A stretch of 64,000 nucleotides of DNA, from positions 22,145 through 86,144 of the forward strand of contig CAYXEO010000002.1 of the NCBI GenBank assembly GCA_964464055.1, read 5' to 3'. The position numbers and the translations under genes were made by a program. The notes beneath the pieces were generated by a model. The model was not told the DNA's origin and did no database searches. It saw only the letters and a list, made by a program, of their open reading frames with translations. This DNA comes from an uncultured Methanosarcinales archaeon (GTDB lineage: Archaea > Nanobdellota > Nanobdellia > Woesearchaeales > GW2011-AR9). Below are positions 1-64,000 of the stretch, piece after piece; position 1 is the first letter of the stretch; the number at the start of each line of letters is the position of its first letter.

Positions 1-20
1 AATTATTAGATTCGGGCGCA

Positions 21-203
21 ATGTCTGATGAGGAAGAAGGATTTATGAAAGGTTATTCCGACGATGATGAAGTGGAAGAATGTGCCGAATGTGGTGGTGC
101 AATTAATCCTGAAAAGAAAGTTGTTCGTGAATTTGATGACGAAGAATATGCTTTTTGTTCAGAAGCATGTGCGAAGGAATTCGAAGAGAACTTGAACGGA
201 TAA
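21..203 (+). CDS. small acidic zinc-ribbon protein (CxxC...CxxxC, TRASH/YHS-like)
   Basis: 60-aa ORF with CAECGG...FCSEAC paired Cys motifs. The acidic flanks give no family-level match I can name. Confidence 0.35.
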   Translation: MSDEEEGFMKGYSDDDEVEECAECGGAINPEKKVVREFDDEEYAFCSEACAKEFEENLNG

Positions 204-550
204 TTTTTATTCTTCAAGTTCGAAGACTCAATTTTTTATTTTACTTATGGAGAGAGTTCTCAATCTTATTTAGGTTCCAACAGTTTAAAATGTTTTTCTT
301 TTCTGGCCATCCATGATGTAAATTAAAAACTCCTGGGCGATAATTGTCAATTTGAGATGCTTGGTCCGCATCTGTTCCTACAGAGAATTTACAGCCGTAA
401 TCAAGAGTAGATTTAATGTTTTTACTTAACACGTTTTCTTAATACGTACTTTTAACCGAACATTTTTTAAAGGAAATAGTGTTTTAATAGAAAATAGCTG
501 AGATGGTCCATTGTAGGCAAGAGTTGTTAAACTTTTAAATCTCGGGAAAC

Positions 551-979
551 ATGGAGAAAATAAATAAAATGGTAAATTTAAAAATTGTAATTGGAGCTAA
601 AAACGGTAAGTGTTACCAGAAAGAATTGAACGAAACAGAAACAACAGTATTGCATAAGAAGCGAATTGGCGACACTGTTAAAGGTGACGAGTTAGGTTAT
701 GCTGGTTATGAATTTTTGATCACTGGTGGATCAGATAAATGTGGTTTCCCAATGCGGAAAGGTATTCAAGCACCAAGAAAAAGAGTTATGATTGGTAAAG
801 GTGTTGGTTTTTCAGGTAAAACTCGTACTAAAAAAACTCAGAAAGGACTTTTGAAAAGAAGAACTGTATGTGGCGAATTCGTTACTAAAATAATTCATCA
901 AGTTAATTTAAAAGTTACTAAAGAAGGAACTCAACCGTTAGGTGAAGCACCTGCTGCAGAAGAAAAGAAGGAAGAGTGA
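551..979 (+). CDS. rps6e: 30S ribosomal protein S6e
   Basis: GGSDKCGFPMRKG signature, KRR/K-rich C-terminus, and length typical of archaeal eS6. Confidence 0.85.
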   Translation: MEKINKMVNLKIVIGAKNGKCYQKELNETETTVLHKKRIGDTVKGDELGYAGYEFLITGGSDKCGFPMRKGIQAPRKRVMIGKGVGFSGKTRTKKTQKGLLKRRTVCGEFVTKIIHQVNLKVTKEGTQPLGEAPAAEEKKEE

Positions 980-997
980 AAAAATAGATATAGATGA

Positions 998-1369
998 TTA
1001 GAATTTTATTCTTACTTTTCCAATTTTTATTCCTTTTTTTAATTTTTCTTTTAAACCACTTTTTGATTCTTTTTGTTTTTCAATACCATAACTTAAATCT
1101 AAATATTTGTGCATTGATTTTTCTGTTTGTAATCCAACTAATCCTATCGGTTGCGAATATCCTGGCCCTTCAATAATAAATGCTGGTACACTCATCACGC
1201 CATACTTGTTGGCTTTGTTATATCCTTCTTGTGTCATAGTAGAAAATTCTTTTAACACAAAATCGTTTCTTGTTTTCATGAATTCGTGAATTAACTTTTT
1301 TGCTGGTGGACAGTTGGGGCAAGTTGGTGAGGTGAATAAATATATTATGGATGTATTTGTATTTATCAT
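998..1369 (-). CDS. thioredoxin/glutaredoxin-fold protein (CPxC active site)
   Basis: TSPTCPNCP motif near the N-terminus, a Gly-rich ...VPAFIIEG... motif typical of the thioredoxin fold, 123 aa. Confidence 0.55.
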   Translation of the reverse strand: MINTNTSIIYLFTSPTCPNCPPAKKLIHEFMKTRNDFVLKEFSTMTQEGYNKANKYGVMSVPAFIIEGPGYSQPIGLVGLQTEKSMHKYLDLSYGIEKQKESKSGLKEKLKKGIKIGKVRIKF

Positions 1370-1518
1370 TTTGTTTTTGGTGGTTGGAAATCATTTATAA
1401 TTGTGTCTAAGTTGGGCATGGATTGTTTTTTTAATTGCAGTAACGTGTTTAGCCAAATAGTAACTTATATAAACTAAAAAATTATTCTTCACTTATTATT
1501 AAAGAGGATGCTTAATAG

Positions 1519-3489
1519 ATGGTGCAAACTAAAAAAAGGGCTAGTAAGAAACAAAAGCAACAGTCTCCTTACCATTCTGCGCATCCACAACATCCTTTCG
1601 ATCAAAAAATTGCTAAGATATTATTGTTGTCTGCAATTTCTTTAGTATTAATTGCAGTTTTAATTCTCTTTTTTGCTTCTAACATTACCGGGAAAGCAAC
1701 TGCGTACACCTGTGATGATTTGGCGTATTGCTCTTTTGAAAGTTTTGTAGATTGGAAAGATATTGCAATTAAAGTTCCGGTGAGTCATTCTGTATTTACA
1801 ATAGTGGGTAGTACTGGGATTAATGTCAGAGTAACAAACATAACTGAAGAAGATGGACAAAAGACATGTATTTTTGATGTTTTAGGTTATGAATTAGGGG
1901 AAGGACCTGTTGTAAATGACGAATTAAATCAAAATTTAACTTTGGGTAAACATTTTGTATTATCTGGCGAAAATGATGAACAAAAAAATTGGTTAACTTT
2001 AACTGGGGTTGGTTGTGATTCTTGTATCTCTCCACAAGATAATACTTTTGCTTTTAGTGAATTGATTCTGAGTGATGAACCGACATTTAATCCAAAATAT
2101 GTTATTAATAAAACCGGAAATTATGTAAACCTTTGTAATTCTTCAAATTCACTTAACAAATATACTTGTTCTAATGGCGAAGTTGTGTTGGAAACCAATA
2201 CGTCTTGTGAAAATGATGACACTTGTAATAATGGTATTTGTGGAGATCCTTTTTATAATGGTGCCTTGGTTTCATTTTTAGCAAATATCATTCAAGCAAC
2301 AAACGATTTAACAAATGAAGGTATAAATAACTCAGTAACTAATGGTACTTTAACTAACCAAACAGGCACAAACATAACAAACACCACTTTTGTTTTGGAT
2401 ACGTCATCGGAACCAGATACTCCTTTCATTGACAAAACATCTTATAATTACTTTAATACCACTTACCATAATTACACCCTCACTTTTGAAAATCGGACTG
2501 ATTTGTATGAAACTGATGTGGAAAATTATACCGACAAAATAGATGATACCGATGACGAAGATTTAATAGAGTTTTACGAAGACAAGATAGAGGATTTGGA
2601 AGCTGAGTACTTAGAAGAGATCGAAGAGTTTGAAAAAGATTTGGTGGATTTGGAAGAGAATTTAGAAGATGCTATTGAAGATGCTGAAGATGATAAAGAA
2701 GATGCTATTGGTGATGGGGACGAAGAAGAACTTGAAGCAGTGGTTAAATTATTAGGTGATTTGGAAGATATTGAGGAAGATTTGAAAGAATTAATTGTTG
2801 AAGTTTGGGATATTTTAGGAAAAGAAGCAGAAGAGGTAGAAATAGATTCAATTGCAATAAATACAACTCAAACAAATATCGCAAATACTACTAATCAAAC
2901 AAATACTAGTTTTGCTGACATTTGTTTAGAGTCTTGGATATGTGATGACTGGTCTGTCTGTTTAGCTGGTCAAGAGACTAGAACTTGTACTGACTTAAAT
3001 TCCTGTGGTACAACCATACAAAAACCAAGTGAAACTAAAAGTTGTATTGTGTCCACTGATTCAAGTACGGATTCTAGCGGAACGGATTATGATACTGATA
3101 CAAGTTCACAAAGTTGGGACACCAGCACAGAAACAGACGATTATGGTTTAGAGACTACCGGTGGTTCTGAATATGGTACTGATTCTTCAGATGTTCAATC
3201 AACAACAAAAACAGAAGGCGCTATGTTAGTTCCAACTTTAATTATTTCGTCAGTTTTATTATTATTCGTTATTGGCGGTTTAATGTATTTTCTTTATTTG
3301 AAACCAAAGCAAGGTGAGGGATTCTCTAAAGTTGGTGGTTCAACTAAAATCGTGGGGGAAAATGCTTCATTATCAACTTATATCCGAAAAGAGAAGCGTA
3401 AAGGGCTTTCTAACACACAAATAAAATATGCTTTATTAAATTCTGGCTGGGATGCAAACCAAGTTGATTCTGCTTTGAAAGGTAAATGA
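1519..3489 (+). CDS. type-I membrane surface glycoprotein (Cys-rich modules, acidic coiled coil, S/T-rich stalk, C-terminal TM plus cytoplasmic tail)
   Basis: N-terminal signal anchor, dozens of N-x-S/T sequons, an EDLEAEYLEEIEEF... acidic helix, a TDSSTDSSGTDYDTDTSS stalk, and a TM helix LVPTLIISSVLLLFVIGGLMYFLYL followed by a basic tail. Confidence 0.6.
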   Translation: MVQTKKRASKKQKQQSPYHSAHPQHPFDQKIAKILLLSAISLVLIAVLILFFASNITGKATAYTCDDLAYCSFESFVDWKDIAIKVPVSHSVFTIVGSTGINVRVTNITEEDGQKTCIFDVLGYELGEGPVVNDELNQNLTLGKHFVLSGENDEQKNWLTLTGVGCDSCISPQDNTFAFSELILSDEPTFNPKYVINKTGNYVNLCNSSNSLNKYTCSNGEVVLETNTSCENDDTCNNGICGDPFYNGALVSFLANIIQATNDLTNEGINNSVTNGTLTNQTGTNITNTTFVLDTSSEPDTPFIDKTSYNYFNTTYHNYTLTFENRTDLYETDVENYTDKIDDTDDEDLIEFYEDKIEDLEAEYLEEIEEFEKDLVDLEENLEDAIEDAEDDKEDAIGDGDEEELEAVVKLLGDLEDIEEDLKELIVEVWDILGKEAEEVEIDSIAINTTQTNIANTTNQTNTSFADICLESWICDDWSVCLAGQETRTCTDLNSCGTTIQKPSETKSCIVSTDSSTDSSGTDYDTDTSSQSWDTSTETDDYGLETTGGSEYGTDSSDVQSTTKTEGAMLVPTLIISSVLLLFVIGGLMYFLYLKPKQGEGFSKVGGSTKIVGENASLSTYIRKEKRKGLSNTQIKYALLNSGWDANQVDSALKGK

Positions 3490-3547
3490 AAAACGTTAAT
3501 TATTTAAACTAAATTAAATTAGTAATTCATAAAGAGGATAGATTTAA

Positions 3548-3724
3548 ATGGGTATTAATCAACAATTTGAAGAAATCAGTAAAAAAATAATTAGTTTTAT
3601 GAATATTATTTCTAACAAATTACAACATTTTCCAGACCTTACTTTAGGTGAACAGATATCTTATGCTTGTGTTGGTGTTGGTTTTATTTTGGTTTTAATT
3701 TCGTTAATATTGTTTATAATTTAA
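3548..3724 (+). CDS. possible small membrane protein (58 aa, below the ORF-track cutoff)
   Basis: ATG at 3548 reads MGINQQFEEISKKIISFMNIISNKLQHFPDLTLGEQISYACVGVGFILVLISLILFII*. It has a hydrophobic C-terminus and sits in the gap between two surface-protein genes. Confidence 0.2.
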   Translation: MGINQQFEEISKKIISFMNIISNKLQHFPDLTLGEQISYACVGVGFILVLISLILFII

Positions 3725-3750
3725 AAAAGTAATAACTTAAAAAAGAGGAA

Positions 3751-4692
3751 GTGATGATGGTAGGACATAAAGAATTTAAAGAAAAAAAAGAAAAGATATT
3801 TCATGATGGGATAAAACCTAAAAAGAAAAGTTTTTTAGACGGAGAAATTGATATTAAGATTAGGCCGAGAAAAATATTAAAAGCGATGGTTTTGATCGCT
3901 TTATTTGCTTTAGTATTTCAATTAGGTAAATTGAGTACAGATACAACAAGTTGTCCGACAGTTGATTGCCCAGTTATAGCAGAAACCGCAGAAGTTACAC
4001 TTGAATCTGCAGAAGCAACGGAATCTTTTATTACTAAAACGGTAAATTTCTTCTCCGGATTGTTAACCGGTGTTTCGGCAACAGGAAGTGAAATTGAAGT
4101 AGTTGTTTTGAATGGATCTACAAATGAAACAACAGCAAATTTAACAGGACAAACAACAGCTGTTGATACTGAAGAAGAAACAACAGAAATTGAAGAAGAA
4201 ATTGAAGATACCCCAGAAGAAGAAGCTGAAGAAGAAGCTGAAGAAGAAATTGAAGAAGAAGCTGAAGAAGAAATTGAAGAAGAAGCTGAAGAAGAAGCTG
4301 AAGAAGAAACTATAATCACTGAATATAGTGCTGTAACTTTAACAATTTCTGATTTAACTTTGGATTGGAAAACAACGTGGGGAAAAGTAACTCGTTTCAA
4401 ATATACTATTAAAAATTCCGAATCTGGAACAATTTTGCCAAGTTATTTTGTGATGTCTATGGCTGCTTATGGTGAAGATGGAGAAAAAACAGTTGATATC
4501 CCCGCAAATTCACAAACAGTGGAATCATCAAGTACAATCTCTTCTTCGGTAATATTGTCCAGTGGCTATGCTTATAACGAAATTGTTACTGGTGATTTAA
4601 CGGATGTAGCAATTAGTTGGAGAATGTATGATGCTGAAGATACTTTAATTGACACTTATACTGCTTCGTTTAATTTGGATGGTGAAGAGTAG
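3751..4692 (+). CDS. membrane-anchored secreted protein with an (EEEAEEEI)n acidic repeat
   Basis: TM helix LKAMVLIALFALVFQL, an NxT-rich region, and a tandem acidic repeat. The antisense ORF 3918..4400 is an artefact of the repeat. Confidence 0.5.
   Translation: MMMVGHKEFKEKKEKIFHDGIKPKKKSFLDGEIDIKIRPRKILKAMVLIALFALVFQLGKLSTDTTSCPTVDCPVIAETAEVTLESAEATESFITKTVNFFSGLLTGVSATGSEIEVVVLNGSTNETTANLTGQTTAVDTEEETTEIEEEIEDTPEEEAEEEAEEEIEEEAEEEIEEEAEEEAEEETIITEYSAVTLTISDLTLDWKTTWGKVTRFKYTIKNSESGTILPSYFVMSMAAYGEDGEKTVDIPANSQTVESSSTISSSVILSSGYAYNEIVTGDLTDVAISWRMYDAEDTLIDTYTASFNLDGEE
4198..4312 (+). repeat. in-frame tandem repeat (12/24-nt units gaagaagctgaagaagaaattgaa...) encoding the EEEAEEEIEEEA tract
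   Basis: Direct reading shows gaagaagctgaagaagaa(a/g)(t/c)tgaagaagaa iterated about 4.5 times. Confidence 0.75.
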
Positions 4693-4828
4693 GAATAAAT
4701 TATGACCTAACACAATAACTAAAGCACAAATGTAATATTAATGTCATATTTTTTGTGAATTTAAATGAGTAAATGATATGGTTCACATTCGTTGTGCTTT
4801 GTACTTTAGTCTAAGGAACTAACAGAAA

Positions 4829-5551
4829 ATGAATGATATATTGGAATTAATCAAGTCCCGAAGAAACATTAAACATTTTTTACCAAAATATGTTTCTTGG
4901 GAAAAAATTGCTCATGTAATAGATGCCGGAAGGCACGCACCTAGTTGTGGTAATATCCAAAATTGGAAGTTTGTAGTTGTTTATGAACATGCTCAGAAAC
5001 AAGCAGTGGCAGATGCTTGTTATGATCAGTATGAAATAATTCAAGCAGGGGCATTAATAGTTGTCTGTGCCGAACCAGAGAAAGCAGAAAGGTATTATAG
5101 TTTGCGTGGAGAACGACTTTATTCTGTACAAAACTGTGCGGCGGCGATTCAAAACATGCTCTTAGAAGCTCATTCATTGGGCCTGGGAACTCGTTGGATT
5201 GGCGGGTTTGATGAAGAAGTTATCAAGTCGATGTTAAGTATTCCTGAGGAGGTTCGTCCACAAGCAATCATTGCTTTAGGTTACTCGAAAGAAGTTCCTG
5301 CTAAACCTCCGAAATATCCTCTTGAATCCGTGGTTTATTTTCAAAGTTGGCGGAACAAAATGCGTGACCCAGCAAAGTATTTGAATGACATAGCTACAAT
5401 CACCGGTAGAAAAATTGATGCTGCGAAAGAAGTTGTGGCTGAAACTAAAGAAAAAGTTGTTACTAAAACAAAACATGTTTCTAAGAAGTTACACGAACGG
5501 ATCAAACACAAAATTAAGAAGAAACTGAAAGAAAAATTGGGCAAAAAGTAG
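4829..5551 (+). CDS. nitroreductase-family flavoprotein with a Lys-rich C-terminal tail
   Basis: The N-terminus LIKSRRNIKHFLPKYVSWEKI...HAPSCGNIQNWKFVVV is the classic nitroreductase fold opening. It is followed by a 50-aa KKxK tail. Confidence 0.7.
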   Translation: MNDILELIKSRRNIKHFLPKYVSWEKIAHVIDAGRHAPSCGNIQNWKFVVVYEHAQKQAVADACYDQYEIIQAGALIVVCAEPEKAERYYSLRGERLYSVQNCAAAIQNMLLEAHSLGLGTRWIGGFDEEVIKSMLSIPEEVRPQAIIALGYSKEVPAKPPKYPLESVVYFQSWRNKMRDPAKYLNDIATITGRKIDAAKEVVAETKEKVVTKTKHVSKKLHERIKHKIKKKLKEKLGKK

Positions 5552-5971
5552 TTGTGTTGTTATATTTGTCCTCTTATTTTTTCTTTTATTATTTGGAAAA
5601 TAAGATAATTATCATAATCACTCCAAAATAGAAATATTTATATAGCTAATATTCTTTACTAAAAAAATAAATTTAGAATTTTACAGGCTGGTAACCCGTA
5701 AAAAATTTATGATTATTAAAAAAGCTTGGTCGGCTTTTAGTAAATTCAGTTGGTTAAACTAAATTTAGTTTTTTTCTTAGATAATGGTATTCATCTAATC
5801 TAGGCAACGTCTGGTAAACGTTAGGTAGAAGTATACTGGACAGATATATAAAATTTTATATTGTCTGGACTATATTTGTTCAAAAATTGGACGAATGAAA
5901 AATAAAATATGGGGAAAAAGAAAAAATTAAATTCACGTGAGGGTGGAAAAAATTTAGAGGTGGTGTAAAAA

Positions 5972-7042
5972 ATGGATTTTATGGTAGAACAGGCGATGGA
6001 AAATGCGCCAGAGGACAACAACAATTTTGAAAATATGAGTCAAGCTAATATTAAGGTTATTGGTGTTGGCGGTGCCGGCAATAATATGGTTGGTTGGTTA
6101 TATCGGAAAGGAATTAAAGGTGCAGAAATTATTGCTACAAATACGGATCATCAACATTTAGCAATAACGGGTGCAGATAGAAAGTATTTGATTGGTAAAG
6201 AGTGTACAAGAGGGCTTGGTTGCGGAGGGTTCCCTAGTCGAGGAGCAGAAGCAGCTCAAGAATCTTTGATCACAATTAAAGATTCATTAAAACAATCTGA
6301 TATGGTTTTTGTTTGTGCTGGAATGGGTGGTGGAACAGGAACAGGTGCTGCTCCAGTAGTTGCCCAGGTAGCGAAAGATACTGGTGCGATTGTAATTGGA
6401 ACTGTTACTATGCCTTTCAATATTGAAAGAGCACGGTGTGATAAAGCAGAGTTTGGGTTACAACAGTTAAGACAAGTTTCTGACACAGTTATTGTAATTG
6501 ATAACAACCGGTTAGTACAAATTGCAGGAAATTTACCTATTCAACAGGCGTTCTCTGTGGCTAACGAACTAATCTCAACCATGATTAAAGGAATTGTCGA
6601 AGTTATTGCTGTACCTTCTTTAGTTAACTTGGATTATGCTGACGTTAAGGCAATCATGTCTAACGGAGGTGTAGCTGCGATTGGAGTTGGAAGTTCTGAT
6701 ACTAATAACAGAGTGGACGAAGCTGTCAAAGGTGCATTAAGTAACCCATTACTGGACATCAATTATGATGGTGCAACTGGTGCTTTGATACATATCACTG
6801 GTGGTCCAGACATGACTCTTGATGAAGTATCTAAAATTGGTGAATTGGTAACAGAATCTTTGGATGATGATGCTAATGTGATTTGGGGAGCAAGAGTTGA
6901 TGAACCAATGAAAGGAAAATTAACAGTGATGACAATAATCACTGGCGTAAATAGTCCTTGGATTTTGGGTAAAGTAGATCAACAGAAATCTCAGAAAAGA
7001 GCAGAATCAATCACTAACGAGTTAGGGATAGAACTGGTTTAG
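5972..7042 (+). CDS. ftsZ: cell division GTPase FtsZ
   Basis: GVGGAGNN and the [13 protein letters not shown] tubulin signature, with an NxDxxxL T7 region. A GAGGTGG Shine-Dalgarno-like motif lies 8 nt upstream. Confidence 0.9.
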
Positions 7043-7254
7043 ATGCATTAGTTAAGGCAGAAACAGGCTTTCACTAGCTTGTTTTTTTCTTTTTATTTCT
7101 TTTTATTTCTTGCCTGGGCTAATTCTACTTACGCCACCCCCTGTAAGATAAATACCCAGGCAAGATTTTTTTTCTTTTCTTTTGTTATTAGTTACTTATT
7201 TGTTTTATCTCTATCAGCAAACCTTTATAAAAACATCTTGATTACTTCTTTTTC

Positions 7255-8706
7255 ATGGCAAAAAAAGATATTAAAGGTATCACTGTAAAAAAAGATGAAG
7301 ATTTCAGTGGCTGGTATACACAAGTTATCCAGAAAGCTGATTTAGCAGATTATTCCGCTGTATCAGGATGCATGATTTTTAAACCTACTGCTTGGGCAAT
7401 GTGGGAAAAAGTTATGGAATTAGTTAATGCAAGAATTAAACCGATGGGTGTGAAAAATGTCACCTTTCCTTTATTTATTCCAGAAAATCTTTTGACAAAA
7501 GAAGCAGATCATGTTGAAGGGTTTGCTCCTGAGGTGGCGTGGGTAACTCATGCTGGTGGTTCAAAACTTAGTGAACGACTAGCTGTTAGACCAACTTCTG
7601 AAGCAATCATGTACGATTCTTATGCAAAATGGATCCGTTCATGGCGAGATTTACCTTTAAAATATAATCAGTGGAGTAACGTTGTCAGGTGGGAATTTAA
7701 TAACCCTATTGCTTTTTTTAGAACTAGAGAATTCTTTTTTAATGAAGGGCATACAGTTTTTGCAACTGAGGAAGAAGCTATCGCTGAACAGCAACCAATT
7801 TTGGACATGTACGTAGAAATCTTGGAAGATTATATGGCAATCCCTAGTTTGGTGGGTAAGAAATCTGAGAAAGAGAAATTTGCTGGGGCAGTTTACAGTG
7901 CCAGTATTGAAAACTTTTTACCAAACCATAAAGCTATTCAAGGTCCAATATTTCACCACGATGGACAAAATTTTGCTAAAGCTTACGATATAAAATTTAA
8001 AGGTCAAGATGGAAAAGAAACTTATGCTTGGCAAAACACTTGGGCAATATCTACAAGAATGTTGGGCGTTTTGTTTGCAATCCATGGTGATGATAAAGGT
8101 TTAGTTCTCCCACCAAAAATGGCCCCAACCCAAGTAGTAATTGTACCTATTTTATTTGATAAAACTAAAGCAGAAGTACTTAAAGCAGCAAACAAGATTA
8201 AGAAACAACTGGAAAAAAAAGGCATCTCCGTACACCTTGATGATAGAGATGGTTATTCACCTGGTTGGAAGTTTAATGAATGGGAAGTTAAAGGTATCCC
8301 GGTAAGAATTGAATTAGGTCCAAGAGATTTAGAGGATCATCAAGCGATGGTTTCCAGAAGAGATACTGGTGAAAAACAAGCACTGGAATTGACAGCTTTG
8401 GCAACAGAAATTAAAATTGTTTTAGACAACATCCAATCTAATTTGTTAGAAAAAGCACAGAAACATCTAGACTCAAATATCGTGGAAGTTACAACCCTCT
8501 CCGATGCTAAGAAACAATTGAAAAATAAGAAACTTTTGTTCGCTCCTTGGTGCGGATCAGTTGAATGTGAAGAACAGTTTAAAGCAGATACAACCGCTAA
8601 ATCTTTGAACAGTCCTTTTGACCAACCTAAACTAAATAGTGGTCAGAAATGTTTCGCTTGTGAAAAGAAAGCTGAGAAATGGTTTTATTTTGGGCGAAGT
8701 TATTAA
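7255..8706 (+). CDS. proS: prolyl-tRNA synthetase, archaeal/eukaryal type
   Basis: Class II motifs (FRTREFFFNEGH, GAVYSASIE), a YSPGWKFNEWE anticodon-binding region, and the C-terminal Zn-binding CFACEKK...YFGRSY domain. Confidence 0.9.
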   Translation: MAKKDIKGITVKKDEDFSGWYTQVIQKADLADYSAVSGCMIFKPTAWAMWEKVMELVNARIKPMGVKNVTFPLFIPENLLTKEADHVEGFAPEVAWVTHAGGSKLSERLAVRPTSEAIMYDSYAKWIRSWRDLPLKYNQWSNVVRWEFNNPIAFFRTREFFFNEGHTVFATEEEAIAEQQPILDMYVEILEDYMAIPSLVGKKSEKEKFAGAVYSASIENFLPNHKAIQGPIFHHDGQNFAKAYDIKFKGQDGKETYAWQNTWAISTRMLGVLFAIHGDDKGLVLPPKMAPTQVVIVPILFDKTKAEVLKAANKIKKQLEKKGISVHLDDRDGYSPGWKFNEWEVKGIPVRIELGPRDLEDHQAMVSRRDTGEKQALELTALATEIKIVLDNIQSNLLEKAQKHLDSNIVEVTTLSDAKKQLKNKKLLFAPWCGSVECEEQFKADTTAKSLNSPFDQPKLNSGQKCFACEKKAEKWFYFGRSY

Positions 8707-8808
8707 AAAGAAAGTTATTAGTTTTTGTTTTTTACTTCTTATTTTTTCATTTAATTATTCACTTCCACTTCAACAATACTTATATATCTCCAACTCTCTA
8801 AAACTTCT

Positions 8809-10695
8809 ATGAAAGATATCAATTTACTAGATGAATCGCTTATTAACAAAATTGCTGCTGGGGAAGTCATTGAACGACCTGCTGCGGTGGTTAAAGAGTT
8901 GATAGAAAATTCTCTCGATGCAGATGCAACAAGAATTTCTGTTGAAATTGTTGATTCTGGTAAAAAACTGGTCAGGATAATTGATAACGGGACCGGGATG
9001 AACGAGGAAAACGCTAAAAAATCTATTCTTCGTCATGCAACCAGTAAAATTCAAACCACTGATGATTTGTTTTCCATTAATACGCTCGGTTTTCGTGGCG
9101 AAGCACTTGCTAGTGTCGCTGCAATCTCCAAATTTTCATTAATTACCCAACAAGAAAACCAATTGGAAGGTTACAATCTTTTAGTTGAAGGTGGGAACAT
9201 TACCAAATCAACCATTTGTTCAGCAGAAAAAGGCACAACCATAGAAATCCGTGACCTTTTTTTTAATACTCCAGCGAGAAAGAAGTTTCTTAAAACTGAT
9301 GCAGTGGAATTAAGACACATTATTGATGTTGTTAGTAGATACGCACTTGCAAACGATTCAGTGGGTTTTAAATTAACTCATCAAGGCAAATCTTTACTAA
9401 ACTCTCCTGCGGTAGATAGCCAACAAGATAACATCTCTTCTGTTTACGGCGTGAAAGTTGCCAAAGAATTGTTGGGAGTAGAGTTCCAAAACGGATCTGG
9501 GACAATTAAAGTTAAAGGGTTCGTTAGCAAACCTTATGATGCTCGGAACGATAAAAATCAACAGAACATTTTTGTTAATGGTAGATGGATTAAAAACGAA
9601 GATTTGAGTCGGGCAATTTATGATGCTTACCACTCTTTACTTTTTGTGGGCAAACATCCTGTGTTTGTTTTACATCTGGAACTAGATTCTAGTAAAATCG
9701 ATGTTAATGTCCACCCAACAAAACAGGAAATCAAATTTGAACAAAAGAAAGAAGTTGAGAATACTGTGTTTAGTGCAGTGAAAGAAACATTACGACAAAA
9801 CGATTTGATCCCAGTGATGAATTTTGAAACTGAAGAACAAACAAGTTTCATTAGTGACGAAGTTGTGGGGAAGAGACCAGTAGAAACTAAGAGTACAATT
9901 CTAACTTTAACTCCTACTCCTAAATATCAGTTTGAACCAAGTGAACAACAGGTTTTGTACGTGGAAAAAGAGAAAACAAACAAAGTCACTACTACTGACC
10001 CTTTTGTAACCACGATACAAAAAGTAACAAATGGGCTACAAGATACACAAGATCCTCAAACTTCACAAGACCCTCAACCCTCTGTTGCACAGGAACAAGC
10101 ACCAACAAATGTTGCTTTACCACCACTAAAAATTCTTGGACAAATCCATAAAACCTTTTTCGTGGCTGAAACACCGGGGGGGATAGTTTTCATTGACCAG
10201 CATGTTGTCCAAGAACGAGTACTTTACGAACGGTTCATGGAACAGTTGTTAAATAGTAATGTGGCAGTACAAAATTTATTACAAGGTGAAGTACTAGAAT
10301 TCGCCCCTTCTGAAAAAGTGAATGTATTAGACAACCTAGAAAATCTCACTCAACTTGGGTTTCAATTAGAAGAGTTTGGCGAGAATGCTTTTGTTCTCAA
10401 AACAATTCCAACTTTGTTCGGCAGATTGCAACCGAAAGAGATATTGTACGAACTACTTAACGACTTTTCTCAAGGTAACGGTAAAAATAAACTTGAAGAA
10501 GTTCAAGAAGAAATTATTACTCGTATGGCTTGTCGTGCTTCTGTGAAAGCTGGAGATACAATGACCATCCCAGAGATTCAAAAGTTACTAGATGAACTTA
10601 AACAAACTAAACTACCTTACACTTGCCCGCACGGAAGAGCAATTTTGATCAAGATGAATGTTGATGAATTGGAGCGGAAGTTTCATCGAAAATAA
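8809..10695 (+). CDS. mutL: DNA mismatch repair protein MutL (GHKL ATPase plus C-terminal endonuclease motif)
   Basis: N-terminal LIENSLDA / DNGTGM / GFRGEAL GHKL motifs. The C-terminal FIDQHVVQERVLYE matches the DQHA(x)2E(x)4E nicking-endonuclease motif. Confidence 0.85.
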   Translation: MKDINLLDESLINKIAAGEVIERPAAVVKELIENSLDADATRISVEIVDSGKKLVRIIDNGTGMNEENAKKSILRHATSKIQTTDDLFSINTLGFRGEALASVAAISKFSLITQQENQLEGYNLLVEGGNITKSTICSAEKGTTIEIRDLFFNTPARKKFLKTDAVELRHIIDVVSRYALANDSVGFKLTHQGKSLLNSPAVDSQQDNISSVYGVKVAKELLGVEFQNGSGTIKVKGFVSKPYDARNDKNQQNIFVNGRWIKNEDLSRAIYDAYHSLLFVGKHPVFVLHLELDSSKIDVNVHPTKQEIKFEQKKEVENTVFSAVKETLRQNDLIPVMNFETEEQTSFISDEVVGKRPVETKSTILTLTPTPKYQFEPSEQQVLYVEKEKTNKVTTTDPFVTTIQKVTNGLQDTQDPQTSQDPQPSVAQEQAPTNVALPPLKILGQIHKTFFVAETPGGIVFIDQHVVQERVLYERFMEQLLNSNVAVQNLLQGEVLEFAPSEKVNVLDNLENLTQLGFQLEEFGENAFVLKTIPTLFGRLQPKEILYELLNDFSQGNGKNKLEEVQEEIITRMACRASVKAGDTMTIPEIQKLLDELKQTKLPYTCPHGRAILIKMNVDELERKFHRK

Positions 10696-10699
10696 CTTA

Positions 10700-11779
10700 T
10701 CATCTTATTCGTGGAACTTTCCTTAACCAACCCTCTGGAGCTTCTAATCTCCCATATTGGATTCCTGTCAATAAATCGTACATCTCTTGGGTAACTTTTC
10801 CAACTTTCCCATCTCCAACTTGTATCAAATCTCCTTTTTCCGAAACATATTCACCTACTGGGGAAACTACTGCTGCTGTACCTAATCCCCCTGCTTCAAC
10901 AATTCTTTCCGAATGTAACCCAAACAAAAAATCTATCAATTTAACTTTTTCTTGTTTAACAGGGTGCTTTAAACGACTTTCCAAATCAATAATAGATTTT
11001 GAAGTTATAGATTGTAAAATTGTATCGGTAAATTCTGGAATAATTATTTCTTCATTTTTAGTGACGTGAAAATGGTTCATTGCTCCTGCTTCTTCAATAT
11101 ATCTTCCACTAACATCAACATAAAGTACTTGTTTAGCATTTTTACTTGTTGCTAATTTACCTGCTCTTAGAGAACCTCCATAATTACCTCCTGCTTTTGC
11201 AGTTCCAGTACCGCCTGGTGCAGCACGATGCAAGGTGTCTGTAATCATTAGTCTAATTGGTTCAAACCCTTGCTGATAATATGGTCCTGATGGTGAGGTA
11301 AAAATACAAAAAGTATATTCTTGGCTTGGCCGTACTCCTAAAAAATCTTCTTTTGCAAAAATGAAAGGGCGGATATAAAGTGATGCATTTTTTTGTTCTG
11401 GATAACAAAAACGATCAATATCAAGTAATGCGTCAAGTGCTTGTAACTGATCATTAACAGGGATTTTTGGAATAATCATAGTTTCTGCAGATTTATTTAA
11501 TCTTTGACAATTTTCGGCAACTCTAAACGTATATATCTCTCCGTTGTCATGTTTGAAAGCTTTTGCACCTTCAAATATTGTTTGAGAATAATGTAACACT
11601 GCGGCACCAAGAGAAAGTTTTTGTTCGCCATATGGGACAATCCTTGGTGAATGCCATTCATTTTCACTATGATCCATTAAAAACATATGGTCAGATCGCA
11701 ATTTACCAAAAGGTAAAGGTTTATCAGGAACAAAAGGGTTTTGTCGTTTGTTATTAGAAAGTTTGTATTTTATGTCCAT
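10700..11779 (-). CDS. ilvE: branched-chain amino acid aminotransferase (fold-type IV PLP)
   Basis: FGKLRSDHMF...IVPYGEQKLSLGAAVLHYSQTIFEGAKAF closely matches the BCAT N-terminus. The length is 359 aa. Confidence 0.8.
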   Translation of the reverse strand: MDIKYKLSNNKRQNPFVPDKPLPFGKLRSDHMFLMDHSENEWHSPRIVPYGEQKLSLGAAVLHYSQTIFEGAKAFKHDNGEIYTFRVAENCQRLNKSAETMIIPKIPVNDQLQALDALLDIDRFCYPEQKNASLYIRPFIFAKEDFLGVRPSQEYTFCIFTSPSGPYYQQGFEPIRLMITDTLHRAAPGGTGTAKAGGNYGGSLRAGKLATSKNAKQVLYVDVSGRYIEEAGAMNHFHVTKNEEIIIPEFTDTILQSITSKSIIDLESRLKHPVKQEKVKLIDFLFGLHSERIVEAGGLGTAAVVSPVGEYVSEKGDLIQVGDGKVGKVTQEMYDLLTGIQYGRLEAPEGWLRKVPRIR

Positions 11780-11851
11780 TTTATGTAATCATTATGTGGT
11801 CAAATACTTAAATATTTTTCCTTGTGAAAATATATGTCTTAGTGGTACATA

Positions 11852-12163
11852 TTGAACGAAAAGTGTCTCTTAGTAAACTATTTAAATCACGAAAATATAC
11901 TATCTCTCATGACAGCAATAATTAGTTTAGCAATTATCTTTTTTACTTCAATAATTATCCATTTTAGTGGGAAATATTTCGCTGAAAGTTCTTCCAAGGT
12001 GGGAGATTATTTACATTTACCGCGGTCTGTTAAGGGTGTGACTTTCGATGCTGTTTCAAGCTCATTACCTGAATTGATGATCGCACTTTATTCAGTAATT
12101 TTTTTTCACAAATTTGAAGTTGGTATTGGTATGAAATCACTTCCATTTAATATTTTGAGGTGA
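11852..12163 (+). CDS. hypothetical small membrane protein
   Basis: 103-aa ORF with one hydrophobic helix, co-oriented upstream of the helicase, and no recognisable motifs. Confidence 0.3.
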   Translation: MNEKCLLVNYLNHENILSLMTAIISLAIIFFTSIIIHFSGKYFAESSSKVGDYLHLPRSVKGVTFDAVSSSLPELMIALYSVIFFHKFEVGIGMKSLPFNILR

Positions 12164-12182
12164 ACGAAGAGATACGAAAAAT

Positions 12183-14294
12183 ATGAAATTCCACAATTTT
12201 ATACTAGATAAATTTCAGGAAGATTCTGCCGTCGCGATAGGGAATAATTATTCGGTAGTTGTTTCTGCTCCAACAGGTAGTGGGAAAACTCTTATCGCAG
12301 ACTACATAATCCATAAACATAAAGATGACGATAAACGAATTATATACACTGCGCCAATAAAAGCACTTTCAAATCAGAAGTATAAAGATTTTTCTCTTGA
12401 GTATGGAGAAAGTAAAGTTGGATTGATGACCGGTGATATCGTAATTAATCCAACAGCAAAAATTCTGATTATGACTACAGAAATATATCGTAATATGGTG
12501 GTTGGTGGCGACACAGAAGAAACTAAGAATATTGCCTATGTTATTTTTGATGAAGTCCATTACATTAACGATTTTGAGCGTGGTTACATTTGGGAAGAAT
12601 CTATAATTTACAGTCCTAAATCTATCCGGTTTTTATGCCTTTCAGCAACAATTCCTAACGCAGTAGAGTTTAGTAACTGGATCCAAGCAATTAAAGGACA
12701 TGAAGTGAAAACTGTCGTTGCTACTAAAAGAAATGTACCTTTGAAAGTTTCTTTTTACGATGTGGAATTAGGACTTACGACACTTGAGAAAATTCGGGCA
12801 GAGAAAGAAACTCCTAATTATTACAAAGTTATGAACTTGCAAGGAAATCGACAAACAGAGTATGGTAGTGGTAGTGGGCGAAGAAATAGATCTGGTGATG
12901 GGGATCATAGTCATAGACATCGGCTAGGATGCAGACAAGTCCAAAGTAAAAATAAGCAAGGGGGAATGAAAATGCCGGCACCTAATCATGTTGATTTAAT
13001 CAAAGAATTGGGCGGTGACAAATTACCTTGTCTTTATTTTCATTTTTCAAGAAAAGCATGTCAACAACAGGCCCAAGAACTGACTAGGAAAAATATTTTT
13101 TCTCGGAACCGAGAAATAGTAGACATTATGAACGAAAAGTTACGGGATGCACCGTCTGACATTAACAAACTTAAAACAACTCAGGCACTGAAACAGACGC
13201 TTCCTTATGGGGTTGGTTTTCATCATGCTGGGATACTTCCAATTTTGAAAGAGCTAATTGAAGAACTTTTTGCTAAAGGACTAATTAAAGTACTTTATGT
13301 GACTGAAACTTTTGCAGTAGGGATTAACATGCCCGCGAAGACAGTATGTTTTGATAGTTTGCGTAAATATGATGGGCGAAATTTTAGAAACTTGAATACT
13401 AAAGAGTTTTTTCAAATCGCTGGGAGGGCAGGAAGGAGAGGGATTGACACGATTGGTTATGTGGTGGTCATGATTTATCGGCCGACTTTCAGATATAATG
13501 AAGTGCATAAGATCACCAAAGAAGATGTCGAACCGATTAAATCTCAATTCAAATTGTCAATAAATACTGTCTTGAATTTGGTTCATTTACATACCGAAAA
13601 AGAAATCGAACATTTGTTACGGGTGAGTTTTTATTCTTATCAAAAGTTTGGTAACAATTATGATAAAATCCCCACAAAAGTGTTGTTGTCAAGGTACCGA
13701 AGTATCATTAAGAAATTAATTAAGTATGAGTATCTTAGTCAAGTTACTACTTATGATGGTGATGGGGAAAAAATAAAAAAACGAATTACTTTTGGTAAAA
13801 AGAATGCGGTGACCAATAAATTAACTGATAAAGGTATTTTTTCCAGTAAGATCTTTTCAGAAGAGATTTTAACAGGAGAATTTTTTGCCACTGACTTGTA
13901 CAAAAACTTAGATGAGTACCAGATTTTGTTGGTGATTTGTTCAATCATTTACGAACTACGGTTAAATAACAAATTTAAAACACAATTTAAAGATGACAAA
14001 TTGCGGTTATTAAGAAAAACAATTAATTCTAGCGACTTCCTTTCTCAAAATAAAAAGTTTGATGAATTGGGTGACTTGACTACACTAATTAAACCAATCT
14101 ATGATGGGAAAACTTTTTTTGATGTGTTGGAGTTGACCAACTTTTTGGAAGGTGATTTGATACGGATCTATGCCCAAATTCTAGACCGGATTGGACAAAT
14201 TAAAAAAGCTAGTAGTGATACGGACTTGCTAAGAAAACTTGCTAATTGTCAAGGGATAATTAAGAACTCTTTGGAAGGGATTTATCTTGTTTAA
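12183..14294 (+). CDS. Ski2-like/Hel308-family SF2 helicase (DEVH box)
   Basis: Walker A APTGSGKT, DEVH, LSATIPN, and a helicase C-domain (HHAG, QIAGRAGRRG). It carries an odd low-complexity insert GSGSGRRNRSGDGDHSHRHRLGCRQ. Confidence 0.8.
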   Translation: MKFHNFILDKFQEDSAVAIGNNYSVVVSAPTGSGKTLIADYIIHKHKDDDKRIIYTAPIKALSNQKYKDFSLEYGESKVGLMTGDIVINPTAKILIMTTEIYRNMVVGGDTEETKNIAYVIFDEVHYINDFERGYIWEESIIYSPKSIRFLCLSATIPNAVEFSNWIQAIKGHEVKTVVATKRNVPLKVSFYDVELGLTTLEKIRAEKETPNYYKVMNLQGNRQTEYGSGSGRRNRSGDGDHSHRHRLGCRQVQSKNKQGGMKMPAPNHVDLIKELGGDKLPCLYFHFSRKACQQQAQELTRKNIFSRNREIVDIMNEKLRDAPSDINKLKTTQALKQTLPYGVGFHHAGILPILKELIEELFAKGLIKVLYVTETFAVGINMPAKTVCFDSLRKYDGRNFRNLNTKEFFQIAGRAGRRGIDTIGYVVVMIYRPTFRYNEVHKITKEDVEPIKSQFKLSINTVLNLVHLHTEKEIEHLLRVSFYSYQKFGNNYDKIPTKVLLSRYRSIIKKLIKYEYLSQVTTYDGDGEKIKKRITFGKKNAVTNKLTDKGIFSSKIFSEEILTGEFFATDLYKNLDEYQILLVICSIIYELRLNNKFKTQFKDDKLRLLRKTINSSDFLSQNKKFDELGDLTTLIKPIYDGKTFFDVLELTNFLEGDLIRIYAQILDRIGQIKKASSDTDLLRKLANCQGIIKNSLEGIYLV

Positions 14295-14298
14295 TAGA

Positions 14299-14922
14299 TT
14301 ATTTGTCTTCATCTCGTCGATAATCCCAGGAGCATATTTTTAATGAATTTTTTAAAGTTCCAATAAAATCTTGAGTAGGGTCTAAAATCATTACTATTCC
14401 CTTAGAAGATGTGTATCTGCACCATGCATGTGCTGAATGAAAAAATGAATTCCTATCCACACTAACTTTCCCTCTGATATATCCTTCATCAATAAATTGT
14501 TCTAAAATCCCACCTGCTAATAAAGCTTGATGCCTACAAACCCCGTGCCCTTCTTCTAAAAAAAGACCTAACGATATTTTTTGATCATTATTTGAATTAT
14601 ATTTTTTGATTATTTGTTCTGTTTTATAGTCTGAATATTCTAACTTTTCTTTAACTATTTGATATGTTGTAGGGAGTACTAAATGTCGATAAATTTCTCC
14701 TGCTTTTCTCATTATTCTTTGTTTTGTTTCAAAGTATGCAAGTTGTAATTGGGGCGATTTTTCAAAATTAACCACGATGGCTTCCCGAGGATGACCTCCC
14801 ATATAAACCCCCTGATTGATAGGACTATCTCGACTAATTATGTGTCTTCCAAAATAAGTTTTTTTTTCATCTAAAACTTTTTCTAAACGATTTTCAACTG
14901 CAATAGTTCTGTCCCATCCCAT
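14299..14922 (-). CDS. transglutaminase-like cysteine protease superfamily protein
   Basis: GHGVCRHQALLAGGIL (Cys), HAWCRY (His) and ILDPTQ (Asp) match the TGase-like catalytic triad arrangement. Confidence 0.65.
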   Translation of the reverse strand: MGWDRTIAVENRLEKVLDEKKTYFGRHIISRDSPINQGVYMGGHPREAIVVNFEKSPQLQLAYFETKQRIMRKAGEIYRHLVLPTTYQIVKEKLEYSDYKTEQIIKKYNSNNDQKISLGLFLEEGHGVCRHQALLAGGILEQFIDEGYIRGKVSVDRNSFFHSAHAWCRYTSSKGIVMILDPTQDFIGTLKNSLKICSWDYRRDEDK

Positions 14923-15053
14923 ATATAAAAATTTATTAATTAACTTTATAAATATTTTGGTGCTTTTGTCACCTTAAGGTAATCAAATAAATCCGGGCAA
15001 GATTTATATAATCCAAAAAAACAATTTAATAGATAATATTTAACTAACTAAAA

Positions 15054-15587
15054 ATGGGAAAAACAAATGTGCCACCAATGACCATTCGTTATGATGGTTT
15101 GTTCGATTTTGATGGGCTTTACGCCGCGATAATAGATTGGGCTAAAAATTATAATTTCCGGTGGCATGAACCGACTTATAAACATAAAGTGCCTTCTAAA
15201 AGTGGTGCTGAACAAGAATATAAGTGGGTAATGGATTTGAAAGTAACAGATTATATATTTTATGAGATTGAGTTAGAAGTTCACGTTTGGGATTTGAAAG
15301 AAATTGAAGTAAAAGATAAAGGAAAAACAAAAACACTTTCTAATGCTCACCTTTACATTAACATGTCTGGGAAAGTTGTATCCAATTGGCAAAATAAATT
15401 TAAAGGAAAAAAGATTTTTGGCCAAGACATGGGTGGTATGTATGAGAAATTTGTTGGAGTAGGAAAAGTTGAAGAACATTTTGATTTGTTATATTATCGG
15501 ATGATAAATTTACAAGCACTAATTAAGACCTTTTTTAATTTGGAAGCGAAAGGTCATGCTTACAAGGATTATTTGAAAGAGAATTAG
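15054..15587 (+). CDS. hypothetical protein, paralogous to the ORF at 34454..35053
   Basis: 177 aa. The N-terminus TIRYDGLFDFDGLYAAIIDWAKNYNFRWHE is collinear with TIKYKDIFDMKAFYESLHEWFLEHDWGDLE of the second copy. No known domain was recognised. Confidence 0.5.
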   Translation: MGKTNVPPMTIRYDGLFDFDGLYAAIIDWAKNYNFRWHEPTYKHKVPSKSGAEQEYKWVMDLKVTDYIFYEIELEVHVWDLKEIEVKDKGKTKTLSNAHLYINMSGKVVSNWQNKFKGKKIFGQDMGGMYEKFVGVGKVEEHFDLLYYRMINLQALIKTFFNLEAKGHAYKDYLKEN

Positions 15588-15851
15588 GTAATTTCTATTA
15601 ATGAAAAATATAGTCAATTAAATATAAAAAATAATATTAAACAGATTCTTGTGGAACACGTAAAGTTTTAATGCCCCCTTAGGACAAACCAATTGGATTT
15701 TCTAAGCTAAACTTCGGTGTATTTTCACAATCTGCTTAATATTTTCAAAATTAAATCAAATAGATATATAAATATTTCTTATCACTGATTAACAACAAAA
15801 AACGGAAACTTCACTAAAATTATATAAAAGAAACATACTTTTCAAGTAACT

Positions 15852-16610
15852 ATGGTACTATACTTGATAGGTTTGGGGTTAGCGGACGAGAAAGATATTA
15901 CAATTAAAGGGTTTGAAGCTGTTAAAAATTGCGATATCATCTATTTAGAAGGTTATACCTCTTTATTACAAATATCTAAAGAAAAGTTGGAAGAATTTTA
16001 TGGTAAAAAGATAATCCTCGCTAATCGGGAAATGACTGAACAAGGTGACGAAAAAATAATCGCTCAAGCGAAAGAACAAGATGTCGCTTTTTTAATTATC
16101 GGGGATGTTTTTTCAGCTACAACACACATTCAATTATTCAAGTTAGCGAAAGAAAAACAAGTCGACATCCAAGTTATCAATAACGCTTCTGTTCTTAACA
16201 GCGTAGGTATTGTCGGGCTTGAGTTATACAAATACGGAAAAACAACTTCTATTCCTTTCCTGGAAGATCATCCTTTATTAGAAGCTCCTTATAATGTTTT
16301 GAGAGAGAACCAAAAGATGGGTTTGCATACTTTGATGCTTCTAGATCTTAAACCGGAACTTAACAAATTCATGACTGTTAATGAAGCGCTTGATATACTA
16401 ATTTTAATTGAATCTAGAAAACAAGAACAACAAGTAACTAATGACACTTTGGTGGTTGGTTGTGCAAGATTAGGGCATGAAAATTTTGTGGTTAAAGCAG
16501 GTAAATTAAAAGAAATTAAAGAATTCGATTTCGGTGTTCCGTTACATTGCCTTATTTTCCCTGGCAAAATGCATTTTGTTGAAGAAGAAATGTTAGAATT
16601 GTGGGGCTAA
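15852..16610 (+). CDS. dph5: diphthine synthase (tetrapyrrole-methylase fold)
   Basis: MVLYLIGLGLADEKDITIKGFEAVKNCDIIYLEGYTS matches the diphthine synthase N-terminus at 252 aa. This is an archaeal/eukaryal EF-2 modification enzyme. Confidence 0.85.
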   Translation: MVLYLIGLGLADEKDITIKGFEAVKNCDIIYLEGYTSLLQISKEKLEEFYGKKIILANREMTEQGDEKIIAQAKEQDVAFLIIGDVFSATTHIQLFKLAKEKQVDIQVINNASVLNSVGIVGLELYKYGKTTSIPFLEDHPLLEAPYNVLRENQKMGLHTLMLLDLKPELNKFMTVNEALDILILIESRKQEQQVTNDTLVVGCARLGHENFVVKAGKLKEIKEFDFGVPLHCLIFPGKMHFVEEEMLELWG

Positions 16611-16870
16611 GGCCAATATTTTCTATCTTCTTCATTTGAAAATCTTGCAATCCGAAGGTATTTTAATATTTCAGGCGTATAACCAATTGCTGAATAATTT
16701 GGTTCTTCTTGTTTACCGATAGTTTTTTGGTAATGTTCTTTACTATCAAAGACACCATGGCCAACGATATAATGGGCTTGTTTTTTTGTTAGTATTATTA
16801 ATTTTAATTCAATGTTTTCTTTTTCTTGAGCTAATTCTGTTGTCATTTTTTTCTCCTTTAACAACACCAA
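16607..16870 (-). CDS. hypothetical protein
   Basis: 87-aa ORF convergent with dph5 (4-nt overlap), with no recognisable motif. Confidence 0.3.
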   Translation of the reverse strand: MVLLKEKKMTTELAQEKENIELKLIILTKKQAHYIVGHGVFDSKEHYQKTIGKQEEPNYSAIGYTPEILKYLRIARFSNEEDRKYWP

Positions 16871-16923
16871 TCTCTTTTTGGTATTAAAAAAATAAAGTTT
16901 ATTTAAAAGAATTATGTTAAAAA

Positions 16924-17421
16924 CTAGTTATTATAAGAATAATCAACATTGCTCGTTAAAGAGTTTAGTTGGTGTGACAAATTCGCTAATGTTGAATTGT
17001 AAAGGAAATGGTTTGACAATTTTCTTCGTTTGATACAACTAATTTCATGTGTTGATCCAGTAAGGGTGGCATATTGTAATTCTTCAATCGCTTCTTGTGC
17101 TTCTTCAGTGGTCATTTGTTCAGATTCAACATCGGAATCATGCGTATACCTTTCCTCATCATCTGCAAAAGGCGACTTATCTCCTGCATCTTCATTTTGT
17201 TTTTGGAAATAAAATGCGTCAGCTTGCAATTGCTCGTCTTGAGATGCATAATGGATGTGTTCAACCAAATCCAATTCTTCATTTGGTTTAAAATCAACTA
17301 AATCATCTAACTTAACCTTATTTGTATCTACTATTTTCTCTTCTGTTTGAGAACTTGGTTCATATTTCTTTTCTTTTACAGAATCGATAGATTTTTTGAT
17401 AGTAAGATAATTTTCATCCAT
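16924..17421 (-). CDS. hypothetical acidic protein
   Basis: 165 aa, rich in D/E/Q, with no motif. It has a divergent promoter region shared with the GTPase gene. Confidence 0.4.
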   Translation of the reverse strand: MDENYLTIKKSIDSVKEKKYEPSSQTEEKIVDTNKVKLDDLVDFKPNEELDLVEHIHYASQDEQLQADAFYFQKQNEDAGDKSPFADDEERYTHDSDVESEQMTTEEAQEAIEELQYATLTGSTHEISCIKRRKLSNHFLYNSTLANLSHQLNSLTSNVDYSYNN

Positions 17422-17488
17422 GACTCTAGAATTTTGTAGATGTATTTAAAGTTTGTTGGTGATGAGGTGGTGATAACAGTTGTTCCTA

Positions 17489-17630
17489 CTTGTTCGGTTT
17501 TATATCTACCGGACTACCCAATGCAAAAAGTTCGTTGATACTCACTTTCTACGTTCTTTTATGAGATGTTATAATGGTTATCTACCTGCTGAGTTTACAA
17601 CTTGTTCGGTTTTATATCTACCGGACTACC
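17489..17630. repeat. two exact 30-nt direct repeats (cttgttcggttttatatctaccggactacc) 82 nt apart in a divergent intergenic region
   Basis: Copies lie at 17489-17518 and 17601-17630. Each contains a TTTATATA TATA-box-like core. Confidence 0.8.
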
Positions 17631-17707
17631 AAAACTTTAATAAGCAATAACTATTTTATAAAAAACAATTAGTATCAAAAAAGGTAGTAAATTAAGAGGG
17701 TGAATAC

Positions 17708-18352
17708 ATGATGAAAGCTTTTTTTAAAAATATATTTGACAAGATTACAATTTCATTTAATCCGTTTCGGAGAAGGAGCCATATTAAACTTGGACTTTAT
17801 GGGCCACCGAACGGAGGGAAATCAACATTAGCAAATCGTATTTGCGAGGATTGGTTAGGTGAAGAAATGTCTACTGTATCTCACGTTGCGCATGAAACAA
17901 GAGAAATCAAAATTAAAGAACAAATTAACATTAAAAATCAAAAAGGTAAGGAATTAACTTTTTCTTTAGTGGATACGCCCGGTATTGCCACTAGAATAGA
18001 TTATGAAGATTTTCTTAAAAAAGGTATGAAGAAAAAGGAAGCAAAATCTCGGGCTAAAGATGCGACCAAAGGAGTCATTGACGCAATTAAATGGTTAGAT
18101 AATATGGAAGCTGTTGTTGTTGTTCTTGATTCAACTAAAGACCCTTATTCACAAGTTAACATTACTATTATCGGAAATTTACAAGCACGAAACATTCCTG
18201 TTTTAATCGCTGCGAACAAAGTAGATTTGAAAAGGTCTAATTTGGATGTTATTAAAGCAGCATTCCCCCAGTATGAAATTATTGGGATCTCTGCTAAGTA
18301 CGGTAAAAATGTGGATGAATTTTATGAACAGTTGTTCAAATTAGCGAAGTAA
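17708..18352 (+). CDS. small GTP-binding protein (P-loop GTPase)
   Basis: G1 GPPNGGKST, G3 DTPG, G4 NKVD, G5 SAK. It is the first gene of a co-oriented three-gene module. Confidence 0.75.
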   Translation: MMKAFFKNIFDKITISFNPFRRRSHIKLGLYGPPNGGKSTLANRICEDWLGEEMSTVSHVAHETREIKIKEQINIKNQKGKELTFSLVDTPGIATRIDYEDFLKKGMKKKEAKSRAKDATKGVIDAIKWLDNMEAVVVVLDSTKDPYSQVNITIIGNLQARNIPVLIAANKVDLKRSNLDVIKAAFPQYEIIGISAKYGKNVDEFYEQLFKLAK

Positions 18353-18428
18353 ACTCTATACTAAATAATAACATTTATAAAATAAAAAATAATACTAATT
18401 ATAAAAAAACGAGGTAATGTAGATAAAA

Positions 18429-18842
18429 ATGGTTACGTTTCAATATATCCCATTTCAAGAAATTGAAAATTTATCTTCTGCAAAGAGGGTGCACAAATTA
18501 TTAAATATTGTTAAAGAAAATAAGATTGTTTTAATGGAAGGTCGGTTAAAAAAGCAAGAGGAAGCTGATTTGATTGAAATTACCATGGAAGAAATTTCTA
18601 ACAAATTTAAAGGGATTGAGTTAAGTGTTATTTACCCTAACAAAGATAAACAAGACGCTATGCAAAAAATGAAAGGTGTATTTGCTAACGTCATTTTGGG
18701 AGATCGACAAGGGATGACTATTGTTGGACCTGCTTCTGTAGTAAAACGAATTGAACAAAACCCTGATAAAATCGAATTATTTACTAACGAAAATGGTAAA
18801 AAGAAACCAACTAGGAAACGTTCCAAGAGAAGGAAGAAATAG
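18429..18842 (+). CDS. hypothetical protein (GTPase-associated; DUF2073-like by gene context) with a basic KR tail
   Basis: 137-aa ORF 76 nt downstream of the GTPase, ending in a PTRKRSKRRKK tail. Family assignment is from remembered archaeal gene neighbourhoods, not from motifs. Confidence 0.45.
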   Translation: MVTFQYIPFQEIENLSSAKRVHKLLNIVKENKIVLMEGRLKKQEEADLIEITMEEISNKFKGIELSVIYPNKDKQDAMQKMKGVFANVILGDRQGMTIVGPASVVKRIEQNPDKIELFTNENGKKKPTRKRSKRRKK

Positions 18843-18901
18843 GTCTTTTTATTTTTTTAAGAATAGAAACTATTAAATAATACCTTGACTTTACATTTAC
18901 C

Positions 18902-19294
18902 ATGCCACACCAATGCGTTCGATGTAACACGCTCTATCCTGATGGAGCGCAAGAAATTCTTAAAGGATGTAGTTGTGGTGCTCGTTTATTCTTTTATATT
19001 AAGAAAAAGAAGTTGGAAGAAAGTAAGAAAATAATTGAAGAACTTACTGACGACGAAAAGAAACATATTGAACAAGATGTAACCGAAATTTTGCACGTTA
19101 AACAAGAGCAAGATAGTCCCGTTGTTTTAGATATTGAATCTGTTAACATGCTTAGATCCGGACAATATGAATTAGATTTAGTAAAACTGTTCAAGAAAGA
19201 CCCCTTAGTGTTCAAGTTAGAAGAAGGCAAGTACGTCATCGATCTTCCACAGGTATTTAAAGAAGAACGTGAGAAGGAACAAAAAAATAATTAG
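18902..19294 (+). CDS. Zn-ribbon protein (C4) with an acidic coiled-coil tail
   Basis: The N-terminus CVRCNTLYPDG...CSCGARLF forms a C-x2-C...C-x-C zinc ribbon. This is the third gene of the GTPase module. Confidence 0.5.
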   Translation: MPHQCVRCNTLYPDGAQEILKGCSCGARLFFYIKKKKLEESKKIIEELTDDEKKHIEQDVTEILHVKQEQDSPVVLDIESVNMLRSGQYELDLVKLFKKDPLVFKLEEGKYVIDLPQVFKEEREKEQKNN

Positions 19295-19416
19295 TTTTTA
19301 GTAACGTCGGAAATCTAAATCTCATTCAAATTCTTTTATAAATTCTCCGACAACAAAATACCTATATTCTCCTCTACATAAACCTTTTTAAATCACTTAG
19401 TTTCAACATCTCACTT

Positions 19417-22125
19417 ATGATAAAAAAAATTGTTGAAAAATTTCAAAAAGTGAATGAAAAGTTAAGTAATTCTCTTGAAGAACTTAAAACTGCTGCTAAC
19501 GCACCATTATCTTCTAAACATGTTTATTCTTTTGAAGAAGGTAACAGAAGCATGAAAACAGTTTTAGGTGGGAAAGGAGCAAACTTGGCTGAAATGAGTA
19601 ATTTAGGTATTCCAGTACCTCCTGGGTTTACGATTACCACTGATGTGTGTGATGTTTACTATCGTAACAACCAAACTTATCCACAAGATGTCCTTGATCA
19701 AATGGAAGATAAACTTGTTGAACTTGAAAATAAAATGGGCAAGAAATTGGGTGATGCAAATGATCCTTTACTAGTCTCTATCAGATCCGGTGCAGCGGTA
19801 TCTTTACCAGGAATGATGGACACAGTGCTGAATTTGGGTCTTAACGATGTTTCCGTAGAAGGTATGGCACAGAAACTTAACAATGAAAGATTTGCTTACG
19901 ACTCTTATCGAAGATTTTTACAGATGTATGGTGATGTAGTATTAAATGTTCCTCATCATGAATTTGAAAAACTTCTTACTCAGATTAAAAAAGATAAAAA
20001 AGTAGAAATTGATAATGATTTAACTGCTAACGATTTGAAAGAATTAGTTAAACAATACAAAACTTTAATCAAAGACACCATCGGGAAAGATTTTCCACAA
20101 GATGCACGTGAACAATTAAAATTGTCTATTAATGCAGTATTTGATTCTTGGAACAATGATCGGGCAATACTTTACCGAAAACTAAATGATATTAAAGGAC
20201 TGAAAGGAACTGCGGTAAATGTTCAAACTATGGTTTTTGGTAACATGGGCGAAACTTCTGGGACTGGTGTTTGTTTTTCACGTGATCCCGCAACAGGAGA
20301 AAACATTTTTTATGGTGAATACTTAATGGACGCACAGGGTGAAGACGTTGTGGCAGGTATTCGAACTCCGAAACAGATTGCAACTTTAGAAGAACAGAAC
20401 CCTGAAGTTTACAAAGAGTTAATTGGGATTAAAGACAATTTAGAAAAACATTTCAAAGATATGCAGGATATGGAGTTTACTATTCAAGAAGGTAAATTGT
20501 ACATTTTACAAACTCGGAGCGGTAAAAGAACTGCTGCCGCTGCTGTCAAATGTGCAGTTGAAATGTTGGACGAAGGTATGATTGACGAAAAAACTGCCTT
20601 AATGCGAGTTGAACCTGACCAATTAAACCAATTATTACATCCACAACTTGATCCGCAAGGAAAAGAGAAAGCTACAGTTTTAACTACTGGTTTACCAGCA
20701 TCACCTGGTGCAGCTGTGGGAGAAATTGTTTTTGATGCAAAGAAAGCTGATGAACTAAATTCTGAAGGAAAAAAAGTTATGTTAGTAAGAACAGAAACAT
20801 CACCGGAAGATTTGATTGGTATGAACGCTGCACAAGGAATTTTAACTTCTCGTGGTGGAATGACTTCACACGCAGCAGTTGTTGCTCGAGGGATGGGGAA
20901 ATGTTGTGTTGCTGGTGCTAATGAAGTTGTGGTTGACGAAATTGCTGGAACTTGTACTATTAACGGCCAAGAATTCAAAGAAGGAGATTTTATTTCTTTA
21001 GATGGGACAACCGGTCAAGTGTTTGAAGGAAAATTAAAAACAACAGATCCAGAGTTGTCTGGTGACTTTGCTAAACTGATGACTTTGGCTGACAAGTATA
21101 GAAAAATGAATGTAAGAACTAACGCCGAAACACCGCGTGATGCAAAAATGGCTATCAAGTTTGGTGCCGAAGGTATCGGTCTTTGTCGTACTGAGCACAT
21201 GTTTTTTGAAGGTGACAGAATAAATATTATGCGAGAAATGATTTTGGCTAAAGATGAAACTGGAAGAAAAGAAGCATTGTCTAGACTTTTACCAATTCAA
21301 CAAAAAGACTTTAAAGAAATTTTTGAAATCATGGGTGAATTACCAGTGACTGTTCGGTTACTAGATCCTCCTTTACACGAATTTCTTCCACAAAGTAAGG
21401 AAGATATCAAAAAGATTGCTAAAAAAGTTGGAGTTACAATTAAAGAACTGGAACAGAAAATTGAATCTTTGCATGAACAGAACCCGATGCTAGGTCATCG
21501 TGGTTGCCGGTTAGCGATTAGTTATCCAGAAATTGCAGTAATGCAAACTGAAGCAATAATTAAAGCTGCGATTGAAATTAAACAGTCCGGTAAAAATTTG
21601 TCCCCAGAAATCATGGTACCTTTAGTTGGTAATGTGAGGGAGTTAAGTTTTGTTAAGAAGCTAATCAAACAAAAAGCGCAAGAACTTATCTCGGAAGCAA
21701 ACATTGATTTGAAATACATGGTCGGAACAATGATTGAAGTGCCACGAGCAGCAGTTACTGCTAACCAAGTTGCTAAAGAAGCAGAATTTTTTTCTTTCGG
21801 TACTAACGATTTGACACAAATGACGATGGGTTTTTCCAGAGATGATGTTGGTAGTTTTGTACCTGAATACATTGGTGAAAACATTTTAGAAAAAGATCCT
21901 TTCGCAGTACTTGATCAGACAGGTGTAGGAATGTTGATGAGAGTAGCAATTAAGAAAGGTAAATCTGTCCGACCAGATATCAAGTTGGGAATCTGTGGTG
22001 AACATGGTGGAGAACCTTCTTCAGTAGAGTTCTGCCACAGAATTGGACTTAATTATGTTAGTTGTAGTCCGTTCCGAGTACCTATTGCGAGATTGGCAGC
22101 AGCTCAAGCAGTACTAAAATATTAA
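19417..22125 (+). CDS. ppdK: pyruvate, phosphate dikinase
   Basis: ATP-grasp N-domain, phospho-His domain (GGMTSHAAVVARGMGKCCV), PEP-utilising TIM barrel (NDLTQMTMGFSRDD), 902 aa. Confidence 0.9.
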   Translation: MIKKIVEKFQKVNEKLSNSLEELKTAANAPLSSKHVYSFEEGNRSMKTVLGGKGANLAEMSNLGIPVPPGFTITTDVCDVYYRNNQTYPQDVLDQMEDKLVELENKMGKKLGDANDPLLVSIRSGAAVSLPGMMDTVLNLGLNDVSVEGMAQKLNNERFAYDSYRRFLQMYGDVVLNVPHHEFEKLLTQIKKDKKVEIDNDLTANDLKELVKQYKTLIKDTIGKDFPQDAREQLKLSINAVFDSWNNDRAILYRKLNDIKGLKGTAVNVQTMVFGNMGETSGTGVCFSRDPATGENIFYGEYLMDAQGEDVVAGIRTPKQIATLEEQNPEVYKELIGIKDNLEKHFKDMQDMEFTIQEGKLYILQTRSGKRTAAAAVKCAVEMLDEGMIDEKTALMRVEPDQLNQLLHPQLDPQGKEKATVLTTGLPASPGAAVGEIVFDAKKADELNSEGKKVMLVRTETSPEDLIGMNAAQGILTSRGGMTSHAAVVARGMGKCCVAGANEVVVDEIAGTCTINGQEFKEGDFISLDGTTGQVFEGKLKTTDPELSGDFAKLMTLADKYRKMNVRTNAETPRDAKMAIKFGAEGIGLCRTEHMFFEGDRINIMREMILAKDETGRKEALSRLLPIQQKDFKEIFEIMGELPVTVRLLDPPLHEFLPQSKEDIKKIAKKVGVTIKELEQKIESLHEQNPMLGHRGCRLAISYPEIAVMQTEAIIKAAIEIKQSGKNLSPEIMVPLVGNVRELSFVKKLIKQKAQELISEANIDLKYMVGTMIEVPRAAVTANQVAKEAEFFSFGTNDLTQMTMGFSRDDVGSFVPEYIGENILEKDPFAVLDQTGVGMLMRVAIKKGKSVRPDIKLGICGEHGGEPSSVEFCHRIGLNYVSCSPFRVPIARLAAAQAVLKY

Positions 22126-22199
22126 AACTTTTTTTTATTTCTTTTTTTAATGACTTAATTCTAGAATTAGTAAATTGTAAAGCAATAAATAAAAAATAA

Positions 22200-22715
22200 T
22201 TATTTGATTTTGTTCTTGACAGCTTTATCACTGATGATTGCACTGTGACCAGTTTTGTCTTCGATAATGATTTTTAATTTTTCTCTACCAACCAAAACCT
22301 TACCCAATTTCTTGATTATGTTTTTAGCTTTCTTTTTAGCAGCAGGGTCATCTTCTGATTCAGCAGTAGATTCAATTATTTTTTTTACTTTCTCTATCAA
22401 ACCTTCCACGTTAGTTACATAACCTTCGGAAGCTGGTCCAGGAGACATAGTAATAATATGTGGGATTTTAACTGTTGCTTCACCACCTTTAACAATTTTA
22501 ATGTTCAAATCATTGTCTGATTCAACTTCTAAAGTGTATTTACAAGGTTCTTTTTTCTCTGCTGGTTCTACATCAGAAACTCTATAACCGCAAGCGCTAC
22601 AATCCATTGAAAGAATAAATACTCTACCAAAATAAGGTATTTCTACTTCTTCTTCTCTTAAAGTCAGTTGGTTTTCACCACACATTTGACACATTTGTCC
22701 TTTAACTTCTGCCAT
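22200..22715 (-). CDS. ZPR1-type zinc-finger protein (archaeal COG1779-like)
   Basis: CQMCGE...EIPYFGRVFILSMDCSACGYRVSDVEP matches the ZPR1 Zn-finger (C-x2-C ... IPyF ... C-x2-CGy). A beta-rich A-domain follows. Confidence 0.65.
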   Translation of the reverse strand: MAEVKGQMCQMCGENQLTLREEEVEIPYFGRVFILSMDCSACGYRVSDVEPAEKKEPCKYTLEVESDNDLNIKIVKGGEATVKIPHIITMSPGPASEGYVTNVEGLIEKVKKIIESTAESEDDPAAKKKAKNIIKKLGKVLVGREKLKIIIEDKTGHSAIISDKAVKNKIK

Positions 22716-22970
22716 ACGCTGGAAAAAGAGAAGTTGCTTTAAAAAGATTTTGTTTTGTCATAAGTGAATTGTTGGCAACATAAAGTATTATTTCTTTTGT
22801 CCAAACTTTAATATATCTCTTAAAAAAACATAAAAAGTTAGATTGAAAAAGAGATATGTGCTTTAATTTTCAATAAAACATCCCTATCTAACTATTTATG
22901 TTCGTTTTGTACTCTTTTTGGAAACAAAACCTTTTTAAAAGAGCGAACTTCTTTTTATTCTAGTTGCATG

Positions 22971-23097
22971 GCGATGTAGCTTAACCTGGTCATAGCGCCA
23001 CGCTCATAAACATGAGCTATGAGACATTTTCGTCGATGACAAAAATTGGCTTATTGGGTTACGTGGAGGTTGGGGGCTCAAATCCCCCCATCGCCAT
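22971..23097 (+). tRNA. tRNA-Met/Ile2 (anticodon CAT) with a ~52-nt intron after position 37
   Basis: Acceptor GGCGATG/CATCGCC with discriminator A. Anticodon stem CCACG/CGTGG with loop CTCATAA. T-arm GGGGG-CTCAAAT-CCCCC. Intron ~23010-23061 pairs ATGAG with the loop CTCAT (relaxed BHB). Confidence 0.8.
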
Positions 23098-23187
23098 ACT
23101 TTTTCACGTCAATGTAGTACCGAAGTATAAATTCAAAAACAAATTTTATATTTGTCTGTCACTTATGATTTTCGTGAATAACTATTG

Positions 23188-23271
23188 CCAACGTGGCACA
23201 ATCTGGTACTGCGCAAGCCTGGAAAGCTTGTTTCCTTTTGGATATCCCGGTTCAAATCCGGGCGTTGGCGC
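23188..23271 (+). tRNA. tRNA-Ser (anticodon GGA), long variable arm, no intron
   Basis: Acceptor GCCAACG/CGTTGGC with discriminator G. Anticodon stem CAAGC/GCTTG with loop CTGGAAA. Variable arm TCC-TTTT-GGA. T-arm CCCGG-TTCAAAT-CCGGG. Confidence 0.85.
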
Positions 23272-23334
23272 TCTTTTTTTCTTAATTTTTAATCAGAGGG
23301 TTGATAAGGGCAGACTGCCCTTATGTGAGGAGCC

Positions 23335-23356
23335 CGGGCGTTGGCGCTTTTTTTCA
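23335..23356 (+). repeat. duplicate of the tRNA-Ser 3' end (ccgggcgttggcgct plus T-run), 61 nt downstream of the gene
   Basis: An exact 15-nt copy of 23259-23273 followed by a T7 run. It is preceded by the hairpin GGGCAGACTGCCC. Confidence 0.7.
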
Positions 23357-23454
23357 TTTAATATTTAATTAGAAAATATTTGGTGTTATTACTTTTTTCC
23401 TCCTCCTTATAAACAACACTTTTATATATCATAAAAGTTTCTTTTTATTTGTAA

Positions 23455-26400
23455 ATGTATTATAAAAAGAAAGGTGAATTAGTTAGTTTAGTAATTATTA
23501 CGTTTTTAATTTTGGTAAGTGGTATTTTGTTCTGGCAACATGATAGTATTAGTGGTGCAATAACTATAATAAATCCCTCATTGGAATTAGAACCACAAAC
23601 CGTTAATGGCACTTTTGGAACAGGGATTGGTTTAGATGCTGAAGAATTAGTTACTGAAATTAATCATGTTGGCCTTGCTTTGGTTGAAGATGATGGTGAA
23701 GATGATTTTAGTACACAAAATATTGGCGATGGGCTTTTTACCGGAGTGATTAATTTGTCTAATGCAGATGCACAATTTAATGGTGTTTTTGCAAGCGATA
23801 ATGCCGGTAATGCAATAACTTTTGCCGATTTAAATAATGATGGTTTTGCAGATTTTGTAATTGGTGCTACCGGTGCAACCGCTAATGGTAATTCTGCAGC
23901 AGGAAAAGTTTATGTGGTTTATGGCCCGGCAAACGAAGAATTAAATTTGTCTGACGCAGATATTGTTTTGAACGGTGTTGCTGAAGATGTTCAAGCGGGG
24001 AATGCTTTATCTTCAGGAGATTTTAATAATGATGGTATTGATGATTTGTTAATTGGTGCGGAGAGTGCCAATACCGCAAACAAGGGAGAGTCCTATATTA
24101 TTTTTGGTTCATTAAGTTTGGCACAAGAAATTAATTTGTCTGATGCAAATGTGACTTTTGAAGGGATAGATCACCAAGATAGATCTGGGTCTGCCGTGTC
24201 TTCAGGAGACATTAATTGTGATGGTATCGAAGACATTTTAATAGGTGCACCTTATGCAACGGGTGGTGCATCTTATTCAGGTGAAATGTATGTTGTCTAT
24301 GGGTCTTCAATTTTGTCTGGGACAATTGATTTGGTAGATGCAAATGTGACTTTTTTTTCAGATTCTTCATCTGGTTTTTTAACAAATAGAAGAGGAATTA
24401 CAACTGGAGACATGAATAATGACGGGTTTGATGACATTTATGTTGTTGGAACGAATAATAATGGTGATGGGTATTTTATTTATAATAATTGTTCTTTAAG
24501 TTCTTCTATCAATTTAACTGTTGATGTTAATTTTACCATGGGTGGAGTTGGTGAACGAGCAATAGTTATGGGTGATATAAATAATGATGGGTATTTGGAT
24601 TTGATTGGTGGAGATTATGAATTTAATAATGGTACGGTCAATATTTTTTTAGGTTCTGCTGATTTAAGCGGTTCAAAATATTTATCGCAAGACAATATTA
24701 CCATCGAAGGATTAAATTCAGAACAGTTTGGTTATGATGTTGCAGTAGGAGATTATAATGGTGATGATATTATTGATTTATTCGTAAGTGCAAATTATGA
24801 AGATACTAATGGTAACATTGATTCGGGAGCATTACACATTTTTTATGGACCTATTGTTAATGGTACAAACATTTATTCTAATCAGTCAAATGTTACTTTT
24901 AATGGTGTTTCTGCAAGTGATTATGCAGGGGCACTAATTGTTAATGATTTTAACAACGATAATTCCGCAGACATTTTAATTGGTGCTTATTGTGCAGACC
25001 CAAATGGGAATTCGCAAGCAGGGGAAGTTTATTTAGTAAATGGATTGATCACATGTAATTATATCAATTTCAACACTACACTTAATCAAGACATCTCTGC
25101 TAATGGTGAATGTTTCATTATTAATGCATCCAACATTTACCTTGACGGAAACGGGCATATTATAACCGGAAATGGGTCAGGTGTGGGGATCAATTTAACC
25201 AATGTGGAAAATGTTACTATTCGGAATTTTAATGTACTAAATTTTAGTGAGGGGATTTATTTTGACAATTCTGCTAATAACAATAATTTCACAGATGGTG
25301 TTGTGGGCGATAATGCTAATTTAGATATTAACATTACTAACAATGGTGGTTCAAACAACATTTTTGCTAATGTTACTTTTGATAAAACAAGTACTTCAAT
25401 TGGAACTAGTAGTTCTATTTTTGTCAAATGGTATACTGATGTTTACATTAATGATACTTCTGGAAACCCATTGGTTTCAGTTAATGTTACTGGTTATAAT
25501 TTAACTAATGATTTGGAACAAAGTCAATCAACAGATGTAAATGGGGAGGCAAGATTATCTTTGATAGAATATTATCAAGATAATTCTGGTAAAACTTATC
25601 ACACAAATCATACTATTAACGTAAGTAAATCTCTTTATAGTCAAAGTTCACAACAAATAAATTTAACAGAAACTAATAATACGCAATTGACTTACACTTT
25701 AGAAGTGGGTTGCGGCGAGATTGGCGAAGACATTACTTTTTCTCCAACAACATTTAATATTAACGGTTCTTGTTTTACTATTGGTGCGGATAACCTTGTA
25801 ATTGATGGTGCTGGATTAACTATACTTGGTAACACTTCCGGAGCAGGTATTAACATAACCGGGTACAACAATATTACATTTACTAACTTTGATATTCAAA
25901 ATTTTAGTAATGGTATTTATCTTGGTGCAACAAACAATACTTATTTTTATAATTCTGAAATCGGTGCGTCCCATATTAAAGACGTTTTTGTAAATGATAA
26001 CGCAGGCGTCAATAATACTTTTGTTAATGTCACTTTTGACAGAGATAAAACACAGATTGGAACAGACAGTGACATTTTTGTTAAATGGTATGTTGACATT
26101 TTAGTGATGAATAATGGTTTTATAGTTTCTGATGCAAATGTTTCTGCATACAATTCTTCCACAGAATTAGAAGTTAGTCAACTGACAAATGCAACTGGAC
26201 AAATTCAATTCACTTTATTAGATTTCACTGAAACTAGTACCGGGAAAATTCACTCCACCCCCCATAATATAACTGTAAATAAAACTGGCTATAATTTACA
26301 AAGTTGGGAAGTTAATTTGACACAAACAAATAGCACCTTTCATCAATTTGATATTTCTGGTGATTTATCTTGTGGCACAATAAGTTCAAGTATCCTTTTA

Positions 26401-29400
26401 CAAAACCAAACCATTTATCAAAATGGTACTTGCTTTACTATTGGGGCAGATAATATTATTATTCACGGAGGCGGCACCACTTTAATTGGTAACGGAACAG
26501 GAAATGGTTTTCATTTTGCTGAGAGAACTAATGTAACTTTAACAAATTTTAATATTGTCAATTTTTCAAACGGTCTTTATTCTAATGGATCTGACGATTG
26601 TACGTTTAGTTCTTTAACTTTTAACAATAATAGCGTAGCAATGAATTGGTACAATTCTTCAAGTAATAATTTTGAGAATGGAACTATAACAAATAGTACA
26701 GAATTCGATTTAACTTTAGCTGTTGGAACAGACAATTATTTCACTAATATTACTTTTAATAACACTCATTTAAATATTTCAGAAGACGGTCATTTTACCA
26801 CTAGGTGGTTTTTGGATTTTGAAGTAACAGATGTTTCAGACGCAGTTTTAGAAGATGTGAAAATAACTTTGTTTAATGCTGAAAATGAAACTGTTGATGT
26901 GGTGACATCTTCTGCCACAGGAATTGCACAAATGATAATTTCTGAATTTTTCATTGATGAATTAGGTTACATTTATTTGCCGCCTTACCATTTGACAATC
27001 TCAAAAGCTGGTTATATCCCTGAAACTTACTCTCCTCTTGACATTTATGAAGAAAACCAAGAATTAGATTTTTCTTTAACAGAAATTTCTTGTGGGACAA
27101 CTTTAACAACAGACATTGTTTTAACGGAAAATCTTCAATCTTCTGGTACTTGTTTTGTTATTGGTGCGGATAATTTAACAATTGATGGTGCTGGTTATTC
27201 AATTAATGGTACTCTTTCAAATGACGGTATTCGTTCTATTGATCACACTGGTTTAACAATTACAAATTTGACTATAACGAATATGGGGCAAGGAATTAAT
27301 TTGGTCGGAACTAATACGAGTACTGTAAGAGATGTTAATTGTTCGGGTAATGATTATGGGTTAATATTAATTAATTCGTCAGATAATGCTATTTATGATT
27401 CTTTATTTTCAAACAATAATCATAATGATATTTATGTTAATAGTGAATTAGAAACTAACAATTTCTTAATTAATGATTCTTTTGCTCCTGCTGAAATAAA
27501 TGTCACCGGTAATGCAAATATTTTTCAAAAATGGTATTTAGAAGTAAATGTTGTTTTTGGAGATGAAGATTACAATTTACCTTTAGCAAATGTAACTGCT
27601 TATTTTAATTCAACAGGGTTGACAGATGAAAGTAGATTAACTAATACTAATGGCTTAGTCAATTTGGAAATAACAGAAACAAAAATAAATTCTTCGACCA
27701 CAACCTATTTTCCACCACATAATTTAACTGTTTTTTATAATCATTCTGCTATTGGGCAAGTGTCAAATTCAACAGTAATCAATATCTCAGAAACTAATAA
27801 TACTGAAGTAGAATTATGGCTAGATATAACTTGTACGCCTCCAGCAGACAATTTAGAAATAACTTCTAATACTAATCTTTGCCCAGGTGTTTGGGAACTT
27901 GTGGATGGTGGTAGTTACGGGGTAATTAAGATCGCATCTACCGCTAATGTAACCTGTATAGATACAGTTTTAGTTGGTGATGGTTCAGGGCGTGCATTTG
28001 TGGTTAGAAATGCAGAGGATGTCCAGATAAATGGGTGTACCTTACAAGATTATTTAATAGGTGTATCTCCAGATAATATGGAAATTAATGGGTTAGTGGT
28101 TAATGATATTAGTATGTCAAATGTGGATATTGGTATTTCAACAAGTAATTTAGGTGAATCATTTACTCTTTCAAATTTTGCAATTGAATTAACTGAGAGT
28201 GGTTATGGTGTTGGTTCTCAGTTAGATACTGATTCAAATCATTTAATTGAAAATGGTACGTTCTCTGGCGGTGAAAAAGGTATCTTTTTTAGTGGTGGAA
28301 CGTGGAACAACGCACGAATACATAATGTTACTTTTATAGGCCAGGGGAAAACTGGATACGGAATTTACAAGGGAAAAGGTTCAAATAACAATATTACTAA
28401 TTGTACATTCCAAGATTATCGATATGGTGTTTATTGGTATTCCGGAAGTAATAACAACATTTATTACAACACTTTTGAAGATGTTCGAGAATATAATGTT
28501 TGGTCAGTAAGTTCTGGTAATGTATTTAACACTTCTGTAAATATAACGTATGTGAACGAGTCAGGGAATTTAACAAATGCAACTGTTGCATGGGGGAATT
28601 CGTGGGATGACTATTGTGAGTTAGATTTAGAAGATACTAATAACGATGATTATGCAGATAGTGGAGATGATTACCCTTATAGTCCATCAACCACTGATAA
28701 AGTTTTAGGTTATGTGACTGATTGGGGTCCTAAGGTTTTATCTTGTCCGTCCGAAACTCCCGAAGAAGCAAGAGAAGTAAGAGGGAGTAGCGGTTCTAAA
28801 GCAGAAACCACAGAAACCACTGAAGAAATACCAACAGAAACACCAGCGAAACAACCAACACTTAAAAAAGAAACACAAGTAGGACTAACTCCTGACGAAA
28901 TTTATTTGGCAGAAGATGTAAAAAAACATCTTAAAACAGAAGCAACTACTACAACTACTGAACAAGGAACAACCCTTTTAGTAACTTTAGAAAATACTGG
29001 TACAAAATCTATGCAACTGTTCCCAGAAATTTTCCAAGAAATTGACGACCCCTATTTTATTGTTACCAAGAAGACCTTGGGACATGAGAACTCCTTTTTT
29101 AGTAAACTTTCGCACCTTTCTTATTCCGAAAACTCTGTCGCTGGAAGATTATTGGAAGCAACCATAACTAACCCTGAACAAATCCTTCTTGCACCAGGGG
29201 AAACTGTCGAGAAAACGTTACAAATCAACGAAGGTCTGGCAATCCCTAGACAATTAAAAATCCAATTTACAACTTTCGGTGAAACCGTTTATGAGAAAGA
29301 AATTGAAATTGAACAGAAAGCACTTTCAGGTACTGCGGTTGATTTGGATGTTGAAAATAATTTGTTAGACATTTATGCAGTTATTGTCCCTGCCCAAATT

Positions 29401-29784
29401 TCACAACAGTTCGAAGAATATTATGCTAAACAAACAAATAAATTAACAGGTGCGGCAGTTTATGACAAGTTACAAAATCGTAATGAATACAAACTAGAGT
29501 TAAGTTTAGTAAAAATCGTCCCAGATGAAAATAAACCGTCTCAGAACAATTTACCCGGTAAATATCAATTAATTCAAAAAATTGCTAAATCCTTTTCACA
29601 AGAGAAACCTAATTTTAATGATTTATATGGGCCTTACTTTATTAAAAAAGATCAAAGTTTGATTTTTGCTCAGCAACTGAAATATAATCCAGCGACTTAC
29701 AATAGTGATTATTTAATTAAAACTAAAATTTTCTTGGATGATACCCCAATAGTAGAGAATGAATTCGAGATTGAGATGAAGTAG
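23455..29784 (+). CDS. giant extracellular protein (2109 aa): FG-GAP/integrin-alpha-like repeats plus right-handed parallel beta-helix repeats, heavily N-glycosylated
   Basis: N-terminal signal anchor. Seven or more FG-GAP-like DxNxDGxxD loops (DFNNDGIDDLLIGA, GDINCDGIEDILIGAP, GDMNNDGFDDIYVVG...). Repeated IxGxGxTIxG...NxxNITFTNFxI beta-helix units with dense NxT sequons. Confidence 0.8.
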   Translation: MYYKKKGELVSLVIITFLILVSGILFWQHDSISGAITIINPSLELEPQTVNGTFGTGIGLDAEELVTEINHVGLALVEDDGEDDFSTQNIGDGLFTGVINLSNADAQFNGVFASDNAGNAITFADLNNDGFADFVIGATGATANGNSAAGKVYVVYGPANEELNLSDADIVLNGVAEDVQAGNALSSGDFNNDGIDDLLIGAESANTANKGESYIIFGSLSLAQEINLSDANVTFEGIDHQDRSGSAVSSGDINCDGIEDILIGAPYATGGASYSGEMYVVYGSSILSGTIDLVDANVTFFSDSSSGFLTNRRGITTGDMNNDGFDDIYVVGTNNNGDGYFIYNNCSLSSSINLTVDVNFTMGGVGERAIVMGDINNDGYLDLIGGDYEFNNGTVNIFLGSADLSGSKYLSQDNITIEGLNSEQFGYDVAVGDYNGDDIIDLFVSANYEDTNGNIDSGALHIFYGPIVNGTNIYSNQSNVTFNGVSASDYAGALIVNDFNNDNSADILIGAYCADPNGNSQAGEVYLVNGLITCNYINFNTTLNQDISANGECFIINASNIYLDGNGHIITGNGSGVGINLTNVENVTIRNFNVLNFSEGIYFDNSANNNNFTDGVVGDNANLDINITNNGGSNNIFANVTFDKTSTSIGTSSSIFVKWYTDVYINDTSGNPLVSVNVTGYNLTNDLEQSQSTDVNGEARLSLIEYYQDNSGKTYHTNHTINVSKSLYSQSSQQINLTETNNTQLTYTLEVGCGEIGEDITFSPTTFNINGSCFTIGADNLVIDGAGLTILGNTSGAGINITGYNNITFTNFDIQNFSNGIYLGATNNTYFYNSEIGASHIKDVFVNDNAGVNNTFVNVTFDRDKTQIGTDSDIFVKWYVDILVMNNGFIVSDANVSAYNSSTELEVSQLTNATGQIQFTLLDFTETSTGKIHSTPHNITVNKTGYNLQSWEVNLTQTNSTFHQFDISGDLSCGTISSSILLQNQTIYQNGTCFTIGADNIIIHGGGTTLIGNGTGNGFHFAERTNVTLTNFNIVNFSNGLYSNGSDDCTFSSLTFNNNSVAMNWYNSSSNNFENGTITNSTEFDLTLAVGTDNYFTNITFNNTHLNISEDGHFTTRWFLDFEVTDVSDAVLEDVKITLFNAENETVDVVTSSATGIAQMIISEFFIDELGYIYLPPYHLTISKAGYIPETYSPLDIYEENQELDFSLTEISCGTTLTTDIVLTENLQSSGTCFVIGADNLTIDGAGYSINGTLSNDGIRSIDHTGLTITNLTITNMGQGINLVGTNTSTVRDVNCSGNDYGLILINSSDNAIYDSLFSNNNHNDIYVNSELETNNFLINDSFAPAEINVTGNANIFQKWYLEVNVVFGDEDYNLPLANVTAYFNSTGLTDESRLTNTNGLVNLEITETKINSSTTTYFPPHNLTVFYNHSAIGQVSNSTVINISETNNTEVELWLDITCTPPADNLEITSNTNLCPGVWELVDGGSYGVIKIASTANVTCIDTVLVGDGSGRAFVVRNAEDVQINGCTLQDYLIGVSPDNMEINGLVVNDISMSNVDIGISTSNLGESFTLSNFAIELTESGYGVGSQLDTDSNHLIENGTFSGGEKGIFFSGGTWNNARIHNVTFIGQGKTGYGIYKGKGSNNNITNCTFQDYRYGVYWYSGSNNNIYYNTFEDVREYNVWSVSSGNVFNTSVNITYVNESGNLTNATVAWGNSWDDYCELDLEDTNNDDYADSGDDYPYSPSTTDKVLGYVTDWGPKVLSCPSETPEEAREVRGSSGSKAETTETTEEIPTETPAKQPTLKKETQVGLTPDEIYLAEDVKKHLKTEATTTTTEQGTTLLVTLENTGTKSMQLFPEIFQEIDDPYFIVTKKTLGHENSFFSKLSHLSYSENSVAGRLLEATITNPEQILLAPGETVEKTLQINEGLAIPRQLKIQFTTFGETVYEKEIEIEQKALSGTAVDLDVENNLLDIYAVIVPAQISQQFEEYYAKQTNKLTGAAVYDKLQNRNEYKLELSLVKIVPDENKPSQNNLPGKYQLIQKIAKSFSQEKPNFNDLYGPYFIKKDQSLIFAQQLKYNPATYNSDYLIKTKIFLDDTPIVENEFEIEMK

Positions 29785-29958
29785 GAGAGAAAAAAATGTG
29801 TCAAGTTCACCTTATGGTTTTCACTTAACACATTTTTTAATAGAATTTGTTAGTTGGTTAGGCAAGAGATTATTAGAAAGATGTTGTTAACTCATACATA
29901 TAGAGAAAAGATACTTTTATATATTAAAAACAAATAACTATTTAGTGAGGTGAATTAA

Positions 29959-30177
29959 ATGTTAGCGTTTGGTGTAGATGTCCCATTGGTTGAAATTATT
30001 TTTGCATTAGCTTTAATTATTTTTGTTCTCCTAATAGAAACAATTGTGATTATTTCTTTACTAATGAAACAGATGCATAAATCTAAAGAACTTTCTCATT
30101 TGATAGAAAAAATGTCTGATACTTTGTTAAATATTAAAAGAGCAGAGATAGAAGAATTAGATAAACTAAGAAGGTAA
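29959..30177 (+). CDS. hypothetical small membrane protein
   Basis: 72 aa with one TM helix (IIFALALIIFVLLIETIVIISLLM) and a charged tail. Confidence 0.3.
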   Translation: MLAFGVDVPLVEIIFALALIIFVLLIETIVIISLLMKQMHKSKELSHLIEKMSDTLLNIKRAEIEELDKLRR

Positions 30178-30263
30178 CTATTTGTTTATAAATTCTTTAT
30201 TACTTTTTATTTGTTAATTAATTCTAGAAAAAATATTAAAAAAAAATAAAAAAAGGAAAATAC

Positions 30264-30962
30264 TTATTTTTTCTCTTCAACAGGTGCAATTTCGTTGATG
30301 ATAACCATTGGGATACCAGCATCTTCCATTACTTTACGAGCTTTCTTACTATCTTTAGATTTTGCTAAGATTTGTTTCGCTTGTCTTTCGAACTGTTCTC
30401 GCTTAGCTTCTAATTCTTCCTGCATTTTCTTTCGTTCTTCTTCTTGTTCTTTCAATTCTTCTGCAGTAAGTTCAGTTTTTCCAGCGATAATCTTTTCGTC
30501 AAATTTACCTTCTGAGATTGCTTGTAATGCGCCTTGTGCATCCATACCTTCAACCATGACACCCATGGATTGACAAGTACCGACAATTTCTCGACATCGT
30601 GCTTTATTATCACTACCTAACAAAGCATCTTCTTTCATTTTTGCAACTTTGATAATCTGTTCAATTTTAAGATCTGCAACTTTATCTGTTAATGGGTTAC
30701 CTGCACCTTTCTCAATACCTGCTTCTTTTCTGATTAAAGCAGCTGCTGGTGGTGTTCCAATACTGATTTCGAACTCTTTAGTTTCGTCATCAACGATAAC
30801 TTTAACTGGCACTTGCATACCTTTCATGTCGGCAGTTTTTTTGTTAATTTCTGCTACAACTTGACCAATATTAACTCCTGTTGGACCTAATGCTGGACCT
30901 AAAGGTGGTGCTGCGGAAGCTTTACCACCCGAGATTAATGTTTCAACTGTTTGTTTTGCCAT
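30264..30962 (-). CDS. rpl11: 50S ribosomal protein L11 (uL11) with a ~65-aa C-terminal extension
   Basis: MAKQTVETLISGGKASAAPPLGPALGPTGVNIGQVV... is canonical aL11, which is ~160 aa. Here it continues with an acidic coiled coil and ...ARKVMEDAGIPMVIINEIAPVEEKK. Confidence 0.85.
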   Translation of the reverse strand: MAKQTVETLISGGKASAAPPLGPALGPTGVNIGQVVAEINKKTADMKGMQVPVKVIVDDETKEFEISIGTPPAAALIRKEAGIEKGAGNPLTDKVADLKIEQIIKVAKMKEDALLGSDNKARCREIVGTCQSMGVMVEGMDAQGALQAISEGKFDEKIIAGKTELTAEELKEQEEERKKMQEELEAKREQFERQAKQILAKSKDSKKARKVMEDAGIPMVIINEIAPVEEKK

Positions 30963-31314
30963 AATCTTTACAAAAGATTATCATTCAAAGATGTGCGGGA
31001 TGCGCGTTTCTTACCCCCACGAGAGTGTATAACTTTGATTTGATATCTTATATCCTCCTAATTATTAATTCACCTATATTTGTATATCTGTGCGTAACTT
31101 ACCTTTAAAAACGGGGTTTGTTTATATAGTTTGTGCCTAGTTTTGTCCGTAAATTATATAAAAGAATCAAGAATCCATTAGAAACATGAGTTCCGTAAGA
31201 AAGCGTGGAAGTTAGAACATTACTTTTTCTAGATCAATTTAGTTAGTAAGTTGTTACAAAATATAACTACAAAATTAAATAATTTAAAAAATACATCGTC
31301 GAGGTTATAAAAAA

Positions 31315-32265
31315 ATGCAAATAGTAAAAGATTTTCAATGGAAAAAAGATATTACAGTTAAAGAATTGGTTGAAGGATACCAAAACATTGGGTATCAAAG
31401 TATCGAACTAGCCAAAGCATCAGAAGTTATTGTCAAAATGAAGAAAGATTCTGCCAAAATATTTTTGACATTCACATCAAACATGGTCACATCAGGGTTA
31501 CGGGGCTTTTTTGCCCAACTAATTAAATTGGGTATCCCAACCGCGATAGTAACCACCGTTGGTGGGATTGAAGAAGACATCATGAAAGCGAAGGGGGAAT
31601 CATTTAAAATTGGCAAATTTGAAGCTGACGATGTAGAATTGCATGAGCAAGGTGTAAACAGAGTTGGGAACTTGTTCATCAACAACGAAGCGTACATGAA
31701 CTTTGAAGATTATATAAATCCGATTCTGGATAAACTGTACCAGAAACAAAAACGGTGGGCAGTATCAGATTTGTTACGAGAAATAGGATTAATGGTTGAT
31801 GACGAAAACTCCATTCTTTCTCAGGCAGCAAAAAAAGATGTACCAATTTTCTGTCCGGCGATCACCGATGGTGCATTTGGGTTCCATTTGTATTTGTTCC
31901 AACAGAAACATCGTGACTTTATTGTTGATGTGGTACAAGATTTTGGGAACATACTTTTTACCACAACCCACGATGATAAGAAAGGAGTCATTGCACTTGG
32001 AGGTTCAATCAGTAAACATCACGCAATCCTCTGCACATTACTTAATGGCGGGGCAGAATATGCTGTTTATATGACTACTGCACATAAAACTTCTGGCTCA
32101 ATGTCGGGGGCAACAACTAATGAAGCAAAATCGTGGGGGAAAGTCAAAGATGATTCTGATATCGCTACCGTAATTGGTGATGTTACAATCATGTTTCCAT
32201 TAATGATGATAAAAGCTTTGGAAGAACTAGATTCTGAGGGTCTTTTAGAGGGTGAACATGAATAA
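31315..32265 (+). CDS. dhs: deoxyhypusine synthase
   Basis: 316 aa with the characteristic DHS NAD/spermidine-site motif ...GGS.SKHHAILC... and an overall collinear match. It is the first gene of a three-gene operon. Confidence 0.85.
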   Translation: MQIVKDFQWKKDITVKELVEGYQNIGYQSIELAKASEVIVKMKKDSAKIFLTFTSNMVTSGLRGFFAQLIKLGIPTAIVTTVGGIEEDIMKAKGESFKIGKFEADDVELHEQGVNRVGNLFINNEAYMNFEDYINPILDKLYQKQKRWAVSDLLREIGLMVDDENSILSQAAKKDVPIFCPAITDGAFGFHLYLFQQKHRDFIVDVVQDFGNILFTTTHDDKKGVIALGGSISKHHAILCTLLNGGAEYAVYMTTAHKTSGSMSGATTNEAKSWGKVKDDSDIATVIGDVTIMFPLMMIKALEELDSEGLLEGEHE

Positions 32266-33334
32266 AATTAAACCAAAATTTATACTTTCTAAAAGTAAAG
32301 TACTTGAACAGTATCAAAAATTAGTTCCTTTCGCAGACCAGATTTCTTACAGTTCTAAAACAAACCCTTTAGTTACTAAAATTTTAGAAAAAGAAACCAA
32401 ATGCTTTTTTAGCATCCACTTTGTTAATGAACTAAAACATGTCCAAGATAAATCACGAATAGTTTTTCTTGCCCAAGCATGGGATGAAGAAGAAATCAAG
32501 TCACTTTTGGATCAACAAATTCATCATTTTATTGTTGATAACGAATCTGATTTAGATATTTTATTAAATTATCTTTCATCTAATGAAATAAAACAAAAAG
32601 TAACACTCTTTTTACGGATTAAATTGAAAGAAAACACTTTACGTACAGAAAAATATTTTGTTTTTGGGATGAGTTCCAAGATAATTAATTCAAAAATTGA
32701 ACAGATATCCATGAATAAAAACATTAAAAATAAAATTGCTCAATTAGGAGTACATTTTCATCGAAAAACACAAAATATGAGTGAATGGAATTTACAGTAT
32801 GAAATTGAACAGATGTTATCATCATTATCTTTAAGAAATCTTAATTTGATTAATATAGGTGGTGGTTTACCTTCTGTTTATGCTAACACTAATGCAAAAG
32901 TGTTACCAGGAATTTTCAACAAGATCACTGAACTAAAACAGTGGCTTAATGATCAAGAAATCAAGTTGGTAATTGAACCGGGAAGATTTATTGCTGCTCC
33001 TGCAGGCAAACTTGTCACTAGAATAGTGGGGATACATCAACAAAATATTGTTGTTAACGCTTCTGTATACAATAGTGACATGGACGCTTTAATTGTACCT
33101 GTTAAATTGTTAGTGGAAGGAGAATTTAGTCAAGCCGAGGAGAAAGAAAACGAAACGATTCTACCATTTGTTGTCAAAGGTATTACTCCTTGTTCGATGG
33201 ACTTGTTCCGTTATCGGGTTTATCTCAAAAACCCACAAATCGGGCAAGAATTAGTTTTTCTTAATGCTGGTGCCTATGGTTTCTCAACAAACTTTTGTGA
33301 TTTGGACACTTTAGAGATGGAGTTAATAGAGTAA
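32252..33334 (+). CDS. PLP-dependent fold-III (alanine-racemase-like) basic-amino-acid decarboxylase (arginine/ornithine-type)
   Basis: ISYSSKTNP (PLP-Lys region), INIGGGLPSVY (GGG motif), VIEPGRFIAAPAG (EPGR motif), LNAGAYGFS (GAY motif). It overlaps the dhs stop by 14 nt. Confidence 0.75.
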   Translation: MNMNKIKPKFILSKSKVLEQYQKLVPFADQISYSSKTNPLVTKILEKETKCFFSIHFVNELKHVQDKSRIVFLAQAWDEEEIKSLLDQQIHHFIVDNESDLDILLNYLSSNEIKQKVTLFLRIKLKENTLRTEKYFVFGMSSKIINSKIEQISMNKNIKNKIAQLGVHFHRKTQNMSEWNLQYEIEQMLSSLSLRNLNLINIGGGLPSVYANTNAKVLPGIFNKITELKQWLNDQEIKLVIEPGRFIAAPAGKLVTRIVGIHQQNIVVNASVYNSDMDALIVPVKLLVEGEFSQAEEKENETILPFVVKGITPCSMDLFRYRVYLKNPQIGQELVFLNAGAYGFSTNFCDLDTLEMELIE

Positions 33335-33341
33335 ATAGAAA

Positions 33342-34232
33342 ATGGAACAAGATAAATTTCTTAACTGGATGAATTTACCACAGGAATATAGCGGAGAAGA
33401 AAGCAAATTTGTTATACTTCCAGTAGAGTACGAAAAAGAGGTTACTTTTGGTACAGGTGCCGCTCAAGGTTCGCAGGAAATTATTCGTGCTTCGGAACAT
33501 CTAGAGTATTACGATTGTCAATTTGATACTGAACCTTTTTTGGATGGTGTTAAGTTACTTGATCCCATTAAAACGGTTACATCTGAATCACAAAAACAAC
33601 ACACTCCACAAGAGATGGTCAATACTGTTTCTGCAACAGTTGCACAACAGACTGGAAACAGATTCGTTATTGGTTTAGGTGGTGATCATGCAGTAACAAT
33701 AGGATTAGTTAAAGGCCAAGAGCAGTTACATGAAGATTTCTCAGTAATCATCTTGGATGCACACGCAGATTTTCGTGACTCTTGGAATGGTTCGTCTCTT
33801 AACCATGCTTGTGTAGCTAAACAAGTAAGTAAAAAGCACGAAGTTGTAATTGTTGGTGTTCGTTCCATGGACATTGACGAAAAAAAGCAGATAGATTCTA
33901 GTTCAGATGTACATTTGTTATTAGCGCATGAATTTTCTCTAGACAAATTAAAACAACTTCTTCCAGAATTGAAGAAAAAAGTATATCTTTCCATCGATGT
34001 TGATGTATTAGACTCAAGTATTATCAGAAACACTGGAACTCCTGAACCTGCTGGACTAACTTGGAACCAAGTGGTAGACATTTTACAATTAGTATTTCAG
34101 GAGAAGCAAGTTATTGGCGCAGATTTGGTAGAGTTTTCTCCACAACAGAAAAGTGATTTTCAAGGCGAAGCGTATTCATTAGCGAAATTGGTTTACAAAA
34201 TCATGGCTTTACATAGAAAGATAAGTAAATAG
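33342..34232 (+). CDS. speB: agmatinase/arginase-family ureohydrolase
   Basis: GGDHAVTIG, ILDAHADF and SIDVDVLD Mn-binding motifs. It starts 7 nt after the decarboxylase gene. Confidence 0.8.
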   Translation: MEQDKFLNWMNLPQEYSGEESKFVILPVEYEKEVTFGTGAAQGSQEIIRASEHLEYYDCQFDTEPFLDGVKLLDPIKTVTSESQKQHTPQEMVNTVSATVAQQTGNRFVIGLGGDHAVTIGLVKGQEQLHEDFSVIILDAHADFRDSWNGSSLNHACVAKQVSKKHEVVIVGVRSMDIDEKKQIDSSSDVHLLLAHEFSLDKLKQLLPELKKKVYLSIDVDVLDSSIIRNTGTPEPAGLTWNQVVDILQLVFQEKQVIGADLVEFSPQQKSDFQGEAYSLAKLVYKIMALHRKISK

Positions 34233-34382
34233 TCTGGTTTTGATGTGAGCAATGTCGAGTTCGCTTTAAGTATGGTTTTAAAGGGATGTGGTTCCCTCCC
34301 ATAAGGAACAAAAACCCCCCTCCCACCATTAATGGTTAAAATGAGGGACGCTCACGAATTGACATAGTTCATTTACCAGGCT

Positions 34383-34408
34383 ACTTACTTACTTACTTAC
34401 TTACTTAC
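34383..34408. repeat. (CTTA)6 microsatellite
   Basis: ctacttacttacttacttacttacttacag, read directly. Confidence 0.85.
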
Positions 34409-34453
34409 AGAGAAAGTAAATATTTATATACTTCTTTTATTTATTTTTTTAAT

Positions 34454-35053
34454 ATGGCTCAGAAGTTAACAGTGGTTCCTGGTAATGGTGCATTTACAAT
34501 TAAGTACAAAGATATATTTGATATGAAGGCATTTTATGAATCTCTTCATGAATGGTTTCTAGAACATGATTGGGGCGATTTAGAAGATGGTAAAGATAAA
34601 TGGGAACGTCTTTATAGGGAAAGAGTAGCTCAAGGTGGTGCTAGAGAAATTTGGATTGAATGGCGACTTAAAAAACAGCCAGAGAATGTGCCTTTTATGT
34701 ATTATTTAAATCTTAGTTTTCATTGTGTGGCTTTGATGAACACAGAAATCATTAAGGATGGTGAGAAGTTAAAAGTCAATAAAGGTGAAGTAGAATTAGT
34801 AATTAAACCGCAATTAGAGTTGTCTTATGAAGATGCAATGTATAAGAATGATTTTTTAAAAAGGATAACTATATTGTTCCGTAATCGAATGTATAATAAT
34901 ATGATTGGTGAGCGGAAGAAAGAATTGTATCAAGAAGCATTCGTTCTAAACAATTTTATCAAACAATGGTTTAAATTAAAAAGATACTTACCGTACGAAG
35001 AAACCAAGAGTTTTTTCCCTTCTTCTGCGTGGCCGAGCCATTTGAAGGAGTAG
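34454..35053 (+). CDS. hypothetical protein, paralog of the ORF at 15054..15587
   Basis: 199 aa with the same N-terminal architecture (TI+Y..+FD...Y..+..W) and an aromatic/Trp-rich core. Confidence 0.5.
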   Translation: MAQKLTVVPGNGAFTIKYKDIFDMKAFYESLHEWFLEHDWGDLEDGKDKWERLYRERVAQGGAREIWIEWRLKKQPENVPFMYYLNLSFHCVALMNTEIIKDGEKLKVNKGEVELVIKPQLELSYEDAMYKNDFLKRITILFRNRMYNNMIGERKKELYQEAFVLNNFIKQWFKLKRYLPYEETKSFFPSSAWPSHLKE

Positions 35054-35131
35054 GTGGAACTTGTTTTTTTGTTACTTTATTACGCTTTTACACAAGAAAC
35101 GTTTATATATTCTTAATATTAGCTAATTAAA

Positions 35132-36643
35132 ATGGTAAAAACTAATGTAGATGGAAATAAATTAAGGAAACTTAATGAAATGAAAGAGTTGGGTATTAAC
35201 CCGTATCCGTACACTTATAATCAAACGCATCATGCGAAAAATGTTAATGATAAATATACTACTTTGAAATCTGAAGAACATACTGAAGACAAAGTTTCTG
35301 TTGCTGGTAGAGTGATGTTAAAAAGAGTTATGGGGAAAGCTAGTTTTTTCCATATCCAAGATCAAACCGGAAGAATTCAACTCTATTTAACTAAAGACAA
35401 TTTAGGCGCAGATAATTACAAAATTCTTGCTAAAAAAGTTGACATTGGAGATATCATTGGTGTTGAAGGTAAGATATTCAAAACTCGGAAAGGAGAAGTT
35501 ACTGTTGAATGTTCTACTGCACAAGTTCTTTGTAAATCATTACAAATGTTACCAGAGAAATTTCATGGTTTGAAAGATATCGAATTACGTTACAGACAAA
35601 GGTACTTAGACCTAATCATGAACCAAGATTCCAAAATAGTTTTTGAGAAACGAAGTAAAATGATTAAAGTTATCCGGGACTATTTTGACGAAAAAAAGTT
35701 TATGGAAGTTGAAACACCTACTTTACAAACTATTTATGGTGGTGCTAATGCTCGTCCGTTTGAAACACATATTAATGCATGGGACATGAAAATGTATTTA
35801 TCAATTTCTCCAGAACTATATTTGAAACGGCTTTTGGTGGGTGGATTTGAGAAAGTGTTTACTATTTGTAAAAACTTCCGTAATGAGGATGTAGATTTGT
35901 CTCACAATCCAGAATTTACCATGTTGGAGATTTATGAAGCTTACGCAGATTATCGGACCATGATGGGATACATTGAGCAAGTGTATGAAAAGTCTTGTTT
36001 AGCAATTAACGGCACTACAAAAGTTAAGAAAATGTATCATGGTGAAGAAGTAGAACTAGATTTTAAAGCTCCTTGGAAAAGAATGACTATGCTTGAAGCA
36101 ATTAAGAAGTATGGTAATACGGATGCTTCTATGATGTCTGAAGAAGCTATCAAAGCTACTGTTGACAATTTGAACCTTGAATATGAAGGAACTTTTACTT
36201 GGGGATTAGGTGTGCAATTACTTTTTGAAGAATTAGTAGAAGAGAAATTAATTCAACCAATCCATATTATTGATCATCCTAAAGAGTCTACACCTTTATG
36301 TAAAGCACATCCTGAAGATGAGCGGTTAATTGAACGGTTTGAATCATTCTGTATAGGGATGGAATTATGTAATGCTTATTCAGAACTTAACGACCCTGCT
36401 TTACAACGGGAATTATTAGAAAAACAAGCCGTTGAATTACGTGCTGGTGATGGTGAAGCACATCCAATGGATGAAGATTTTATTAAAGCGATGGAATATG
36501 GTATGCCTCCTGCTGGTGGGCTTGGGTTTGGTATTGACCGGATGATAATTGTATTGACAGGAGTAGATTCTATCAGAGATGTGATCTTGTTCCCGACCAT
36601 GAAACCTGTTAAGGAAGACAAGAAAGAAGATAAGAAGGAATAG
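35132..36643 (+). CDS. lysS: lysyl-tRNA synthetase, class II
   Basis: N-terminal OB anticodon-binding domain, motif 2 (FRNED), motif 3 (GGLGFGIDRMIIVLTGVDSIRDVILFP), 503 aa. Confidence 0.9.
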   Translation: MVKTNVDGNKLRKLNEMKELGINPYPYTYNQTHHAKNVNDKYTTLKSEEHTEDKVSVAGRVMLKRVMGKASFFHIQDQTGRIQLYLTKDNLGADNYKILAKKVDIGDIIGVEGKIFKTRKGEVTVECSTAQVLCKSLQMLPEKFHGLKDIELRYRQRYLDLIMNQDSKIVFEKRSKMIKVIRDYFDEKKFMEVETPTLQTIYGGANARPFETHINAWDMKMYLSISPELYLKRLLVGGFEKVFTICKNFRNEDVDLSHNPEFTMLEIYEAYADYRTMMGYIEQVYEKSCLAINGTTKVKKMYHGEEVELDFKAPWKRMTMLEAIKKYGNTDASMMSEEAIKATVDNLNLEYEGTFTWGLGVQLLFEELVEEKLIQPIHIIDHPKESTPLCKAHPEDERLIERFESFCIGMELCNAYSELNDPALQRELLEKQAVELRAGDGEAHPMDEDFIKAMEYGMPPAGGLGFGIDRMIIVLTGVDSIRDVILFPTMKPVKEDKKEDKKE

Positions 36644-36645
36644 TT

Positions 36646-36816
36646 TTATTCTTTTGTTCTTTTTATTACACATCTCATGAAATAAGTAAACAGTAAAATT
36701 AAAAATACTAGTGTCCATTGAAGTGTATCAAAACAATTAGTATTCAGAACAGCTAAAAGTAAATAGATAATAAATATTCCATTAACAAATTCAACATATA
36801 TCTCTAAAGGATTCAT
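36646..36816 (-). CDS. possible small membrane protein (56 aa)
   Basis: Minus-strand ORF MNPLEIYVEFVNGIFIIYLLLAVLNTNCFDTLQWTLVFLILLFTYFMRCVIKRTKE*, found by hand translation and below the ORF-track cutoff. Confidence 0.2.
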   Translation of the reverse strand: MNPLEIYVEFVNGIFIIYLLLAVLNTNCFDTLQWTLVFLILLFTYFMRCVIKRTKE

Positions 36817-36948
36817 CTTATTAAAGTTAAATAAATCTCATAGGCAGACAGAATTAAAGTAATAGCTCCAGATGCCCAAGCTAATTTATTAAGAATTTCA
36901 TTTTTTTGTTTTTCAGTAATTTTATTTTGAAGTGTGCTTTGTAAGATT

Positions 36949-36971
36949 ATAAAAAATACGGGCCTGCGAAG
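36949..36971 (-). repeat. duplicate of the tRNA-Arg 3' end plus trailer (ataaaaaatacgggcctgcgaag), 48 nt downstream of the gene
   Basis: An exact 23-nt copy of 37020-37042, which is the complement of the tRNA 3' terminus CTTCGCAGGCCCG plus TATTTTTTAT. Confidence 0.7.
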
Positions 36972-37029
36972 CTTTTCACTAAACTTTTACAAAAAGTTTA
37001 ATCAAAAGAAGTTAAATAAATAAAAAATA

Positions 37030-37143
37030 CGGGCCTGCGAAGATTTGAACTCCGGATCTACAGCTATCTTCAGAGTGATAAAAAATCATTTCTTTTTTCG
37101 CTCTTAGGAGGCTGTCGCCCTATCCAGGCTAGGCTACAGGCCC
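37030..37143 (-). tRNA. tRNA-Arg (anticodon CCT) with a ~39-nt intron after position 37
   Basis: Minus strand. Acceptor GGGCCTG/CAGGCCC with discriminator G. Anticodon stem ACAGC/GCTGT with loop CTCCTAA. T-arm CGGAG-TTCAAAT-CTTCG (one G.U). Intron ~37065-37103. Confidence 0.8.
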
Positions 37144-37457
37144 ATTTATTTACAAAAGGACTGTATCTGAGTTTTGTTTGAAAGACAAACAAAAGAAAGA
37201 TGACGGACCCATTTGTTGTTACTTGGATTCTTTCTCTTTTTATAACTTTTCTTTGAAACAAACGAAAATAATAAATTATGGTGTTGATGTTTTTAAGAGG
37301 GATAATACGTTTTGTTTCATATAATTACCAAATTTATACTTTTTTTTCAAGTAATGTAATTGTGTTTAGTTAAAGGAACGTGTTAATTAATGTTATCAAC
37401 TTTTCACCTAAACAAACGAAAAGTATAAAAAGCAACTAGAAATAAAGAAAATGTTTA

Positions 37458-37579
37458 CGTGGGCGTGCCGGAGTGGTCAAACGGGATAGATGATAATTAA
37501 TCAGTCCAAGCTTAGGCCAGATATTCTGGAAGATACCTATTGACTTAGTGTCTACGCAGGTTCGAACCCTGCCGTCCAC
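37458..37579 (+). tRNA. intron-containing tRNA of unresolved identity (best reading: anticodon GAT, Ile; the long extra arm is unexplained)
   Basis: Acceptor GTGGGCG/CGTCCAC (one G.U) with discriminator A. D-loop GAGTGGTCAAA. T-arm GCAGG-TTCGAAC-CCTGC. It is 122 nt, implying a ~35-45-nt insertion. The best anticodon stem is GATAG/CTATT with loop ATGATA(C). The internal hairpin CCAGA-TAT-TCTGG probably lies in the intron. Confidence 0.55.
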
Positions 37580-37641
37580 ATATATTCTTTATTTTCACAT
37601 ACAACATTAATTTTATAAACCTTCTAAATATACTTCTGGCC

Positions 37642-38031
37642 ATGAAAAAGAAAAGAGGGCTGTTAAAAACATATTTGTTACTTGCTTTAGCATTTGGTTT
37701 GTTTGGTTTACTAGATGCTCTTTTAACTTTTTTTGATGTGGTAACTAATGTTTATGTTTATTTGGCGTTTGTTTTACCTTTCTTGTTTTTCGTATTTAGT
37801 ATTGTAGTTATCCCAATATTTCATCATCACCGATTAGAACGGATAGTTTATGTACTTCCAATTTATCACATCATCAGCTACGGTATTTTCTTTGCTTTTG
37901 CTTTTATTCTATCTTTTTTCTGGTTAGTTTATGGGTGGATTTGGGTTGCGATGTTACTAATTGGTTTTATTACTTCGATATTAGAAATTGGGTTTAGTTA
38001 TTATCTTTTAAAAAGATTCGATTTGATATAA
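37642..38031 (+). CDS. hypothetical 4-TM membrane protein
   Basis: 129 aa consisting almost entirely of hydrophobic helices. Confidence 0.4.
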   Translation: MKKKRGLLKTYLLLALAFGLFGLLDALLTFFDVVTNVYVYLAFVLPFLFFVFSIVVIPIFHHHRLERIVYVLPIYHIISYGIFFAFAFILSFFWLVYGWIWVAMLLIGFITSILEIGFSYYLLKRFDLI

Positions 38032-38078
38032 ATTGTTAAATTTTGATGTTATTATTAATTTATTTATTTTTTTCTAAA

Positions 38079-38528
38079 CTACTTTTCAAATTCTTCCAAC
38101 AACTTACTTTTATCCATCATGATAGAATAATCGGCTTTGTTCAACTTTTTACTTTTAATAAATTCTAGAAATCGTTTTTGCTTCTTTTCGTCCCAGCCAG
38201 AAAATTCTTTTGCAGTTTTACAGAGATGGTTGATATCACAGTGTCCCTCTCGTAAATCTTTACCATTGTTTTGTCCCGGATGTAATGGGCATAACCATTG
38301 TCCTTTTTTCTCAATTAAATTTAAACAAACTCCCCAACGAAGTGTTCTGTTGTAAGCTCGGTCCCGAAATTCTATTAAACTAGTTTCTGTATGTGGTGCA
38401 TAATCTGCAAATTCGATGGTGTTCAGTTGGATAGCCTTAACTATTTTTTCTTTCGATTCAAAATCGTGACCACAACAACCCATGCATCCACCGTTCAATT
38501 GGCATAAAGAAGATTCTGTATAACTCAT
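38079..38528 (-). CDS. Cys/His-rich putative metal-binding protein (possible YkgJ/UPF0153-like CxxCxGCC cluster)
   Basis: N-terminal CQLNGGCMGCCGHDF, then later CPLHPG...HCDINHLC. It is co-oriented immediately upstream of argS. Confidence 0.4.
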   Translation of the reverse strand: MSYTESSLCQLNGGCMGCCGHDFESKEKIVKAIQLNTIEFADYAPHTETSLIEFRDRAYNRTLRWGVCLNLIEKKGQWLCPLHPGQNNGKDLREGHCDINHLCKTAKEFSGWDEKKQKRFLEFIKSKKLNKADYSIMMDKSKLLEEFEK

Positions 38529-38536
38529 TTTACAAA

Positions 38537-40249
38537 TTACATATCTTCTGGTGCTTTAATACCCAACAAAGCAAGTCCGTTCTTGATAACTTGTTTTGTA
38601 CATTTGGTAACTAGTAATCTTGCTTTTGCTAATTCTTTATTTTCTTCTTTCAAACATGGACAAGAGTGGTAAAACTCATTAAAATTCCTTGATAATGTCA
38701 AAAGATATTGTGAAATAAGGTGTGGTTTATAGTTCTCTGCTGCTAATAATGTCTTTTTAGGGAACTCTTCTAATGATTTGATTAAACTAAGTTCTGCTGG
38801 GTGTATTAATGTCCCAAAATCCACATTTGTTATTGTCAATTTCTGTTCTTTCGCTTTTCTTAGAATTGAACTAGCTCGGGCATGAGTATATTGTACATAA
38901 GGTCCTGTATCACCTTCAAACGCCAAACTCTTTTTTGGGTCAAATGTCAAATCTTTAACTGCATCAACTGCGAGTAAGTAGAATTTGATTGCTGCTAAAC
39001 TGATTATGCTTGCTCGGGACCCAACTTCTTTTTCGTCCAAATCTTTGTGCCGTTCTTTAATCGCTGTTTCTGCTAATTGTTTCATTTCTAACATGAAATC
39101 GTCAGCATCGACAACAGTTCCTTCTCGACTTTTCATTTTTCCGTCAGGTAAATTGACCATTCCGAATGAGAAATGGTGGCACCCTTCCGCGAATTTGTAA
39201 CCTAGTTTCTTAAGTAATGTAAAAAGCACTTTGAAATGATAATTTTGTTCAGAAGCGACCACATAAATACATTTGTCAAATTTGAAATCTTTTTGTCGCA
39301 GTTCTGCAAGGTAAAGGTCTTGAGTAATATAAACACTTGTTCCGTCCGATCTTAGAAGAACTTTTTCTCCTAACTCTTCTTTTTCCAAATCAATAATTAT
39401 TGCCCCATCATTTCTTCTTTTGAAAATTCCATCTTTGACACCTTGGACGACTAATTCTTTTCCTTTTTTGTAGGTTTCACTTTCAAAATATTCTTTTTCA
39501 AATTTGTTCATTTCAAAAGTGGAATATGTGGTTGCATAACCGCTTAATGCCCACTTATTCATCTGTTTCCATAATTTAATTGTTTCTGGGTCACCAGCTT
39601 CCCATTTTTGTAGCAGTGCTTTTGTTTCTTCTTCCAATTCTGGATTTTCTTTTACTTTAGTGGCATAAAGAACATAATATTTACCTACGAAATGGTCACT
39701 TTTAACATTTTCACTTTCTGGTGTTTTCCCTTCTCCCCATTTTTGGTAAGCGAGCATACTTTTACAAATGTGTATCCCTCTGTCATTGATAATATTAACA
39801 ACTTTGGTATTGTACCCTTGACTTTTAACTAAATTCGCAAGGCAATCTCCTAAAGCCATAACTCTCATGTGTCCTAAGTGCAGTGGTTTGTTAGTATTCG
39901 GTCCTGGATATTCTACCAGGATGGTTTCTTTTTTGCCAATACTAGATTCTCCATATTTCTCTTTTTCTGTACCTATTCTGTTTAGTGTCTCTTCTGCGAA
40001 AATACTTTTGTTAATGAAAAAGTTCAGATAAGGTCCGGCAGTTTCAAGTTTCTCTAAGAATTTTGGCAACTTGATTTCTTTTTTTAGTTTATCGGCTGCT
40101 TCTTTCGGGTTTTTACCAACTTTGAAACAAGGGAAAGCGTAATCTCCTAACTTTGGATCTGGAGGGGTTGAGATAAGGTTCTCTATCTCCGCTTTCTTTA
40201 GTTCGGTATGTTTAGTCAGTATCTTGATTATTTCGGATTGGAAGTTCAT
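38537..40249 (-). CDS. argS: arginyl-tRNA synthetase
   Basis: Class I HIGH region (PNTNKPLHLGHMR), a KMSK-like region (GKMKSREG), an N-terminal Arg-tRNA add-on domain, and a C-terminal DALR-type anticodon-binding domain. 570 aa. Confidence 0.9.
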   Translation of the reverse strand: MNFQSEIIKILTKHTELKKAEIENLISTPPDPKLGDYAFPCFKVGKNPKEAADKLKKEIKLPKFLEKLETAGPYLNFFINKSIFAEETLNRIGTEKEKYGESSIGKKETILVEYPGPNTNKPLHLGHMRVMALGDCLANLVKSQGYNTKVVNIINDRGIHICKSMLAYQKWGEGKTPESENVKSDHFVGKYYVLYATKVKENPELEEETKALLQKWEAGDPETIKLWKQMNKWALSGYATTYSTFEMNKFEKEYFESETYKKGKELVVQGVKDGIFKRRNDGAIIIDLEKEELGEKVLLRSDGTSVYITQDLYLAELRQKDFKFDKCIYVVASEQNYHFKVLFTLLKKLGYKFAEGCHHFSFGMVNLPDGKMKSREGTVVDADDFMLEMKQLAETAIKERHKDLDEKEVGSRASIISLAAIKFYLLAVDAVKDLTFDPKKSLAFEGDTGPYVQYTHARASSILRKAKEQKLTITNVDFGTLIHPAELSLIKSLEEFPKKTLLAAENYKPHLISQYLLTLSRNFNEFYHSCPCLKEENKELAKARLLVTKCTKQVIKNGLALLGIKAPEDM

Positions 40250-40314
40250 GGTTATAAGAAAATGCTTTTAATTTATATAATTGTTGTTATTATGTTAGAT
40301 TTTTAACTTATTTT

Positions 40315-41022
40315 CTAAATCTTACCATTACTTTTATTTTTGTCCAGAACGAGTTTCTTGATTCTCCCGCCACAGAAAACTCTAATTAGTTCTTCGGTTT
40401 CTTGCAAAATGTTTTCAACCTGTTTTTTGTCTAATGGTGGAAGTATCTCGAAATGGACCAGTGCCGAAGTTGTTTCTTTGCTCGGCAAAGTTTTTTTACT
40501 TTTCCAGAAGTCTAGTTTAGTTCCTAATACATTTTCATTATCGTGGTAGTAAATCGCACCTTTTTTGACAACTTTTAATGGGCTTACTTTTTCTTTCCCA
40601 CTACCTATGGCGAATGTCACTCCTCCATTTATTTTATCAAGATCATCAACCCCAATGGGGACTAAATGTTTTAGAGAGATGTACCTTATCAAGTTAGTTA
40701 GCACTTCTTTATCAGCGACACTTTTTTTGTTTAGTACTTTTTTGAGCAACCTTTCTATAGAGGTGTGGTAATGTTTAGCTTTTGCACCAAACTCTTGTTG
40801 CGCAACTACCCATGGAGAAATTAAATAGTGGTTTTTAATATTTTCTTTGTTAGAAGTTAATCTTGTAAGTTCTTCAATTTCGTTTAGTAAATGTTGAGAC
40901 TCTTCCACTTTATTATAATTATTTAAATTAATGATTTTAAAAAAAACAAGTTTCAAATCTGGGTTAAACTTTTTGAACACTTCTTTCTTGATTCGAACAT
41001 TTGTTTCTTTTATTTTTGCCAT
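40315..41022 (-). CDS. hypothetical protein (possibly an RNA-binding B3/B4-like fold; not established)
   Basis: 235 aa, basic, co-oriented downstream of argS. No diagnostic motif was read. Confidence 0.4.
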   Translation of the reverse strand: MAKIKETNVRIKKEVFKKFNPDLKLVFFKIINLNNYNKVEESQHLLNEIEELTRLTSNKENIKNHYLISPWVVAQQEFGAKAKHYHTSIERLLKKVLNKKSVADKEVLTNLIRYISLKHLVPIGVDDLDKINGGVTFAIGSGKEKVSPLKVVKKGAIYYHDNENVLGTKLDFWKSKKTLPSKETTSALVHFEILPPLDKKQVENILQETEELIRVFCGGRIKKLVLDKNKSNGKI

Positions 41023-41024
41023 TT

Positions 41025-41351
41025 TTATCTAAACAATTTCTTAATTTTTTCGAACATTTTTTTGATGAATGTCTTTTTTGTTCTAGAACACTTAATCCCT
41101 TCATGCATGTTCATTTGATCCAAATTGTAAAGGATTTTTTTCATCAAAATAACTTTTTTTCTTTCGTAATGTAATCTAGTAATAATAAAAATCATGTATA
41201 ATCCAAATAATCCACCAACCATTATACTAACTTTCCCCATAAACGGTTGAATTACTTCACTAAGAACTTGGGTCAATGTACCCGGGTCTATGTTCGCACT
41301 TTGGTTAGAAAATTCTCGTATCATTGCCTGTTCAACAGGAGCTACTGTCAT
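41025..41351 (-). CDS. hypothetical single-pass membrane protein
   Basis: 108 aa. TM helix IMVGGLFGLYMIFIIT. It starts 3 nt after the previous gene's stop. Confidence 0.35.
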   Translation of the reverse strand: MTVAPVEQAMIREFSNQSANIDPGTLTQVLSEVIQPFMGKVSIMVGGLFGLYMIFIITRLHYERKKVILMKKILYNLDQMNMHEGIKCSRTKKTFIKKMFEKIKKLFR

Positions 41352-41468
41352 TTTGTGTACACCTCTTTTATTTCCTAATTATTTTTTTGAGCTTTTTATA
41401 TCTTTTGTTTTTTAGGGTATGTTTCAAATTGTTTTTTTTTTTGTTTTTGTTTTTGTATTTGGAAGTAG

Positions 41469-42422
41469 TTGTTTTCGTTACTTTTATATACTTTAAATTA
41501 TTACTTTTTGTATATGAAAAAAGAGGAACTCATTAAACGACCTAGATGGAAAAAAATCATCATCATATTTTCCATAATTTTTGCTGTATTATTTTTCACT
41601 TCTTTGTTCAGCGATGTTAAAAGTGGTAATACAGCTTTGATACCCATAAATGGCATGATTACAGGTAACGGCGGAAGTTATGTGGGGCAAACAACCGTGT
41701 CTTCCAAAGACATTACTAATTACATAAAAACTGCTGAAGAAGATCCACAAATTAAAGTTATGGTTTTGGAAATTAATTCGCCTGGTGGTTCGGCAGTTGC
41801 TTCTGATGAAATTGCCTCGGCAATAAAAAAAGTAACAAAACCAACCGTGACTATTATTCGTGAAGCTGGTGCCTCCGGTGGTTATTGGATTGCTTCCGCG
41901 ACTGAACATATCATCGCTAATAAAATGTCTATTACAGGAAGCATCGGAGTAATTTCTTCTTACCTAGAATTTAGTGGGCTGATGGATGAATACGGAATTG
42001 GTTACGAGAGATTGGTTACAGGTGATTACAAAGATATTGGGTCTCCATTAAAAGAATCTTCTGATGAAGAGAAAACAATTCTACAAAGTAAATTGGATAA
42101 AATCCATGAAATTTTTATCCAAGAAATTGCTACTAACCGGGGCATGAGTGTTGCAGATGTCCAAAATCTAGCAACAGGAGAATTTTATTTAGGAATTGAA
42201 GCGTTCGAATTGGGACTAATTGACCAGTTAGGTGATGAAAATACCCTTGAACAATATATTAAAACCAATTTTGCACTTGAAGAAGTTGATTATCTTGTTT
42301 ACAAAAAAGAGCCAAGTTTATTGGATGCTTTTGCAGGGGTATTTACTGATTTTTCTTTTGGTATAGGGGAGGGGATTGGTTCAATACTAGTTAAAGGAAC
42401 AAACAAATTAATGTTGATATAG
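41469..42422 (+). CDS. sppA: signal peptide peptidase SppA (S49 family, 36K type)
   Basis: N-terminal TM, the VLEINSPGGSAVASDEIASAIKK ClpP/crotonase-fold motif, and a catalytic-Ser region SIGVISSYLE. Confidence 0.8.
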   Translation: MFSLLLYTLNYYFLYMKKEELIKRPRWKKIIIIFSIIFAVLFFTSLFSDVKSGNTALIPINGMITGNGGSYVGQTTVSSKDITNYIKTAEEDPQIKVMVLEINSPGGSAVASDEIASAIKKVTKPTVTIIREAGASGGYWIASATEHIIANKMSITGSIGVISSYLEFSGLMDEYGIGYERLVTGDYKDIGSPLKESSDEEKTILQSKLDKIHEIFIQEIATNRGMSVADVQNLATGEFYLGIEAFELGLIDQLGDENTLEQYIKTNFALEEVDYLVYKKEPSLLDAFAGVFTDFSFGIGEGIGSILVKGTNKLMLI

Positions 42423-42442
42423 ATGTTGATTTGAAATAACAA

Positions 42443-45400
42443 ATGAAAACTAAACACCACTTCAAAATTGTACTATTGTTCGTTTCACTTATCATATTTT
42501 TGAGCAGTTCTTTATTTTTTTTGGAAGATTTGTCAGTAACTGGTTATATCACTACGGATAACGGAAACCAAGAATCTGTGCGGTTAAGCACCGAGAAACT
42601 AGACACAGAATTAATTAAGGAAATTCAGTCCGGAAATTATCAACCGAAAATCGTTATCATCTTGGAAGACAATTCTGAAACACTCTCCGATGATTTGCAA
42701 GATAAACAAGAAGCTATTGCCGAGTTACAAGAAGAAGTAATGGAAGGGCTACAAGACGAAGATTTGGTGGTTTTAGAAGAAATAATTCAAGACACAGATG
42801 TTGCTGAGGAAGAACCAGAAGAGGATACTGACTTCACAATTACTCAAAAGTTTGATTCTCTTAATGCTATTGCTGGGGAAGTTCATGATGCAGATGCTTT
42901 GGTAGAGTTGAGTAACAATAAAAATGTTAAGAAGATATTGTTAGATTATCCTGTCAAATTCACTCTTGATACTAGTGTACCACAAATTAATGCCGATGAT
43001 GTTTGGGACATTTCTGTTTCTGGGACTAACATTACTGGTGCTGGTGAAACGGTTTGTGTGGTGGATACTGGGATAGATTATACTCACACTGCTTTAGGTG
43101 GTTGTAATCCTGTAACTTACGATTTGGATGGTGACATTGAAATTCTAAACACTTCAATTGAATCTGCCCATGACTATGCAAACAATTTTGATTACACTTG
43201 GAAAATTAACAAAACCAATTACACTAACATCGCGGTGCATTTTACTAACATCACTTTAGAAAACTTGCCAGAAAGTGGTGATACTACTGACCATATTTAT
43301 ATTTATGATCAAAACAATAATACCTTAGCGGTTTACAAAGAGTCTTTATCTGATGTTTGGACACCTTATGGTGAAGGTGATACTATTTATGTGCGATTGG
43401 TAACTGACGGTTCAGTAACAGATTATGGTTTCCTCATTGACAAAATAATTAATGGTACAACTAACACAACAATGAACTGGAACACTTGTTCTAAAGTCAT
43501 TGGTGGTTGGGATGTGCAAAACAACGATTGTGATCCAAAAGATGACCATAACCACGGAACTCATGTGGCAGGGATAATATCTTCTAGTGACTCAACTTAT
43601 CGCGGTGTTGCACCTGACGCAAAATTGGTAGCGATGAAAGTTCTTGATTCTAGTGGTGCAGGTTATTCTTCTGATGTGGCGGCAGGAATCGATTGGTGTA
43701 CAACAAATGCAGAACGATTAAACATTTCAGTTATTAGTTTGAGTTTAGGTTGTGATGGTGCAGGATGTACCCATTATCAAACTTATTGTAACGATGACTT
43801 GACCGCAACTGCGATCAACAATGCTTATGCAGAAAACATCTTAGTGGCAATCGCTGCAGGTAACGGTGGTTGGACAGATGGTATCTCTAGCCCATCTTGT
43901 GTACAAAATGCAACTCCTGTTGGAGGGTTTGATGCTTCTGGTAATCCAGTTTATAATCGAGGGGATTTACTTGAAATTTCTGCTCCTGCGACTTCTATCC
44001 ATTCTTCCATACTTTCTGGGATGTGGCAAGATTTGAGCGGAACTTCGATGGCCACCCCACATTTCTCTGGTTCAGTGGCACTTTTCAGACAATATTGGCG
44101 ATTAGTTTATGGGCAAACTCCTACAGTGGACGAAATAAATGATAAATTCATTTTGACTGGCTCAATCGTTGACGACACTTTTGGTTCTGGGCACAATTTT
44201 TCCGGTGTTGACATCTTGGCCGCTGTTAAACCTATTTTGAACGTCACTTCTCCGATAAACGGAACTTCTTTCGATGTAGATTGGGTTTTGGTAAATGTGA
44301 CTTCAGATGTGAATTTGTCTTCAGCAATTTTGGAACTAGATGGTGTAACTAATTATACCATGAACGAAAGTGGTGAGATAGACGGGACTACTTTTTATTA
44401 CAATTTAACCGGACTAACTTCTGGAACACACGAGTTCAATGTATTCGGTAACGATTCTGTGACAATTGGCGTTTCTGATTCTGTAAGTATAGAAATCGAT
44501 GCAGACTTGCCTGAAATAACTTTTGTCCTTCCAGCAGAAAACGGTATTTATTCAACTAACTTCAATTTGAACATTTCTTTAGAGAATACTTTACTTTCCA
44601 CTTCCTCATACAATATCACCAATTCCACTGATGACATTTTATCAAGCAACTCTACATCTGGAATCAACTCTTCCACATATACCTGGACAGAGCTAGTTAA
44701 TTTGACAGGTTGGGAAGAAGGAGTTTATACTTTATCCGTTTTTGTTAATGATACCAATGGATATTCTACACAGGACACTCTCAATTTCATAGTAGATAAA
44801 ACAGCTCCAACAATAAATTCTGTGGATGTTGTGCCTTTAGTGGTTTACAACAACGATACGGTAGTTTTCACTCTTAACGCTTCCGATAGTAACGATTTAG
44901 GCGACTCTTTATTTTCATCAAACTTCTCTGGCAGTTGGACAAATTATAGTATGACAAATTCTACTGCTTTGGGTGTAGCAAATGTTTTATACAACTACCC
45001 TCTCTCTGGGATAGAGAATCTAACTAACCAAGCGACAATTTATTATCTGTTTCATGCAGTTGATGCAGCTGGGAATGTGGTGAATTCCAGTGTCTATAAT
45101 TTCACTGTGTCTAACAGGAACTTGAGTTCAGCAGAAATATCTTCTCCTGATGATGGCGATACCGTTGGTGTTGATGTTTCTACTTCGTTTGAAGCAACTG
45201 CCGTAGATCCTGATGGTGATACTTTAACTTACACTTGGGATTTTGGCGACTTTTCTTCCAGCGGTTTAGGTCAAACAACATCTCACTCTTATGAAGAACT
45301 GGGGACTTATACTGTAACTTTAAATGTAACTGACTCTTATGGTTCGGATTTGCAAAATACTATTTCTGTAATTGTCGGTGACGTTTCTGGGCCAACAATG

Positions 45401-46159
45401 ACTTATTCCGCTATTCCTTCAACCCCTCATTTGGAAGACGACTCTGCAACTTTCACCATCTATTTCAATTTCACCGATTCTGCTAATGTGACTAATGTAT
45501 CTGGTTCAATTGAAACTGTGGAATTAGCTTCTAGTGGTTGTACTGGGTTAGGCGGCACCAGTGTAACTTGCAGTTGGGGATTAAGTTTTGACTCTTCTGA
45601 TAATGGTGACCATGATATTATTATGAATGCCACTGATGGTGATGGTAATTTTGTTTCTTCAACTTATGAAATAACTTTAGAATCTTGCTCTGATGATACT
45701 AAGAATGGCGAAGAGACCGGTACTGATTGTGGTGGTTCTTGTTCTGCTTGTTCTAGTGAAGATGATAGTGAAGAAGATTCGGTTAGTTCAAGTAGTTCTG
45801 GTGGTGGAGCTGGTGCAAGTGCAACTACAACAACAAGTGCAACGACCGATACTTCTGAGGTAATTGGTACTTTTGATGAAACAAGTGTTGAAGATGAAAT
45901 TGTGGTGGGAGATTCTATTAGTGAAGAAGTAATTCCTAGTAAATCTACTGGTGATATTTCTGTAACTGGTTCTGGTGTCAATGAAAGTTCTGTGACAGAA
46001 GATACTGGAAGTAAGAATTTGGTAGGTGCGGCATTTAGTTTCTTTAAAGGAATTGGTAGTAGTACAGAAAATATGAGGCAGAATGGTATTCTAATTATTG
46101 TTTTATCAATGTTAATACTTATTTTATTGATAACTTATTTTGTGTTTCTGAGAGAATGA
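42443..46159 (+). CDS. subtilisin-like serine protease (S8) with PKD and Ig-like domains and a C-terminal TM anchor
   Basis: Catalytic D (VVDTGID), H (HGTHVAG), S (GTSMATPH). PKD domain (TYTWDFGD...GTYTVTLNVTDSYG). Signal peptide. C-terminal TM ILIIVLSMLILILLITYFVF. Confidence 0.85.
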   Translation: MKTKHHFKIVLLFVSLIIFLSSSLFFLEDLSVTGYITTDNGNQESVRLSTEKLDTELIKEIQSGNYQPKIVIILEDNSETLSDDLQDKQEAIAELQEEVMEGLQDEDLVVLEEIIQDTDVAEEEPEEDTDFTITQKFDSLNAIAGEVHDADALVELSNNKNVKKILLDYPVKFTLDTSVPQINADDVWDISVSGTNITGAGETVCVVDTGIDYTHTALGGCNPVTYDLDGDIEILNTSIESAHDYANNFDYTWKINKTNYTNIAVHFTNITLENLPESGDTTDHIYIYDQNNNTLAVYKESLSDVWTPYGEGDTIYVRLVTDGSVTDYGFLIDKIINGTTNTTMNWNTCSKVIGGWDVQNNDCDPKDDHNHGTHVAGIISSSDSTYRGVAPDAKLVAMKVLDSSGAGYSSDVAAGIDWCTTNAERLNISVISLSLGCDGAGCTHYQTYCNDDLTATAINNAYAENILVAIAAGNGGWTDGISSPSCVQNATPVGGFDASGNPVYNRGDLLEISAPATSIHSSILSGMWQDLSGTSMATPHFSGSVALFRQYWRLVYGQTPTVDEINDKFILTGSIVDDTFGSGHNFSGVDILAAVKPILNVTSPINGTSFDVDWVLVNVTSDVNLSSAILELDGVTNYTMNESGEIDGTTFYYNLTGLTSGTHEFNVFGNDSVTIGVSDSVSIEIDADLPEITFVLPAENGIYSTNFNLNISLENTLLSTSSYNITNSTDDILSSNSTSGINSSTYTWTELVNLTGWEEGVYTLSVFVNDTNGYSTQDTLNFIVDKTAPTINSVDVVPLVVYNNDTVVFTLNASDSNDLGDSLFSSNFSGSWTNYSMTNSTALGVANVLYNYPLSGIENLTNQATIYYLFHAVDAAGNVVNSSVYNFTVSNRNLSSAEISSPDDGDTVGVDVSTSFEATAVDPDGDTLTYTWDFGDFSSSGLGQTTSHSYEELGTYTVTLNVTDSYGSDLQNTISVIVGDVSGPTMTYSAIPSTPHLEDDSATFTIYFNFTDSANVTNVSGSIETVELASSGCTGLGGTSVTCSWGLSFDSSDNGDHDIIMNATDGDGNFVSSTYEITLESCSDDTKNGEETGTDCGGSCSACSSEDDSEEDSVSSSSSGGGAGASATTTTSATTDTSEVIGTFDETSVEDEIVVGDSISEEVIPSKSTGDISVTGSGVNESSVTEDTGSKNLVGAAFSFFKGIGSSTENMRQNGILIIVLSMLILILLITYFVFLRE

Positions 46160-46208
46160 TTTTGTGTAATTAAATAAACTAGAAAATAAAAAAAATAAAA
46201 AAAAAGAA

Positions 46209-46610
46209 CTATTCGTCAATTACACTTTTGTTCCGGTGAATCTTAGCGAAGTATGGTACTGCGACAACGTAATCTTCTCCGAACCCTGCGATATCTCCCT
46301 CGATAGCTTCACAAGTTTTTCTTAACTTAGAAATTGCTCTTTTAAGTTCGATGATATCTTTGTCTTTAAGTGGTTTGATGTTTACCAAAGCGATAGTGGA
46401 CCCTTCTCTCAAAGTATCTAGAATCTCTTTAATATCTTCAAATTCTTCCATAACAAAAGGACGGACTGTTACTTTGGAAGATTTTTCTTCTGCTTCTGCA
46501 CCTAATGTGACGTATTCGTCTGTTTGTTCGATCTCATCTTCTTCATACTGTTCTTCCTCTTCGTTCGGAACAGTAAATTTTTCTTTCAATTGTAAAAAAA
46601 AGTCTTTCAT
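46209..46610 (-). CDS. sepF: SepF-like cell division protein (FtsZ anchor)
   Basis: 133 aa with an acidic N-terminus. The SepF core pattern VRPFVMEEFEDIKEILDTLREGSTIALVNIKPL...GDIAGFGEDYVVAVP is collinear with the DUF552 consensus. Confidence 0.65.
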   Translation of the reverse strand: MKDFFLQLKEKFTVPNEEEEQYEEDEIEQTDEYVTLGAEAEEKSSKVTVRPFVMEEFEDIKEILDTLREGSTIALVNIKPLKDKDIIELKRAISKLRKTCEAIEGDIAGFGEDYVVAVPYFAKIHRNKSVIDE

Positions 46611-46701
46611 TTTAACACCCTCATTATTTGTATTTTATTTTTCTAAGCGCATATATAAATGTTTTTATTGTTGGTACTCTATACTCTGCTAATACTCTCA
46701 A

Positions 46702-48129
46702 TTATCCATTTAAATTGTATGCATTTGAATATGATCTGTTCTTCTTACCGTTTGATTTGGTAAATTCTACTGTTGCTCGTGGCAATGTGAAGTCGCCTAT
46801 AATGTTTAGTTTAGCTTTAATTTCGTAACTGATTAGCCGATGTTCTTCTCCGTCAAGTTCTGCTAATGCCCAAACAACTTTTGTACCTTTTTTAGTATGT
46901 TTAACTTCTTTTGGACGTAATGTACCTAATTGTAAACTTTTTTCAACGTTAGCGATACCCGGTACAATATCGAGGATCTCAATATCTTTGATTGGTTTTT
47001 TGGATTTATTTTTAACTTCTAATTGGATTTTAATTTCTGAAATTGTGCCTTCCTCATCAGCTTTAGCTGTTTGGGCAGTTTTTTTAACAGCGATAGGTGT
47101 TTGAACGGCCCAGTAAAAACTACCTAAAAAGAATAAGGTCATGAAAATATAAAACAAAATTCTATAATTGATGATATAATGTAATTCTTTTGTTGTGTTT
47201 GGAGATAATGATGTTTCCCAAACCATATTATCATTTTTGATTACTCCATCATCTTTAACTGTGGTAAACAAACTTTGCCAAAACGTTATGGGGATATTGA
47301 TTTCTTGTTCATTTTTGACATTACCATCGTTGGAAATAGTCACTTTCATAAATTTTTTAAAAAACACACTCTCCTCTTCAATTTTATTAACAAACGGGGG
47401 CAACAAAGAAACAATTTCAATTCTTTGTTCTAATATTTTAACTTGTTCATCATTATGTATAAACACAAAAAATAAAATGTACTCTTTCGGTTCTTGAAAT
47501 TTGTTTAAAGTGACTGTGGATTCTACTGTTTTTTTTTCTAAAGGTGGTAAGTCTACTTCCACTTCTGTATCAAATTCGGGGATGTCACTTTGAATCCTTA
47601 TTAATAAATTCTCTAAATCTAACGGGTTTTTATTTTCTAAAAATAATTTGATTGAAACGGGTTCATTTGGGTCAATATTCTCGTTCATGTCAATCTCTGC
47701 CATAATGGAGGGTAAATAATCTGCTGGTTCATCTGGACTGAGATAAATTTTCAAACTTTCAGTGTAAGTTTCATATTCACTTTTTTTATATTCGTCAATA
47801 TATAATGTTGGGGCATACGCTCCTGGTTTAAATTCTTCTAATGGTTTAATTGAGATGGTTGTACTTTTAGTTTTACCTGGTGCTAAATCAAAAGTACGAT
47901 CCGTTGGTGCCGGATCAATCATCCATCCCAGATCGAGTGAGTAGACTTTATAATTAGCAGTAGTCTCACCTTCATTTGTAACTTTTAAAGTATACTTTGC
48001 AGTTTCACTAACGGAGATCTCATTATCTATTGGGATTAATTGTATACTTGCATTTGCTAAACATGTAAAAGAGATTAATAAAATAAATAATAAACTTAGA
48101 TTAATAAATTTCCACCGCAATTTTTCCAC
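46702..48129 (-). CDS. secreted/bitopic protein: N-terminal beta-sandwich ectodomains, a central TM, and a basic C-terminal domain
   Basis: Signal peptide LLFILLISFTCLANA. TM ILFYIFMTLFFLGSFYWAV at about residue 320. No enzymatic motifs. Confidence 0.45.
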   Translation of the reverse strand: MEKLRWKFINLSLLFILLISFTCLANASIQLIPIDNEISVSETAKYTLKVTNEGETTANYKVYSLDLGWMIDPAPTDRTFDLAPGKTKSTTISIKPLEEFKPGAYAPTLYIDEYKKSEYETYTESLKIYLSPDEPADYLPSIMAEIDMNENIDPNEPVSIKLFLENKNPLDLENLLIRIQSDIPEFDTEVEVDLPPLEKKTVESTVTLNKFQEPKEYILFFVFIHNDEQVKILEQRIEIVSLLPPFVNKIEEESVFFKKFMKVTISNDGNVKNEQEINIPITFWQSLFTTVKDDGVIKNDNMVWETSLSPNTTKELHYIINYRILFYIFMTLFFLGSFYWAVQTPIAVKKTAQTAKADEEGTISEIKIQLEVKNKSKKPIKDIEILDIVPGIANVEKSLQLGTLRPKEVKHTKKGTKVVWALAELDGEEHRLISYEIKAKLNIIGDFTLPRATVEFTKSNGKKNRSYSNAYNLNG

Positions 48130-48188
48130 CTCACTTAATATTAAAAAATAAAATTATCCAAGTATTTAAAATCTTCGCTTTTGTATGT

Positions 48189-48821
48189 ATGTTGTTTTTG
48201 CAAACATTTATATACTATAATCATTTAATTGAACACATTAAAAGAGGTTTATTAGAGGTTAAAAAGATGGTGGCACAAGAAAGCGCATTCCGGGGCATGA
48301 TAGAATTTTTAGGGAAGTTAGGGGTTTATGATGTTATTCTTCCGTTCTTACTTGTTTTCACAATTGTTTTTGCAATTTTTGAAAAGACAAAAATTTTAGG
48401 AACAGTAAAAATTAATGGTCAAGTTGTTGGTAAAAAAAACTTAAACTCTATGGTTGCTTTTATAATGGCTTTTTTAGTAATTGCCTCTACTCAATTAGTG
48501 GCTTTGATTAGTACCGTGATGGCTAACGTGGTATTATTACTTATCTTGGCAATTTCATTTATGCTTTTGGTGGGCACTTTTTTTGGTGACAGTGAATTCA
48601 CTTTGAAAGATTATCCTGGTTGGACAAAGTTTTTCATGATCTTTATGTTTATTGGTATTGTTTTAATTTTTCTTCATGCACTTAATTGGTTAGATGCACT
48701 TTTCAAACTATTGGATGGTGTTGGTACTGATTGGGTTAGTGGTGCAGTATTTTTTGCCATCTTAATATTTTTCATGTGGTTTATCACTACGGACCAAACA
48801 ATAGGCAAGAAAAAAGATTAA
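48189..48821 (+). CDS. 5-TM membrane protein, paralog 1 of 3 (conserved N-terminal helix PFLLVFTIVFAIFEKTKILG)
   Basis: 210 aa. The true start may be the internal Met at 48267 (MVAQESAF...), which lies 8 nt after a GAGG motif. The conserved helix-1 motif is shared with the next two genes. Confidence 0.55.
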   Translation: MLFLQTFIYYNHLIEHIKRGLLEVKKMVAQESAFRGMIEFLGKLGVYDVILPFLLVFTIVFAIFEKTKILGTVKINGQVVGKKNLNSMVAFIMAFLVIASTQLVALISTVMANVVLLLILAISFMLLVGTFFGDSEFTLKDYPGWTKFFMIFMFIGIVLIFLHALNWLDALFKLLDGVGTDWVSGAVFFAILIFFMWFITTDQTIGKKKD

Positions 48822-48871
48822 ACTTATATATTACAAAAAAATACAAATTATAAAAAGGAGGATTTATTAAA

Positions 48872-49438
48872 ATGGTTGGATTTTCAAATTTAGCATATTA
48901 TTTTCAAATGTACGGTGTAATGGATTTTTTACTCCCATTTCTGTTAGTGTTTACAATTGTTTTTGCTGTATTACAAAAAACTAAAATTGTTGGTGAAGGA
49001 AAAAAGAATTTTAATGTTATTGTTGCTTTGGTTTTGGCATTAATGTTCGTTGTACCTCATATTATTGGGACATACCCTCTAGGTTATGATCCTGTGGCAG
49101 TTATGAACGCTTCATTACCAAGCATTTCTTTAATTGCTGTGGCTTCAATGATGCTTTTATTATTAATGGGTATTTTTGGTACTGACTTTTCTAAAAAAGC
49201 CGCACCATTTATCGCTTTTGGGGCAATAGGTTTCGTAGCTTATATTTTTGGTTCTGCATTAAACGTTTGGAATGGTCCTTCTTACTTTTTTAATTGGTGG
49301 TCACCACAAACCACAGAATTGATGATCATTATTTTAGTGTTTGGAGTGATTATTTGGTTCATTACTAAAGAAGATGATAAGAAGAGTAAAGGTGATTCTT
49401 TTATGAAGAGTTTAGGAGAATTTTTTGAAAAGAAGTAA
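48872..49438 (+). CDS. 5-TM membrane protein, paralog 2 of 3 (MDFLLPFLLVFTIVFAVLQKTKIVG)
   Basis: 188 aa with the same helix-1 motif and TM layout. An AGGAGG RBS lies 8 nt upstream. Confidence 0.6.
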   Translation: MVGFSNLAYYFQMYGVMDFLLPFLLVFTIVFAVLQKTKIVGEGKKNFNVIVALVLALMFVVPHIIGTYPLGYDPVAVMNASLPSISLIAVASMMLLLLMGIFGTDFSKKAAPFIAFGAIGFVAYIFGSALNVWNGPSYFFNWWSPQTTELMIIILVFGVIIWFITKEDDKKSKGDSFMKSLGEFFEKK

Positions 49439-49465
49439 ATAATTTAAAAGAGGTGTAAAGATAAA

Positions 49466-50020
49466 ATGGCAACAGTTTTGGATGTAAGTTTGATACAATC
49501 GTTTGATATAGTATTCCCTGTGTTATTAGTTTTTGCACTAGTATTTTCTCTTTTACAAAAAACTAAAGCGATTAGTGATTCGGTAGGGATTAATTCTCTT
49601 ATCGCAGTAACAATCGCTTTCATGGTCCTTTTATCAGATACTTTAATTGGGATGATTAATTTTATGACACCCTGGTTTGTAGTTATGATAATCTTTTTAA
49701 TTTTGATGATTTTAATGTTCCAAGTATTTGGCGCAAGTGAATCAGATGTTAAAAGTGTTCTTGGCGATAAGGCAATTCAATGGACATTGGTTGGTGTTGG
49801 TTTAATTATCTTAGTTGCCTCTTTCGGACATGTTTTGGGACAATCGATGATAGAACAAAGTGCTGGTGGTGAGTCTGTTGATGCACTTGTTTCTGCTGAT
49901 GGTACTGCAACAGGTAGTTTTGATCAAAATATTACTGCTATAATGTTCCACCCAAAAGTATTAGGGATGTTGATCATGTTTGCTATAGCTATCTTCGCTG
50001 TTTCTCTTCTTAGTAGTTAA
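49466..50020 (+). CDS. 5-TM membrane protein, paralog 3 of 3 (DIVFPVLLVFALVFSLLQKTKAIS)
   Basis: 184 aa with a diverged copy of the same motif. A GAGG RBS lies upstream. Confidence 0.6.
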   Translation: MATVLDVSLIQSFDIVFPVLLVFALVFSLLQKTKAISDSVGINSLIAVTIAFMVLLSDTLIGMINFMTPWFVVMIIFLILMILMFQVFGASESDVKSVLGDKAIQWTLVGVGLIILVASFGHVLGQSMIEQSAGGESVDALVSADGTATGSFDQNITAIMFHPKVLGMLIMFAIAIFAVSLLSS

Positions 50021-50085
50021 TCCAGAACATATATTTTTTTAATTAATAGTGTAATAAGAAATCAATAAATAATAAAGAATTAGTT

Positions 50086-50655
50086 TTACTCTTTTTTCTT
50101 CATGCCAGAACTAACCTCTTTAAGTTCCTTGACATTATCTACAAAGACCGGAATCACATCTTTAAACACTTTCCCAACAGCTTTAAGTTCAGTACCTACA
50201 TCTTGCATCCGAGTGTCATAATCTTCCAATTTACCTAAAACACCTTGGTGTAATGATTTAAAATCATCTTTGATTTTCTCTAAATCTCCTGCAATCTTGG
50301 TTTGTCGTTCTTCAATTTTAGTTCTCCAATCCATGATTTTTTTCACTTCAGAAATTAGTTCGTCCCACTTCTCATTAATCATGTTTTCCGTAATTTCTTC
50401 AATCCTTTCATAGATGTTACCATCTTCTCCGTTGTCTGCTGGTGGTTGACTTGTTTGTTCTGGGGCAACCAGCCCTGGTGTTGGTTCATTCATTGTTGGC
50501 ATTCCTCCTGCACTTTGGTCAGTTTGACTAATTGCTTGACTTATTTGTTGTGGTGTGTGTCCTTCATTAGTTAATTCTTCAGTAATTAAATTGTCTGTTA
50601 ATCCTTGTGATCTTAATTGGGTCACTTTTTGTAATAAGGGGTTTCCTGCATTCAT
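50086..50655 (-). CDS. hypothetical coiled-coil protein with a Q/P/T-rich linker
   Basis: 189 aa. The C-terminal half shows heptad-like charged repeats (EKWDELISEVKKIMDWRTKIEERQTKIAGDLEKIKDDFKSL). No TM. Confidence 0.45.
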   Translation of the reverse strand: MNAGNPLLQKVTQLRSQGLTDNLITEELTNEGHTPQQISQAISQTDQSAGGMPTMNEPTPGLVAPEQTSQPPADNGEDGNIYERIEEITENMINEKWDELISEVKKIMDWRTKIEERQTKIAGDLEKIKDDFKSLHQGVLGKLEDYDTRMQDVGTELKAVGKVFKDVIPVFVDNVKELKEVSSGMKKKE

Positions 50656-50678
50656 TTTGTATCACCTTTTTTTATATT

Positions 50679-51158
50679 TTATCGAAATGGGCCATGTTTC
50701 TCTGGCTCTTTTTTAATTTCTTGTTTTTGTTCAACTATTGGTTTAGTTGGAACTTCTTTTTTTTCTAACTCTTTAATTTTAGTTTCTACAACTCGTTGCA
50801 AATCTGCTTGAGTAACAAAATTCATTGGGTTCCAGAATTCTAAATATTTTTTAAGTGTCATTACTTCTTCTATCCCTGCGGTTTTTTTAAGTTCTTTAAC
50901 TATCAAATCTAGTTTTTCAGAAATTTTTTCTTTTTCTCGTTTGGCCTGGATAACATCTTCATTAACAGTTTTTAACTCTTTTTTAGTTTCGTTATTCTTT
51001 TTAGTAAACCCATCTTTAAGCATAGTGACCTCTCTCTGCAGATTATTAATTTTACTTTCCAAACTTTTTATCCATAAATAAAGTTTAGCAGTTGTAAATT
51101 CCTGTTCAGCAGGTTTAGTTGCTTTTTTATCAGTAGATTTTTTAGTTCCAAAGTCCAT
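50679..51158 (-). CDS. hypothetical coiled-coil protein
   Basis: 159 aa, K/E-rich heptads, adjacent to and co-oriented with the previous coiled-coil gene. It is divergent from the ATPase gene. Confidence 0.45.
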   Translation of the reverse strand: MDFGTKKSTDKKATKPAEQEFTTAKLYLWIKSLESKINNLQREVTMLKDGFTKKNNETKKELKTVNEDVIQAKREKEKISEKLDLIVKELKKTAGIEEVMTLKKYLEFWNPMNFVTQADLQRVVETKIKELEKKEVPTKPIVEQKQEIKKEPEKHGPFR

Positions 51159-51269
51159 AATGACTAATGTATAGAAAAGAGTATAATAAAGTTATGTGAG
51201 TATTGAGGAGTAGTTTCAAGGGTGTTAGAGTAAATTATTTAAACTCATCTCTTATCTATTATTAAAAAG

Positions 51270-53597
51270 ATGGTGGCCACAGATAAAAAGTGTTTCGAAT
51301 ATGAAACTTACCATGAAGGAGAAAACAAAATTGTTAAAATTAACGCTGAGCGTTGCAATTTTCCTCCTTCAGTGGAGTATAGCGCTCATTGTATGGCAAA
51401 AGTTGTCAATGTTTTGTTAGAAGTTACTGGTGTTACTAACATAATTATATCTCAGTTACGTGATTATGAATATGATTATACACAAACAAAATTACTCCTT
51501 GAATTAGCGTTAGTTTACAAAAAAATTAACAAAGATGATCGGTTAACTTATTCTTTTATTGTTGTAGATCCAATTCATGAAAGATATATCCGGGGTACTT
51601 ATGCCAAGTTCCAAATATTAATCTCTAAATTGTTAAAAGAGGACCCTTTTGCAGCATATGTTAAATTAAAACGGTTAGAACGAAATGAGCATATCAAGTT
51701 AGATAATTTGGTTGATCAACGGCACAAAATTGCTCAACAGAAATTCGTACAGGTTTTACAATTAGCGATAAGCAAAATAGAAAAAATCAATCTAATCAAG
51801 TACTTGATGCCCCACACTCAGGATTATAAAGTTGGTACTAGAGAAATTTACGCTAACACTTTTCACCCAACTACAAGACCAGATTTTATGTATACTAAAC
51901 TTATCACCGAGTTTCCAGAAGGGGAACTGATTGAAGGTTACACTTTTTCTGGTAGTAGTGATCCAGATGCTGGTACTGAGGAAGAGAAAGACCTTTCTGA
52001 AGTCAACATTTTCAATTTTGACGATAATATCAAAACACTTTATCACATAACTCCTCCTGAATTCAAGTTCAAAGAAGAAGTTTACGAACTTTTGGATGAT
52101 GCTAAGAGAATTATGTCTGAACATAAACCTGATCGGGCAGAGTTTGTTGATCCGCAACGAATGAGGGAAGTTTTTTTTAATATCGGGAAAGATTTACTAA
52201 ACGATTTAATTCAAAGTAAAGGTTTAAAATTAAGTGAGGAAAAAGTTGACCAACTTGCCCGAGCATTATTGAGGTACACTGTTGGGTTCGGCCTTATTGA
52301 ACTTTTACTTGCTGACCCAAAAGTACAAGATGTTAATATTAATGCTCCAAATGGTGAATTGCCAATTTTTATTGTTCATCAAGATTACGGTGATTGTTAT
52401 ACTAATGTTTATCCAACACGAGCAGAAGTTGACAGTTGGGCAACCAAACTGCGATTAATTTCCGGCCGTCCTTTAGATGAAGCAAACCCAATCCTTGATA
52501 CAGAACTTACTGTTAAAGGGTTTAGTTCGCGGGTTTCCGCGATAGGTGCACCTTTAAGTCCAGAAGGGTTAGCGTTTTCTTTCCGGAGACACCGAGATCA
52601 TCCTTGGACGTTCCCTTTATATGTTCAAAAAAACATTAGATATATGAATTCTTTAGCGGCAGGACTATTAAATTTCTTGATTGATAATAATGCTACAATT
52701 TTAGTTGCGGGTACAAGATCTAGTGGGAAAAGTAGTTTGTTAGGTAGTTTCTTGATTGAGATGAGTCGAAGAAGTAGAATAATTACAATTGAAGACACTT
52801 TCGAATTACCACAAGAATCGTTACGTGCTTTAGGTTACAATATGGAACCGCTTAAAGTTGCTTCAGCACTTTCTTCTAAAGGTTCTGAAGTTGATCCTTC
52901 CATAGGTATCCGTTCTACGTTACGGATGGGCGATTCAGCAATCTTTGTGGGTGAAGTAAGGAGCACGGAAGCGATTGCACTTTTTGAAGCGATGAGGGTA
53001 GGTGCAGCCGCTAACGTTGTTGCTGGTACTATTCACGCAGATTCTCCTTACGGTGTATATGATAGGGTGGTTAACGATATTGGTGTTCCTAAAACTTCAT
53101 TTAAAGCGATTGACATTATTGTGACAACTAATCCTGTTATTTCTGGGCTAAAAAAATATAAAAGAATTCTTAAAATTACTGAAGTAAGAAAAATGTGGGA
53201 TGAAGACCCATTAAGAGAAGGAGCTTTTGTAGATCTGATGGTTTATAATCCCGTTACTGATGAATTGGAAATGACTGACAGTTTAATCAATGGTGATTCG
53301 GAGATAATTAAACGGATGGCTGGTAAGGTAAAAGAATTCGCAGGTGATTGGGATTCGGTCTGGAACAATATTCAACTAAGAGCAGATTGTAAACAGGCAG
53401 TAGTAGATATTGCGGAAGAAGTTGATGATACTTTTATTTTGGAAGCTGATTTCATTGTCACTGCTAACGACATGTTCCATTTACTTTCTGAAAAATCTTT
53501 AGAGAGAACCGGGAAACTTGACAGTGAACAAATTCTGTTTGAATATAAAGAGTGGTTAAGTAAAGCGGTACGGTTACGTGAGAAGAAAGAGTTTTAG
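51270..53597 (+). CDS. type II/IV secretion-family ATPase (FlaI/VirB11/GspE-like) with a ~320-aa N-terminal extension
   Basis: T2SSE N-domain pattern (VQDVNINAPNGELPIFIVHQDYG...VKGFSSRVSAIGAPLSPEGLAFSFRRH). Walker A AGTRSSGKSS. ITIEDTFEL (FlaI TIEDTPEL box). VGEVRSTEA (Asp box). GTIHADS (His box). Confidence 0.8.
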   Translation: MVATDKKCFEYETYHEGENKIVKINAERCNFPPSVEYSAHCMAKVVNVLLEVTGVTNIIISQLRDYEYDYTQTKLLLELALVYKKINKDDRLTYSFIVVDPIHERYIRGTYAKFQILISKLLKEDPFAAYVKLKRLERNEHIKLDNLVDQRHKIAQQKFVQVLQLAISKIEKINLIKYLMPHTQDYKVGTREIYANTFHPTTRPDFMYTKLITEFPEGELIEGYTFSGSSDPDAGTEEEKDLSEVNIFNFDDNIKTLYHITPPEFKFKEEVYELLDDAKRIMSEHKPDRAEFVDPQRMREVFFNIGKDLLNDLIQSKGLKLSEEKVDQLARALLRYTVGFGLIELLLADPKVQDVNINAPNGELPIFIVHQDYGDCYTNVYPTRAEVDSWATKLRLISGRPLDEANPILDTELTVKGFSSRVSAIGAPLSPEGLAFSFRRHRDHPWTFPLYVQKNIRYMNSLAAGLLNFLIDNNATILVAGTRSSGKSSLLGSFLIEMSRRSRIITIEDTFELPQESLRALGYNMEPLKVASALSSKGSEVDPSIGIRSTLRMGDSAIFVGEVRSTEAIALFEAMRVGAAANVVAGTIHADSPYGVYDRVVNDIGVPKTSFKAIDIIVTTNPVISGLKKYKRILKITEVRKMWDEDPLREGAFVDLMVYNPVTDELEMTDSLINGDSEIIKRMAGKVKEFAGDWDSVWNNIQLRADCKQAVVDIAEEVDDTFILEADFIVTANDMFHLLSEKSLERTGKLDSEQILFEYKEWLSKAVRLREKKEF

Positions 53598-53891
53598 TTT
53601 GTTTTGTGCGAAATATTAATATTTGTTATTTCTTTTGTTGTTGTTTATTATGGTTTGTTTAGATAAATATTTTGGTCTACTTTTTGCTGGTAATATTATC
53701 TCTACTAGAAAAAGTATTAAAAAAATAAGAGAAGAAATTTCAAAATTTTTTGAAAATCGTTTCTAATCACATTATTTGTTTATTTACATTCACAAAAAAT
53801 ATGGTGTGGAGATATTCATTTATGTTATCACATAAAACTTTCTCATTCAAATTTTTTTAAATCACCAAAAAATTTTCATCGTTTGCTTTAT

Positions 53892-54359
53892 TTACATAAA
53901 GCTCTCTAGTGAAAGGTTGATCAAATTCTCTTTAGCTTGCCGTTCTTTGAAAGAAGTGTTGATTTTGATAAATAGTTGATTGTTAATAAAAGTTCTATTT
54001 ATTGGAATATTTTTGTTAATTAATGAAGAAACCAGTTCCGGCATAATTGATAAAGGTAAGTTTGCACGCACTGCAAGTTCTTGATACGATATTGGTAACT
54101 CTTCAGTATAAAGAATCCTGAACATCTTTTTTTCTGTATGATTCAGTGGGATAACTTTTGGTTTGTTTTCAATTTTACCTTCGCTATTTAAAAGTTGTAT
54201 CTGATCCAAACGTTGGGACATTTTTTCAATTTTGTTATCCATGTCGCCCATGTAATCAAAGAGAGCTTGTATCTCGGAAGTGTTCTCGTTTATCGCCAAT
54301 AAATGTTCTTCTAAAGCGAGTCGAACTTGTTTAAAATTATTTTTAATTTCTTCCGTCAT
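53892..54359 (-). CDS. hypothetical protein (possible wHTH regulator)
   Basis: 155 aa. The C-terminal segment ...YQELAVRANLPLSIMPELVSSLINKNIP... is helix-turn-helix-like. Its upstream region carries the palindrome-containing tandem repeat. Confidence 0.35.
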   Translation of the reverse strand: MTEEIKNNFKQVRLALEEHLLAINENTSEIQALFDYMGDMDNKIEKMSQRLDQIQLLNSEGKIENKPKVIPLNHTEKKMFRILYTEELPISYQELAVRANLPLSIMPELVSSLINKNIPINRTFINNQLFIKINTSFKERQAKENLINLSLESFM

Positions 54360-54389
54360 TTGGATATTTTATGAATTTTTTGGGGTTTA

Positions 54390-54603
54390 AATATGTTTCG
54401 AAATTATGTGGGGATGCTCTTAAACCTTTGATAAAAACTCCCCTTGTACATTCTTTAAAACATCTTTTAAAACAACATATTAATTGAGTTCATAGCGAAT
54501 TTAATATGTTTCGAAATTATGTGGGGATGCTCTTAAACCTTTGATAAAAACTCCCCTTATACATTCTTTAAAACATCTTTTAAAACAACATATTAATTGA
54601 GTT
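54390..54603. repeat. near-perfect tandem duplication (2 x 101 nt, 12-nt spacer, 1 mismatch) containing an imperfect palindrome ATATGTTTCGAAATTATGTG
   Basis: Copy 1 is 54390-54490 and copy 2 is 54503-54603. The only difference is cccttGtaca versus cccttAtaca. Each unit also has a GGGGA...TCCCC inverted pair and an A/T-rich TATA-like tract. Confidence 0.85.
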
Positions 54604-54647
54604 TTTCAACCCTATATTTTTTATACTATCTCTTTTTTTAACAACTT

Positions 54648-55274
54648 ATGTCAATCTGTTCACAAAGAGATTTGTCCGTAAAGTTAAGTAAGTTTAAACA
54701 GTTTGAAAATCCATCTTGGGAATTGGAACAGTATGTTACACCTTCACACATTGCCGCTGAATGGGTTTGGAACATGGCACTAAACTCTGAAGTTGCTAGT
54801 AAAACTATTCTTGACGCTGCTTGTGGCCCAGGTATTATTGGGTTGGGACTTTTGTTACTTGGTGCAAAGAAAGTTTATTTTTTAGATAAAGATCAAAGTG
54901 CACTAAACATATGTCAAGAGAATTATACTAAACTAAAACAGGAGTATGAAGTTGGTGAAGCAGAATTTATTTTAGCAGATATTAGTTTGTTCGATGAAGA
55001 AGTTGATGTAGTTGTGCAAAATCCTCCGTTCGGAACTAAGGTTGAACATGCTGATAAGAAATTTTTAGAAAAGGCGTTTACAATTTCTCCGTTGGTTTAT
55101 AGTATGCACAAATATTCTACCAAAAAGTTTGTGGAAGCAATCAGTGTTGATTTTGAGTTTAAAATAACACATGTTTGGCGGTACGAGTTTCCTATTAAAG
55201 CAGAGTTTAAATTTCATGAGAAGCCTGTCAAGTTTATTGATGTAGGGTTGTGGCGGATGGCCAGATTGTTCTGA
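54648..55274 (+). CDS. METTL5-like rRNA N6-adenine methyltransferase (archaeal COG2263 family)
   Basis: Collinear with human METTL5: FENPSWELEQYVTPSHIAA, LDAACGPGIIGLG, VVQNPPFGTK, YSMHKYSTKKFV, FKFHEKPVKFIDVGLWRM. Confidence 0.85.
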   Translation: MSICSQRDLSVKLSKFKQFENPSWELEQYVTPSHIAAEWVWNMALNSEVASKTILDAACGPGIIGLGLLLLGAKKVYFLDKDQSALNICQENYTKLKQEYEVGEAEFILADISLFDEEVDVVVQNPPFGTKVEHADKKFLEKAFTISPLVYSMHKYSTKKFVEAISVDFEFKITHVWRYEFPIKAEFKFHEKPVKFIDVGLWRMARLF

Positions 55275-55277
55275 TGA

Positions 55278-55526
55278 CTAATTCTCAAAAATCCCCCAAA
55301 AAAGAGTCACAAAATCCCAATCGGATTAACTAAAGAAGAAGTGTTCAGACTTTTTGATGTAATTAAGAATTTGAAACACAAATTACTATTAGAACTAATC
55401 TATGTTTTTGGAGTTCGGGCATAAGAAGCAGTGAAAATAAAAATTAAAGATGTCCTAATTAATGAAAAAATTTTGGTCATCCGTTCTGGTAAAGGAAGGA
55501 AAGATCGGAAAACTATTTATCTCTAA
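55278..55526 (+). pseudogene. tyrosine recombinase (integrase) fragment with an internal stop
   Basis: IGLTKEEVFRLFDVIKNLKHKLLLELIYVFGVRA*EAVKIKIKDVLINEKILVIRSGKGRKDRKTIYL* is the start of a Tyr-recombinase catalytic domain (LT.eE...LL..l.y.tGlRisE...L...di......i.i...KtgK.r.vpl). A TAA lies at 55422-55424. The N-terminal core-binding domain and the distal RHRY region are absent. Confidence 0.65.
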
Positions 55527-55639
55527 CAAATTCATTTAACAATTTAACCAAGAACAAGGCCCCCCACGACACTCAATAACAACATTTTTATACTCTTTTT
55601 CTTTTCTATCATTTATCATATTTTTAAAAAGGTGGAGAT

Positions 55640-58303
55640 ATGGCAGAAAAAGAAACTAAAAAAACAATTAATTTATATCATACAGTGAAGACCGAGAAAG
55701 TTTTTGGGAGGTTAAAAACTTCTGAAAAAGGGATTACTAACCATGAAGCTGAACAACGGGCACATTTATATGGGTTAAATGAACTTAAAGCAGAGAAAGA
55801 GATACATCCTTTCAAAATTTTTCTGGAACAATTTGCTAGTCCTTTAGTTTGGATTCTTATTTTCGCTTTATTTGTTTCAATCATTTTACATGAATATGTT
55901 GATGCAGTTGTTATTGGGGTTATCATTGTCTTGAATGCAATTCTTGGTTTTGTACAAGAGTTTCGAGCAGAAAAATCTATCGAAGCGTTACAGAAAATGG
56001 CTTCACCGAAAGCGAAAGTTATCCGTAATGGGAAAGAGATTAAAATTGATAGTAAATTTCTTGTTCCTGGTGATTTGGTAATTCTTGAAACTGGTGATAA
56101 AGTTCCTGCCGATGGTAGATTGGTTGAAGTACACAGTTTGGAAACTCAAGAAGGACCATTAACAGGTGAATCTCAACCAGTAACAAAAAAACTTGACCAA
56201 TTACCAGAAAAAACTTCTTTAGCAGATCGTAAAAACATGGTTTATTCTTCTACAATTGTTGCTAATGGTAGAGGCACAGCGGTAATCACTGCAACAGGTA
56301 TGAACACTGAAGTGGGAAAAATTGCTAAACTAATTACGGAATCACACGAAAAATTAACACCTTTACAAAAAAAGTTGCGTGATTTAGGAAAATATCTTAC
56401 TTATGCAGTTATTGTTGTGGCAATTATGGTTTTCTTAGCTGGAATTTTGTCTGGGCAAGAAATGACTACTATGTTCTTAGTAGCGATTGCACTTGCTGTA
56501 GCAGCGATACCAGAAGGGCTCCCAGCAGTAATTACCATCTCTTTAGCATTAGGTGTCCAGCGGATGATCAAGAAAAATGCCCTGGTCCGTAAACTTCCAT
56601 CGGTAGAAACTCTTGGTAGTGTCAATGTAATTTGTACAGATAAAACAGGAACATTAACCCATAACCAAATGACTGTAACAAAAATTTGGGCTAATGATAC
56701 ACTTTACGATGTTACCGGGTCAGGTTACGAACCGAAAGGCACATTTGTAGTAAACAAAAAGTTAGCTAACCCTTTACCAATCCATCAACTTCTAAAAATT
56801 GGGGCGTTATGTAACGATGCCAAACTTGAACATAAAAATAAAAATATCGAAGTGTTCGGTGATCCAACAGAAGCAGCACTAGTTGTCTCTGCACAAAAGG
56901 CTGGGTTCACACCTAAAGAATTAGTTAAAGAAAAGCGAGTGGATGAAATGCCTTTCACATCTGAACGAAAGATGATGACCACTGTACATAAACTCAATTC
57001 TAGTAAAAATACGGTTGCTTACACTAAAGGTGCGCCGGACGTGGTGATTAATTTATGTAACCGAATTTTGATCAACGGAAAAGTTCGTCGTTTAGATAGG
57101 AACAAGAAAAAAGAACTTTTAACCCAGAACGAAAAATTTGCTAAACAAGCCTTACGGGTATTAGGATTTGCTTACCAAGATAAATACACCAAAAAAGGTG
57201 CTGAGAGAGACATGATTTTTGTTGGGTTACAAGCAATGATAGATCCACCCCGGGAAGAAGTCAAAGATGCTATTAAACGGTGCCATGAAGCAGGTATTAA
57301 AGTTATCATGATCACTGGTGACCACTTAACAACTGCGCAAGCGATTGCCAGTCAGTTAGGCATTACCGGAGATGCAGTTTCAGGTCACGACATTGACAAA
57401 CTAAACTTGGAAACTGCTGTTAAAAAGATTGGCATATTTGCTAGAGTTAGTCCGGAACACAAACTAGACATAGTTAAAGCGTTAAAAAAGAAAGGTAACG
57501 TTGTAGCAATGACTGGGGATGGCGTTAATGATGCTCCTGCACTAAAAAAAGCTGACATTGGTATTTCTATGGGTCTTTCTGGTACAGACGTTGCCAAGGA
57601 AGCTTCTGACATGATTTTGACCGATGACAATTTCACTTCTATTGTTAATTCGGTGGAAGAAGGGCGTGGGATTTTTGATAATATAAGAAAATTTGTAAAT
57701 TATATGCTTTCAAGTAATTTGGGAGAGATCACCGCACTTTTCTTTGCTTCACTTTTGAGTCCGATTTTTTTCCCAGAGTTCGCTACTGCTTTACCATTAA
57801 CAGCGATCCAGATTTTATGGATTAACTTGGTCACTGACGGATTACCTGCGACAGCGCTTAGTTTTGATACACATGCAGATGGTATAATGAAACGTAAACC
57901 ACGACCTGCGCGAGAAAGTATTCTTTCTAAAGAACTTAAATGGGACATCATCTTGTTTGGTGTCTTGATTGGTTTTGGTACTTTGGGACTTTTCTGGGCA
58001 TATTTAGGATCAGGTTTGATGAAAGCGCAAACAGTAGCTTTTACCGCGTTGGTAATATTTGAAGTTGCCAGGTTACACATGATCAGACAGGATTATAATC
58101 TGAGCATGTTCAGTAACAAATGGCTTATTGCTGCTATTGTTGGTTCTGTCTTGTTACATGCGACAACTATTTACACACCGTTAGCGAAAGTGTTCCATAC
58201 TGCACCTTTATCATTGATTGATTGGGGAATTATTTGTTTGTGTGCTTTGGGAATGGTTTTGATTAACAAAGTGATTTTGTTTGTTAAAAAACGGATGAAA
58301 TAA
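55640..58303 (+). CDS. P-type cation-transporting ATPase (type II, Ca2+/PMCA-SERCA-like)
   Basis: TGES, DKTGTLT, KGAPD, MITGDH, TGDGVNDAPAL motifs and ~10 TM helices. 887 aa. Confidence 0.9.
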   Translation: MAEKETKKTINLYHTVKTEKVFGRLKTSEKGITNHEAEQRAHLYGLNELKAEKEIHPFKIFLEQFASPLVWILIFALFVSIILHEYVDAVVIGVIIVLNAILGFVQEFRAEKSIEALQKMASPKAKVIRNGKEIKIDSKFLVPGDLVILETGDKVPADGRLVEVHSLETQEGPLTGESQPVTKKLDQLPEKTSLADRKNMVYSSTIVANGRGTAVITATGMNTEVGKIAKLITESHEKLTPLQKKLRDLGKYLTYAVIVVAIMVFLAGILSGQEMTTMFLVAIALAVAAIPEGLPAVITISLALGVQRMIKKNALVRKLPSVETLGSVNVICTDKTGTLTHNQMTVTKIWANDTLYDVTGSGYEPKGTFVVNKKLANPLPIHQLLKIGALCNDAKLEHKNKNIEVFGDPTEAALVVSAQKAGFTPKELVKEKRVDEMPFTSERKMMTTVHKLNSSKNTVAYTKGAPDVVINLCNRILINGKVRRLDRNKKKELLTQNEKFAKQALRVLGFAYQDKYTKKGAERDMIFVGLQAMIDPPREEVKDAIKRCHEAGIKVIMITGDHLTTAQAIASQLGITGDAVSGHDIDKLNLETAVKKIGIFARVSPEHKLDIVKALKKKGNVVAMTGDGVNDAPALKKADIGISMGLSGTDVAKEASDMILTDDNFTSIVNSVEEGRGIFDNIRKFVNYMLSSNLGEITALFFASLLSPIFFPEFATALPLTAIQILWINLVTDGLPATALSFDTHADGIMKRKPRPARESILSKELKWDIILFGVLIGFGTLGLFWAYLGSGLMKAQTVAFTALVIFEVARLHMIRQDYNLSMFSNKWLIAAIVGSVLLHATTIYTPLAKVFHTAPLSLIDWGIICLCALGMVLINKVILFVKKRMK

Positions 58304-58335
58304 TTTATTTATTTATTTATTTATTTATTTATTTT
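58303..58335. repeat. (ATTT)8 microsatellite
   Basis: atttatttatttatttatttatttatttatttttt, directly after the ATPase stop. Confidence 0.85.
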
Positions 58336-58343
58336 TTAAAAAA

Positions 58344-58474
58344 GAAAACAAAGGTTTCCCCCCGCACCCCCCTTCCAAAACCATTTAATTCGCTAATGCT
58401 CATTCAATACTTTGGTTTAAAGAACAAAATAAAGAAGAAACAATTACAATAACACGCGCGCAAGCGCCCGCGCG
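58344..58474. repeat. composite intergenic element R1: gaaaacaaaGgtttCCCCCCGCACCCCCCttcc ... aacaattacaataac ... CGCGCGcaagcgccCGCGCG hairpin
   Basis: Sharply GC-rich islands in an AT-rich background. The opposite strand reads GGGGGGTGCGGGGGG. The CGCGCG/CGCGCG hairpin sits 3 nt beyond the cdc48 stop. Compare R2 at 63451-63534. Confidence 0.8.
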
Positions 58475-58477
58475 ACC

Positions 58478-60826
58478 TTAACCAAAATAGTCTGCTTTTT
58501 CTTCAATTTGTTTGGCTCGGGCAGAACTAAAATAATCTTTCAATTTCAGATAACTTTCTTGCACTTTTTCATCCACACTTGGTCGAACTATTTCCATCGC
58601 TTGATTAAAATGTTCCATGGTAACTTCTTTGGCATCAGTATTTTCTCGTAATGCGCACATGGCAGCTTCTCGACATACACCTTCAATATCGGCACCAACA
58701 TACCTCTCTGTTTTCCTAACTAACTCTGTAACATCAACATCTTTCATTGGTATTTTTTGTAGATAGATTTCAAAAATTTGTTTTCGACCTTTTTCATCTG
58801 CTACTGGTGTATAAATCATCTGGTCAAATCTTCCTTGTCGTAACAGTGCTGGATCAATCATTTTGGGTCTATTTGTTGCGGCAAGTATAATCACATCATT
58901 CATACTTTCTAATCCGTCCATTTCTGTTAATAAAGTATTAATTGCATCCATTCCGCTTGAGTTACTTTTATTCATTTCACTAAATTCTCTACTTGTTGCA
59001 ATAGAATCAAATTCGTCAAAGAAAATAATTGTTGGCGCTGTTTCTCGTGCCTTTCTAAATATATTTTTAATTATTCGTGGAGTTTCATTGACCCATTTAC
59101 TTAACAAACTAGGACCATTGACCAAAATAAAGTTAGCTTCACTTTCTTTGGCCACAGCTTTGGCAAGCAAAGTTTTCCCTGTGCCTGGTGGACCGTACAA
59201 AAGTACTCCTCGTGGTGGCCTAATTCCCAGTTGCTTGAACCTTTCTGGGTTTTTAAGTGGCCATTCCACAGCTTCTTTTAATTTGTTTTTAACATCTTGT
59301 AACCCGCCGATGTTTTCCCAACCAACTTCCGGTGTTTCAACCAAAACTTCCCGCATAGCGCTCGGTCTAACAACTTTAAGTGACTCTTTGAAATCTTTTT
59401 GTGAAACCATTAGTTTGCTTAATATCTCTGGTGGGATAGGTTGCCCCTCTTCAATACCTGCTTTTTTAAGATCGGGCAAAATTCTTCTTAACACTACCAT
59501 AGCCGCTTCTTTGGCCAAAGCGTTCAAATCTGCGCCAACGAAACCGTGGGTAACTTTGGCGATTTCTTTCATGTTAACTTTTTTGTCCAACGGCATGTTC
59601 CGAGTATGAATTTTAAGAACTTCTAACCTGCCTTTTTTGTCTGGAACACCAATTTCTATTTCTCTGTCAAACCTGCCTGGTCTTCTTAGTGCTGGATCCA
59701 AGACGTTTGGCATGTTGGTGGCCGCGATAACAATAACTTTCCCTCTGTTTTTTAGTCCATCCATAAGCCCTAACATTTGGGCAACAACCCTTTTTTCCAC
59801 TTCACCTTTAGTTTCTTCCCTTTTGGTAGCGATCGCATCAATTTCGTCAATGAAAATTATTGATGGTGCATTTTCTTCTGCTTCTTCAAACTTTTTCCGT
59901 AAATTTTTTTCTGATTCGCCGTAGAACTTGCTCATTACTTCCGGACCATTGATTAAAATAAAATGTGAATTTGTTTCACTTGCTACAGCTTTCGCCAATA
60001 AAGTTTTCCCTGTACCTGGCGGACCATGTAACAAGACTCCTTTCGGCGCTTCGATACCTAACTTCTCAAATATTTCTGGGTGTTTAAGTGGTAATTCGAC
60101 CATCTCCCTAACTTTTTTAATTTCGTCTCCTAACCCGCCGATATCTTCATAGTTGATACCTAAACTGATACTTTCTTCTTCTTTCTCTACTGCTTGAGGT
60201 CTGAAATCAATAAATGTGTCCTGGTTAACAACAACAATTTCTTGTTTCGGATCTGTACTAATAACTAACAATTTCAAATCACCGAACCCTAACCCGGCAA
60301 ATTGTTCTTCTAATGCTGAGAAGACATTATCTAACCCTTGGCTTTGGTTTTGTGACCCTTGAGATGGTTGTGGCATCCGCCTTTTAGCTCTCCCGAGCGA
60401 AACCAAATCCCCTTTAACTAACGCTTTACCCATTAACCCCTGCTTAAAAAATACTGGGTGAGCTTTGATCATGATACCTTTTTGTGCAGGCGCGATAGTG
60501 ATTTTCTTCGCCGGTTTAACTTTTGCTTTTTTGACAGTAACAATTTCACCGATAGATGTTTTAGCGTTCCTTCTGATGTTCCCGTCCATTCTAATTATGT
60601 TAAGTCCGATATCTCCCGGGTATGCTCGGTCAACTAAAGCCGCGGTTTTTCTTTCTCCGTTAATTTCTATGAAGTCACCAGGATTAACTTGGATTTGTTT
60701 CATTAAATTAGAATCAATTTTGACGATACCTTTGTTAACATCGTCCTGTACGGCTTCCATAACTTTAAGTTTCAGTTCTGGAGCAGAATTGTTTGTGTTA
60801 TCGTTTGTATTATTATCTATTGACAT
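58478..60826 (-). CDS. cdc48: CDC48/VCP/p97-like AAA+ ATPase (N-domain plus D1 plus D2)
   Basis: Two AAA cassettes, each with [20 protein letters not shown] and a second-region-of-homology/arginine-finger segment. The N-terminal double-psi barrel region. 782 aa. Confidence 0.9.
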
Positions 60827-60967
60827 ATACCTTCACCCGTTGGAGGTGGGAGTAAAGGTTTTATATAAATGTTATGAGTGGTTTGTGCCTGTCTTGTTTT
60901 TGTAAATGTTGTAAATTTGGTGTTTCTTATAGGAATATTCAAATAATATGGCGTTTTATAGCACCAT

Positions 60968-61178
60968 ATGACCACCACGATTCAAGTTAGCCAAGATTTA
61001 CTTTCTGAACTGAAGAGTAGAAAGATGTTTGAACAGGAACCTTATGAAGAAGTTATTTGGTGGAAAATATTTTCGGTTAAGAGTAGGTGATTATAGGGTG
61101 GTTTTGGATATTATTAATGATGTTTTAAGAATTCATGTAATAGAAATAGGACACAGTAAGAAAATATACAAAAAATAA
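60968..61178 (+). pseudogene. RelE/ParE-family toxin gene disrupted by a frameshift
   Basis: Frame 1 (60968-61090) reads MTTTIQVSQDLLSELKSRKMFEQEPYEEVIWWKIFSVKSR*. A shifted frame (61044-61178) reads MKKLFGGKYFRLRVGDYRVVLDIINDVLRIHVIEIGHSKKIYKK*. Spliced together they reproduce the RelE pattern (..L..L.K.......EP...+KL.G...yRLRVGDYRvvy.i.d..l.i..i.HR+.iYk). The frameshift is near 61041-61046. Confidence 0.6.
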
Positions 61179-61179
61179 A

Positions 61180-61722
61180 TTACGCAAGTTCTCTTTTAAG
61201 AATTTTATGCGCATTGTTGATTTCTTTAAATTTGTCTATGTCGCCACCGTCCATGTCTGGGTGATACTTTTTAGCCAAAACTTTGTACTTTTTGTTAATT
61301 TCTGCTAAATCTAATGACTCTTCTTCAATACCTAACAATCTCCTGGCATCTTTTCTTTGTTTTTCTATATCTTTATCTTCCATGAACACTCTTAAAAAAT
61401 CGTCAAGTGACTTTTGTCCAGATACAAACAGGTCAACTTCTTTCTCGATAACTTTTGATGCTACAAATAAGTTTTGTGCATAATTAAATTCTGGGTTTTG
61501 GTATGTGTAAAACATGTTTTGCCAATCGAAAAAGAATTCCACTTTTGCTGGGACTTTTCTGCTTGCTAACTTCGCCAGTTTAATTTCACAATCGTCTTCT
61601 GTTAATCCAATTTTTTTAAGTGTTTTAATAATATCGTTCTTGTACTGTTGAGACCTTCTTAGAAACGAATCTCTGATGGTTGCTAACTTGATTTCGTGCC
61701 CTTTAACTTTTATAATTGTCAT
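61180..61722 (-). CDS. J-domain protein (C-terminal DnaJ J-domain, HPD motif)
   Basis: The C-terminus INKKYKVLAKKYHPDMDGGDIDKFKEINNAHKIL is a canonical J-domain helix II-III with HPD. The N-terminal ~110 aa are of unknown function. Confidence 0.7.
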   Translation of the reverse strand: MTIIKVKGHEIKLATIRDSFLRRSQQYKNDIIKTLKKIGLTEDDCEIKLAKLASRKVPAKVEFFFDWQNMFYTYQNPEFNYAQNLFVASKVIEKEVDLFVSGQKSLDDFLRVFMEDKDIEKQRKDARRLLGIEEESLDLAEINKKYKVLAKKYHPDMDGGDIDKFKEINNAHKILKRELA

Positions 61723-61755
61723 TTTTATTATCTCTAGAATATTCCTATTATTTTC

Positions 61756-63345
61756 CTAATCTCTTCGTTCTTTTCTTTTCCGAGATTTTTTATCCTCTTT
61801 ACTGAACTCGTGATTATGATTTTTTCTTCTTCTTTCACGACGATTTGGTCTTTTCCCTTCTCTGTTACTTGTGCTTCTGTTACCTCGACCATTTCCTCGG
61901 TCATCTCTTCGACCACTTCCTTCTTTTCTATCGTTTCTTCTTCTGCCTCTATCTCCTCGACCACTACCTTTACCACTTCGTCCACGGTTTCTTCTTTTTC
62001 CACCTCTTGGACTTGAGTCAAGGTGACTAACTTCTTTCAAATCTTTATAATTACCTGGGTTAAATTCGTTTTTAAAAACGTACTTAAGAATTGCAGAAAC
62101 CACTTCAATAGGATCTTGGTGATCAAGTAACTCTTCCGCTAACGGAGTAAACCTTTGCAACTTTTTCTTCTCAATGATGTTCATCACGGTCAGTTGTAAC
62201 TTATTTTTTTTAAGTTCGATAAGTTCTTTCACGGATGGTAATTTTTGTTTTTCAATCTTGATTTTGGATATTTTTTCAATGAACCGTAATTTCCTTACTT
62301 CGCTAGGCATTACAAAAGTAATTGCTGTACCTTCTTTCCCTGCTCGACCAGTTCTACCAATTCTGTGTGTGTAAGCTTCTGGACTTTGTGGTACTGAGAA
62401 ATTGATTACATGCGTTAAATTGTTTACATCAATACCTCTGGCAGCAACATCTGTAGCAACCAAAATGTTAATCGTACCTGTTCTAAACAGTTTCAATATT
62501 TTTTCTCTTTGTGCTTGACTAATATCACCATGTAACGCAGTAGCATTGTACCCTTTTTCAGCTAAATGTTGTGCAGTGGAGTCCACCATATGTTTAGTGT
62601 TACAAAATACAATCCCATGAAAATCGTGGTTCAAATCAATGATCCTTTTTAACCCTTCAACCCTATCTTTGGCAGCGATACTGTAACATATTTGTTTAAT
62701 TAAATCTGTACTTTGATGAGTTTGTTGAATCTCAATCATTTTGTATTCACCCATGAACTTTTTAGCAATAGCAAGAATTTGTCTGGGCATTGTTGCTGAG
62801 AATAATAGCATCTTTTTGTAACTGTTAGTTTCACTTAATATTTGTTTGATATCATCAACGAAACCCATGTTTAACATTTCGTCAGCTTCATCAAGTACCA
62901 TGAATTGGATCTTGTCCAACATTAAATATCTTCTGTTCATTAAATCCATAACTCTGCCCGGTGTTCCTACAACAATATCAACACCTTTTCTCAGTTGACT
63001 CATTTGTTCCCTGATATTTGAACCACCATAAACTGCTAATATATTAAGACGCTTATCACCTTTCATCGATTCAATATCTTTACTAACTTGGATAGCTAAT
63101 TCTCTGGTTGGTGTTAAAACGATTGCTTCAACTGTTCTAGAATTCCCTTTCAATTTTTCAATTATCGGGATAGCAAAACTTGCAGTTTTCCCTGTCCCTG
63201 TCTGTGAATGTCCTACAACATCATATTGTGAACTAAGTAGTAAAGGAATAGCTTCCTTTTGAACTAGTGTTGGCGCTTCAAACCCTTTCTTTTTAAGAGT
63301 TTTAAGCATGTTTTCTGATAATCCTAATTTTTTAAATTCTTCCAT
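61756..63345 (-). CDS. DEAD-box ATP-dependent RNA helicase with an Arg/Gly-rich C-terminal tail
   Basis: Q motif, GSGKT-type Walker A (GTGKT), DEAD, SAT, HRIGRTGRAG. The RG-rich tail reads RGGKRRNRGRSGKGSGRGDRGRRRNDRKEG... Confidence 0.9.
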   Translation of the reverse strand: MEEFKKLGLSENMLKTLKKKGFEAPTLVQKEAIPLLLSSQYDVVGHSQTGTGKTASFAIPIIEKLKGNSRTVEAIVLTPTRELAIQVSKDIESMKGDKRLNILAVYGGSNIREQMSQLRKGVDIVVGTPGRVMDLMNRRYLMLDKIQFMVLDEADEMLNMGFVDDIKQILSETNSYKKMLLFSATMPRQILAIAKKFMGEYKMIEIQQTHQSTDLIKQICYSIAAKDRVEGLKRIIDLNHDFHGIVFCNTKHMVDSTAQHLAEKGYNATALHGDISQAQREKILKLFRTGTINILVATDVAARGIDVNNLTHVINFSVPQSPEAYTHRIGRTGRAGKEGTAITFVMPSEVRKLRFIEKISKIKIEKQKLPSVKELIELKKNKLQLTVMNIIEKKKLQRFTPLAEELLDHQDPIEVVSAILKYVFKNEFNPGNYKDLKEVSHLDSSPRGGKRRNRGRSGKGSGRGDRGRRRNDRKEGSGRRDDRGNGRGNRSTSNREGKRPNRRERRRKNHNHEFSKEDKKSRKRKERRD

Positions 63346-63450
63346 TTTTCATTATTAATTGGTGGTTACTAATTATTTAAAGCCACCCCTTATAAAGCTA
63401 TGGGGTGTTTTTGTGTTGAAAATTGACAAATTACTAACAAACAAAAAAAA

Positions 63451-63534
63451 GAAAACAAAAGTTTCCCCCCGCACCCCCCTTCAAAAATAAAGAAAAAACA
63501 ATTATAGAAACCCGCGCGCGCCAGCGCTCGCGCG
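63451..63534. repeat. composite intergenic element R2: gaaaacaaaAgtttCCCCCCGCACCCCCCttc ... aacaattatagaaac ... CGCGCGCGccagcgctCGCGCG hairpin
   Basis: Same motif order and orientation as R1 with a shorter spacer (33 versus 82 nt). An additional TTCGCGCGAA palindrome lies at 63578-63587. Confidence 0.8.
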
Positions 63535-63665
63535 AAACAAACAAATCTTGAAACCACTTGAATCTGGACACTTTTGGTTCGCGCGAAATTATTAAGAGGT
63601 GAAAAGTGAAGGTTACTATCAACTTTCCCTATTAAATCCCTCCTAACCATTATTTTTCGAACTTT

Positions 63666-63953
63666 TCACCTCGGAATAATTTCGTAAACATTATTACCAA
63701 TTTTCTCTAACCCAAACTTTGACAAATCCTGCAAAAAATTATTCTGTTCCTTTTTCCAACTATAATTAGCTTTATCGGAACAGAATAATTTTCCGTCAGG
63801 AACCCAGTAAGATGCATCAAGAATTAATAAGTTACCAGGTTGCATGTTGCGAGTCAAATTGTCAACAGCAGTTTTACAACCGTACAAATTGAATCTTGGT
63901 AACAAATTGAGACAATAAATAGCGTCAAAATTTTCTTGCACAGGGCTTTTCAA
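63666..63953 (-). CDS. hypothetical protein (95 aa)
   Basis: ORF from the track at the window edge, with no recognisable motif. Confidence 0.25.
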   Translation of the reverse strand: MKSPVQENFDAIYCLNLLPRFNLYGCKTAVDNLTRNMQPGNLLILDASYWVPDGKLFCSDKANYSWKKEQNNFLQDLSKFGLEKIGNNVYEIIPR

Positions 63954-64000
63954 TATGTCATGAACAAAATATTCGCACTTCCGTTTAATTCCTTTGGTAA

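Follow-up and report, generated by a model that had tools for sequence, protein, structure and literature searches.

Solved members of the RelE/ParE superfamily of toxins (PF05016) include E. coli RelE (4V7J/4V7K, 4FXE), M. jannaschii RelE3 (3BPQ) and 2KHE, with P. horikoshii aRelE PHS013 (1WMI) as a further solved RelE relative. A complete RelE domain has the order beta1-alpha1-alpha2-beta2-beta3-beta4 and spans ~80–95 aa. Cleavage of mRNA by E. coli RelE depends critically on three residues, R61, R81 and Y87 (PMC2807027). The archaeal antitoxins of relevance here fall under the models DUF7557 (PF24434) and VAPB_antitox (PF02697); DUF7557 was mentioned in no paper found in a literature search. 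Truncation and erosion have been described as a common fate of chromosomal toxin–antitoxin (TA) loci, and in Photorhabdus TA pseudogenes usually take the form of shortened toxin ORFs or of DNA remnants, most decay there being reported as a two-step process that starts with the toxin and only later reaches the antitoxin (Belot et al. 2026, PMC13617665).

The locus described here shows likeness to each of these systems and falls short of all of them. With the RelE/ParE superfamily it shares the YFRLRVGDYR...GHxKxIY core in its C-terminal 43 residues, but compared with intact toxins it retains positions 39–83 of 83 only and carries Ser at the equivalent of R81. Since half of the fold is missing and the R81 equivalent is Ser, we treat this stump as a gene fragment rather than as a member protein. 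With the archaeal antitoxins it shares the TTIQ strand motif, K19, Y26, V29 and W31 in its upstream frame, as well as an upstream stretch that aligns with their promoter/operator motif, albeit with changes at invariant bases, but residues 32–72 (ERLxED...ELSEETKK...G..T.E.VKKELG) are missing. Unlike the eroded loci of Photorhabdus, a single boundary-spanning deletion appears to have hit both genes at once, and the host is an AT-rich archaeon rather than a gamma-proteobacterium. The locus is otherwise an ordinary eroded type II TA locus and holds nothing that would surprise a specialist.

The window, by which we mean the whole 64-kb stretch of DNA that was analysed, contains two short overlapping frames on the plus strand at this locus, as the sequence-only reading had noted. 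ORF1 (60968–61090) encodes 40 aa (MTTTIQVSQDLLSELKSRKMFEQEPYEEVIWWKIFSVKSR). ORF2 (61029–61178) has two candidate starts, a TTG that would give 49 aa and the ATG at 61044 that would give 44 aa. Gene callers list the shorter form (61044–61178). ORF2 lies in the +1 phase relative to ORF1 (61044 - 60968 = 76). To the left, cdc48 lies on the minus strand with its ATG at 60826, leaving a 141-nt intergenic region; to the right, the stop end of a 180-aa J-domain gene, also on the minus strand (61180–61722), adjoins the locus. The G+C content of the remnant is 30 %, compared with 34 % for the window. Our preferred reading, to which we give a probability of roughly 90 %, is that this is the non-functional relic of a type II TA operon that underwent one ~259-nt deletion across the boundary between its two genes. 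The earlier proposal of a decaying RelE/ParE-type TA locus with an inactivated toxin is thus upheld, while most of the details attached to it are revised below.

The toxin remnant occupies 61047–61178 on the plus strand and consists of the C-terminal 43 codons and the stop (KKLFGGKYFRLRVGDYRVVLDIINDVLRIHVIEIGHSKKIYKK), as defined by a local toxin profile and by Pfam. The local profile, built from 54 close toxins, matched 61041–61175 over positions 39–83 of 83 with 71.7 bits (E = 4.3e-21, computed for the 1694 six-frame ORFs of the window). Against PF05016 (ParE_toxin), ORF2 scored 23.4 bits over profile positions 54–89 of 89, clearing the cut-off of 23 marginally and on the C-terminal third of the model. 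The RelE signature that had been recognized from the letters therefore held for the downstream frame, whereas the upstream frame did not carry it.

Database comparisons placed the stump among full-length toxins, of which it represents the last 43–45 of ~84 residues. The nearest database proteins to ORF2 were intact RelE/StbE toxins of 83–85 aa at 60–69 % identity, and a scan of metagenome contigs returned 80 loci with intact toxin relatives of 82–86 aa at up to 74 % identity, the stump being 69–74 % identical to residues ~42–84 of intact toxins of that length. An exhaustive phmmer search of 1.84 billion representative proteins gave 241 matches; the best 149 had a median length of 84 aa, and it was to their C-terminal halves that the stump aligned. 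Short C-terminal RelE fragments of the same subfamily also occur, with 16 of these 149 best representatives being shorter than 60 aa, and examples including P0247 (50 aa) and P0249 (63 aa). Some of these may be similar remnants and others contig-edge fragments.

The extent of the missing fold was assessed on an intact relative, P0002, which aligned over its full length to 2KHE, 4V7J/4V7K/4FXE and 3BPQ (E = 1e-09 to 1e-03). In its AF2 model (pLDDT 84), beta1, alpha1 and alpha2 comprise residues 4–33 and three more strands residues 51–75. The stump corresponds to about residues 44–85 of P0002 in this model, that is, to beta2–beta4 and the C-terminal tail, so that beta1, alpha1 and alpha2 are missing and the domain is incomplete. 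The Arg of the GHR motif, which is present in 53 of the 54 relatives and aligns with E. coli RelE R81, is Ser in the stump, leaving the R61 equivalent (R of GDYR) and the Y87 equivalent (Y of KIY) as the only retained members of the R61/R81/Y87 set. Four further substitutions (P49K, L72H, K75E and Q65I) had been considered abnormal, but this was seen only against a more distant subfamily. None of the four residues (K, H, E and I) is out of the ordinary among closer relatives, which leaves the R-to-S change in GHR as the only abnormal one.

The sequence-only reading described the toxin as an orphan with no antitoxin visible. It was found instead that the first 31 codons of ORF1 are the N-terminus of an antitoxin gene. 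This antitoxin remnant (MTTTIQVSQDLLSELKSRKMFEQEPYEEVIW; 60968–61060, plus strand) comprises codons 1–31 of ~72 and corresponds to the N-terminal DUF7557/VapB-antitoxin-like part. Residues 1–31 of ORF1 matched positions 1–31 of 72 of a profile of 53 antitoxins, all encoded directly 5' of RelE relatives, with 49.7 bits and E = 2.5e-14 against the 1694 window ORFs. An independent profile of 122 more distant antitoxins gave E = 3.9e-07 for ORF1 and 0.41 for the next window ORF, and BLASTP of ORF1 against the antitoxin of the relative L001 aligned Met1 to residue 30 (E = 3e-08 as a single comparison). Counted by hand, 21 of 31 residues are identical to the L023 antitoxin (MTTTTIQVSKDLLEDLKSRKMYDKESYEDIIRDLLED...). 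ORF1 had no match to either toxin profile, at E <= 10 in one search and E <= 1 in the other.

The Pfam DUF7557 model aligned to ORF1 over positions 1–28 of 45 (E = 0.015) at 15.2 bits, below the 25-bit cut-off. It is the purpose-built profiles that establish the homology to the family; the intact antitoxins themselves score 22.7–25.6 bits against the same cut-off, and ORF1 spans nearly all of the ~32-residue region that DUF7557 sees in them. The family pattern at the start of ORF1 is MxTTIQ[IV]S..L..LK.RK.Y.KESYEEVIWDLLED..., and the invariant positions T3, T4, I5, Q6, L15, K19 and Y26 are all kept. Past residue 30/31, the invariants E31, R32, L33, E35 and D36 (ERLxED) are all mismatched, and the profile alignment to antitoxins stops at position 31. 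Within the stump, the residues Q26 and P28 are unusual, all relatives carrying K/R and S/T at these positions. The remaining tail of ORF1 (WKIFSVKSR and stop; 61061–61090, plus strand) is toxin DNA read out of frame and has no antitoxin homology.

The arrangement expected of an intact module was taken from the relatives. The antitoxin family has 292 database members, which match DUF7557 and VAPB_antitox and carry the JGI label 'predicted CopG family antitoxin'. In at least 58 of the 80 intact-toxin loci, an antitoxin of 72–80 aa ends -7 to +13 nt from the toxin start, and in L001–L005 an antitoxin gene of 72–82 aa beginning M(V/A)TTIQ adjoins the 5' side of the toxin gene with a 1-base overlap. 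At our locus, codons 1–31 of ~72 are all that remains of the antitoxin gene directly upstream of the toxin. A cognate antitoxin elsewhere had also been suggested as something to look for; profile searches and six-frame ORFs revealed no second copy of either the antitoxin or the toxin gene in the 64-kb window, the antitoxin stump being ORF1 itself. No solved-structure relative of the antitoxin was detectable by sequence. AF2 folded an intact antitoxin into a single long helix with a pTM of 0.31, and this model was considered too unreliable to define domain boundaries. A different state of decay or rearrangement, the mirror image of the remnant in the window, was seen in the relative L029 (358–768 and 765–1031), in which the toxin is intact and the upstream ORF consists of the C-terminal part of the antitoxin (...ELSAQTLANIKKSEADIKSGKVKTLAEVEARLRR) joined to unrelated N-terminal sequence.

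The two homologies meet within a few codons. Antitoxin homology runs out at W31 (61058–61060), the octapeptide SYEEVIWD being found exactly in the antitoxins of L042 and L099 (...SYEEVIWDALED...). Toxin homology opens at the first K of KKL (61047), in the family motif VKKLVG. The Met codon at 61044 was counted as antitoxin DNA because none of the 54 relatives has M at the conserved Val column of the toxin. The 14-mer between these limits (AAGAAGTTATTTGG; 61047–61060, plus strand) encodes a family motif in either frame, (E)EVIW as antitoxin and KKLFG as toxin, and it is here that we place the deletion junction. The junction was mapped at the level of protein profiles; a MAFFT global DNA alignment to L001 and L002 left the ~260-nt gap unopened and aligned only the 3' half of the toxin gene.

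The size of the missing segment was obtained from the intact relatives. In nine of them, the sites equivalent to the junction lie 259 nt apart (266 minus a 7-nt offset). The module of L026 is 479 nt long compared with 211 nt here, and the difference of 268 nt becomes 259 once three codons of L026 that have no counterpart here, one for Thr and two at the C-terminus, are subtracted. As 259 leaves a remainder of 1 when divided by 3, a deletion of this size shifts the toxin frame from its native +2 offset relative to the antitoxin frame to the +1 that is observed, and the frame offset is thereby accounted for. Missing are antitoxin codons 32–72 (~41) and toxin codons 1–40 (~40). These comparisons establish what each stump is, how much has been lost and where the junction lies, and they indicate that a single internal deletion of ~259 nt brought the beginning of the antitoxin gene into contact with the last part of the toxin gene.

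Reading the locus as a deletion relic suggests the following course of events. The ancestral operon would have consisted of a promoter/operator, a ~72-aa antitoxin gene and a ~84-aa RelE-type toxin gene, the two genes sharing a few bases at their boundary. One deletion would then have taken the 3' two-thirds of the antitoxin gene, including the presumed toxin-neutralizing region (codons 32–72), together with the 5' half of the toxin gene, whose lost codons 1–40 would have encoded beta1, alpha1 and alpha2, and the two stumps would have been fused out of frame (+1). The dual coding of the junction, in which each frame yields a family motif, suggests that short direct repeats mediated the deletion, and the junction is probably the single surviving copy of such a repeat. 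Slippage or illegitimate recombination at a repeat of the type AAGAAGTTA... could have produced it, with the antitoxin EEVIW codons and the toxin KKLVG codons as putative sources, one base out of register. The repeat and the ancestral sequence are reconstructed rather than observed, no intact allele having been found at the locus, and in present-day relatives the two repeat sites share only 8–9 of 14 bases. Loss of both partners in one step may have been a tolerated exit from the addiction module, since the toxin would have been destroyed at the same moment as the antidote.

The region upstream of ORF1 was compared with that of 21 non-redundant intact relatives, in which the motif ATTTAWAWA-CTATAGC-N4-TATATAG-N5-ATG is kept 5' of the antitoxin gene. 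We read this motif as a putative TATA box and two half-sites on a leaderless operon, leaderless mRNA being implied by a TATA box only ~25–30 nt from the ATG. The paired (C)TATAG half-sites are the likely, predicted binding site of the antitoxin. Across the relatives L023–L102, this conserved promoter/operator was visible ~40 nt upstream of each antitoxin ATG. In the window, alignment to the 21 relatives identified a putative, degenerate remnant of the TA promoter/operator at 60937–60967 on the plus strand, with a TATA-box equivalent (TTCAAATA; 60938–45) at 23–30 nt from the ATG, a distal half-site ATATGGC (60946–52) and a proximal half-site TTATAG (60956–61). Two changes affect invariant bases of the motif, TTTA having become TTCA and TATAG having become TATGG. 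The ~140-nt gap, previously assigned to the cdc48 promoter only, thus contains 31 nt at its distal end that align with the promoter/operator of the TA family.

The combination of a stump lacking half of its fold and the R81-equivalent Arg with a promoter altered at invariant bases suggests that the 40-aa and 44-aa ORFs are without function. The alternative that survives best, although we consider it unlikely, is that the remnant has been co-opted, with ORF1 acting as a small repressor at a CTATAG-type operator or the 44-aa peptide being active. Both small ORFs are still open, ORF1 keeps every invariant of antitoxin positions 1–30, and upstream of it a TATA-like element and the proximal half-site TTATAG can still be recognized, so that some residual DNA-binding by ORF1 is conceivable. 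The 141-nt intergenic region is moreover common to the locus and cdc48, and a variant of the proposal would allow an effect on the divergent cdc48 promoter 80–110 nt away. The antitoxin past position 31 is, however, replaced by out-of-frame sequence with the loss of ERLxED, the distal half-site and TATA box are altered at invariant bases, Q26 and P28 are unusual within the antitoxin stump, and the toxin stump is without beta1, alpha1 and alpha2 and has lost the R81-equivalent Arg; nor is there a divergent orthologue to show conservation. The specific version in which ORF1 would be a domesticated mini-repressor, a DNA-binding module left over from the antitoxin N-terminus, expressed from a leaderless transcript, bound to the residual TTATAG operator and modulating cdc48 in a reduced archaeal genome, is more doubtful still.

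Very little probability was assigned to the proposal of the sequence-only reading that the two frames together rebuild a full-length orphan RelE/ParE toxin gene, split by a single-nucleotide frameshift near 61041–61046 and without an antitoxin. The frames do overlap, their summed length of ~70 aa is near that of RelE, and the start of ORF1 (M-T-x-x-I-x-x-S) loosely resembles the toxin start MTYEIIFS, both forming a beta-strand followed by a helix. This resemblance is outweighed by the profile results above, in which ORF1 missed both toxin profiles and matched the antitoxin profile. The spliced ORF1+ORF2 protein, offered earlier as a check, did match PF05016 (24.7 bits), but over positions 41–89 of 89 only, and just 24 codons precede the toxin homology where ~40 would be required. 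A tblastn match had also appeared to extend the toxin homology back to 61017 ('VERC', 61017–61028) and to place 'ERC' in the toxin frame. This extension was discounted because the same DNA encodes the conserved antitoxin codons LKSRKM, of which 'ERC' is the +1 reading, one base out of frame. In place of a frameshift, the deletion junction at 61047–61060 accounts for the two frames.

Public data were used to determine whether the deletion allele is real. The identical 44-aa ORF is present on at least 18 public contigs. Ten contigs from ten samples (five JGI, three Logan and two ENA) were compared and were 100 % identical over 60827–61180 (354 nt) and 99.6–100 % identical to the window overall, with SNPs occurring only outside the locus at 60035, 61380, 61916 and 62191. 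The deletion allele is therefore real and fixed in the sampled population. The further suggestion that one or more intact genes are hidden behind a phase-variable indel or an error in sequencing or assembly had nothing in its favour beyond the existence of two frames and can practically be dismissed, since the ten independent contigs are identical across the locus, the sequence at the junction holds no homopolymer or short tandem repeat, and ~259 nt rather than one base are gone.

The available copies are ~99.9 % identical and differ at no position within the locus, which is too little variation to date the remnant or to estimate dN/dS. The J-domain protein was used to look for synteny in 185,579 species genomes, and no intact module turned up at an equivalent site. 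The J-domain relatives recovered were 42–52 % identical, came from DPANN-like archaeal MAGs and had a radical-SAM-like gene at this place rather than cdc48 or a TA module. Taken with the intron-containing tRNA genes of the window, the origin of these relatives points to a host that is probably an archaeon with a small genome, perhaps DPANN/Nanoarchaeia-like. Within the J-domain gene itself (61180–61722, minus strand), the SNP at 61380 is a C-to-A change found in contigs L009 and L010, for which a 114-aa ORF was called instead of the 180-aa gene (plus a 52-aa ORF in L010). This suggests a nonsense polymorphism in the J-domain gene.

For annotation, the consequence is that the 40-aa and 44-aa 'hypothetical proteins' on at least 18 public contigs are stumps of one relBE-like operon, and the remnant should be annotated as a pseudogene rather than as an orphan toxin. 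As a relic of a single, probably repeat-assisted deletion, the locus would provide a clean example of one-step TA loss across the antitoxin/toxin gene boundary, and of a way in which a cell can survive the loss of an 'addictive' module. The survey of relatives additionally identifies the archaeal proteins that match DUF7557 as upstream partners of RelE toxins, and yields a conserved, predicted leaderless promoter/operator of the form TTTAWAWA-CTATAGC-N4-TATATAG-N5-ATG.

The wider surroundings of the locus include two GC-rich direct repeats at 58338–58474 and 63445–63532, 5.1 kb apart, which flank cdc48, the remnant, the J-domain gene and a DEAD-box helicase gene. They share a core (GGTTTCCCCCCGCACCCCCCTTC) found with 0 and 1 mismatches in the two copies, where none is expected by chance, and a second module, a CGCGCG hairpin, follows the core; only two copies occur in the 64 kb. 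Each repeat lies just 3' of a minus-strand gene, namely cdc48 and a CheR-like gene, and on the minus strand can be read as a G-rich hairpin with a T-run behind it, the z-scores of the fold being -2.9 and -2.5. No Rfam match was found for the repeats. The sequence-only reading had taken the repeat-bracketed block as a sign of past mobile-element residence; with housekeeping genes between them and a position 3' of minus-strand genes, the repeats are unlike the boundary of a mobile element and look more like shared 3' end or terminator elements. Other possibilities are a shared 3'-UTR element and a small RNA.

The P-type ATPase gene and cdc48 converge on a (TTTA)n microsatellite at 58305–58335. 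Its length varies in the population, an indel at this site separating contig L006 from the window. Elsewhere in the window, Rfam identified tRNA genes at 22970–23096 (127 nt) and 37030–37143 (114 nt) that were missed by ARAGORN. Both are probably interrupted by introns, as would fit an archaeal genome.
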